NCBI GenBank assembly: GCA_951406725.2
Contig: OX597837.1
Location: 44,888,001-44,952,000 of the forward strand
From: Octopus vulgaris
Lineage: Eukaryota
Length of the DNA stretch: 64,000 bases
Direction: 5' to 3'
Numbering within the stretch: position 1 is the first letter of the stretch; every line of letters starts with the position of its first letter. This document shows positions 1 to 64,000 of this stretch, piece by piece. Below the pieces are notes generated by a model, which was not told where the DNA came from, ran no database searches, and saw only the letters and a program-made list of their open reading frames with translations. The translations under genes and the position numbers were made by a program.

Positions 1-45
<45 letters not shown>

Positions 46-57
46 TATATATATATT

Positions 58-97
<40 letters not shown>

Positions 98-217
98 CAC
101 ACACATATATATGCTTATATATACAAGCAAAAATAGCTAGTTCTAAAATCTCAAGAATTGATCAGAGTAGTAACTATACAAAAAGTAGTCAGTCGCCACA
201 TTATCACACACACACTC

Positions 218-304
<87 letters not shown>

Positions 305-427
305 TATATATGCATGTATGTATATATATGCCTATTTATCTGTATCTTTGCATCTTTCTATATCCATCCATCCATCCATCCATACATACATACATACATA
401 CTTACATATATACATACATACATAAAT

Positions 428-482
<55 letters not shown>

Positions 483-883
483 TACATATATATATACATT
501 ACATATATATATTCAATTTTAGATAGGTGGATGTTTATATGCAGTAATGTTTGTATGTATGGGTACGTACATACATGCCTACATGCATAGTCATACATAT
601 CAACACATGTGTATACATTCGTCTATCATAACTTTCTGAAGAACTTTCCTAAAAACAAAGTATACATTTAATCTAATTTTTCAGATCTACGTGAAAGATA
701 ACAATTCTGTTTAACATATTTAAAAAAAATAATTTCGGTGTGTAAAGATGCCTCCATACACGCAAACGTATTTGCACAGCTGTATTATTAGAACTTACAT
801 GCAATCACATATGTAACACATGCATAATACATACGTAACATAATACATACAAGCATACACACACATATATACATCCACATATA

Positions 884-1023
884 CAGGGTGTCCCTAAAAA
901 ATGTATTCACACATTGAAGCAGTATAAAGTCAGTTTTTATCAAAATGTATTTCAAAATTAATTACAATCTACAAACACATTTTAACTTTTCTACGAATGG
1001 ATGTTTTCAGTTTGAACACCCTA
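884..1023. mobile_element. Small Tc1/mariner-type MITE remnant
   Basis: TA-CAGGGTGTCCC at the left; TTTGAACACCCT (reverse complement AGGGTGTTCAAA) at the right; imperfect TIRs. Confidence 0.45.
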
Positions 1024-1161
1024 ATATTTCCAAATATCACGAAACATTTCATTCGCTTTTTATGCGTCTCCCCCTTCACTGGCTGCCATGAATTCATTGC
1101 TGGCTTTGTACTCTACGTTTTATTTTTTTAAGCATTCCCAAAAACAAAACTGTAGTGGTAT

Positions 1162-1396
1162 AGGCGGCGAGCTGGCAGAAACGTTAGCACTCCGGGCGAA
1201 ATGCGTAGCCGTATTTCATCTGCCGTTATGTTCTGAGTTCAAATTCCGCCGAGGTCGACTTTGCCTTTCATCCTTTCGGGGTCGATTAAATAAGTACCAG
1301 TTACGCACTGGGATCGATGTAATCGATTTAATGCATGTGTCTGTCCTTGTTTGTCCCCTCTGCGTTTAGCCCTTTGTGGGTAGTAAAGAAATAGGT
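1162..1396 (+). mobile_element. tRNA-derived SINE family A
   Basis: Head GGCGGCGAGCTGGCAGAAACGTTAGC, B-box GAGTTCAAATTCC, core GTCGACTTTGCCTTTCATCCTTTCGGGGTCGAT; more than 10 copies in the window. Confidence 0.9.
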
Positions 1397-1399
1397 ATA

Positions 1400-1667
1400 G
1401 GCGTAGGAGTGGCTGTGTGGTAAGTAGTTTGCTTACGAACCACATGGTTCCAGGCTCAGTCCCACTGTATGACACCTTGTACAAGTGTCTTCTGCCGACC
1501 AAAGCCATGTGAGTGGATTTGGTAGACGAAAACTGAAAGAAGCCAGTCGTATACATGTATATATATATATGTATGTGCGTGTATATGTTTGTGTGTCTGT
1601 GCTTTCCCACCGCCGCCACCATCGCTTGACAACCGATGCTGGTGTGTTTACGTCCCCGTAACTTAGC
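1400..1667 (+). mobile_element. tRNA-derived SINE family B (3' truncated), with internal TA/TG microsatellite
   Basis: Head GGCGTAGGAGTGGCTGTGTGGTAAG; matches the full copy at 62565-63010. Confidence 0.9.
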
Positions 1668-1704
1668 ATAGATTGACTTGAACTCTGGCAATATGTTACT
1701 AGTA

Positions 1705-1981
1705 CAATAATGTTTCGATATACGAGTTAATTTCTTCCCGGAAATCACTCGTAAAACGAAAACTCGTAAAACAGAGTAGCAATTTCTCATAGTAGCAATG
1801 AAATTTTATGCCCTCATTTCACTCCCGCGCTGTGTAGACAAGACAGAACCAGCGTCGCCACCTGTTGCGACGTTGCCATACACACACAATGGTTATTTGA
1901 CCTTTTTATATTTATTGTAAAACAAAACTCGTAAACCAGGGGTCTCGTAAAGCGGGGTCCCCGTTAAGTAAGGTATTACTG
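1705..1981. mobile_element. Tigger/pogo-like MITE
   Basis: TA flanks; ends CAATAATGTTTCGATATACGAG and GTAAGGTATTACTG; repeated subterminal CTCGTAAA motifs. Confidence 0.6.
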
Positions 1982-2151
1982 TACTTTCCTGACATTGTGG
2001 AGCACTTCAATATCCGCGGTCGTGCCGCAACGTTTCTTGTGGACATTCTAAATAGATCTATGCGCTACAGACTGATCTTTAATTCGAGAGATACATACAG
2101 ACATACACACACACACACACACACAAATATATATATATAATATATATATAA

Positions 2152-2221
<70 letters not shown>

Positions 2222-3019
2222 TTTAATATTTGTAGACATTTTGTAATAAAGATGATACGATTTCACACCCGACACATCAGTGTCCTTGTTTCTTTCTTAT
2301 TTTTGCCTCCTAACAGATTGTATATATAAAAATCGACAAAATTTACCAAAAGAATAGCAGAAAGTATCGACTAAAATTTAAAAAAGTATTAAATAAAATT
2401 ATGATATGAAAATTATAAAAATCAGGTAAATAATCCATATCTTCGCGGGTCATTCCAAAAGGTCTCTGGTTCAATATCGTTTGAGCACGTCTCCCATGCA
2501 GTCCTTTATGTATTCTTCTTCTTTTCCAATCGAAATAAACATAATTTCTAATTTACTTTTTCTTGTATATATATATATATATAAAAAATTAATGGTTATC
2601 GACAATTTTTTTGTTTCGGCGTATCTGGCATTAGAGTTTTTCTTCTGCCCTTATCTTGTAAATTATGTATAAATTTTACCTTTAAAGGCATTTTTTGATA
2701 TGCTGGCCATTGATAAAATTTTTTTCCCGAAAAAAATGTTATCCTATATCAATTATATATATATATATTTGTATGTATGTATTCTAATGCAAGCAGTCGC
2801 GCCTCCCTCTTGTAGTGTCTGTTGCTGAGGAGAAGATAACTACTCCACACAATGCAAGCATCCGACAGTGTAGCTTCAGGCCGCTAAGATGGGAAATATT
2901 CTCCATCACAAAATACAGTGGCCGACTTTCTTACGGGTTCGAATATGCCACAAGCATATTTGAATTGGTAATAAGTTCATATTCATACACAACATTGCTA
3001 AGCGCTTCGATATCACCTA

Positions 3020-3454
<435 letters not shown>

Positions 3455-3790
3455 AAGCCAAGGATCGCCTCCGGTGTACGGAATACAGAAATAGCTTATG
3501 TATTTACAACGTCAGTTTTATGTTATCGAAAGCTGTCTAAACCGAAGCTCATCTGACAACCAAGCTGTGAATCTAAACGACCGATGCTTCGACAGACAAC
3601 ACAGGGATATCTCGTTTCCTCTTCTTATAAGAATTCTTGCAACGTATCTTTACTTCTAATATTTATTTTTTTATTTTTTTATTTATTTATTTATTTATTT
3701 TTTGTTATAAGAATTATGATCGAGAGAACAGCGCCTCAGAACAATCTTACTGCACTGTGCCGTGGCATTTCTCATCACTTTTAAATATAA

Positions 3791-4188
3791 CTAGCAGTAT
3801 CGCACGGCGTTGCTCGGGTTTGTAAGGGAAATAACTATATAAGCATTTTTAGAGAGTTATAGCCAAAAATAGCAAAAAATGCATTAAAAATGGAAAAAAA
3901 ATGATGGTAATTTTTTTTAAATTGTTGACTCATCGTAGACATTTTTAGAGAGTTACTTCCCTTATATAATAGCGAAAAAATGCATTAAAATGGAATAAAA
4001 AAATGATGGTAATTTTTTTTTTAAATCGTTAGACTCATCGTAGACGCGCGCTAATACCCAGAAGGGCTCGATATGAATCACGACTATAAGATACCCGGTT
4101 TTGGTTAAACTGCACCGCAAAATGTGGGAGTAGTTAGGAATCTAAATCGTAGGAGACAGACACACAACTTGACTTTTATATATAAAGA
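3791..4188 (-). mobile_element. Non-autonomous Helitron
   Basis: On the minus strand: A|TC 5' start, subterminal hairpin (CCCGAGCAACGCCGTG) and CTAG|T 3' end; internal ~97 bp tandem duplication (3843-4045). Confidence 0.8.
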
Positions 4189-4593
4189 TAAATACTAGAC
4201 GCAAGCCTGGCTGTGTGGTTAAGGAATGTTCTTTACACTCCCCTGGATTCAGGTTCAGTCCCGCTGTCCGACATTCAGAGAAGTGTCTTCTACTTATAGC
4301 CCCTGGTCGACCAATGACTTATGAGTAAATTTCATAGACGGAAACTGCTTGAAAACCTTATATATAAAACTGGAGAAAGTCACATATTTAACTGAGAATT
4401 GCACCATGCATTTCCAAGGCCCGAAACTTTGGGGTCGATTAGATCGACCCCAGTATGCAACTGGTACTTAATTTATCGACCCCGAAATGATGAAAAGTAA
4501 AGTCGACGTTATGTCTGCAATTAAAAAAAAGGTATAAGATACAATTCAAATTGGATACCTGAAAATGTAAACCTGGATTTATTAATCTCTATA

Positions 4594-4627
<34 letters not shown>

Positions 4628-5277
4628 ATGCGTATATGTATATGTGTATGTGAATGTATGTATGTATCCATGCACTTGTGTATGTATGTTGATGTATATG
4701 TGTGGCTTTTGTGTTTGTGTCTGTCACCCGCTACCATTGCTTGACAACCGGTGTCGGTTTGTTTACGTGCCTGTCAATTAGCGGTTCAGTATAAGAGTTT
4801 GATAGGATTAGTGCCAGACTTAAACCATAAGTATATCGCTTCATTGGTTCGATAAAACCATTTCAAGGCGGTGCACCAGCATGGCCACGGATAAAATGTA
4901 AGAGATTACGCGACAACCTGTAAAAGTAAAAATAATATAGGAGACGCAAAAGCACTGAGAGGCGGTGCTCCAGCATGGCCTCAGCCTTTGGTTGAAACCA
5001 GTAAAATAATAAAAGAATACAAGAATATATGTGTGTGCCTCTGTGTGTGTATATGTGTACACCTGAGTGAATGCGTGTGCGTGCGTGCGTGCGTGCGTGC
5101 GTGTGTGTGCGTGTGTGTGAATGTGTGTGTATGTGTGTGTGTGTTGCTATCTTCTTTCTTACAGATTAAATTACCGGATGTATGCATATGTTAACGTGTA
5201 TACTTCTTCATATTAACAGGTGACTGACATTAAGAAGTGTGTCTGCTTCTCCAGTGAAATATAAACTTCATCTATAG

Positions 5278-5643
5278 TCACATTTCGTATATCAAAACCA
5301 ACGCGCACATTTTAATTCTTCTACTTAAAGATGGCAGTAGAAGAATACGTGTCAGTATGTCTCCTTTTTCACCCGAGGACAACAGCCTTTCAAGACTATT
5401 ATTTAAAGATCTAGAAGCCAAAGAAAGTCTACAATAGTTGCCGATAGATTTGTTAAATAATAATTCCGGAAGTTGTAGGTTTAGAAGCCATTTCAGTAAT
5501 GATATTTTTTTGTGACATTTAATTTTAATGCATTCTTCACATCTATTGGCCAATTGACCTCTGCGAGAACACAAAAGTGGATCAGCAGATTCCGAAGATA
5601 TTAATGACTGTCTCGAACTGTGAATAATTAGTAATAAGAATTT
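5278..5643 (-). other. Candidate terminal exon or unexplained ORF
   Basis: Acceptor-like TTATTTCTCTATAG followed by about 121 stop-free codons in non-repetitive AT-rich DNA; no recognisable domain. Confidence 0.25.
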
Positions 5644-6079
5644 CTATAGAGAAATAATTTCTTTTATGGCGAGAAAGAAGATAAGAGAATTCGTGATTTG
5701 GTCATTAGCTGATGTAAACCTCTGCACGAAATGGCGGATCTTTTCGTCTTGAATCTCACAGTAAATAAATGGAGATCAGTTAAGAAACGTTTCTTTGAAC
5801 AATACATAAATCTGGTTTTCATCTACACGTTCACTCGCACGCATACAAACACACATATACACACACATACACACTCACACAAACACAGTGAAACGAACAC
5901 ACATGCAAACATTTACTCATTCTTGCTTTCTTTCATCGCAAATATGACATTCCATGACTTTGGTATGACTTTACAAGCTTTCGCCACATTGGTCGGTTTT
6001 CGGTTTGTGTCTGCCATTTATTACGATGATCGATTCCTTTCCACTTCGTGTTCCTTTTTGCAGTATCTGGGAATCTCAG

Positions 6080-6445
6080 TCTAGGTCATCCATGGTTTCT
6101 TTTCCCTTTGCAGACTTGGAAGCAAAGGAGTTGTCTGGGGTGTCTGTTGTTGTCCCTCCTGTCTACACATCGGCTGCGGGGTCACTCCGAAAAGCTCTAT
6201 CTGCGACGATTTCATCTCAATCGAAGGAGAGGGGCTTTCTCCGTCCGGGTTGCGGATCCGTGGAATAAGCTGCCGCACGAGATAGTGAAGATGCCGACGA
6301 CCGCTCAGTTCAAAGTATCCCTTGACCACAAATGGCCTGAACACTTTGCATAAACACCACCCTGTACATAACTCCATGTCCCCCTACATGGGCTTGCTTT
6401 TTGCTTTTTGAGCCCAAAAATTAACTTAACTTAACTTAACTTAAC
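6080..6445 (+). mobile_element. CR1-clade LINE 3' fragment with (TTAAC)n tail
   Basis: RLRGHSEKL...RRRGAFSVRVADPWNKLP...FKVSLD matches the CR1 ORF2 C-terminus pattern; short 3' UTR and pentamer tail. Confidence 0.85.
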
Positions 6446-6875
6446 ATCCCAGCCAACGTAAATTTCTGCCAATGAGAATCTCCATCATAGGAGACAGACC
6501 AGCACTCCGTAGGATCTCTTCATTTCTGTTCTTATCAAAGAGACTTATATATTCATGATCCGTCGTAGCTGTCACATTCATATACGCATATAATCTGTCT
6601 ACTGGAGCTTTATAGACTGTCCAGGTTTCAGTTCCTTGCAGCAAGGAAGAGAGCACTCGTATCTGATATACCTTATAACATTTGACCCGTATAGAAACAT
6701 GCCTATTTTCCCACACGCCCCTTCTGCAGCCTGCCAAATGGAGCACTAACTCTGTTCATTCCGTCTGTAATTTCCTGGTCCAGTTGTGCATTACTTGAGA
6801 GGGTGCAGCCTAGGTATTTTCATGTTTCGCACTGAACCAGCCCTTCATATCTAATAGGGATGTTTTCTTCATTTA
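6446..6875 (-). mobile_element. RTE-clade LINE fragment (RT domain 7 to thumb), decayed
   Basis: KYLGCTLSSN...KVY..VLSSLLQGTETWTVY...LRWLG motifs. Confidence 0.85.
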
Positions 6876-7284
6876 TGGAGGCAAATAGGTTCTCCACACA
6901 TTCACACACACGTATACGTCGTATGTGTGGCTAACAAATCTCTTTATCAACCACATGGTTATGGGTTCAGTCCTCCTGCAAGACAATTTGAGCAAGTGCT
7001 TCCTACCATATCCTCAGACCAAAATAACTTGTGTGCGAATTTGGTACATGGAAAATTCGTGAAAGCCCGTCGAAAATACACACATACACATGCACATAAA
7101 CACACACACATACATAAATACAAACACACACATACATATATGTACGTATATGCATATGTATGTATGTCTTTGTATTTATGATCCCCACCCCGTTTAATAA
7201 TCAGTGTTGGTTTGTTTATGTCCCTGCTGTAACATATCGGGCAAGACGGTTCACCAGCAAAAATACCAAATATGTATATATATG

Positions 7285-7315
<31 letters not shown>

Positions 7316-7438
7316 GTCTATCCGTCTATCTGTCTGTTTGTCCGTCTGTCTATCTATCCATCCATCTTTCTTTCTCTCTCTCTTTCTTTCTATCTATCTA
7401 TCAATCTATACACACACGCGCGCACACACATATACACG

Positions 7439-7662
7439 CGATGGGGTACTGAAAAATTCCTGGTTTTGGGTAAGAGAAAATACAGTTAATTATCAGTTAA
7501 TTATGATTTTATCCACCAGATTCCCTTCTCAGATTCACACACTAATTTCAGCGGAAATTCAGTTTTTCTAAGCCCTGCAACTCGAAACTCGGAACCCTCG
7601 GCCTCCAACCAGGACTTTGGCGATACCTTAAAAGCCAGAAACTCTTCAGCACCCTCCCATCG
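7439..7662. mobile_element. Mariner-derived MITE
   Basis: About 30 bp imperfect TIRs: CGATGGGGTACTGAAAAATTCCTGGTTTT and AAAGCCAGAAACTCTTCAGCACCCTCCCATCG. Confidence 0.65.
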
Positions 7663-7867
7663 TCTACGTATTTGTGTGTTTTATGTAGCGATGCGTATCT
7701 ATGCGTGCCTATGTACGCGTTGAAGTTGACATTTGCAGTTGAGCCGAGAGGAGCCTGTCAAGGTCGACTTCTGTTTCGCTGAAGCCGTACAATGCACCTG
7801 GCTGAACTTGAAGCTGCTTTTCTCTTCTTTGTCTCAGCATTGAGTGCAAGTGTCACACATGCACAGG

Positions 7868-9330
<1,463 letters not shown>

Positions 9331-9404
9331 CTGGAACGCCTTGAAAACCATTAGCGTTAAGCAAACACTTAATGGTAAATGGCATCGGTTGACTCTGCGT
9401 CTGT

Positions 9405-10006
9405 GCGTGTGTGTGTGTGTGTGTGTCGTTTTATTTGTATGTGTGTGTGTGTGTGTGTGTGCTGTTTCATCTGTGTGTGTATGTGAGTTTATTGTGTGTG
9501 TGTGTGTGTCGTTTTATTTGTATGTGTGCGCGTGTGTGTGTGTGCTGTTTCATCTGTGTGTATATGTGGGTTTATTTGTGTGTGTGTGTGTTGTTTTATT
9601 TGTATGTGTGTGTGTGTGTGTGTGTGTGTTGTTTCATCTATGTGTGTATGTGAGTTTATTTGTGTGTGTGTGTGTGTATCGTTTTATTTGTATGTGTGTG
9701 TGTGTTGTTTCATCTGTGTGTGTATGTGAGCTTATTTGTGTGTGTGTGTGTGTTGTTTCATCTATGTGTGTATGTGAGTTTATTTGTGTGTGTGTGTGTC
9801 GTTTTATTTGTATGTGTGTGTATATGTGAGTTTATTTGTGTGTGTGTGTGTATCGTTTTATTTGTATGTGTGTGTGTGTGTGTGCTGTTTCATCTGTGTG
9901 TGTATGTGAGTATATTTGTGTGTGTGTGTGTGTCGTTTTATTTGTATGTGTGTGGGTGTTGTTTCGTCTGTGTGTGTATGTGAGTTTATTTGTGTGTGTG
10001 TGTGAG
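9405..10006. repeat. Higher-order compound minisatellite built on (GT)n
   Basis: Spacers CGTTTTATTTGTAT, GTTTCATCT and ATGTGAGTTTATTT recur in order between (GT)n runs. Confidence 0.9.
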
Positions 10007-10008
10007 TT

Positions 10009-10040
<32 letters not shown>

Positions 10041-10287
10041 GGTATATCTGAGTGTGAAAGTGTATGTAAAGTTATGTGTGTGTATATGTGCGCCTGTGTG
10101 CGCCTGTGTGCGACTGAACGATCCTGTCTCTCTGCATCTGTGTGAATCCTGTGTACCTGTGTTGGTGTGTGCCCCTGTGTGAGTGAATGTGTGTTTGAGT
10201 ATGTGTGTTTGAGTATGTGTGTATGAGTAGATCTACCTGTACGTGTGTTTATACATATATACTTCTCTATGTTCGTGTCTTTACACG

Positions 10288-10353
<66 letters not shown>

Positions 10354-10554
10354 ACTCCTTTATTCGCTCATTAACTTTCTCTGAATTCTAGCCGATTACA
10401 TAGATAGATAGATACATACATACATACATACATACATACATAAATACACATATATCCATATACATGCATACGTGTGTATGTGTGTATGTTTGTGTGTCTA
10501 CGTGTGTTTGCACGCGTGTGTGTGTGTTATATATATACATACACATACATACAT

Positions 10555-10613
<59 letters not shown>

Positions 10614-10766
10614 CATATTTCTTTACTACCCACAAGGGGCTAAACACATATATATGTATATATACACATATACATACATGTAAATGCATATTTACGTACA
10701 TGCATGCAAACATAGGCATATACACACCTACAACAACACTTACACATATATATATGTTTATGTAAA

Positions 10767-10825
<59 letters not shown>

Positions 10826-11296
10826 GCGTGTATATATATATATATACATGCACACACACACATAGACGCCTATATGCATAAATATACACACATATAGTCG
10901 TGGTGAATACACGCACATAGAAAGGATAACCCGTTGGGTAATACACGTCTAGTTAATGCAATGGGGAAGGAATTATCCATCATTTATACAAAAAAGGAAA
11001 AAAAAATTGAACAAATGTTCCAATTGAGGCCTCATTAAAACAGAAGCCTTAGGGACCAGATCGGGGACAGGGGAAAGAAAACGTCCGTAGCAGTGGGAAT
11101 TAGTTGCCCAGCAGATGTTAATATAATGGTGAAGATTAACCGAAAGAGAAAACATGCGAAGTAATGATATATCTGTAGATATTCCGCGAAAGCAATGTCA
11201 TCTATGCTTGCACGGATGCATTAGTATGACCCACGCGTATATGCATACATACCTGCTTCATGTATATACATGTGTACATGCTTTATATACATACAC

Positions 11297-11348
<52 letters not shown>

Positions 11349-11362
11349 GTGTGTATATATAC

Positions 11363-11394
<32 letters not shown>

Positions 11395-11416
11395 GTATAT
11401 GTGTATATATATATAC

Positions 11417-11447
<31 letters not shown>

Positions 11448-11483
11448 TACATATATACATACATATATATATATATGTATATA

Positions 11484-11607
<124 letters not shown>

Positions 11608-11927
11608 CATATATACACACATATATATATATACACACATATATATATATTCACACGCACTGGGCTTTCAAAATTATGGAAACATCTTGTTAAATGGAAA
11701 TTTCATTATTCGTTAATATGGAGTTGGTCCACCTTTGGCATCAATCAGAGCTTTTATATTAAGGAATTGGCTCGTACGGATATAAGCGGTTGTTAGGGGA
11801 ATTTTGAGCTGCTCTTGTAAGTCTTTCAGCAACGATGGAGGAAAGAAGCGGCGCTGCAGTTACCTATTTTGCTCTCTATGAAACTGACGGGATGCGTTAG
11901 GGTCTTTAACCCTCGGCGATGGAGTAG

Positions 11928-11980
11928 TGGGTCACTAATGAAGATTAACCAAATCTGAAATCAGCGCTGATATGACTCCA
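11928..11980 (+). ncRNA. Type I hammerhead-ribozyme-like motif (G5A variant)
   Basis: TGGGTCA-CTAATGA-AGATT aacca AATCT-GAA-ATCAGCGCTGAT-A-TGACTCCA; all three helices can pair and helix III is palindromic. Confidence 0.6.
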
Positions 11981-12170
11981 TCTCACGTGCCGGCGGAAGG
12001 GGGCGTGTTTCCTTTGTCAGTCGTTAGAAAAGTGCTCTCACATGACTAAGAATTGTTTTGGCTCTTATTTCTAACACATTAATGACGACTATACGTGTGT
12101 GCATGTATGTATGTATATATGTATGTATGTGTGTATGTATGCATGTATGTATGTATGTATGTATATATGT

Positions 12171-12415
12171 GTAGATCGCCATGTTGATTCGCTAGCCTCT
12201 GCACGCATTTTTTTTCTCTCCTTCTTTCTGTGTTTCTTCTCTGTGTATCTTTCTGTTGAAGAGCGTAGGCTCGAAACGTTAATGACTTGTTTTATTTAAT
12301 ATTTCCTGAGCGCCATACTAATACAATTGTTTGTTTGTATTCCACCTGCCTTCGTCTTTTGTTTATTTCCGTAAACCTGCCTTCGTCTTTTGTCTATTTT
12401 CATAAAGCTTCCCGT
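12171..12415 (+). mobile_element. Penelope-like non-coding element, subfamily 1, with hammerhead-like motif at 12249-12284
   Basis: CTTT-CTGTTGA-A-GAGC gtag GCTC-GAAACGTT; ends in (TA)n; homologous to 12438-12643, 42178-42224 and 54410-54559. Confidence 0.7.
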
Positions 12416-12437
12416 TATATATATATATATATATATA

Positions 12438-12641
12438 GGGAGAGTTCACGAAAAAAACAAAAGACAAAGACAGGTGGTGTACAAAACAAACAGATGTATT
12501 AATATAACGCTCAGGAACAGAAAAAGTCTTTTACGTTTCGAGCCTACGCTCTTCTTTAGAAAGGGACACAGAAAAAGAAAAGGAGAGAAACAAGGAGAGA
12601 AAAAAATATGTGTAGTGGCAACCGATTTATCATGGCGACTA

Positions 12642-12643
<2 letters not shown>
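12438..12643 (-). mobile_element. Penelope-like non-coding element, subfamily 1, inverted, with hammerhead-like motif at 12528-12563
   Basis: Minus strand CTTT-CTAAAGA-A-GAGC gtag GCTC-GAAACGTA-AAAG; flanked by (TA)n on both sides. Confidence 0.7.
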
Positions 12644-12688
<45 letters not shown>

Positions 12689-12694
12689 GCATAA

Positions 12695-12950
12695 TGTTAA
12701 CGAATTTAGAAACAGGAAGCATCTATGGCAAGCTAATGAGAATTCTGCCGAGACTCTAACCGGAATATAATTTTAGATTTATACCTGTAATTATTAGCGT
12801 AATTGAATATTTTACTAATTGCTGCAGTAAACGTCTTGAAAAATGGACTTCATAAAACTAGAAGACAAAACTAATTAAGAAACTCCATCTCGAAGACGTC
12901 AGTGGAACTGTGAAAATATTTAAAATATTAAAGAAATTTAGCTTGTAATA
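12695..12950 (+). mobile_element. Decayed C-terminus of an RLE-type (R4-like) non-LTR element
   Basis: YGKLMRIL..L*PEYNFRFIPVIISVIEY ... VSGTVKIFKI resembles the IPIIIGALG...GT.KI terminus. Confidence 0.45.
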
Positions 12951-13009
12951 ATCGCTCATATACAAAGGCATAAACATGAAAGAATACGGATGCACACGTA
13001 CAGTCACAT

Positions 13010-13555
13010 GCACGTGTGCATACATACATGTATACATGCATACTTGCCTACATAATTATATGTATACATACATCCTTACGTACATGAATAATTACGTGAA
13101 TAAATACATACATAAATACATACATAAATACATACAAATATATATACACGCATACATACATATATACATATATACATACATACATGCATGCATGCATACA
13201 TACATACATACATGCATACATACAAACATACATACATACATACATACATACATACATACATACATACATACATACAAACATACATACATACATATATACA
13301 TACATACGTACATGCATACATACATACATGCATACATACATACATACATACATACATACATACATACATACATACATACATACATACATACATACATACA
13401 TGCATGCATACATACAAACATACATACATACATATATACATACATACGTACATGCATACATACATACATACATACATACATACATACATACAAACATACA
13501 TACATACATATATACATACATACGTACATGCATACATACATACATACATACATAC

Positions 13556-13586
<31 letters not shown>

Positions 13587-13608
13587 CATGCATACATACA
13601 TACATATA

Positions 13609-13642
<34 letters not shown>

Positions 13643-13896
13643 CATACATACATAATACATACATGATGGCTGCCCCCTCGTCATCGAGTATGGCCATTGC
13701 ACGAAGCTTAACTGTTATTGGTGCTGTGATCGAATGTGACTTTTTAACCCAGCTAAAGATCTACAATGTCTTGTACAGAATTGGCAACTAAAACCTTTAC
13801 CAGTAATAGCCGGCTGTAGTTGTGACTGGGCTTCATGTACCTTTGCATGTCGTTTAAGTCCTCCTGCCGAATTACACTCTCTTCCACATGTCTGAC

Positions 13897-13927
<31 letters not shown>

Positions 13928-14645
13928 CATACATACATACATACTACCTACATACATACATACATACATACATACATACATACATTAATACATTCATTCA
14001 TACATACATACATACATACATACATACATACATACATACATACATTCATACATACATACATACATACATACATACATACATACATACACACATACATACA
14101 TACATACATACATACATACATACATACACACATACATACATACACACATACATACATACATACATACATACATACATACATACATACATACATACATACA
14201 CACATACATACATACACACATACATACATACATACATACATACATACATACACATACATACATACATACATACATACATACATACATACATACATACACA
14301 CATACATACATACATACATACATACATACATACATACATACATACATACACACATACATACATACATACATACATACATACATACACACATGCATACATA
14401 CATACATACACACATACATACATACACACATACATACATACATACATACATACATACATACACACATACATACATACATACATACATACATACATACACA
14501 CATACATACATACATACATACATACATACATACATACATACATACATACATACATACATACATACATACATACATACATACATACATACACACATACATA
14601 CATACATACATACATACATACATACATACATACATACATGCATGC
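13010..14645. repeat. (TACA)n arrays flanking an RTE 3' fragment
   Basis: Direct reading of the sequence. Confidence 0.97.
13665..13895 (-). mobile_element. RTE-type LINE 3' end with two C2H2 zinc-finger-like motifs
   Basis: TCGRECNSAGGLKRHAKVH...CQFCTRHCRSLAGLKSHIRSQH*, then a short 3' UTR running into (TGTA)n. Confidence 0.75.
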
Positions 14646-15719
14646 ATAGACCCAGATATGTAGACGTACATGTAAGAACACACATAAATGTGGTTGCAAG
14701 TAAAAAGTAAACCATACCAAACTGACGACGTAATATAATATCGAAACATGTCAATAATTGTCTCCCTTGCCAGTAAATACAATCGAAAACACACTCCAAA
14801 CATAAATTATCTTAAAGATTTTATAAATCCGTAAATATTTTCTCCAGATTTCCCTAGATGGTGCAAACAACTCCGCTAGGTCCTTGTTTTCTCTTTCTAG
14901 AGGAAATTTCAATAATTTGAAAATAGTTTGTCGAGTGAGATTTAATAAATCATATTTTAATTAATCGATTACAACTAATAATGGTTTATTTGCTGCAACA
15001 ATTACAACATATTGACCTGAAGGCCAGGTTACTGAAAAGATGTATCCTCTCTAATTTCGGCTCAGGGCCAAGAATTTTTGAGGGGAGGGGAACTCTCAAC
15101 TGATACTTATTTTATTGGCCCCAAAAAGGATGAAAAGCAAAGTCGATTTCAGCAACATCCGATCGCAAGACGTAAAGCCGGAAGTAATGCTGCTAAGCAT
15201 TTTTTTCCAGCATGCTAACAATTCTGCTAAGCTCGCCACATTATTCCACAGAAGTGAAATATAATAGTTTTTCCATTTAGAACCGGATGTAGTAAATGAG
15301 TCATGAGTAAAATCTCTTAGAAGATATCCATTTCAGAAGCATATAGATAGAATGCGGAACTCTAGAACATATGGTGTATCCGACAACAAACACATTGCTA
15401 TCTCGTCGGAAGGGTCTGAAACCACACAGTCAAGAAAGAAGCAAACATCCTGTGCTAAAGTAAGGCCGGTAACTTAAAATATAGAGATTTATTTCTACGA
15501 GACAACATCTCACGGACCCTAGTGAATATGAAATGCGATAGAAACAATACTTTCGCAAAACACTGAAATAATATAAAGTAGAAACTGGAAAAGTAGTTTG
15601 GGGGGGGGATCATGATTTGAAAGCATAGAAATCTGAACTGCATGAGCTGAAAGAAAAACTTACATTCAGAACAGAGAAATAAACATATAAATCTAGCCCA
15701 CATCAGTCAGGTGCCCTCT

Positions 15720-16200
15720 CTCCCTGCATCCAGAAGCCCTCTTTGCCAAGACTCCCCTGTTCCTTCTGTGTTGAACTGCAGGAATACAATCAGCCAAGCT
15801 CTGTTTTCAGACCATTCTTTGATGTCATCAATCCACAAACATCTCTGCTCTCTTATACACTACACTTCATGTCGGGATGGTCTTAGGCAATGATTTGTGG
15901 CGCATTGTATCACTAAAATATGAAAACTTCGCGGACTTGATCTCGACATTGTGTCATTGGACTTTCAGCTTTCCTAATACTCCAGCTTTCATTACAGTGT
16001 CTTTCTAGCTTATTCTTCTCAATCTGCAAAAGATCCACATATCAACGTCAGCTATTTTCTTTTTCATTGCTCTGTATATAGTTCAGATTTCTGTCCCCGA
16101 GATCACAATTGACATAATATAACAAGATAATATAATAAATCTACCTTTATAACGCCAAATACTGAACAGTTTATTTGTCATAAATCCTAAATTTGTGCGC
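15720..16200 (-). mobile_element. Highly decayed RTE-type LINE fragment
   Basis: CYIMSIVISGTEI*TIY...MWIFCRLRRIS and WIDDIKEW motifs with in-frame stops. Confidence 0.7.
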
Positions 16201-16964
16201 TTTAGTTTCATCGTAAACAACGCAATCTTTGTAAAAGGAATCCATCAGAAAAACCGTGTCTAAGCGACTTGACGTCCATATGAAGAAGACAGCGAGGAAG
16301 CTGTAAAGATAGAAGAGCTAAATCAGGGCTAATGTAAATATGTTGAACATAAATAATATAGAATTAATGGCACAGTATTGGAAAGTATCTCAACGAATAA
16401 CGAACGGAAAATTCGTAATCCTAGATAATGTAACAGAATATTGGTTCCAGAATTTCACCACTTATTCCCAAGATTTGATTACACTGCGTGGAAAAAGTAC
16501 AAACTTGGTAAATGGCTGTCAACTGCCTCGGTCCCGTTGAAACTTCTGGCAACTTAGGCAGACATCCTTGGACTAAATCTCTGGAGCCACCAGATCTTGT
16601 ATTAGGGATCTTTGAAATAAAGGGGTAAAATTAAAATAATAAATGAAATAAACGCTTTAGTTCCATATTGAACATATTCCAATAAACACAGTATTGCTGT
16701 ATTTACGGGTATTAATCCTTGTCAAAAGTTTTAGATATTTTACATGTAAGGGCACCGATATTCAGTCTGTTCGGGGCACCAGCATCCCTTCTGCTCAATC
16801 CTTCCACTACCCGTAATCACTCATTCCAAACCACAACCAAATCACGCGTGCAAGAATTAGTGCCCAATATCCTGCCAGAACATCATTTATGAGCTATATA
16901 CTGTCCACTGCAATTTCTTCATAGAGGATCATTCTCCCACCACCAATATTTAGCATCTGAACAT

Positions 16965-17127
16965 GGTGGGGCTGTGGGGGTGAGAAATTTACTTCCCAAC
17001 CACATGGTTCCAGGTTCAGTCCCACTGCGTGGTACCTTCTACTGTAGTCACAGGTTGGCCAAAGCCTTGTGAGTGGATTTGGTAGACGGAAACTGAAAGA
17101 AAGCCATCGTATATGTATGTATGTATG

Positions 17128-17161
<34 letters not shown>

Positions 17162-17757
17162 TGTATGTATGTATGTATGTATGTGTATATATATTTATAT
17201 GTGTGTGTCTGTCGGTGTTTATGTGCGTCTTTGTGTCTGTGTTTGTTCCCCACCACCGTTTGACAAGCAGCGTTGGTGTGTTTACGTCCCTGTGACTAAA
17301 CGGTTCGGCAAATAGCGACCAATAGAATAAGTACCAGGTTTTACAAAAAATAAGTATTGGGGTCGATTCGTTCGACTAAAATTCTTTAAAGGGAAAAATT
17401 TGACAAGTCAGTCGGTCACTGGCTGACATTCACTGACGATACATCGAAGAGGCCAGAGAACAGAAGAAAGAAGAAGAAAGAAGACATGCACCCAACACCA
17501 GAGCTGAAGACACCTCCGAAAGGAGGGGTGGGCTGCCACGTCAAAATGGTAGAGGATTAGGGGCCGAAACCGGACTTGGTTCCTTCTGATGATGTCTTGA
17601 GCTAACTGGATCCTGTAAAGGAGCTGTTGTGGTAGCAGACCACGAAACACGGTTGTAATTCCTTCCAATTAGGGTCCTTTTTGTTCGACTAAAACGACCC
17701 TTGCAGAGCGATGCTCCAGCACGGCCGCGGTCCAGTGACTGAAAACGAAACAAAAAG
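16965..17757 (+). mobile_element. SINE family B copy interrupted by a ~270 bp insert (about 17392-17670)
   Basis: Head, internal (TGTA)n and tail present; GGGTC...GTTCGACTAAAA is duplicated around the insert. Confidence 0.8.
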
Positions 17758-18231
17758 ACTTTGATTATATTGCTGCGTACATCATTTTCAAATTCGCCAT
17801 TGCTGTAGTCTCATGGTTTTTCGCGTCACAGACGTTTGTCTTTCCTATTTTTATTACCTAACTCGTTATTATCAGGTTAATATTATTTGACACGTCTATT
17901 ATGTAATCACACTGCTTCACTTCATATGCTACTATTTAAAAAATGGCCATTATATATATTTTTTGATTATGCTCTGCTTTATTTATTTTATTCATATATT
18001 TATTCTCTGCTCCGATAGGGCGCTCCATCATGACCTCAACGTTGATAGAGAACACAAATAGAAAAATCTAAAAAAAAAAATATATATATATAATAGTATT
18101 GTTGTTTATATTTTGTTATAATTTGTGTGTGTGTATGTGTGAGTGTGTGTGAGCGAGTAAATGTTATGTCTTATGTGTTTGTTGGTTCTTTATTCCGTGG
18201 AGGTTCATTTCTTGTGCATATACGTGTGTGT

Positions 18232-18276
<45 letters not shown>

Positions 18277-18518
18277 CATATCTGTATGTGTATCTGAATC
18301 TTTTTGTGTATGGGTGTGTGTATCAGGAGCTGTGAGTCAATGAATGTGTATGTGTATATAAATGAGCGTGTAGATATGTGAAACTGTGTGTACATATATG
18401 TGTGCGTGTGTGTGTGTGTGTGTATGCGTATCAGAAACTGTCTGCCTCTGTAAACGTATGTGTGTATATATATCTGTCACTGTATGTGGCTGTATATGTA
18501 TGTGTGTGTTTGTGTGTA

Positions 18519-18551
<33 letters not shown>

Positions 18552-19903
18552 CTTTCATTGCGTCTATGCATATGTGTATGTGCATTTCTGAAAGTATATA
18601 TACACATATGCGTATGTGTATAGAGGTATGTGTGTGTACCTGTCATTGTGCACGTTGTCTATGTAAATGTATATGTGTGTGTGACTAAGTGTAGTTATGT
18701 GTGAAAGAATATGTGCGTATGACTGTGTGTCGATGCATATGTATGTGTGGCTGTGTGTATAGGTATGTATGTGTGTGTAACTAAAACGTATGTGTGTGTC
18801 TATAGCTATATGTCCATGTGTGTATACCTTTAGGTGTGTGTTTGTGTGTGTGAATGAATGTGTAAGTGGTTGTATGCGGCCGAGTGTGCACGTGTGTTGC
18901 ATATGCATGTGTGTGCTTCACTGTATTTGAGATTGCATAACGTATATATGTGTGCGTATGTGTACCTATATGTGTTCGAGTAACTGCGTGCGTTTTTGTG
19001 TTTCACCGAGCATGAGTTGTTTGATTGTATGTCTGTAAGTATGTATGCGTGCATGTCCTGTTATGTGTGTATGTGTCTGTATGCGTGTCTCAACACATGT
19101 ATGTATATGGGTGTCTGGGTTTCGTTTGTGTCTGACGAAGGCCTGAACGAATCTCTACGTGTGTCTATCTTCACACATGCGCAGACGTATGTATCAATGT
19201 TTGCATGTGTGTGTATGCAATTGGAATATTTACACATAAGACTGAATGTGCGTCTGTAAGTGTGTTTATGTGAATGTGTGCATGTGTGTCTATGTGAATG
19301 TGTGTGTGTGCATCTGTTTGTTTGCGTGTGTGTATGTGCAAGTATGACTGCGTGAAAGCGAGATCTTTTCGATTCTCGGTGTCTGTGTATGCGTGTATTT
19401 GTGTGAGCGTGTCTGTATGTTTATATGTGAGTGACTGTGTGTGTGTGTGTGTGTGTGTGTATGAGTGTGTGTGTGTGTGTATGTGTATGTGTGTGTGTTT
19501 AAGCGTTTGTATACATGTGGGTTTCTCCATGTATTTGGAATATATAGCTTTGCCTGAACGTAAGAAGTAGTCAATCCATGAATGGATGAATGACTGAAAG
19601 AATGAGCGAATGAGAGAATGCGTGAATGAGCGAATAAGCAAATGAGCGAACGAGCGAATTAGCGAATGAATGAATGGAAAAAAAAGGGAAGGAGAGGAGA
19701 AGGAAGGACCAAAATTAGTTTTCCTCTCTTGAAAGGCAGAGTAACAGGATTTTCCCACTCAAGCTTTTTCTTGTGGAATGCATGGATACCCCTGTGTGAT
19801 TTTTGTGTGTGTGTGCGTATACACACACACGCACACACATCTATATATACATACATATAGACATATATTTACATAGATACATATGTATACATAGATACAC
19901 ATT

Positions 19904-19961
<58 letters not shown>

Positions 19962-20118
19962 GTATATATATGTATATATATGTATATACATGCATGTGTG
20001 TGCGCGTGTATGTATATACACACACACACATATATATATGTATACGTGAGTATGCGTGTGTCTGTATTTGTATGTATATGTATGTATACATGTGCGTGTG
20101 TATATGTTTGAGTGTGTA

Positions 20119-20158
<40 letters not shown>

Positions 20159-20532
20159 TGTGTGTGTGTATAAATATATACATATATACATACACATATA
20201 TATATATATGCCAGGCATATGTACACATATATGTATATATTTATATATACATAAATATATACACACACATATATGTGTGTGTATGTGTAAGCAACTGGGT
20301 GTGTATGTTTGCATTTGTGTGTACGTCTGTGTGTGTGTGTGTGTACTTTTACTCTTTTTAATTTAGCGCTAGTTTTGCCCGGTCACCTACTTGGTAGCAA
20401 GGCTTTCAAAGAAAGCAATCTTCTTTTGTTCAATATCTTTTAAATCTCGAAAGGTGCCCCCGCTTTTAATTGATACAGGCATCTTGCACGTATGTATGTT
20501 TGTGTGGATGGATTGATGGATGGATGGATGGG

Positions 20533-20567
<35 letters not shown>

Positions 20568-20599
20568 ATGGATGGATGGATGGATGGATGGATGGATGT

Positions 20600-21310
20600 C
20601 TGACAGGTCACTAGTGAGGTTTCTGTGAGTGCAACTGGTAACATGGAATCCAGTACAAACTGTTGCATGGTCGGGTCATCGGCGACTAAACTGGCACCCA
20701 CACTAGGCTTGCCGGGTGAGGAGGGTTGTTCGAAACTCAACGGGACTATATACGAGACCAGTCAAAACGACGGAAGAACCTAGTGTAGGTTCAGCAACTA
20801 CCTTGCAAAAGCACAGGCCAGGCCCTAAAAAATTCCAGGTTGGTGTCCTGTGTGTTGGGAGACCGCTGGGAGTAATGCACTCCTTAGATTTTGTTAAAAG
20901 CGTATCTCCAGGAGAAGGTTACTCTGATATAAACCCAGATATACAGGGAAATGCACTGAATAATTTAGGGATCTTTTACTTCTGTTTGAAATCATGGCAC
21001 ATCTACATTCCTGAGCCTATCAACCATATTGGCACTGTGTGTCTTTCCCCGGAAGGGTCTGTGAGGTAATGCGCAAGCGTAATTGGGCCTAAACGTTTGG
21101 GTAGTGCAATCGCTGGCGAAGCAACTATCTGGTGCCTGGACGTGTTGCAGGGCAACGTGGGTAGCATGGAAGGCCCGGACGCGAACCCTTGTTAAGATGA
21201 TTACTGGAGCACTAAACTACTAAACTCATGCAAGGGTATTGTTGGCACGTTGCATGGACGATAGTCAGTAATGGTCTTCCTCGGTCGTGAGCGGACCGCT
21301 ACCACTTTCA
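20600..21310 (+). mobile_element. Putative non-autonomous RTE-related element ending in a (TGTA)n tail
   Basis: 3' end AATGGTCTTCCTCGGTCGTGAG...CATGTATG resembles the RTE 3' end at 13665 (AATGGCCATACTCGATGACGAG...CATGTATG); GC-richer than its flanks. Confidence 0.45.
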
Positions 21311-21370
21311 TGTATGTATGTATGTATGTATGTATGTATGTATGTATGTATGTATGTATGTATGTATGTA

Positions 21371-21401
<31 letters not shown>

Positions 21402-21494
21402 ATGTATGTATGTATGTATGTATGTATGTATGTATGTATGTATGTATGTATGTATGTATGTATGTATGTATGTATGTATGTATGTATGTATGTA

Positions 21495-21527
<33 letters not shown>

Positions 21528-21644
21528 GTGTGTGTGTATGTATGTATGTGTGTATGTATGTATGTATGTATGTATGTATGTATGTGTGTGTGTATGTATG
21601 TATGTATGTATGTATGTATGTATGTATGTATGTATGTATGTATG

Positions 21645-21683
<39 letters not shown>

Positions 21684-21788
21684 ATGTATGTATGTATGTA
21701 TGTATGTATGTATGTATGTATGTATGTGTGTGTGTATGTATGTATGTGTGTATGTATGTATGTATGTATGTATGTATGTATGTATGTA

Positions 21789-21819
<31 letters not shown>

Positions 21820-21860
21820 ATTTATGTATGTATGTATGTATGTATGTATGTATGTATGTA

Positions 21861-21891
<31 letters not shown>

Positions 21892-21900
21892 ATGTATGTA

Positions 21901-21931
<31 letters not shown>

Positions 21932-22120
21932 ATGTATGTATGTATGTATGTATGTATGTATGTATGTATGTGTGTGTGTGTATGTATGTATGTATGTATG
22001 TATGTATGTATGTATGTATGTATGTGTGTGTGTGTATGTATGTATGTATGTATGTATGTATGTATGTATGTATGTATGTATGTATGTATGTATGTGTGTA
22101 TGTATGTATGTATGTGGGCA

Positions 22121-22151
<31 letters not shown>

Positions 22152-22178
22152 GTGTATGTATGTATGTATGTATGTATG

Positions 22179-22209
<31 letters not shown>

Positions 22210-22428
22210 GTATGTATGTGTGTGTGTGTGTATGTATGTATGTGTGTATGTATGTATGTATGTATGTATGTATGTATGTATGTATGTATGTATGTATGTA
22301 TGTATGTGTGTGTGTATGTATGTATGTGTGTATGTATGTATGTATGTATGTATGTATGTATGTGTGTGTGTATGTATGTATGTATGTATGTATGTATGTA
22401 TGTATGTATGTACGTACGTACGTATGTA
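21310..22428. repeat. 1.1 kb (TGTA)n/(TG)n array
   Basis: Direct reading of the sequence. Confidence 0.98.
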
Positions 22429-22434
22429 TTATTA

Positions 22435-22648
22435 AGGCGGTGAAATGGCAGAATCGTTAGTGCGCTGGGTAGAATGCCAACGGCGTTTCATCCGTCTTTA
22501 CGTTCTGAGTTCAAATTCCGCTGAGGTCGACGTTGCCTTTAATCCCTTCGGGGTCGATTAAATAAGTACCAGTTAGGCACTGGGGCCGATGTAATCAACT
22601 TAATAACTTCCCGCACATTGGAGGCTTTGTGCTTTCAGTAGAAACGAA

Positions 22649-22747
<99 letters not shown>

Positions 22748-22975
22748 CATTATTATTAATTTTGAAGGTGGCAACCTGACAGAATCGTTAGTACGCCGGT
22801 CAAAATGCTTAGCGGTATCTTCGTCCGTTTTCACGTTTTGAGTTCAAATTCCGCCGAGATTGACCTTGCCTTTCATCCTAGCGGAATCGATAAAGTGATT
22901 GCCAGTGAAACACTGTGGTCGATGTAATCTAGTCTCCTCCCCAAAATTTCGGACCTTTTGCCTATAATAGAAAGA

Positions 22976-22978
<3 letters not shown>
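22435..22978 (+). mobile_element. Two SINE family A copies, each followed by an (ATT)n tail
   Basis: Heads at about 22435 and 22766; core motif present; (ATT)n tracts at 22650-22760 and 22978-23035. Confidence 0.85.
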
Positions 22979-23064
<86 letters not shown>

Positions 23065-23369
23065 TATTGCATCATTCTTGCACCGATGTTTAAGACCTTA
23101 GGATCTACGTTCAAAAATCATTCATTCCAAGCAACAACGGCAATCTTGGGTGAGGCATATACGCCACGGAATCTCGTGTTTGAATTTCAGCTTCTCAAAC
23201 TTCAACCCGCCCCACACCACCCCGTCCTTCGTTTTTCCAAACAATGCGAAAGGTTTGTTGGTAAAAATAAACATTTTTTTACTACAAAGCTAACAACGGA
23301 AGAAAGCTAAGCGAAACAGCTTCGACAAGGAAACTCACTTATCGACGGATGTTAACGCAATAATAATAA

Positions 23370-23431
<62 letters not shown>

Positions 23432-23593
23432 ATAAATGATGATAATAATAAACATGATAATGATAATAGTGATTTCTTTTATTTGCCACCACAGTGAAGG
23501 AGGAAGGGGGCAACAACAACAACAATAATAATAATAATAATAATAATATTAATTATAATTATAATGATGTTGATAATTATAATGATGATCATG

Positions 23594-23660
<67 letters not shown>

Positions 23661-24243
23661 TGATGATGATGATGATGATGATGATTATGATGATGATGAT
23701 GATGATGATGATGATTATGATGATGATAATTATAATAATAATAATAATGATTATAATAATCGTCGTTATCATTTTCATAATCATCATCACCTCCACCACT
23801 ACCACCATCAACATTGCCATTCTCAACATCATCATCATCAGCAGCAGCAGCAGCAGTAGGAGCTGCAGCAACAGTAACAACAACAACAACAGTAACAACA
23901 ACACACGACCAATCAATCTTCAAGAATAACAACAAAATCAATTTACGTCAATAACAACAACTGCAAAAATAGCAACAATAGCAACAACAACAACAGTTTG
24001 TGTTTATTTTCTTTATCCTTTATCTTTTACATGCTTCAGGCATTGGGCTGAGGCCATACTGGAGCATCGGCTTGCAAGGTCTTTCTGGAAGAAATGCAAA
24101 CCCCGTACTTATATGTTATGGAGTTCGATGCTTATTCTATCAGTTGCATATGCCGAGTTACTGGGACATAAACAAACCAACACCAGTTGTCTGCGGTGGG
24201 GGCGAAGAACTCAGAGACACTCACATGGATACACATGTGCGTA

Positions 24244-24309
<66 letters not shown>

Positions 24310-24312
24310 ATA

Positions 24313-24716
24313 TTCTTTTAATTCTTTTGTTTGTCTCAGTCATTTTACTGGAGCCATGCTGGAGCACCGCCTTGAGGGAATTTAGTCGAGGAAATCGACC
24401 CCAGGACGAATTTTATAAGCCTATCGGTTTCTTTTGCGGAACCTCGAAGTTACGGGGACGTAAACACACAAATGCCGGTTGTCAAGTGGAGATAGGTGGA
24501 GGGGGACAAATACAGTCACACAGACAGACACACATAAATATATGCACATATATATCGACGACGGGATTCTTTCAGTTTCCATCTACCAAATCCATTCACA
24601 AGGCTTTGGTGTACCTGAAGTTATAGTAAAAGACAGTTGTCCAAGCTGCCCCGCAGTGGGTCCCACCCTGGAACTATGTGGTTGCAAAGCAAGCTTCTTA
24701 CCGCACAGCCACGCCT
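24313..24716 (-). mobile_element. SINE family B, near full length
   Basis: Reverse complement of 62565-63010. Confidence 0.88.
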
Positions 24717-24719
24717 ATG

Positions 24720-24778
<59 letters not shown>

Positions 24779-24814
24779 GTATACATATACATGTATACAT
24801 ATACATTTATATAC

Positions 24815-24890
<76 letters not shown>

Positions 24891-24905
24891 ATGTATGTAT
24901 GTATG

Positions 24906-24938
<33 letters not shown>

Positions 24939-25439
24939 GTGTATGTATGTACATTCGACGGTCTTCCACATTTTCCGTCACTGAAATCAACTCACAAGGC
25001 ATTGGCCAGCCCTGGGTTATGATAGAAGTTACTTACCCAATGTGCCGTGAAGTGGGGCTGAACCCGAATCCACGTGAATGTAAATCAAGCTTTATAACAA
25101 ACAGAGCCATAAAAACCAATCTGCCGCAGCAGCAACAACAATTTAAAATAAGAAAATGTTAGCAACAACAACGGACATTCATCTACAAATAGGAACAACA
25201 ACAACAACATCAATTACAACAATAACATCAGCAACCAGAATAGTCTATAAACTTAATATATTTCCAAATTTTGACACAAACCCAGAAGTTTTAGTGCGAG
25301 GGGACTAGTGTTTATATCGACCCAAATGCTTGGCTGGTTATTATTGTATCGACCCTGAAAGATTGAATGCTTATAAGAATTCGGCCCCACTCCCACCATG
25401 CAAACGATTATGTCAGCTTTCAATCTTGATAATAGTTTC

Positions 25440-25862
25440 AAATTTTGGCGCAAGGTCAGCAAGTTTTGAGGGGAGAGGAGAGGTCGAGTACATTGACCCC
25501 TGCAGCTGACGGCTACTTATTTTACCGGCCCCAAAAGAATGAAAGGCAAACCAACCTCAGCAGCTTTTGAGCTCAGGGAGTACAGGATGAGGAAATGCTG
25601 CGTAGCATTTTTCCCGGTGTGCTAAATCACCGCCTTAATAGTAATCCTTTCCACCACAGACACAAGGCCTGAAAATTTCGGGGGAGAGAGTTAAGTCGAC
25701 CGCATCGACCTCAGTGCGTAACTGGTACTTGTTTTATCGAACCCCGAAGGAATGGAAAGCAAAGTCGACCTCGGTGGAATTTGAATTCAGAACGCAAGGA
25801 CGGACGAAATACTGCTAATCATTTTGCCAGGTATGCTAACGATTCTGCCTGCTCTCCGCCTT
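25440..25862 (-). mobile_element. Two older SINE family A copies in tandem
   Basis: GAAAGCAAAGTCGACCTCGGTGGAATTTGAATTCAGAACG and related segments. Confidence 0.8.
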
Positions 25863-25880
25863 ATTATTATTATTTTTATT

Positions 25881-26381
25881 ATGGCTTCTGATCTTAACTG
25901 ATTGGAAGTGTTATCATGTACATTGTTTTGTATTGGTATAAAAGATGGGCTACAGCAAATATTCTGCTCAATACCACAGATTTGCTTGTCTGTTTTTTTA
26001 CCTTAACCAGTTGACCATGACCCTTAATGGCTGACAATATGTGCATCTCTGATCACAAGCAGAAGTAGCAGGGGAGCACCATAGCGATGTACTGTGAAGA
26101 ACTCTTTGGGTTTTGGATAAGTCAACTCTGGAAACATGAATGTTTCGTTAAACCTCCTTAAACAACTCTTATTCAGGGATCTTTTGAGCGGGATGGGCTA
26201 CTCGACCTGAATTAATTCATACGTTTTTAATCTTGATATGAGATCACCATGTCGCGCACACATGGTTATGATGCATGGACCTGGTGTACCCTTATCAGAC
26301 GGGTAGTTATGATGGGTATAACTGGGCTTCGTATATTTGTACCCCAGTGTCACTTTGATGGCATGCACTGCCTTCTCACTC
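25881..26381. mobile_element. Non-coding interspersed element associated with (AAT)n
   Basis: High similarity to 58321-58665; ends abut (AAT)n/(ATT)n tracts. Confidence 0.8.
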
Positions 26382-26401
26382 AATAATAATAATAATAATA
26401 A

Positions 26402-26432
<31 letters not shown>

Positions 26433-28303
26433 AAGAAGAAGAAGAAGAAGAAGAAGAAGAAGAAGAAGAAGAAGAAGAAGAAGAAGAAGAAGAAGAAGAA
26501 GAAGAAGAAGAAGAAGAAGAAGAATGATAATAATAACTTTTTTATTGGTCACAAAGGCCAAAGACATGGAGGACAATATCGAAGGATGAGTTACAGCAGA
26601 CACACAAAAAAATTACAAAAATTCGTGGGGTTAACATCGATCAAGGATTAAAGGATATAACAGAGGATATATAATAGAAAGTAGAGAAATTGTTAACGGT
26701 ATTTCGTCCATCTTTACGTTCCGAGTTCAAGTGCCACCGAGGCCGACTTTTCCTTTCTACCTTTTGGGATCCATAAAGTAAGTACTGGGGTCGATGTAAT
26801 CGACTGGGCCCCTCCCTTGAAATTTCTGGCCTTTAGCTAAAATTTTAAATCAATATTTCATGTATTTTTGACAAAAATGTGGGCGTAGGCTTTGTTGTGT
26901 GGTAAAAAAGGTTGCTTCCCAACCATATTGGTCTGGGTTCAGTCCACTATATGGCACCTTGGGCAAGTGTCCTCTCTACTACCCTTAACTGCTACCCAAC
27001 GCTACACAAATCCCCACCATCACCAAAACTATCACCAGCCACTCAACCAGGTATAAGTGAGGGAATGAATTTTGCAAACCCATTTTTTCAGGAGGTTGTT
27101 CAAAGTGTTTTCATTGCACTCCAACCCCACCTCAACTCCAAAAATATTACTGGGTGCACTTGCATCCCAAGCCTATGCAACCAGGATCTAACCACAAAGT
27201 CTCTTCGTTGTTGGTCAGTCTGCTAGAAATAACTCAACCGAATTGATCTCCATTAAATCACAGCCTACAGTCTCAGGAGACATTGGATAATGTAGACGTT
27301 GGTAGACTTAGCCAGTAATGTTTATTTTTTATGAAGGGCTGGATGGTCACGAATGAAACGGCATTTATGATAGGGCTCCTTGATCAAAATGTTGCTTCTT
27401 GTTACTGTTTAACCCGAGATAACCCAACGCTTTTCATGTTTGTGTGTCTGTGTTGTTCCCCCCAACATCGCTTGACAAACGATGCTGATGTGTTTACGTT
27501 GCCGTAAATTAGCGGTTCGGCAAAAAGCGACCGATAGAATAAGCACTAGGCTTACAAGGAATAAGTCCTGGGTCGATTTGCTCGACTAAAGGCAGTGCTC
27601 CAGCATGGCCACAGTCAAATGACTGAAACATGTAAGAGAGTAAAGAGTAAAAGAGTGTCTAAATCTTGTATGGACCCCGCAGAGATTTGTGTGGGCGCTG
27701 TTTGAGGACCCTTGATAAAGATAAAGGGTTAGTCAGACGTGAATTGCTTTCAGTTATGTATGAGTTTAAACAACACCATCAACAGCAGCAACAGAAACGG
27801 TGAGAACAGCGTCGCCAGCAGTATCAGCAGTATCAACTCCATCTGCAGCAGCAGTAATAGCAGCAGCAGCAACAGCATCAGCAGCGGTGGCAGCATAAAC
27901 AACATCGGCAGCGAGCACATTCGACGGCATATCACATCAAAAACACAATATGATTTCACTGCAGTGGTTGGATTACAAGGAGGATGGCTTACGTAGGACT
28001 TCGTTTCGGAACAACCTGAAAGTTTGGTGAGAATTTTTTTATCGACAAAAGGAAAGACGAAAAGAAAGAAGGAAGGAAAGGAAAAAAAGTAAGTAGAAAA
28101 AGAATGAGTGAAAGAAAAAGTGAATGAGAGAGAGAGAGAGAGAGAAGGAGAGAAGGAGAGAAGGAGAGAAGAAAGAATGAAAGTGAATTTAGATAACAAT
28201 AAATAAGTGTTTAAAGAGAAATATATTTGGATAATTAACACATTATATTATATTAATAATATAACATAATATGATATTATATAATATAATATAACATGGT
28301 AAT

Positions 28304-28360
<57 letters not shown>

Positions 28361-29567
28361 ATAAAAATGGTAAGATAACAAGAGAAAGAAAGTGACCTCA
28401 ATATTATGTAAATAGAGGAATTTATCTGTAATTGTAATATGTGACAATTATTCGGTAGCCAAGATAAAACTCCGAGTTTCGGACGCCGAGGTGCACATAT
28501 ACGTGTGTGTGTCGTGTATATGTGTACAAAATATATACATATACATACCTGTGCACACACACAAACATACACACACACACAAACAAAAACACACGCATAT
28601 ACACACACTGATGTATATATACGCACAAAGATGTATAGTTTACTTTTCCAAATTTGAAAACACGTGCGCGTTTATGTGTGTGCATGTGCATGCGTGTTTG
28701 TGTGTGTATGTGTGCGTGCGTGCATGTGCATGAGGGTGTGTGCACGTGTGTGCATGCGTGTGTGTGTGTGTGTAAATATATATAGACAGACACACCTATA
28801 TATAATGCATATTCATAGACATAGTATGTATATTTCTGCAAGACAGGCCCAGACAGTTGGGCAGGTAGACAGAAAGAGAGATCGAAAGGGAGAGAGAGTA
28901 AGAAAGATAGAAAGAGAGAGTAAAGAAGTCTGAGGTAGAGAGAGAGAGAGACAGAGGGAGAGAGAGAGACAGACAGACAGACAGATGCAGCGTGTGACAG
29001 ACAGACATATAAACAAAGACTTTTTATTTTTGTAAAGAGGACGAGTCGGAAAGAGCGCGATACAGATAGAGAGACTGTATGTAGGGAAGAGAGACAGAAA
29101 GAAGGAGAGATAGAAAGATCGAAAGAGGGAGAGAAACAGAGAAACAGAGAGAGAGAGAGAGAGAGGGGGGTGTAGAGAAAAGGAGACAGAGATAGAGAGT
29201 GAGTGAGAAGGAAAATGTGTTTGTGCAGGTGCGCGCGTGTGTATGTAATTAGAGTTGATTGCATTTCTCGTGGAAGGCATCATTCATCGAAGAAAGAACA
29301 AACGATAGACAATGGTATCGACCGTAGCATATTACAGGTACACGTGCTGTCTGCACATACAAACTCTGTATTAAATACAAACATACATATATATATATAT
29401 ACATACATATATATATGCATATATATGTATATATATATATATATATGCACACACATAAATACATCCATCTATCTATCTGTCTATCAATCTATCTATATAC
29501 ACAGACATGTATATGCACGTACATAACTATTGAAAGAGAGAAAGAAGAGGGGAGAGAAAGAAAGAGA

Positions 29568-29612
<45 letters not shown>

Positions 29613-29866
29613 AGGGTGTGAGAGAGAGAGAGAAAGAAAGAGACTGTGCCAATAAAAGCGATGACTCAGTCACTATCTACTCGGAGTTTTTTAGGTTTAC
29701 AATCGTTCACATATAACTAACAGTTGATATTCGGGAGCGTGTGTACATTGCGTACACATTCACCTACCTTTAGATATATATCTACCTAACCATCTGCATT
29801 CATACATGCATACACATGTACAAACACGCAAACACATAAACATACATATTTATATAGATACATATG

Positions 29867-29906
<40 letters not shown>

Positions 29907-29947
29907 GAATATAAATATCTACATATATTCATCATATATATATATAT

Positions 29948-29985
<38 letters not shown>

Positions 29986-30070
29986 GCATACATACGTACA
30001 TACATAGGCGTGTACACATTTAAATACAGACTGTATACATACATGCATACATCCATCCATATATATATAT

Positions 30071-30154
<84 letters not shown>

Positions 30155-30390
30155 TATGTATGTATGTATGTATGTATGTATGCATGCATGTGTATATAGC
30201 CGGCACACCGTGTTGTTTGTCACTTTCAGGAAACACTCATGTAAGTGTGAACAACAAGTGGTATATATATTGATATATATATAAAGTGGATTTCTAAACC
30301 ATCATCGATGAAGACATACTTAGCAACTGTTGCTCAGGCAAAAAAAGTAAGTACGCATACCTGGAGGGCCATATCTATGCCTATATATAC

Positions 30391-30453
<63 letters not shown>

Positions 30454-30454
30454 C

Positions 30455-30493
<39 letters not shown>

Positions 30494-31003
30494 CATATAT
30501 ATACATACATACATACATATATATATACATACATATATATATATACATATATACACATGCATACATGCATCTATTGTCTCTGTTGTTGCATTCCGATTCT
30601 ATACTTTCTTTTAGTTATCCATTCTTTCATTGCAATCATTCATTTCATCTGTCGTTCGTTCGTTCCCCAATTTTTTCTTTCTTTCCTTCATTCACGCTTT
30701 CTTTCTTTCTCTCTTTTCTCTCTATTTATTTGTTTGTTTGTTTATTTGTTTGTGAGTGTGCATCTGTCTGTCTTTCCTATTCCTCTGTCGCGACACCTGT
30801 TTGTTCTGTCAATCCGTTTCCTTGGTCCGCAGCTTTGTTACATCCACTTCTATGTTTATATGTTTATATATGATATTTATACATAACTATATATGTGAAT
30901 GTGTGTGTGTTTGTGCGATGTGAGGATATTATTGTTTATAATAATATCAGTGCCTTAGCTTGCGTAAAACAATATAAAGATGAAATTATCATTTAATGAT
31001 TAA

Positions 31004-31216
31004 GGGCACTACGGGCAGTACAAATATGCTTTAAAAGCAGTTAAAAGCGCTCAAATCACAAGTTTTCACTTAAACCCAAAGTTGAAGGCGTGCAAATGAT
31101 CAAAATGCCTAAGATTCCACACCAATGATGAAAATATTTTGCATCTTTTAAGTTAAAACTTATGTTTGCGTCAGTTTGACTGCTATTTCAGCATGTTGGT
31201 ACTGCCTATAGTAATC
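31004..31216. mobile_element. MITE with TTAA target duplication and ~70 bp TIRs (Kolobok-like)
   Basis: TTAA|GGGCACTACGGGCAGTAC...GTACTGCCTATAGTAATC|TTAA; symmetry extends to AAGTTTTCACTTAAA / TTTAAGTTAAAACTT. Confidence 0.75.
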
Positions 31217-31224
31217 TTAATATA

Positions 31225-31292
<68 letters not shown>

Positions 31293-31307
31293 TATATATA
31301 TATATAT

Positions 31308-31490
31308 AGTTAATCCAAACAAGAAAGCACAAAAAAACACAACAACGCGAGGACGTGGAACAAATATAGTACTATTGGACGCTCAGGAAAGAAGGAAAGA
31401 AGGAAGGTTTAACGTTTCGAGCGGAGCTCTTCGTCGGAAACATAGGTGAAGGAAAGATCCAGAGAAGGGGAGACGGAGGAAAAAAAATCG
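31308..31490 (-). mobile_element. Penelope-like non-coding element, subfamily 2, with hammerhead-like motif at 31407-31441
   Basis: Minus strand GTTT-CCGACGA-A-GAGC tcc GCTC-GAAACGTT-AAAC; 3' end abuts (TA)n. Confidence 0.72.
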
Positions 31491-31565
31491 TTATTTTAGC
31501 GGGTACTTTTTCTGTCAGACCATATTCTCCAACCGCTATGTTACGAGGTCACATTTTGAATAACC

Positions 31566-31589
<24 letters not shown>

Positions 31590-31597
<8 letters not shown>

Positions 31598-32032
31598 TTC
31601 CACCACCACTTGACGACCGCTGTTAGTGTGTTTACGTCACAGTAACTTAGCTGTTCAGGGGAAAAAAGTGACTGAGAGAACAAGTATCAAACTTTAAAAA
31701 GGATTACTCGGGTCGATTTGCTCGACTAAAGCCTTCAAGGCAGTGCCCCAGCATGGTGGCTGACCAATGACTGAAACAGGTAATAGATAAAATATTATAT
31801 ATATACTTTGATTTTTTTCAGTCATTTTACTGCGGCCATGTTGGAGCACCGCCTTCAAGTATTCTAGTCGAACAAATCAACCTCAGGACTTACTTTTTTT
31901 AAGCCTAGCATTTATTCTATCATCAGTCTTCGTAGCGCGAACAGCTAAGTTACGGTAACGTAAACACACAAACACCGGTTGTCAAGTGGTGATGGTGGGG
32001 GAACAAATGCACATGTAGATACCCCTCCCCCC

Positions 32033-32063
<31 letters not shown>

Positions 32064-32204
32064 CGGTGGGCTTCTTTCAGTTTCCGTGTATCGAATCGAT
32101 TCACAGGGCTTTAGTAGGCCCAAGGCTACAGCAGAAGATACTTGCCGAAGGTACCATGAAGTGGGACTGAACAAGAAACCATGTGATTACCACACAACCA
32201 CGCC

Positions 32205-32205
<1 letters not shown>
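31590..32205. mobile_element. Tail-to-tail inverted pair of SINE family B copies
   Basis: Plus-strand tail ends at about 31790; minus-strand copy spans about 31815-32205. Confidence 0.8.
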
Positions 32206-32253
<48 letters not shown>

Positions 32254-32364
32254 TATGCATGCATGTCTACAAGTATGAATGTGCACGCAGGAATATATTG
32301 TTTACGGAGTTTTACGTGTCGCGATCGAAACCATGCTAGGACAGAGTAGAAGTTCCATGTAATT

Positions 32365-33205
<841 letters not shown>

Positions 33206-33520
33206 TATATGATATCACTGAGTAGTTACAATAGCCGACCAGGTCTATTCTTGCCCTCCATCATTATATTGCTGCCCTGCTGGGGCAGCGCCTTGAAGAA
33301 TTTCAGTTGAATAAATCGACATTTTTCTTTTTCTTTTTTGTTTTTGGCGGGTAGTTACTCTGTCAGTCACTATTCCCCAACCGCTATGTTATAGGAACGT
33401 TAAAACTAAGACCGGTTCATGGGGAGGGGAACACACCCAGAGACACAAACACACAGAGACACACAGACACACTCACACACACAGACATACACACACGCAC
33501 GCACGCACATATATACATGT

Positions 33521-33835
33521 GGGGGGTGTAGGTCGATGGTTAGGGCATTCGGCTCTCACAATCGTAAGTTCGTGGTTTCGATTTCTGGGGGTGCGTTGCA
33601 TTCTTGAGCAAGACACTTTACTTCACATCCCTACACTCCAACCAACTGGCAAAAATGAGTAGTACTTGTATTTCAAAGAGTCCAGCATTGTCACTTTCTG
33701 TGTCATGCTGAATCTCCCTGACAACCACGTTAAGGGTGCACATGTCTGTGGAGTACTCAGCCACAAGCATGTTAATTTCACAAGGAAGTTCTTCCCTCGA
33801 TATGATCAGCTGGAACCCATTACATCGTAACCGAC
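33521..33835 (+). mobile_element. tRNA-derived SINE family C (CORE-like segment)
   Basis: A/B boxes, then CTTGAGCAAGACACTT; homologous to 35809-36130. Confidence 0.8.
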
Positions 33836-33888
33836 TCACAAGGCTTAAGATCGTCCGTGGCTATAGTAGAAAACACTTGCCCAAGGTA

Positions 33889-33960
<72 letters not shown>

Positions 33961-33990
33961 GTACAAACACATATGCATGCATTCATTATA

Positions 33991-34301
33991 TCACCGTGAT
34001 CACCGTGACCGGACCAGGCTATCAGATGTTGCTACACATCGCTGGTCACAATGCGCTTCGCATTGTTTTAGACTTCAAATGACGCCGCCCCGCTGGCTAA
34101 GCGAGCAGGCCAACAGAAGAAAGAGTGAGAGAAAGTTATGGCGAAAGAATACAGCAGGGATCACCACCCTCCCCTGCCGGAGCCTCGTGAAGCTTTAAAT
34201 GTTTTTGCTCAATAAACACTCATAACGCCCGGTCTAGGAATCGAAACGGCGATCCTACGACCACGAGTCCGCTGCCCTAACCACTGGGCCATTGCGCCTC
34301 C
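33991..34301 (-). mobile_element. tRNA-derived SINE family D, full length, with 14 bp target duplication
   Basis: Minus-strand head GGAGGCGCAATGGCCCAGTGGTTAGGG...TTCGATTCC; flanks ATGCATTCATTATA (33977-33990) and ACGCATTCATTATA (34302-34315). Confidence 0.9.
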
Positions 34302-34406
34302 ACGCATTCATTATATAAGTATACATAAATACACACACACACACATATGTATACATACCTGCCTATGTATGCAAAAATATGTACGCGCGTATGCATGCAT
34401 GCATAC

Positions 34407-34480
<74 letters not shown>

Positions 34481-34969
34481 AATGGAAAACAGTATATGTA
34501 TAGAAGTATACCAGCATTTGTCTCATATGAAGTTCTTTTGGAAATGAAAGGTCTTCCTGGAACCATATCAACGGTTGTGGAACTGTCGTTTGCAATCTCT
34601 ACATGAACTGATAATGCCTGCAGAAATACCAAAACACCTGCCTACATACATATCTTCCTACCCATCTTTATTCCTTACCTACCCGCATACACCAATACAA
34701 TAAAAATGTGTAAATAAGATCTTTTCTCAAGTTTAAAAAGCGACATTTTTCTTTTTTTTTTCTACATTACAACGGTGGAGCTTGGTATCTTTGTTAGAAA
34801 TCAGATCCTTCTGCAAAGGAAGTATTTAGATAAGAATTTAAATAAATAAAATCAGAAGAACACGTACCCCACACACACCATATATAACTCCCTAGCTACC
34901 TACTTAATTACATACAGACCTTCATACAAACTACGAGTATATACGTGTATACATCTACATCTTAATATA

Positions 34970-35175
34970 CAGAGTGTCCCAGAATTCGCGCACGATTCTG
35001 GTTTTCATTTAAAATAATTAAAGCATTTTATTTTATATTTTTTCTGCATGTTTTATTGTAGATGGTGCTCAATTTGCACATTTGCTACGATTAATCTTAA
35101 TAAAGTGTTCTTGAAATCAATAAGGGTGTATTCTTTTGAAAAACCAGGGTGGAGCGCGACTTCTGGGACACCATG
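34970..35175. mobile_element. Tc1/mariner MITE
   Basis: TA|CAGAGTGTCCCAGAATTCGCGC...GCGCGACTTCTGGGACACCATG|TA; about 38 bp TIRs. Confidence 0.85.
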
Positions 35176-35759
35176 TATATATATATATATATATATACAT
35201 ACACACGTACACACACACACATATATATCTTCATGCATACAAGCATGCATTTATATATACAAACATAAACGCATATACATCTATTTACATATCTACAAAC
35301 ATACTTGCATACATGCAAGCAAATATCTAAAATCATATTTGGATACATACCATTTTAGAAGTTTTCATAAGTACATACATACATGCATAAAAACATACAC
35401 ACACATACATACATACATTCACACATACATAACATAAACACATACATACATACATTCACACATATATACATGCATACATACACACATACACAAACATGTA
35501 CACAGATACATACACACATACACAAACTTACGTACATACATACAAACAAACATAAATACATACATATATTCGCACATACATAACCAAATATCTACCTCCG
35601 TGCACACCTGTCTATTTACCTGCATATTTACCTGTCTATTTACATATGCGCCTCTACCTATATACAAACGCATCACAATCAGAAACAATCTCTCTATCGA
35701 TCTTTTATTGATAAATTCTTTATTTATCTTTCACACTGTTAATGTCTGTCATATACATC

Positions 35760-35808
<49 letters not shown>

Positions 35809-35809
<1 letters not shown>

Positions 35810-36130
35810 GGCGCGTGATTTACTGGTTAGGGTATTCGGCTCACAATCATAAGGCCGTGAGTTCAATTCCCGGCGGCGCGTTGTATCCTTGGGCAAGATA
35901 CTTCATTTCACGTTGCTCCAGTCCTCTCAGTTGGAAAAAAAAGTGAGTAGAACCTTCATTTCAAAAGGGGCCAGCCTTGTCACATTCTGTGTCACGCTGA
36001 ATATCTTTGAGAACTACGTTAAGGGTACATCAGTCTGTGGAGTACTCAGCCACTTGCACGTTAATTTCACGAGCAAGCTATTCCATTGATCTGATCAACT
36101 GGAGCCCTCGTCGTCGTAGCAACGGAGTGC
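35809..36130 (+). mobile_element. SINE family C copy
   Basis: GAGTTCAATTCCC B-box and CCTTGGGCAAG; matches 33521-33835. Confidence 0.82.
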
Positions 36131-36145
36131 TAGTTACACACACAC

Positions 36146-36190
<45 letters not shown>

Positions 36191-37035
36191 TATATATAAA
36201 ATCTATATATAACTTTTACTTGTTAGAGACTACGGCCTCGCTGGGACACCGTCTTGAAAATGTTTTCGTCGAACTGATTGACCCCAGTAAATATTCTATC
36301 GAATACTTCTGCCGAACTACTAAGTCACTGGGACATAGACACACCAACACCGGTTTTGAAGCAGTGGTTGGTGACAAACACATACAAATACACACGCACA
36401 TGCACACATGCAGACACGCACACACACACACACACGACGGTCTTCTATTTGTGTCCATCTAAAATATCCACTCACAAGTCTTGAGTTGAAGACATTTGTC
36501 CAAGTACCATGAAGTGAGATTGAACCGGGAACCATGTGGTTTTGTAAGAAATTTCTTATCACACACATTCACGTTTGTATTTTGATGTGTTTTGTTTGCA
36601 TGTATAAATACTTGGGTACATGCAGAGGCGCATAGTCACACCAGGGAGAGATCGGGTGTGGTCACATTTGGAGAGGGATGAGCTTCGCTTGTGTATGGTA
36701 TGCGATGATGTCATGGGTATCCAAAGCTGTCGGAAACGGCCAAGAAACAGAGAAGAAAAATAAACGACTGTTGAAAGAGGGAGAGAGAGAAGGAGAGAGA
36801 AGGGGGCTGAGATACTGGACTGGTTCTTAATTTGTTGACCCTGCAATGTAATGTTCACTTCGAGTTGGGTTAGAACTCAGAACAACGTAAAAAGCGGCAA
36901 ATCATACGGTAATGCTTCTATCCAACTCTCTCTTTGTCTTTCGCTCTCTCTATCTCTCTCATTCCTCCCTTCCTCCCTCTCTTTCTCTCTCTCTCTCTCT
37001 ATCTATCTATCTGTCTGTCTGTCTATCTATCTACC

Positions 37036-37098
<63 letters not shown>

Positions 37099-37664
37099 CC
37101 TCTCTTTTTTCTTCTTTTTTCTTTTCTCTTTTCTTTTGTTTCTTTTCCTTTTTTCTTTTTTTCTTTTTTCCCTTTTACGATCCCTTTTGATCGAAAACCT
37201 ACGCCACTTCTTTTTTTTTATTTTTCATCCCCAAAAGAAAAGCTCTACCTTGTAATTTGTCCCATCTGTGTGCAGTCCTGTGTGGCCAATAAAGAAACTT
37301 ATCTATCTCTATATATTTATCAATCTATGTTTAGATAGATAGAAATGGAATAGGGGTACATTTATATGAAGACGAGTACAATACGTTATTCACTGTGATG
37401 TGCGTGTTTCTGTGTGTGTGTGTGTGTACAAGAATTCAAGATATTTACATTACTGCACTGATAATCCAACAGGTAAGTTGTGCATTTCAATCTAGTTGTA
37501 TAATCTATCTATCTGTCAGTCTGTTTGTCTGTCTGACTGACTGTCTGTCTGTCGATCGATTTGTATATCGATCTGTCTATTTGTATGTTTATCTGTCCCT
37601 CTGTCTACCTATCTACCTACCCATCCATTTATTTGAGTGAGAGTGCGTCTGTTTAACAGTGAAG

Positions 37665-37670
37665 CTATCC

Positions 37671-37718
<48 letters not shown>

Positions 37719-37758
37719 GTCTGTCTATCTATCTGTCTGTCTGTCTGTCTGTCTATCC

Positions 37759-37841
<83 letters not shown>

Positions 37842-37842
37842 C

Positions 37843-37906
<64 letters not shown>

Positions 37907-38105
37907 GTCTGTCTGTCTGCCTGTCTGTCTGTCTGCCTGTCTATCTATCTATCTATCTAGCTAGCTAGCTAGCTCTCCGTCTGTCTGTCTAACTATCTAT
38001 CTGTCTCTGTCTCTATCTGTCTATCTATCTATCTATCTATCTATCTGTCTGTCTGTCTGTCTGTCTGCCTCTCTCTATCGATTTATCTATCTATTTATCT
38101 ATCTC
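37665..38105. repeat. (TCTA)n/(TCTG)n array
   Basis: Direct reading of the sequence. Confidence 0.97.
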
Positions 38106-38542
38106 TCTTTCTCTTTCTCTAGTTATTTTTGTTACTTATCTACCTCTCTGCCTATCCGTCTATCTGTTCGTATACTGTCGCATCTTCGTAACCTAATGTA
38201 TACCTTAACGTATGTATCTAAATACGATATATTTATATATTATCTAACGGTTATACGTCTCACATATGTCTGTGACCTGGTGGTTAGTGTGCTGAAGTCA
38301 AGTTCTTAAAGTTTTAGTATCGATGTGTGGAAACTGTGGCGGGTTTGGGATTTTGTGGAAGATAATTCATTTCGCTTAGTTCCAGTTCACCCGTCTGAAA
38401 ATGAAAACCAGAGGGAGCTGGCAGTCCACCCTGCGACAGGTTAACGTTCCGCTCAATGTGGTTATTGTACTCAAAATCCCATAAAGCTCATGCAGCCCTA
38501 ACTTTGGTAGAAAACCCTGGGGAAAAAGAGGTATGTAAGAGG

Positions 38543-38790
38543 CAGGGCCGGATTAAGACCCATAGCGGCCCTAAGCTCTTAGAAGGCTTTGTAGTCCCCG
38601 TTTATATGTAATTCAAAATATAAACGATAATACACTGCAATATAAATTTTTATTTATCAAAACGAAACAAAACTTCATTCATATTTCTCCTACTTTTTTT
38701 ATTGCAAAGTCTTTGCTCAGATCTTTAGAATTAATCTTCCATAACACATCTGATAATTATATTTCTGATCACGCAAACCACTTGAAATAT
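38543..38790. mobile_element. Possible hAT-type element left end
   Basis: Begins CAGGGCCGGATTAAG; no matching right TIR found. Confidence 0.35.
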
Positions 38791-39677
38791 TATATTGGCA
38801 AGTAGGTCTGCTTTGCCATTCCTCTTTTCAGGGTCGATATAATAAGTACCAGTTGAATACTGGGGTCTATGTAATCAACATAGTCCCTCACCACAGAATT
38901 GTGGGCCATGAGCCAAAATTTGAAGCTAATAGCATTTTAGCAAGTTTAAAGCGATGCCTTTCGTCCCGTAAACCACTTACCATTTCTGTGGTCCCTCCCA
39001 CTTTCCTTGATGTTCTAAGTACGTGCTTTTTTCGCCGAACGGTTAATCCAGTGCTGGTAGGAGGTAATAAAGGAAGGCGGTTTGTCCTACTTTCAGTCCA
39101 AGGTGACAAGGGGTAGCTTCGTTCCCTATTCTTGCACTCAGCCTCTCGGACCTTAGGGTACTTGTCTATCCCCCGTTCGTAATATTTATTTCCATCACTG
39201 GATCTAATCACATAAACTCACGCACAGAGGTTCACATAATTCAATTCCGTGTGTCTATGTGTGTCTATGTGTGTCTGTGCGTGTCTGTGTGTCTGTGTCT
39301 GTGTGCGCATGCGAGCGCACGTATATAGCTATTTATCTGATCGTGAATGAACGACATTGCTTGGCTAACATCATTATAACGTCGATAAAATTGAAGCAGG
39401 TACGATCACCATTCAGTTACCAAACACACACACACACAAACACACACACAAACACACATACCTACATACACACTCATATACAAACACACACACACAAACA
39501 CACACACACACACACACACACATACATACACACTCATATACAAACACACATAAACACACACACACACACAAACACACGTACATACACACACACATACATA
39601 CACACTCATACACAAACACATACACACTCATACACAAACACACACACAAACACACGTACATACACACTCATACACAA

Positions 39678-39710
<33 letters not shown>

Positions 39711-40120
39711 CACAAACACACGTACATACACACACATACATACGCGCACGCATATACACATACATACGTACGTATATACACAAAGATACACACACGTATT
39801 CACACACACATACACACACATGCACGTGGTTACTGAAATATACACACACCTGCGTGCCTCCTCTCATAACGACAGATGTCTTGATACATGCACATACGTA
39901 TGGGCGCATGCACACAGATTCACACACACACATACTCAGAGGCAAACAAAAATACGCGCATACAACAGCAATAAAGCACATGCACACACACATATATACA
40001 CTGATGCAAACATATACACACACGCACACATTTATTCATACGTACACGCACGTACGCGCACATATACAAGTAATGTTACAGATGCACACATGCAGGAGAT
40101 ACACTTATCATGTACTACTA

Positions 40121-40153
<33 letters not shown>

Positions 40154-40156
40154 ATG

Positions 40157-40361
<205 letters not shown>

Positions 40362-40365
40362 TAAC

Positions 40366-40457
<92 letters not shown>

Positions 40458-40463
40458 CAATAA

Positions 40464-40790
40464 GGTGCCCTAGGAATTATAACAAAAGCGGCTGATTGCT
40501 ACCTAGTTCAGATACCAGGAAATCCCAAAATGGCAGAAATCCAAACGATAGTGCTCATGGGACCTGCCCATATCCTATGCAAAATACTTTCTATGTAATC
40601 TCAAATTTTTAAACAAACTCATAATTTTCTTATGGTTTCTTAAACATTCTCTAGAACAACACTATGTAGAAAACCAAATATATGGCACTCTAGGCATAAC
40701 ACCAACTTGAACTTCTAACTTGTTGTCTCTTGAGGTCTCTGGGTGAGACTTGGAGCCAACTTGTACAAATGTAAAGCAAAATTCAAACTT
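40464..40790 (+). mobile_element. R4/Dong-type LINE 3' fragment adjacent to (AAT)n
   Basis: GALGII...EIQTIVLMGPAHILCKILSM* plus a 3' UTR shared with 53408-53451. Confidence 0.8.
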
Positions 40791-40865
40791 TCATACTTTA
40801 ACATTATTCAAATGATATGTGTGTGTGCGTGTGTATGCATGCCTGTATGTATGTGTATGTGTGTG

Positions 40866-41206
40866 TATTATAATGTGAATCCTCGTCCACTTGTATGTTG
40901 TTGTTGGCAATGTAATATTCTTGTTGTCGCTATTCTTGTTGTCGCATTATTCCGCGTCTTGTTATTCTTGACTCATCAGTCGTGCGGTCGCTGATGGCTC
41001 TGCTAGACAATGACTTTTAAACATCTCCCTTGACACTAACACGAACTCGTATATAACACGCAACTGACACTCACTTCAACTGACAACTTGTACAACGACT
41101 CTACTACTACTACTAACATTTTACAACAACCTGTTGTCTGACTTTACATTGGCTGATTCATACCACTTTGTCACGTGAGTAGGGGAGTACTATTTTTCCT
41201 ACAACA
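40866..41206. mobile_element. Possible solo LTR
   Basis: Ends CTACAACA; start TATTATAA is a degenerate TGTTGTAG; lies between microsatellites. Confidence 0.3.
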
Positions 41207-41220
41207 ATATATATATACAT

Positions 41221-41252
<32 letters not shown>

Positions 41253-41254
41253 AC

Positions 41255-41332
<78 letters not shown>

Positions 41333-41350
41333 GCACACATATATATGTAT

Positions 41351-41532
41351 CCACCTGTGAATCGTTGGCAATTTTCTTCCTCCGTCTTCCTTTTCTATTG
41401 GACTTTCTTCTGTTCTTGAAGAAGAGCTTTGCTCGAAACGTTAAACCATATCTCTTTCCTTCCCTTAGCGTCTGCTAATACGTTACATGTACCACGTCCT
41501 CACATTGTTGTTTTTTGTGTTTGTTGATTTAC
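41351..41532 (+). mobile_element. Penelope-like non-coding element, subfamily 2, with hammerhead-like motif at 41412-41446
   Basis: GTTC-TTGAAGA-A-GAGC ttt GCTC-GAAACGTT-AAAC; (TA)n-rich tracts on both sides. Confidence 0.7.
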
Positions 41533-41677
41533 TATATATATATATATATATATTTGAAGGTTGATGTCTTCACTTCATCTTAGTAGCTTCTAAGCTGAAG
41601 TGAAGACAGAATGTTCTTTGTCTATCTCCTCACCTTCTTGGAGGTTTTAGGTAAAACTATACTGTGTCCATTTGCTT

Positions 41678-41714
<37 letters not shown>

Positions 41715-41717
<3 letters not shown>

Positions 41718-42080
41718 CAGCATAACCCAACGTTGCCCGGGTATGTAGAGCCCCTATAGGCAACGATAATCCCAATCTAGTCCTTTCCCCTCTAATGTGT
41801 GTGCAAGGAATACATCTGTGTATACGATGTTCCTAGCTGTCTCCCAACAGAAAATGTGTTGCATATAAAAGCTTAGATTCTCGACCCCATGTCGAATTTA
41901 TCAATTTTTTCAGAACTGGGGGAACTTTTCAAACTTTTCGCTGCGTTAGTTTTGAATTATGACATTGGGCTATGTGTGTGTCAAGTTTCATCAGAATCGG
42001 TTGAAAGCCGTGGTCAGGGTGAGGGTACAACCTGACAGACACACAGACACGCACACAGAAAATACGTTTATATATAGAGA
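41715..42080 (-). mobile_element. Second non-autonomous Helitron
   Basis: Minus strand starts TCTCTATATATAAA; internal (CTGT/GT) repeat; terminal hairpin CCCGGGCAACGTTGGGT then CTGCTA. Confidence 0.7.
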
Positions 42081-42221
42081 GGTATTTAATGTATAACATT
42101 ATCGGGAAAAAATTTTATCAATATATCAAAAAATACTTTTAAAGGTATTTAATATATTTATATATATATATATATATAACGGGAAGCTTTATGAAAATAG
42201 ACAAAAGACGAAGGCAGGTGG

Positions 42222-42286
<65 letters not shown>

Positions 42287-42596
42287 GTATGTATGTATAC
42301 TATGGCGGAGAGGTATTCTAAGCATTGTACATTTTACAGTGTTGTTGATATCAGGGAAAACCGTATAAAAACTAAATACAGAAATCGGCAAGAATCCAAG
42401 CTACCCAGAAATGTCCCCTGATGAGATGTAAAGTGATGCCAATTGCTGTCATCGGTGTCTTCGACATCTCCGCCGCTGTCAACGTTGTCATCGTCGTCAT
42501 CATCCACTTCAGCATCATTGTGTTCGTTGTCATCGTTATTGTCATTGTCGTCGTCTTAATTGTCATCGTCATATCATCATCAGAGTCATCACCATT

Positions 42597-42830
42597 ACCT
42601 ATTTCTTTATTACACACAAGGGGCTAAACACAGAGGGGACAAACAAGGACTGACATAGGTATTAAGTCGATTACATCAGCCCCAGTGCGTAACTGGTACT
42701 TAATTTATCGACCCCGAAAGGATGAAAGGCAAAGTCGACCTCGGCGGAATTCGAACTCACAACGTAACGCAGACGAAATACCGCTAAGCATTTCGCCCGG
42801 CGTGCTAACGTTCCTGCCAGCTCGCCGCCT
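42597..42830 (-). mobile_element. SINE family A, full length
   Basis: Reverse complement of 1162-1396. Confidence 0.9.
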
Positions 42831-43426
42831 TTGCTAACGTTCCTGCCAGCTCATCACCATTACCAGCCACAACCACCACTACAACCACCACCACCACCAC
42901 CACCACCACTACAACCACCACCACCACCACCACCACCACCACCACCACCACCATCATCGTGATCATTATCATCGTAAGCTTCGTGGTCGTCATCATCTTA
43001 TCAAAATCAGCAACCACCACGACGACCACGATCACCTCCTCCTCTTCCTCCTCCTCCTCATCCACGACCACCACTGCTATTGTCATCATCGCCGTCGTCG
43101 TCGTAGCTGTAGTCATCGTCATACTTTTAATCCTTATTGCTTGTTGTTGCTGTTCCTGTTCTCGTCCGTCTGCAGACATGTTCTTACATAGATTCCAACC
43201 ATTTCTGAACTCTTCTCCGTCAATTCATCTGCACCAAATAACACACAGTAGATATAAAATAACAAAGGATAAAAGCATGAAATTCTTTGAGCTATCATCA
43301 TCATCACCCATCATCATCATCATCATCATATCATCATCCGCCATCCTCCACCATCATCATCATCATCATCATCATCATCATATCATCATCATCATCATCA
43401 TATTATCATCATCATCACCATCATCC

Positions 43427-43472
<46 letters not shown>

Positions 43473-43664
43473 GTCATCATTCTTATGTTATTATTTTTAT
43501 TTTTATTGGTGGTGGTAGTGGTAGTAGTAACAGTAGTAGTAGTAGTGGTGATGGAGGTGGTAGTGGTGGTAGTCTTAGTAGTAGTAGTAGTAATGGTGGT
43601 GATGGTAGTGGTGGTGGTGGCGGTGGTGGTGGTGGTGGTGGTGGCAGTCGTCGTCGTCGTCTTC

Positions 43665-43717
<53 letters not shown>

Positions 43718-44030
43718 GGTGGTGTCATCACCACCGTTATCCCTATCGTTATTATCATCATTCCTTATACCGTTATCAACCCTTTAATCCTGCGCTGGTC
43801 AATTATTTGTCTATGGCTCCAAGGATATTTTCTTTGATTCTTTGTGTTTTTTTTGGTGTCTTTTTTTGTCTATTTGCTTTCAGTAAAGAAGTAACAAAAA
43901 AAAAGAACAATAATATAAAAAATAAATAAATAAGTGAAAATTCTCGATAACCTTTTATGACAATCCTCGATATAACCTTTGAAGACAATAACCCATTCTG
44001 CACAAACAGTATATACGTACACAATACATA

Positions 44031-44136
<106 letters not shown>

Positions 44137-46146
44137 TGTATAGATATATATATATATATATATATGTGTATATATATATATATATAGGCACGCACGCACA
44201 CACACACATATAGATATATGTATATGTATATGTATGTATTTGTGTGTGTGTATGTGTGACTGTTCGCTATACAAAAGGAGAGAACTTTGCAAGAAAATTC
44301 TTTAGTTCTCTGAATCGTTAATCCTACTCAACGAACACATTCGCTCTACAGACTTGCCCACCATACACACACACACACACACACATATTTATATATACAC
44401 GCGAACGCACACACAAAGAAACAGATGCGCACGCACGTATACATGCACACACAAGCACACACAAGCACACACGCATAAACACAAACACACATACTCGCGA
44501 GCGCACAATCTGTACTTAATGAATAACGAATGCTCTGTTAGTAGAGAGTTTTGAAATCTCTAGTTACTAAGACATTGTGCAATTCCGTTATTCCCTTAAT
44601 TCGTCCATTACCGTTACAGTGGTCTACTCTCGAAAATACCACCTTTGGCCCTGAAGCATAAAACGAACGGAAGAATGAAATAATATCCCTTAAAAAGTAA
44701 TACATCTCTCTCTGTTCTCTTGTTAGCCACCTAGTACTGAATCTCAGCTCACTAATTGATGAAGAACTATTGACCGAAGCGTTTTAGGCTTCTTTTTCTT
44801 CTATTAACCCCATTCAATATATTCCACTACCTGTATTATTTAGGTGTTTCAACCCAGTCATTTGCTTACAAAGATCACGTGTCTCATACTTTAGTTGTAC
44901 CGAATACTTTGCCTGAAATGTTATTTCATCAGAATTTCATTCCTTTGTAACCGATTTTCTCCCTAACGTATCTCCTATAACCGATCTTCAGTAATTCAAG
45001 TTGAATATTAATTTATCTCCAAGAGATCATCGTGTACTGAAACTGAGGCAATTACATTCTGGAAGTCGAAGTCACTTCAGCCATTTTGCAACACACAAAC
45101 GCGGTTATCTTCATTCATTTTCCCCGTTTATTTCTTAATCTGTCTGCAATTTTGTTACTCTTCTGCGATATGATCACTAAAATAATTCCACTGTATCTCG
45201 TTAATCTATCTCGGTCTCCTCTTAACGAGGTTTTTAAAACGTTATTTTTATTATACTGTTTAATATCAATTTAAGTAAAGGTGGCCATGTTTTATCACGG
45301 AGCCACTTAAACGAATACAGTCAACTAATTCAGAAACACTTCTGCACAAATATAGACCCAATGTCGTCTCCTAAATGAACTCTTCCTGCTCTCTGACTTT
45401 TCTACTGATACTATTAAGTTATGGAGTCCTTTGACCAAACACACTATATACCACATCTATCTATGTTCATATTGGACACACTCGTATATTTCCCTTTGTC
45501 ATCCCATCTTCAATTTCTTATTCACAGATCAAATACTAACCAGGTTTCTTTTCCCCAATTTACATTCTCATTTCTGTACACCTCTGAAAACATTTCCTCT
45601 CACCCATATTTCCCCTGCAAACGTCAACTTATTTCATTCAGACTGAATATCAAACTGGGGAAGACAAAACAAGTCCTGACCATTTACGCTCCTTCGCACA
45701 TTAGCTTTCACTGAAGTCCTTCTGCTAAATATTGCTTTCTAACGAAAGCGAAAATTTGCTTACAAAAATTACGGATCTCATATTTTAGTTGTATTTAATC
45801 TAATTGATTTTGGTGTATTTGAAATCAGCATGTAAACAGCCGGAACAAATACCGGAAGTTATTTTGTCCAATGTTTTAAAGATTCAGCCAACCCAGGACC
45901 TCCCCCACGCTAATAGTTTATAACATTGGCACTGGACCAACAAGTTGCTAGGAGGCGGTTAGTCGATTAATTCTCAGTCGCGTGTTTTCTTTATATAAAT
46001 CGCCCGATCTTGTTAGAGACAAGAGATTGAGAGGAAATGCGGTTAATCGAGCATAAAAGTCATAATGTAACTATTGCATGAATACGGATAAAATTTACTG
46101 ATACAATGCAGCGGTCGTCGGTGTACGTGGTGAACCTGGTTTTTAC

Positions 46147-46283
46147 CTGTTGTTGATTTTTACCTGTTGTCGTGTCACATGACAAAATCTGTTGATTTTT
46201 ACCTGTTGTCGTGTCACACGACAAAACCTGTTGATTTTTACCTGTGGTCGTGTCACATGACAAAATCTGTTGATTTTTACCTG
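46147..46283. repeat. 39 bp tandem repeat, about 3.5 copies
   Basis: Unit TGTTGATTTTTACCTGT(T/G)GTCGTGTCACATGACAAAATC. Confidence 0.92.
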
Positions 46284-47138
46284 TGGTCGTGTCACATGAC
46301 AAAGTAATCACGTTGAATACAGTCACGTTTATTGCATGCGTTTTCACATTTATTCACAAAATATCGATTCCTAGGCATTTAATTCCTAATTGAATCATAA
46401 ATAAATAATAAATAGATCGTTGCTAAATGATATCTCCAAATTCTAACTGACTAATTGAAGTATTAACCGCCATTAGCCTTGAAAATCAAAGGAAGAAAAA
46501 AATATGGAGGGCTTTACTTGATGAAGCGCAGAAATACATGGGGAAAACTGAAAGTGTTTTAGCAGAAAATTCTTTCTAAAATGAGACTAATGTTGGTTTC
46601 TGGCAGAGAAAAATGCTTAGTTCTAGTTAGCGAGCTCCAAATAACTGTAGTATTTTAATTACAGTTCCACGCGGTTCAAGATTTGGTGACAACTGCAGAC
46701 ATCTGCGAAATGGTTGAGGAATACGATACTTCATCGACTTTGGACGGATGAAAGGATAAATTGACCTTTCAGCGGAAAGTGAATACACAATTTTAAGAGT
46801 AGAAATACAGAATGTGATACGATATTTTGTCTGATACTAACGATTATATCAATTCATGAACTGTCCTCAGATGCTCAATTTGTTTTCAATTTTCGCACAG
46901 GGCCAGCAATTTTAAGGTTGGGGTAAATCAGTTCCTCAACCCCCTCCTTCTGCTCAGTAGGTACTTATTTGATCGACTCCCAAAAGAATGAAGAGCAAAT
47001 TCGACCACGGTGGGGTGGGATTTGAATTCAGAACATAAAGAACCGGACGAATATACTTAAACATTTTGTCCGTGACGCAATCGATTCTGCTTGTTCGCTG
47101 CCTGATGCTAAATAACAACACTGACTCTAAATAATACC

Positions 47139-47420
47139 ATGAGTAATCGCTTTCATCACCAAATTTTCCGACCGACTATTTCTGACTTGAGGCCGACTGT
47201 CAAAGTTTTCGACACGTTAGATAATATCAAACATTCATACAACACTTGGTGTGACAATCTGCTTTCAAAGTTTCCGATTATATCTGGTGTGAGAAACGGC
47301 TGTCAAAGATTCCTCCTGCCTATAAAGTATTTACAACTTTAGCAATATAGATGACAAACTTTCGAATGTAATATTAGCTTACTGTGCATTCCGATGCATC
47401 AGTATTATGTAAAATTCTTG
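47139..47420 (+). mobile_element. Decayed reverse-transcriptase fragment
   Basis: KFPIISGVRNGC resembles the RT motif F.I..GVRQGC. Confidence 0.45.
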
Positions 47421-47848
47421 GCTACAGTTGATGCGTCATTTTAATACATTTCTGGGTCTGATTTCAGTAAAAGCCAACACGAAAGTACATCATAGCTCCT
47501 TTTCGATAAGTAGTTTAGCACTTGTCAACAAGCCTTGTATGATGGTGCTAGATATATCTTTTGGCGCTGTTTCGGCATAGCTTCCACTTAGAATACCAAC
47601 ACAAAATCCAGGCCATGCTGGATTTATCCAGATCAATGTAAGAAATCCTACATAAAATCTTACCTGTTTAAAATTTTACCTGATGATGATGTATCACGTG
47701 TTATGATGTAATCTTCTATGAATGCATTAATAAAATTCTACCAAAATCATACTAAATTTTAAACACCATTTATATTTACTATATATAGATATATATATGA
47801 AAAAACAAGTCAAGATAGAAAATGCTAAAATAATTTTATAAAGAACAT

Positions 47849-47890
47849 TTCAGTACCGGTTTCGTCATTTTGAGACCTTTTCAACTGTAA
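47849..47890 (-). ncRNA. Degenerate minimal hammerhead-like motif
   Basis: Minus strand TTACAG-TTGAAAA-G-GTC tcaaaat GAC-GAA-ACCGGT-A-CTGAAA; lies in a segment flanked by (TA)n. Confidence 0.5.
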
Positions 47891-48013
47891 CGATTAAATA
47901 ATTAAATTTCGAAAAATTAAAAGAAAAGTTTTTTAAAGGAATATTTGTATAGTGTTCAAATATAAGTGGCATTTTCCTTGTTTCTGCCTTTCTGTGTCTC
48001 TCTTGTTTGCACT

Positions 48014-48064
<51 letters not shown>

Positions 48065-48327
48065 CTGTCAGAATTGTGGGAGCGTCGGATCTGTGGTGCT
48101 TCACAGAATTGGCGTTACGCCCTTTTTAATGATGATTATGTGATTTGGAGCTTTTCCTGTCCTGTAATTTACCAAATGGGCGAAAGAAATCGATAGAATA
48201 AGTACCATACTTAAGGACAAAAGAGCAGAAACGTACTGGGGCGTTTTGTTTCGACTAAAACCCCAGCATGGGCACCGTTGAATAACTGATTCACGTAAAA
48301 GATAAAGATAGCTACCGTCTTCGACAT

Positions 48328-48980
48328 TCCCTCTTCATCTTCCCTCATTCCTCCTCTTGCTCCTCATTTCCCATCATTCTTCATTCTATTCCCCATCTCC
48401 CCTCATTCTTCGTTCTGATCTTCACCTTCCCTCATTCTTTATTCTATTCCTCCTCCTGCTCCTCATCTTCCCTGATTCCTCGTTCTGTTTGTCATCTCCC
48501 CCGTCATTTCTCATCATTCTTCGTTCTGCTCTTCATCTTTTTCTCATTCCTCGTTCTGCTCCTCATTTCCCATCATTCTTCGTTCTTTTCCTCATCTTCC
48601 ACTCATTCCTCCTCCTGCTCCTCATCTTCCTTCGTCCCTCCTCCTGTTCCCCATCTTCCCTCATTCTTCATTCTATTCCTCATCTCCCCCCATTCCTCGT
48701 TCTCCTCCTCATTTCCCCTCATTCCTCGTTCAGCTCCTCTTCTTCCCTCATTCTTCATTCTGCTCCTCATCTCCCTTCCTTCCTCCTCCTGCTCCTTATC
48801 TTCCTTCGTTCCTCATTCTGCTCCTCATCTTTCCTCATTCCTCGCTCTGTTCCTCATCTTCCATCATTCCCCCTCCTGCTCATCATCTTCCTTCCTTCCT
48901 CGGTCTGCTCCTCATCTTCCCATCATTCTTCGCCCTGCTCTTCACATTTTTCTCATCCCTCCTTCTCCTCTTTCCCTTCC
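48328..48980. repeat. Pyrimidine-rich ~29 bp minisatellite
   Basis: Unit approximately CTCCTCATCTTCCCTCATTCCTCGTTCTG, about 20 diverged copies. Confidence 0.88.
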
Positions 48981-49474
48981 CATTACAACCAATCCACATC
49001 AATCCACATCCAACCGCGGATGCGTGTATCTACGCATTGTGACCTGCTTCTTCATTTCCCCTCTTCATATCCTTCAGCTCATCCGTCGTCCACCATTCAT
49101 TAATTCCTGCTTCATACCTTATTAGCGATCCTACCCTCAGGTCCATTGCATACATACTTCCTGCATTCAATTTGGATTATGAAATTCGCATTTTGCGAAA
49201 ATATTCTTTTGTAAAGTCTTCGTTCAGTTGTAAAATTTAGAATTTTTCGCTTTCTACTATTCTCATGAATTATTCATGTTTCTTCCCCCATTCAATTAGT
49301 TCATATTTCTCATCATTAACTAGATATATTCCAATACTTTCTTCCGTGGATTATCATCGATTAATTTCCACCATAAACATATTTCTCGAATCCGAATGTC
49401 ACCCTTATGTCGTTACCAAATATTTCTTACCTTTTTTTCTTTTTGCATTAAGGATATCAGCTGGTTATTATTAC

Positions 49475-49544
<70 letters not shown>

Positions 49545-49557
49545 GTTATTATTATTA

Positions 49558-49603
<46 letters not shown>

Positions 49604-49623
49604 TGTTATTATTATTATTATTA

Positions 49624-49679
<56 letters not shown>

Positions 49680-49827
49680 GTTATTGTTATTATTAATTCC
49701 GCCGTGGTCGACTTTGCCTTTGATCCTTTCGGGGTCGATATAATCGACTTAATCCCTTCCCCGAAATTTGAGGTCTTGTGCTTCCAGTAGAAATGACTAT
49801 CCTTCTCCTCCTCCTCCTCCTCCTCCT

Positions 49828-49863
<36 letters not shown>

Positions 49864-49979
49864 TATCATTATTATCATTATCATTATTATTATCATCATT
49901 ATTATTATTATTATTATTATTATCATTTATATTATTATTATTATTATTATTATTACTATTGTTATTATTATTATTATTA

Positions 49980-50013
<34 letters not shown>

Positions 50014-50015
50014 CA

Positions 50016-50064
<49 letters not shown>

Positions 50065-50581
50065 CATTATTATTATTGAGGATAGATCATTCAGTTGATC
50101 GAACAACTTGATCCATGTCGTCGATCAGTGCATCCGCCTGGTTCCGGGATCGGCTTCAATTCACCGCAACTTGGACAAGTGTCTTCTACTGTAGCCTCAG
50201 ATAGACATGTGCCCTGTGAGTAACAATGGTAGATGGAAACTGTGTGGAATCCCGTTGTATATATGTTTATACGATTGTGTGTCTCTCCTTGATAGGAGGT
50301 GGTGATTTACTTATGATCTCGTAACTTAGGAATTCGGCAAAAGAGATGAATAAAATATGTACTCAATATAACAATAAGTACCGTCGTCGATTTTTTCGAC
50401 TAAAACTTTCAAGGAGGTGCCCCAGCATGGCCACAGCTCAATGGTCAAAACATGTAATATATACATATAATGTAGATATACATACATATATATATAAGCA
50501 TGTATACATGTGTATATATATGTATATACGTATATGTATATCTATATATATATATATATATATGTACATATATTTATATGT

Positions 50582-50631
<50 letters not shown>

Positions 50632-50688
50632 GCATACATGCGTACTTACAAACGTACATGTATATATATATATATATATGTATACATG

Positions 50689-50753
<65 letters not shown>

Positions 50754-51202
50754 ATGCATATGTATATATATATATATATATGTGTGTCTGTGTGTGTGCG
50801 TGTGTATACATACATACATATGTAGGGCAATGCTATTGTGTTTCTGCTAACCCAGCTCCCCCTCTCCGAACCAATAATAGTTAAACGTCATTGGCCGGGC
50901 AAGTTTCCAACGGTGTTATCCATTAAACCACATTGGTTCACTATTAATAACTCTGCTAAAACTACACGGAGATCATCACTAATGATTTCCACTTCAGACA
51001 AAAATAAATATATCTGAAAACACTTCCATCATTATATGAACTAATTTCGTTGTAGCTGCAGTAGTATTTGTAGTAGTTATATTATTAATGATGGTTGTTT
51101 AGCCCCTTGTTGGTCCTGATGAAGCAGTTTCTTTCAAAGGCGTTGCAGGGCATTGCATGTTTGTATAGCTACGACTGTATTGTTTAATGTCTCTCATCTT
51201 GA

Positions 51203-52090
51203 AGGCGGAGAGCTGGCAGAAACGTTAGCACGCCGGGCGAAATGCCAAGCGGTATTTGGTCTGTCGCTACGTTGTGAGTGCAAATTCCGCCGAGTTCAAC
51301 TTTGTCTTTCATCCTTTTGGGGTCGATAAATTAAGTACCAGTTACGCACTAGGGGTCGATATAATCGACTTAATCTGTTTGTCTGTCCTTGTTTGGTCCC
51401 TCTGTGTTTAACCCCTTTTGGGTAGTAAAGAAATAGGTATTTCGTCTGTTTAAGGCGGCGAGCTGGCAGACACGTTAGCACGCCGGGCGAAATGCTTAGC
51501 GGTATTTCGTCCGTCGCTACGTTCTGAGTTCAAATTCCGCCGAGGTCGACTTTGTCTTTCATCCTTTTGGGGTCGATAAATTAAGTACGAGTTACGCACT
51601 GGGGTCGATATAATCGACTTAATCCGTTTGTCAGTCCTTGTTTGTCCCCTTGTGGGTAGTAAAGAAATAGGTATTTCGTCTGTTTAAGGCGGCGAGCTGG
51701 CAGAAACGTTAGCATGCCGGGCGAAATGCTGAGCGGTATTTCGTCTGCCGCTACGTTCTGAGTTCAAATTCCGCCGAGGTCGACTTTGCCTTTCATCCTT
51801 TCGGGGTCGATTAAATAAGTACCAGTTACGCACTGGGGTCGATATGATCGAAATAATCCCTTTGTCTGTCCTTGTTTGTCCCCTCTGTGTTTAGCCCCTT
51901 GTGGGTAGTAAAGAAATAGGTCATTCGTCTGTCTTTACGTTCTGAGTTCAAATTCCGCCGAGGTCGACTTTGCCTTTCATCCTTTCGAGGTCGATAATTT
52001 AAGTACCAGTTGCGTACTGGGGTCGATCTAATCGACTGGAATCCTCCCCCCCTAAAATTTCGGACCGTGTGCCTAGAGTACAAAAGAATA
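51203..52090 (+). mobile_element. Head-to-tail tandem array of SINE family A (three units plus a headless fourth)
   Basis: Heads at about 51203, 51453 and 51687; junction AATAGGTATTTCGTCTGTTT|AAGGCGGCGAG occurs twice. Confidence 0.92.
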
Positions 52091-52416
52091 TCATGATGGA
52101 GTACGGCCATACAAGATTTTGCATTATCGTAATATTCGTACTTTATCAGAGGACAAAGACCTTTTCGACTTCTTTGGTGTTATTGGCGATATTTGCAGAC
52201 ATAAAGACGTGAAAGAGAGGAAACTGCTGAAGATAATGGCCGATGGATATTCTTGCTGACGCAGCTTCACGAAGCAGATGCGGTAGCTTGAAGGAGGAAA
52301 AAAAGAGCGGCAGAAAAATGATTATGATGAGGAGGAGGAAGAGGAGGAGGAGGAGGAGAATAATAATAGTGATAATAATAATAATAATAATAACAATAAT
52401 GATAACAATAATAATA

Positions 52417-52512
<96 letters not shown>

Positions 52513-52526
52513 TAATAATAATAATA

Positions 52527-53236
<710 letters not shown>

Positions 53237-53260
53237 AATAATAATAATAATAATATTAAT

Positions 53261-53303
<43 letters not shown>

Positions 53304-53306
53304 GTG

Positions 53307-53367
<61 letters not shown>

Positions 53368-53450
53368 TAATAATAATAATAATATTAATAATAATAATAA
53401 TAATAATCTTGGAGCCAACTTGTACAGACATAAAGCAAAAGTCAAACATA

Positions 53451-53559
<109 letters not shown>

Positions 53560-53933
53560 AAGAAGAAGAAGAAGAAGAAGAAGAAGAAATGATGGAACGT
53601 TACTCGTTCTTAATGAGAGCTGGTTATATGTCTTGCCAATTAAATGCGATATGTGAAAGGATAACATATTAACTGATTTAGTATTTTGTAGCAGCGAGTG
53701 GTAGTAATAACAATGTAGTACGAAGAATCATCAGCGGGATATTCTTTAATGCGTGATGAATTTTCTTGATTAACCAAATAATCTACCAAAGATGTATTTC
53801 GACATTTTCAGGTGAACGACCCATCCTTGAGTCTGTGCGTGTGCTTGTGTGTACATCGGTATATATACACACAAGCACATATATCTATCTATCTGTCTAT
53901 CTATTTATCTATCTATCTATCTATCGATCTATC

Positions 53934-53986
<53 letters not shown>

Positions 53987-53989
<3 letters not shown>

Positions 53990-54090
53990 TAATCCAAACA
54001 AGAAAACACAGAAACAAAGAGAAAAAAACACAGCAACGCAGGACGTGGAACAATTAAAGTATTATTGACGCTCAGGAAAGAAGGGAAGGA

Positions 54091-54096
<6 letters not shown>
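53987..54096 (-). mobile_element. 5'-truncated Penelope-like subfamily 2 copy in (TA)n
   Basis: Matches 31308-31410 and stops there. Confidence 0.8.
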
Positions 54097-54140
<44 letters not shown>

Positions 54141-54409
54141 TTATGTATGGATATATTAATACACACAAACACACAAACATATGTATGCATTTCTGTTTGT
54201 GTGTGTTTGTATATAGATACGCATACTTGTTCATACAACGATACATGCATATACACATACATACAGCGGGAATAATTGTATGTCGCTATATATATATATA
54301 TAAGATTACCATATTAGTATGGCGATAACTATTAATTTCCAGTAACGCTGCCGTAATCTCCTTTAGAGAAATTTCGTAATTTTAATATTTCTAATATATA
54401 TATATGTTT

Positions 54410-54556
54410 CTATCCTTGTTTTTTTTGTGTTCCTTTCTGTAGAAGAGCGTAGGTTGGAAACGTAAAATACTTTTTCTATTCCTGAGCGTTATACTAATAC
54501 ATCTGTTTGTTTTCTACACCTCCTGTCTTCCTCTTTTGTTTTTTCGTGAACTCTCC

Positions 54557-54559
<3 letters not shown>
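54410..54559 (+). mobile_element. Penelope-like subfamily 1 copy with hammerhead-like motif at 54433-54468
   Basis: CTTT-CTGTAGA-A-GAGC gtag GTTG-GAAACGTA; ends GAACTCTCCCC-(TA)n. Confidence 0.7.
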
Positions 54560-54635
<76 letters not shown>

Positions 54636-54636
54636 T

Positions 54637-54671
<35 letters not shown>

Positions 54672-55252
54672 TATTTATATTCATATTTATGTATGTACAC
54701 GCACAAACGTGTATATATATATACACACACACATATATATATACATATACACATACATAGTATATATGTATGTATGTATATATATATGTATGTATGTATG
54801 TATATGTATGTATGTAACGCATTAAGGAGTACTTGTTTCCCTTGTAACATTTTTTTACCCAACATGAAGAACCGGAAGACTTCTACAATAACAACTCGAA
54901 TATGTGCTGGCCATACCAGTCTGCGAGAATGTGAGATTAGAAGGAAATCGTTAGCGCTACGCGTATATTTAGCAAGGTATTATTTCAAGATACATTTCCT
55001 TTGATCTTCCAACAGCACAATTTTTCTATTATCGATGTTTTTGATGTTGCAATTAAAATCATTTGTGTCATGGCGGTGCTTCAACAGATTATCTTTGATC
55101 TTTTATATCTGTTTTTTATTTGTTTCAATTACCGAAATGCGGCCATGCCGGAGCACCGCCTTGAAATATATAGCCGAACAAATCGACTCCTGTACTTATT
55201 CTCATATGCCGAAGAACTAATTTACAGGAACGTAAACAAACCGGCACCGGTG

Positions 55253-55465
55253 GAATTCTGTTTTATGCACGCCATATAGCTGCTCGTGATATTTTTCATT
55301 TTGGGGAATTTTCAGAAACTTTTTGAGAAATTGGTTTCTACACAATTCGTAAAATTTACCAAAAAATTCTGTTTCTCGTGTGTAGAATTTTGCAAGAATT
55401 TTCTGAGAATTCCAAAACATAAAAATAATGATGAGGGTTTGTATGGTGTGCTTAAAGCAGAGTTC
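55253..55465. mobile_element. Foldback MITE inserted in a minus-strand SINE B (about 55115-55640)
   Basis: GAATTCTGTTTTATGCACGCCATATA versus TGTATGGTGTGCTTAAAGCAGAGTTC; symmetry continues inward; CACCGGT on both flanks. Confidence 0.75.
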
Positions 55466-55808
55466 TGCCCAAACACCGGTTTTCAAGAGATGTGGAGGCG
55501 ACAAACACAAAGATACACGCACACATATATTTATATATTTATGTTCGAAGGGCTTCCACACAATTTCTCTCTGATTCACTCACAGTGCGTTGGTCGACTA
55601 GGGACTATGGTAAAAGATTCTTGCCCAAAGTTTCACCCACTGGAACTGCTTCTTCTTCTTCCAGACACTGCAAGTGAAATAAAAGGAAAATGCAAATGTG
55701 TGTGTGTGGGTATATGCATGTCTGTATGTAAAGGGGTGTATATGAATTTATGTATAGAATTTTAGACATATACATGCATGTCCAAATATGTTAATTGTTC
55801 AAGAACAC

Positions 55809-55843
<35 letters not shown>

Positions 55844-55882
55844 TGGATAGATGGATGGATGGATGGATGGACGGATGGATTG

Positions 55883-55929
<47 letters not shown>

Positions 55930-56303
55930 TATATATACATACACGCTTGTATATATGTTTGTGTGTATGTATGTATGATGATGTGTGTGTGTGGTTTTAT
56001 GTGTATAATCTCGTTTATATATGAATTTATTTGCAGGTGAAGAAACAGTGAGAGAGGAAGTAAGGTGACGTACACAATTGTGTGTGTGTGTATGTGAGCA
56101 TTTGTGTGTGTTTATATGTCTATATATATATTTGTGTGTGTGCATGCGTGTATGTGTTTATGCATATATATACATATATTCAGTTTATATGTATATATAC
56201 ATACATAAACACACACAAATAATATATATATATATATATATATATTTGTGTCGTCTTCTAAATGTTTCACGTTCTTGTCCCAGTTTGTATATTTTTTTAC
56301 TTT

Positions 56304-56350
<47 letters not shown>

Positions 56351-56660
56351 GGAAGTACAACCGATACCGATATTGAACTAGCGCACTACTGAGTGACACA
56401 ATGTTCCATAAAATGTACGAGTTCTTGTATTCTCAAAACATCGATCGATTAATCAATCGAACAATTAATCAATCAATCACCCCCACGGTATCTCTCTCCA
56501 TTCTATGCCCACACATGCATACAACTATGTGTATGTGCGTTGATTTTCCTCAAATATTTATCTGCATATAGATCAGGCTGTTTGGCTATCCATCTATCAA
56601 TCAACATACCTGTTTTTCGAATTTATTCTTCTATTGATATCAAGCTTTCACAGTCTATCG

Positions 56661-56701
<41 letters not shown>

Positions 56702-58272
56702 CATAAATAGATGCATACATATATACGTCCAATAATTGCCCATGGTGACTTACCATTTAAAACTCCGACTTGTACTGTGCCTGTTGAAGCCTCCAAGCCA
56801 CGGATGGCTATAAGCGGTTTATCATTGAGCAGGTACATGAAGAGTTGAAAGAAAGAATGAACAGGCGAACAACTCGTATCAGTTTAAAGCATGCAATTTA
56901 TATATTTGTTACACTAGAGTTCCTTTAAAATGGCTTTATTCTTTATATTTAAAAACTGGGTCTTCTACCTTGGATGCTAAATCTTTAGGCTTTCTTGCTA
57001 GCACGTTCTACGTAGCACATTTCTCATATTATTATGCGTCTCCTTGGTGATTCCACCTGTGCAAGCGGCGCAAATGTTGCATCTGTACTTAACCCCTACT
57101 CATACTGACGGAACCGGATTAAGAACAAGGGCTTCACATTCTATTTGAGTTTTTGCTTTCGTCTCATCCTATGTTTAAAGTGTCACATCCACTATCTCTT
57201 GTCTTTTTGTCACTCTCCCTTTCTCTCTCTCTCTTTCTATCACTTTCTCTCTCTCCCTCTCTCTTTCCTTTATGATACAGAAGAGTGTGTGCATGTGTAT
57301 TTGTGGGTCATCGTGGGCATGGAAAAGGTACGCACACACAAACCCGTATGCGTATGCATGTGTGTATGAAATAGAACGGGATAGTGTGTATGCATGTATC
57401 TGCATGGATATGTGTAAGTAGGAAAGACATGCACACGCACATATGCATGTATGATATTACGTGGGTCTCTGTGTGAAAGAGTGTGGGTATGTGTGTAGGA
57501 AAACGAGCATGGATGACGTATATTTTACTTATATCTGCAGGGGTTCCACCTCTTGCTCGAATGGAACAAGAAAAGCTACAGCTTTCCGTAAAGTAGAAAT
57601 ACATTACTTGTCTCTTCCCACCGGTTCGATGATTGATTGCGGAAGGTTGACGCAATCCGAGGGGCAAAATATTTCCAGGCTTTCGGCCTTTCAGCAAAAC
57701 ATTCTCAAGAGAGGAGTTTTCTTTTGCTTTTTACATATTTAGAAAGCAAGTCAGTGAAAAACATCTCTTCGCCATTCATCTTCACGCCCACATCATTACG
57801 CGCATGCCTAGCATTGTTTTGTTCTTGTTGTTGTTGTTATCATCAAACACATTATTTATTAAACCGTATTTTTTTTTTTGCTGGTGTATTATTCTTCCAT
57901 TTTTTTTATTCGTCGTTTGTGTTGCGTCTAATTAATATGTTTTCATTCAATTGTTTTCGTGTTCTTGTTTGGTGGTTGATTTTATTTTGTTGATTGTAGT
58001 CTTTGTGAGAGGTGAATTCGTGGAAGGAAGCCATTTTAAATTAACGTTAGGCAAGAGAATAAAATTAGTTTCAAAAAGCCTGCATTGTCGTCTGCTCACC
58101 TGGAGTAAATCTTTCAAACTGTTCAATATTGATACTTCTTACTCTTTTACTCTTTTATTTGTTTCAGTCGTTTGACTGCGGTCATGCTGGAACACCACCT
58201 TAGGATATAAAATCTAAAATAACAATTACCTCCTACACTTGCACTTGGAAACGAAAGACCGAGCAAGTAACC

Positions 58273-58320
<48 letters not shown>

Positions 58321-58324
<4 letters not shown>

Positions 58325-58665
58325 GCCCTAATGCAGTACCAGACAGTGGCTCTCATGGCTTCTGATCTTAACTGATTGGAAGTTTTATCATGTACATTGT
58401 TTTGTCTTGGTATAAAAGATGGGCTACAGCAAATATTCTGCACAATGCCACAGATTTGCTTGTCAGTTTTTTGAGACCTTAACCAGTTGAGCATGTTCCT
58501 TAGCGACTGTCGATATGTGCATCTCTGATCACGAGCAGAAGTAGTGGGGGAGCATCATAGCCATATGTTGAGAGTAATTCTTTGGGGTTTTAATAATTCA
58601 CCTGTAGAAACATGGGTGGTTCGTTCAATATCCTTAAGCAATTCTTATTCAAGGACCTTCTGAGC
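58321..58665. mobile_element. Second copy of the (AAT)n-associated non-coding element
   Basis: Starts directly after (AAT)n; matches the first ~310 bp of 25881-26381. Confidence 0.8.
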
Positions 58666-59892
58666 TTGCTAACGTTTCTGCCAGCTCGCCGCCGACCGCC
58701 AGCTTCCTCACCATCATTCCTCCAGCACCACCACCACCACCACTACTACCACCACCGCTCTCACCACCATCATCATCATCGTCTCCACCACCACCGTCAC
58801 TGTCATCATCATCATTGTCATCATCATCATCATCATCTTTATCACTATCGCCAGCTTCGACATCATCAACATTCTACCACCACCACTCTTATTTCCACCA
58901 TCACAACCACCACCACCACCATCTTCCTCATTATCATCGTCGTCGTCGTCCCGTCATCATCAACAGCACCAGTCGTAGCATCACCAACAGCATTGCCAGC
59001 AGCAACGTTAATGTGCAGACGTTGTTGTAATGTTGGCGAATGCTAAAATATTTTTTTATTGTATTTTCGTTTATCCTAACTTTGTGATGAGTTCAAATCC
59101 CAGGAGAGCCGACTTTTTTTTTAATCTTATTAAGGGACCGAAAAGATAATTAATCGTAGTCATCTACGTGTATATGTATGAAGGACTATATATATGCCTT
59201 TCTGTGTATGGCTGTGTGGAAATGTTTGCTTGTGTGTGTATGGGTGTAACTGTGTAGATTTAAGAATGTATGTGTGCAAGTGTCTGTATGTATGCGTAGT
59301 AGGTGTATACGCAGGCAAATATATGCGTGTGTGTGTGTGTGTGTGTCCGACTGGATGTATGCATATGTATAATGCGTGTGTGTGTGTGTGCATGAGCGGG
59401 GATTTGTGTATGACTGTCTGTGTCTATGTATACATGTGTGTATGTATATCTGCCAGAGTGGGTATGAGTATGCTGACATGTGGCCGTGTGTGAATGTAAA
59501 TGCGTGTATATAGGCTATTTATATAATTGCATGTGTGTATCCACATGTATATTATGTACATGTGTTTATATACACAGACACACACTCACACAAACACACA
59601 CATGTATAAACACATATACATGTATGTGCATATATATATGTGTGTGTATATGTTCTGTGTATAAATATTTGTATGTGCACATGTGTATTTATGTGTATAT
59701 GCGTCTATGTGCGTATATCTGTACGTGTGCATGTGTATTCATGTGTGTGTGTATTTGTGTGTATATATCTGTATGAGCGCATGCATATTTATATGCACTT
59801 GAATCTACGTTCATATATCTGGATGCGTGTGCATGTATGTGTATATGCCTGTATGATGATGCGTGTATGTGTCTGTGTGTGTGTGTATATCG

Positions 59893-59931
<39 letters not shown>

Positions 59932-59953
59932 CATGTATTTATGTATGTGTGTA

Positions 59954-60000
<47 letters not shown>

Positions 60001-60028
60001 GTGTGCATGTATTATGTGTGTGTGTGTA

Positions 60029-60093
<65 letters not shown>

Positions 60094-61000
60094 ATATGTG
60101 TGCATGTATTTATGTGTGTGTGTGAGTGTATGCGAACTGGAGCAGATTCGATCGATTGCATCTCCCCCAACACCACCTTACCTCCTTACACGTCTGTTGC
60201 CTTCTGCCAATTCCAGACACCATTATCAATGTCTGCCCTCCTGTCGTCATCACCATCACCATCGCCACCATCATCGTCACCACCATCATCATCAACATCC
60301 TCATCATCAACATCCTCATCATCATCATCGTCATCATCACCACCATCATCGTCACCACCATCTTCGTCACCACCTTCATCATCACCATCACCATCATCAT
60401 CATCATCATCATCCTAATCCTCATCACAGTCGTCATCATCATCATCTTCATCATCATCATCTTCTTCATCATCATCATCTCATCATCATCATCATCATCA
60501 TCGTCGTCGTCGTCGTCATCATCACCATCATCATCATCATCATCACCACCACCATCATCATCATCATCTTACGCATCAACATCATGTCCGCAGCACCACC
60601 TGCAGCAGCAAGTAACGACAACAGCAGGTGCAACTGCACACAACAGCACCACACGCTTGTTCTATTTACAGGTAGATTGCACCTTGATGCATCAGTCTGC
60701 ATCACCTGACGCAGATATTGTTGAAACAAAATCACTTTGTTTACGTAGATTAGCACCGAAAAAATACCCAGGCTCCACCCTTTACTCGTGCCTAGTTTAC
60801 TCGTCTGCACCACTGGCTGAACCCCTTCTTGGCCCCACTAAGAAAAAAATTAAAAAGAAAACGTTGCTATAGCATCCTTAGATTTGCTAGAAATAACAGT
60901 CAAATATTTCTTAAATTATACATTTGTTGTCTTAGAAAAAGAAGGGCAGGTTGGTTACTGTTGCTGTCAACCTATCTATCTATCTATCTATCTATCTATA

Positions 61001-61093
<93 letters not shown>

Positions 61094-61196
61094 TTATCTA
61101 TCTATCTATCCATCTATATATCTTTCTGTGTCTATATGTCTGGGCAGAAACCCTTGTTAATTAATGCTACGCAAAAGTTATTCAAAGTAGTGGCAG

Positions 61197-61244
<48 letters not shown>

Positions 61245-61245
61245 C

Positions 61246-61297
<52 letters not shown>

Positions 61298-61311
61298 ACA
61301 GTAGTAGTAAC

Positions 61312-61352
<41 letters not shown>

Positions 61353-61365
61353 CAGCAGTAGCAGC

Positions 61366-61433
<68 letters not shown>

Positions 61434-61680
61434 AAGTCAACAAAAAACCTTTACCCATCATCCTGTTGTCCCGCAAGAAATAGCAGCTAGATCTCTTTAC
61501 AAATTTTATGTATATACACCTACATAACTACCTGCCTACCTGTCTACCTGTCTACCTACCTAACTACTTACCTATCTACCTACAATCTATACATATACAC
61601 AAGCATGCATACAAACATATAGATAGATACATACATATATACGTTCATACATGCACACACACGTACACATACGCGCGCAT

Positions 61681-61766
<86 letters not shown>

Positions 61767-62321
61767 TAGACAATGTGATTCTTATACAGTGAACGCGACG
61801 AACGAAGGGATGGTCGATGCTGGAACGTTTTCTTAATTGCCTGTTTAATCAAACTTTACCTGAAGATAAACCAGTAGTAGTAGTAGTAGTAGTAGTAGTT
61901 GCAACAGCCATTTCCAGCGGATTTGGCAGCTATCGTAATGTCTTCTTCCCTCTCCAGGGTCACAGCCGGCCAAGGTTGATAATGTATTTCAATTGTATTT
62001 TTTATCTTTCATTTATATATATGTATAATTAGTTACGAGTCAATAAAACCTAGGTACATCAGCACGTAGGACGCCAGAAATGGCTAGGTACAATAACATG
62101 CGTTTCTCAGTGACATAAAACAACAATAAAGTATCAAATTTCGAAGGGAATGAAAAACATAAACATTTACCATCTATCTCCTGGACCAAGTAATGCCGGC
62201 ATTATTTTATTTGCTGCCGACAAAAAAGACTGCGCTTGCACGGTGGATTTGAAAAATTATAATATATAACCACGGGACACATGCTGGTTTGCCTCGTATT
62301 TATATGTTTAATCTAGGCGTA

Positions 62322-62391
62322 CCTGTTGATGAAGACTTCGCCTAGCAAATCATTTTATTTGCTAACATAAAGTCAGAAACCATGGTCCAGG
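62322..62391 (+). ncRNA. Type I hammerhead-like motif with extended helix II
   Basis: CCTG-TTGATGA-AGACTT..TAGCAAAT catttt ATTTGCTA..AAGTCA-GAA-ACCATGGT-C-CAGG. Confidence 0.6.
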
Positions 62392-62564
62392 AGATAGATG
62401 GTAAATGTTTTTATTTTTCATTCCTTTCGAAATTTGTCCCTAATAGAGGTTTGGATTTTAGCTGTTCCTTCAAGCGTGCCAGGTACCCTATGATAGATAC
62501 CTCTTATGTGTTTAAATGGACACTGTATTTATATATATATATATACATCTTTTAGATGTTTCAA

Positions 62565-62727
62565 GGCGGAGGAGTGACTGCATGGTAAGCAGCTTGCTTG
62601 CGAACCACATGGTTCCGGGTTCAGTTCCACTGCGTGGCACCTGAGGCAAGTGTCTTCTACTATAGCCTCGGCCCGACCAAAGCCTTGTGAGTGGACTTCG
62701 TTGACGGAAACTGAAAGAAGCCTGTCG

Positions 62728-62803
<76 letters not shown>

Positions 62804-63010
62804 TGTGTCTGTGTTTGTCTCCCCAACATCGCTTAACAACCGATGCTGGTGTGTTTACGTCTCGGTAACTTAGCGGTTCGGCATAAGAGACCGATAGGAA
62901 TAAGTACTAGGCTTACAAACGAATAAGTCCTGGGGTCGATTTGCTCGACTAAAGTCGGTGCTCCAGCATGGCCACAGTCAAATGACTGAAACAAGTAAAA
63001 GAGTAAAAGA
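62565..63010 (+). mobile_element. SINE family B, full length
   Basis: tRNA-like head, internal (TA)n(TG)n, tail GGTGCTCCAGCATGGCCACAGTCAAATGACTGAAACAAGTAAAAGAG. Confidence 0.92.
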
Positions 63011-63604
63011 ATATAAGAATTATATAACATGAAGATGGATGATATTAGGTTTTTATAATAGATCACCTTGTTTGTTTCTGTCCTGCAAACCATATACCAT
63101 TACACGAGCTCTTTTTATTACAATTATTACAATATATTGGAATATTTTTTCAGCAACAGCCCTGCGTGGGCGCTTCGTCGGGTGGAATGTGATTAATCAT
63201 TTCCACCAGAGGCAGCACCTACATACGTCTTTTAACAGAGAGTAGATGATTTGTAGTTGTTTATGCCTTTAATGCCTTCTTCCGAGCCAACGACGCCTTC
63301 GTCCTTTTTTGCCTCCCGCTGAAAAACAAGAATCCGATACATTAGCTATTCTATTACTTGTGTCCATTCATCTTATCATAAACTCTTCTTTAGATTAATT
63401 GTTACCGAAGCTGATCTCCTGTATTGACTCTCCTTCTTCCTCTCCATCGACATAAGTAAACTGTTCGGCCAAAAAGAGATCCTATAGATTAAGAACCAGG
63501 CTTAGAAAATAAAATACACTGGAATCGATTCATTCGACTAAAGGTCTTCAAGGAGGCGCCCCAGCATGGCCGCAGTCGAAAACAAATAAAAAGTAAAAGA
63601 ATAT

Positions 63605-63894
63605 GACACGTGATCACGTGATTGACTGGACTAAGGGATGTTGTTATACATCACTGATCACAATGCGATTTGCATTGTTTCAGCTTTTCAATAATGCCAA
63701 CCCACTGGGTAGACGTGCAAGTGAATATTCCTTGTGATCTGAAGGCTATTTTGTTGCGGGGTTACCCGAACACAGCCGAGTGGAGTGGAGCATGTAAATG
63801 TTGTGCTCAAGAACATAATGCGACGTCCGGTCCAGGAGTCCGAACTCAGGATCTGGCGATAGTGAGTGTAACCCCTAAGTCACGTGCCTGCACC
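63605..63894 (-). mobile_element. Older SINE sharing its tail with family D
   Basis: GATGTTG.TACATC.CTG.TCACAATGCG.TT.GCATTG shared with 34025-34066; different middle section. Confidence 0.7.
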
Positions 63895-64000
63895 AGGAAA
63901 TTTACTCTCCTAGGCAGAAGTTCGGGCGAGGTTGTTTGTGTTAGGCCAGACTAGTGGTCGCCCATGCATACCAGACTCTACACTCCCCAAAAAGGAACAA

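Follow-up and report, generated by a model that had tools for sequence, protein, structure and literature searches.

Copies of a Penelope-like element (PLE) in the Octopus vulgaris genome carry a real but modest footprint at the predicted cleavage site of their hammerhead ribozyme. Positions are numbered from the first base past the predicted cut as +1 (54096 or 31410, minus strand), with no position 0. In subfamilies A and B, the frequency of 5' ends rises some 3- to 8-fold on reaching the predicted cut and remains elevated up to +11. The copies share a 3' end about 110 bases past the cut, followed by TA repeats, and their variable 5' ends form two clusters, one near -110 and one at -1 to +11. 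The reading we prefer, to which we give a probability of about 55% on sequence grounds, is that the ribozyme cut a minority of templates, which were copied as far as their cut end, with 0-11 bases trimmed away at the joining step. Both the element type and the ribozyme class are already known.

The window, a 64,000-nucleotide stretch of contig OX597837.1, contains a 110-base copy on the minus strand (53987..54096). It is a 5'-truncated terminal-repeat (pLTR) fragment of the element whose 5' end is the predicted cut (+1, or -1/+2) and whose 3' end is the common one at +110. The copy defines the young subfamily A and shows 99% identity to the 39 other best hits of 1069 candidates; its relatives within the subfamily have an identical motif and cut site. 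On the minus strand it starts with AAACCC, directly abutting a 40-base (AT)n run (54097..54136), and a second TA run (53940..53985), the likely target site, lies beyond its other end. A target duplication is illegible inside TA repeats. The initial annotation described this start correctly, took the copy for a footprint of self-cleavage, and gave the junction an ambiguity of 1 nt. The microhomology between the run and the element in fact amounts to 2 bases (TA), and BLAST aligned T54097 to the element as well. Since both the T before the cut and the first A after it can be assigned to the microsatellite, junctions at -1, +1 and +2 all fit; from the phase of TA flanks in a 115-row set of subfamily A (below) we estimate a chance of about 40% that the true junction lies exactly at +1. 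Taken alone, this insertion into a TA repeat is an ordinary member of the genome-wide -1 to +11 cluster and no proof of cutting. Because the single copy is indistinguishable from chance, the test has to use the whole family.

The hammerhead was seen in a longer copy of subfamily B (31310..31560, minus strand), which shows 80% identity to the 53987-54096 copy over 114 columns (BLAST); the two belong to sister subfamilies. The longer copy spans the uncut ribozyme, and its start coincides with a conserved motif where the majority of copies begin. It also carries a 50-base foreign insert: a piece at 31494-31543 (minus), 84% like 33342-33391 (minus), replaces part of the standard subfamily B sequence. 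At 31407..31441 (minus), the copy contains a minimal type I hammerhead motif with a U4C core and a predicted cut between 31411 and 31410. Read from 31441 to 31407, it comprises the 5' arm of helix I, the core CCGACGA (31437-31431), an extra A and helix II (GAGC-TCC-GCTC). Helix II is followed by GAAACGTT (31418-31411) and then by AAACC from 31410, in agreement with the initial annotation. The string GAAACGTT also occurs at 1178, 51219 and 51703 (plus strand) and at 58678 (minus), in the different context of another dispersed repeat.

The core C3 U4 G5 A6 N7 G8 A9 / G12 A13 A14 A15 U16 H17 was fully matched in CUGA lineages. Deviations were U4C in subfamily A and at 31436, and U at position 6 in subfamily C (the type of the copies at 54405, 12207 and 12440). 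Most of subfamily B also has U4C, and the canonical core is confined to one B lineage. The fourth pair of helix I is G-C in 91 and C-G in 21 of 142 distinct motifs, which amounts to covariation between subfamilies, and pairs 1-3 are U-A in 127-133 of the 142. Helix II belonged to the motif search pattern, and its conservation therefore carries no independent weight. Folding of the monomer motif was no better than that of shuffled sequences (z = -0.87). In the large subfamily C (for example, 54405-54560), helices I and II are retained via compensatory changes around the U at core position 6, and the fold is apparently maintained despite possibly weak catalysis. An Rfam scan of the window returned no hammerhead among the matches listed (150 of 351), all of which were microsatellite-driven miRNA hits; the output of repeat finders on the window was likewise dominated by microsatellites.

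The minimal metazoan PLE hammerheads described in PMC4209133 have in common with the octopus motif a short helix I, an extra base between A9 and G10.1, the G10.1-C11.1 pair and palindromic 15.2-16.2. They differ in helix II, which has 7-8 pairs compared with 4 in the octopus element, and they do not have the octopus cores with U4C (A and most of B) or U at position 6 (C). According to PMC3088659, U4C reduces activity in vitro yet suffices in a viroid.

An exact 20-base anchor of subfamily A had 684 matches genome-wide. One long subfamily A copy (L124) continues upstream, on the same strand, into about 2.3 kb of CA-rich sequence, beyond which lie a partial, frameshifted reverse transcriptase (RT), a C-x4-CxxC linker (within L124 3338-4237) and a GIY-YIG domain. 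The RT, which is 5'-truncated, has the motif YIDD. In a Pfam search of the L124 open reading frame (ORF), GIY-YIG was matched with E = 0.0023 and 18.6 bits, under the cut-off of 22.6, and the RT domain was unmatched. A second copy (L123) has the 3' part of the L124 region in common. The hammerhead is located in the pLTR and an RT with a C-terminal GIY-YIG endonuclease is joined to the terminal repeat, as in endonuclease-bearing (EN+) PLEs. From the linker and domain features, the element fits the Neptune/Nematis type, which PMC8557442 describes as endonuclease-bearing with a CX2-5CxxC linker ahead of GIY-YIG. It differs from that type in the CA-rich stretch of about 2.3 kb between ORF and terminal repeat and in an ORF known only as partial and frameshifted. 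In this long copy (L124 2771-7100), the microsatellite-like 3' region before the terminal repeat is unusually long and partly common to L123. A non-LTR retrozyme, defined in bioRxiv 10.64898/2026.07.22.740005 by noncoding tandem units each with a hammerhead, was rejected: most octopus copies occur singly and dispersed, and the long ones run into the ORF.

We then mapped the 5' ends of subfamily A, taking as 5' end the most upstream base matching the element and crediting shared bases to the element. An unselected sample consisted of the first 100 of the 684 anchor matches (contigs C1-C3), with ends called by script. Near the cut, 4 ends fell at +12 to +18 and 20 at -1 to +11, including 4 at -1/+1 and 7 at +10. 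Upstream, there were none at -15 to -2, 15 at -77 to -16 and 42 at -122 to -93; 3 lay at -151 to -131 and 16 beyond -290. The 20 ends in the 12 positions from -1 to +11 exceeded both the 4 in the 20 positions from -21 to -2 (p = 5.5e-6) and the 15 at -90 to -2 (p = 1.7e-10), giving an end rate about 8-10 times the upstream rate. In a filtered genome-wide set, 46 of 49 hits were hand-scored (2 of other origin and 1 ambiguous were dropped), with 9 ends at -21 to -2, 28 at -1 to +11 and 9 at +12 to +19 (p = 2.6e-6).

A finer distribution was obtained from a 115-row set, of which the first 100 rows were used. After removal of 24 copies (23 intact or other, 1 ambiguous), 76 ends were hand-scored; a script recheck of rows 1-30 differed once (+2 instead of -2). 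The counts were 1 at -2, 10 at -1/+1, 2 at +2, 1 at +3, 2 at +4, 3 at +5, 6 at +6, 10 at +7, 5 at +9, 19 at +10, 5 at +11 and 12 at +14 to +18. Position +1 thus forms a local maximum at the left boundary of the cluster, whose summit lies elsewhere, and the excess at -1/+1 over +2 to +19 was not significant (p = 0.16). The initial annotation had expected a sharp peak at +1 across the family, with a uniform distribution as the refuting outcome. The distribution is not uniform; the sharp peak is also absent, as the counts at +7 and +10 equal or exceed that at -1/+1. In the 46-hit set, density dropped past +11 (9 ends in 8 positions, p = 0.03). In a further set of 13 hits, the 10 true ends were dispersed over -21 to -5, and in a 53-hit set covering +10 to +51, which has a distance bias, ends were scattered. 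The 29 best BLAST neighbours of the 53987-54096 copy all reach upstream of the cut; they were left out of the rates because the query imposed full coverage.

The same edge was found in subfamily B. Ends were scripted for the first 100 of 157 hits, with 26 at -21 to -2, 47 at -1 to +11 (2 of them internal deletions by eye), 14 at +12 to +22 and 13 beyond -29 (p = 2.9e-6). Density dropped past +11 here as well (13 ends in 10 positions, p = 1e-4). The genome-wide filters for A and B are both placed upstream of the cut, which biases these sets towards upstream ends. When two rates were fitted to each subfamily separately, the left boundary of the cluster came out at -1 in both, the next best position, -2, being 1.5-1.8 log units lower. 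The share of copies in the cluster is far smaller in B than in A: in the first 100 rows of a near-unselected 4570-hit B set, whose filter undercounts truncated copies, 2 ends fell at -1 to +11. Within the cluster, flanks are unrelated and the base or bases before +1 vary (T, A, AA, G or C); in five +1 copies the first A is preceded by a non-T base. The 3' variants of cluster copies and longer copies stand at 31:6 and 82:17 at one site, and at 16:17 and 47:45 at the end. The diversity of the junctions, together with 3' variants mixed as in the longer copies, indicates that the cluster copies are independent insertions.

The main cluster of 5' ends lies near -110, with 42 of 100 ends in A and 38 of 50 in B (first 50 rows of the 4570-hit set), and has a left edge from which the ends spread over about 15 bases. 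Copies of A and B mostly begin within about 15 bases of one short common motif (31552-31560, minus), and the sequence between this motif and the ribozyme differs between the two subfamilies. The motif is a likely transcription start, as Penelope promoters are situated in the pLTR (PMC2377424). The -110 cluster suggests how an RNA 5' end appears in this genome, namely, as an edge with a tail, and the -1 to +11 cluster is similarly shaped. Since most copies span the ribozyme site, insertion does not require cutting.

These observations can be joined in the preferred reading as follows. The element protein would nick TA repeats, and reverse transcription would begin internally in the RNA at +110; we infer AT-rich nicking and a fixed internal start from the anole element (PMC11167929). 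On the majority of templates, the ribozyme would be uncut and read through, and copying would proceed as far as the transcript start near -110. In a minority, cleavage at +1 would have come first and the enzyme would run off at that point. The new DNA end would lose 0-11 bases before being joined, mostly at a T or A matching the TA repeat; slight truncation was frequent among R2 insertions whose template had a ribozyme 5' end (PMC11331408). As an edge with a tail, the self-cleavage footprint claimed in the initial annotation is thus probable for the family, although the 53987-54096 copy by itself is indistinguishable from chance. Several results count against cutting: the summit is at +10/+7 and not at +1, U4C is the core of the subfamily with the strongest enrichment, the CUGA lineage of B is not enriched, there is no 3'-end excess at the cut and the fold is unremarkable (z = -0.87). 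Among 33 hits, 1 had its 3' end at the cut; this search was weak, because an upstream fragment would lack the reverse-transcription start site. According to PMC11167929, mutating the ribozyme of the anole element left in vitro insertion normal, and no RNA-seq reads had either end at the cut.

The main rival reading is RT stalling near a folded, paired or protein-bound uncut ribozyme, which would leave copies ending just 3' of it. Most cluster ends lie at +5 to +11, ahead of helix I when approached from the 3' side, and a summit at +7 to +10 suits a stall. Subfamilies A and B carry a 6-base palindrome ending at -1 that could pair two RNAs, and subfamily C, which has no edge, has only 4 bases. 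Enrichment within B does not follow core quality: by hand counts, 7 of 40 ends of the canonical CUGA lineage fell at -1 to +7, compared with about 28 of 100 for family members. A requirement of the anole ribozyme for protein (PMC11167929) would fit as well. Against stalling, the edge coincides with the scissile bond and not with the 3' edge of helix I (+4) or with helix II (-9), the helices have only 4 base pairs, the motif is not unusually stable and ends within the core occur at background rate. We regard stalling as a serious but unlikely explanation.

A second, dispersed transcription start over the cut site and the pyrimidine tract beyond it would give RNAs starting at +1 to +11. The initiator consensus is YYANWYY, and the bases around +1 fit it in A and B but not in C. 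The -110 cluster, itself a likely start site, is similarly shaped, and Penelope promoters are known within the pLTR (PMC2377424). Such a start would nevertheless have to match the ribozyme cut to the base. The Drosophila Penelope start lies well upstream of the ribozyme (PMC2377424, PMC4209133), consistent with -110, and an extra G, a possible mark of a capped end, was seen by eye, without a formal count, at few cluster junctions. A second start is thus quite improbable.

If random truncation with TA microhomology, or else later deletion or a handful of founder copies, gave the pattern, the match to the cut would be a coincidence. In each of the three subfamilies, local peaks do coincide with a T or an A, and the 53987-54096 copy has TA microhomology. 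Microhomology also explains the ends of subfamily C, for which the first 100 of 134 hits were examined and 67 hand-scored (32 intact, deleted or out of range and 1 ambiguous were dropped). Here, 30 ends fell at -21 to -3, 17 at -2 to +3 and 16 at +4 to +14; the 17 exceeded the downstream rate (p = 0.012) but not the 11 ends in the GAAAC A-tract control at -7 to -5 (p = 0.5). In A and B together, by contrast, 28 ends at -1 to +3 compared with 8 in the GAAAC A-tract with similar microhomology (p = 0.002). The difference between A+B and C was itself not significant (Fisher p = 0.09, hand tallies). An upstream pyrimidine tract (-69 to -34) had 4 ends in 36 bases, as against 20 in 12 in the cluster. 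Founder copies were ruled out by the varied junctions and 3' variants, and later deletion by the stronger enrichment of the younger subfamily, the opposite of deletions accumulating over time. The coincidence reading is largely refuted for the family and very unlikely overall; for the 53987-54096 copy alone, background rates put it at an estimated 10-15%.

We compared ribozyme cutting of a template minority, the preferred reading, with two other systems. The anole Poseidon element PAc (Frangieh et al. 2024, PMC11167929) also has fixed 3' ends downstream of the ribozyme, as an internal RT start predicts, although the distance from the cut is about 85-92 bases there and 110 in the octopus element. 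AT-rich targets and uncut RNA as the main template are further common features. RNA ends at the cut were not seen in PAc, and a genomic 5'-end cluster at that site is not described in the main text. R2 elements with an HDV-like ribozyme 5' end record the cut in their genomic 5' junctions (PMC3774820, PMC11331408), with variable joints, added bases and slight truncation as in the octopus element. The R2 cut, however, defines the full-length element, whereas the octopus cut would mark a minority and the majority read through. In a literature search, mainly of open papers, no report of genomic 5'-end clustering at a Penelope hammerhead cut was found.

The minimal hammerheads of animal PLEs show poor cleavage in vitro (Cervera and de la Pena 2014, PMC4209133, which reports no evidence of cutting in vivo), and the anole one was dispensable for insertion in vitro (PMC11167929). 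The finding in two subfamilies of a 5'-end edge at the scissile bond argues indirectly that a minority of templates is cut. We tentatively suggest, from genomic ends, that PLE hammerheads, even those with U4C, may cut in the germ line and that the genome may record the cut fraction, with about one-fifth of young copies coming from cut RNA. If this is true, mapping 5' ends family by family would provide a fossil assay of ribozyme activity, and the maps would point to cutting as a throttle, turning transcripts into short dead copies. The position of the edge is, moreover, a prediction that 5'-OH sequencing or mutant assays could address precisely.

The window holds further relatives of the element. 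An older one (41372..41529, plus strand) has a hammerhead motif with C3 changed to T and spans the cut site. Three copies of subfamily C have approximate ends: one (54405..54560, plus) is head-to-head with the 53987-54096 copy at a distance of about 310 bases, and the other two (12207..12415, plus, and 12440..12610, minus) are tail-to-tail. Copies are often arranged tail-to-tail or head-to-head, or are fused directly to copies of another subfamily within one TA run (12207-12610 and the loci L401, L009, L012, L030 and L313). In the window (53985-53987) and at sampled loci, the 3' ends of subfamily A before the TA run come in two forms, 2 bases apart. The two forms are roughly equally frequent (47:45) and possibly correspond to adjacent reverse-transcription start sites.
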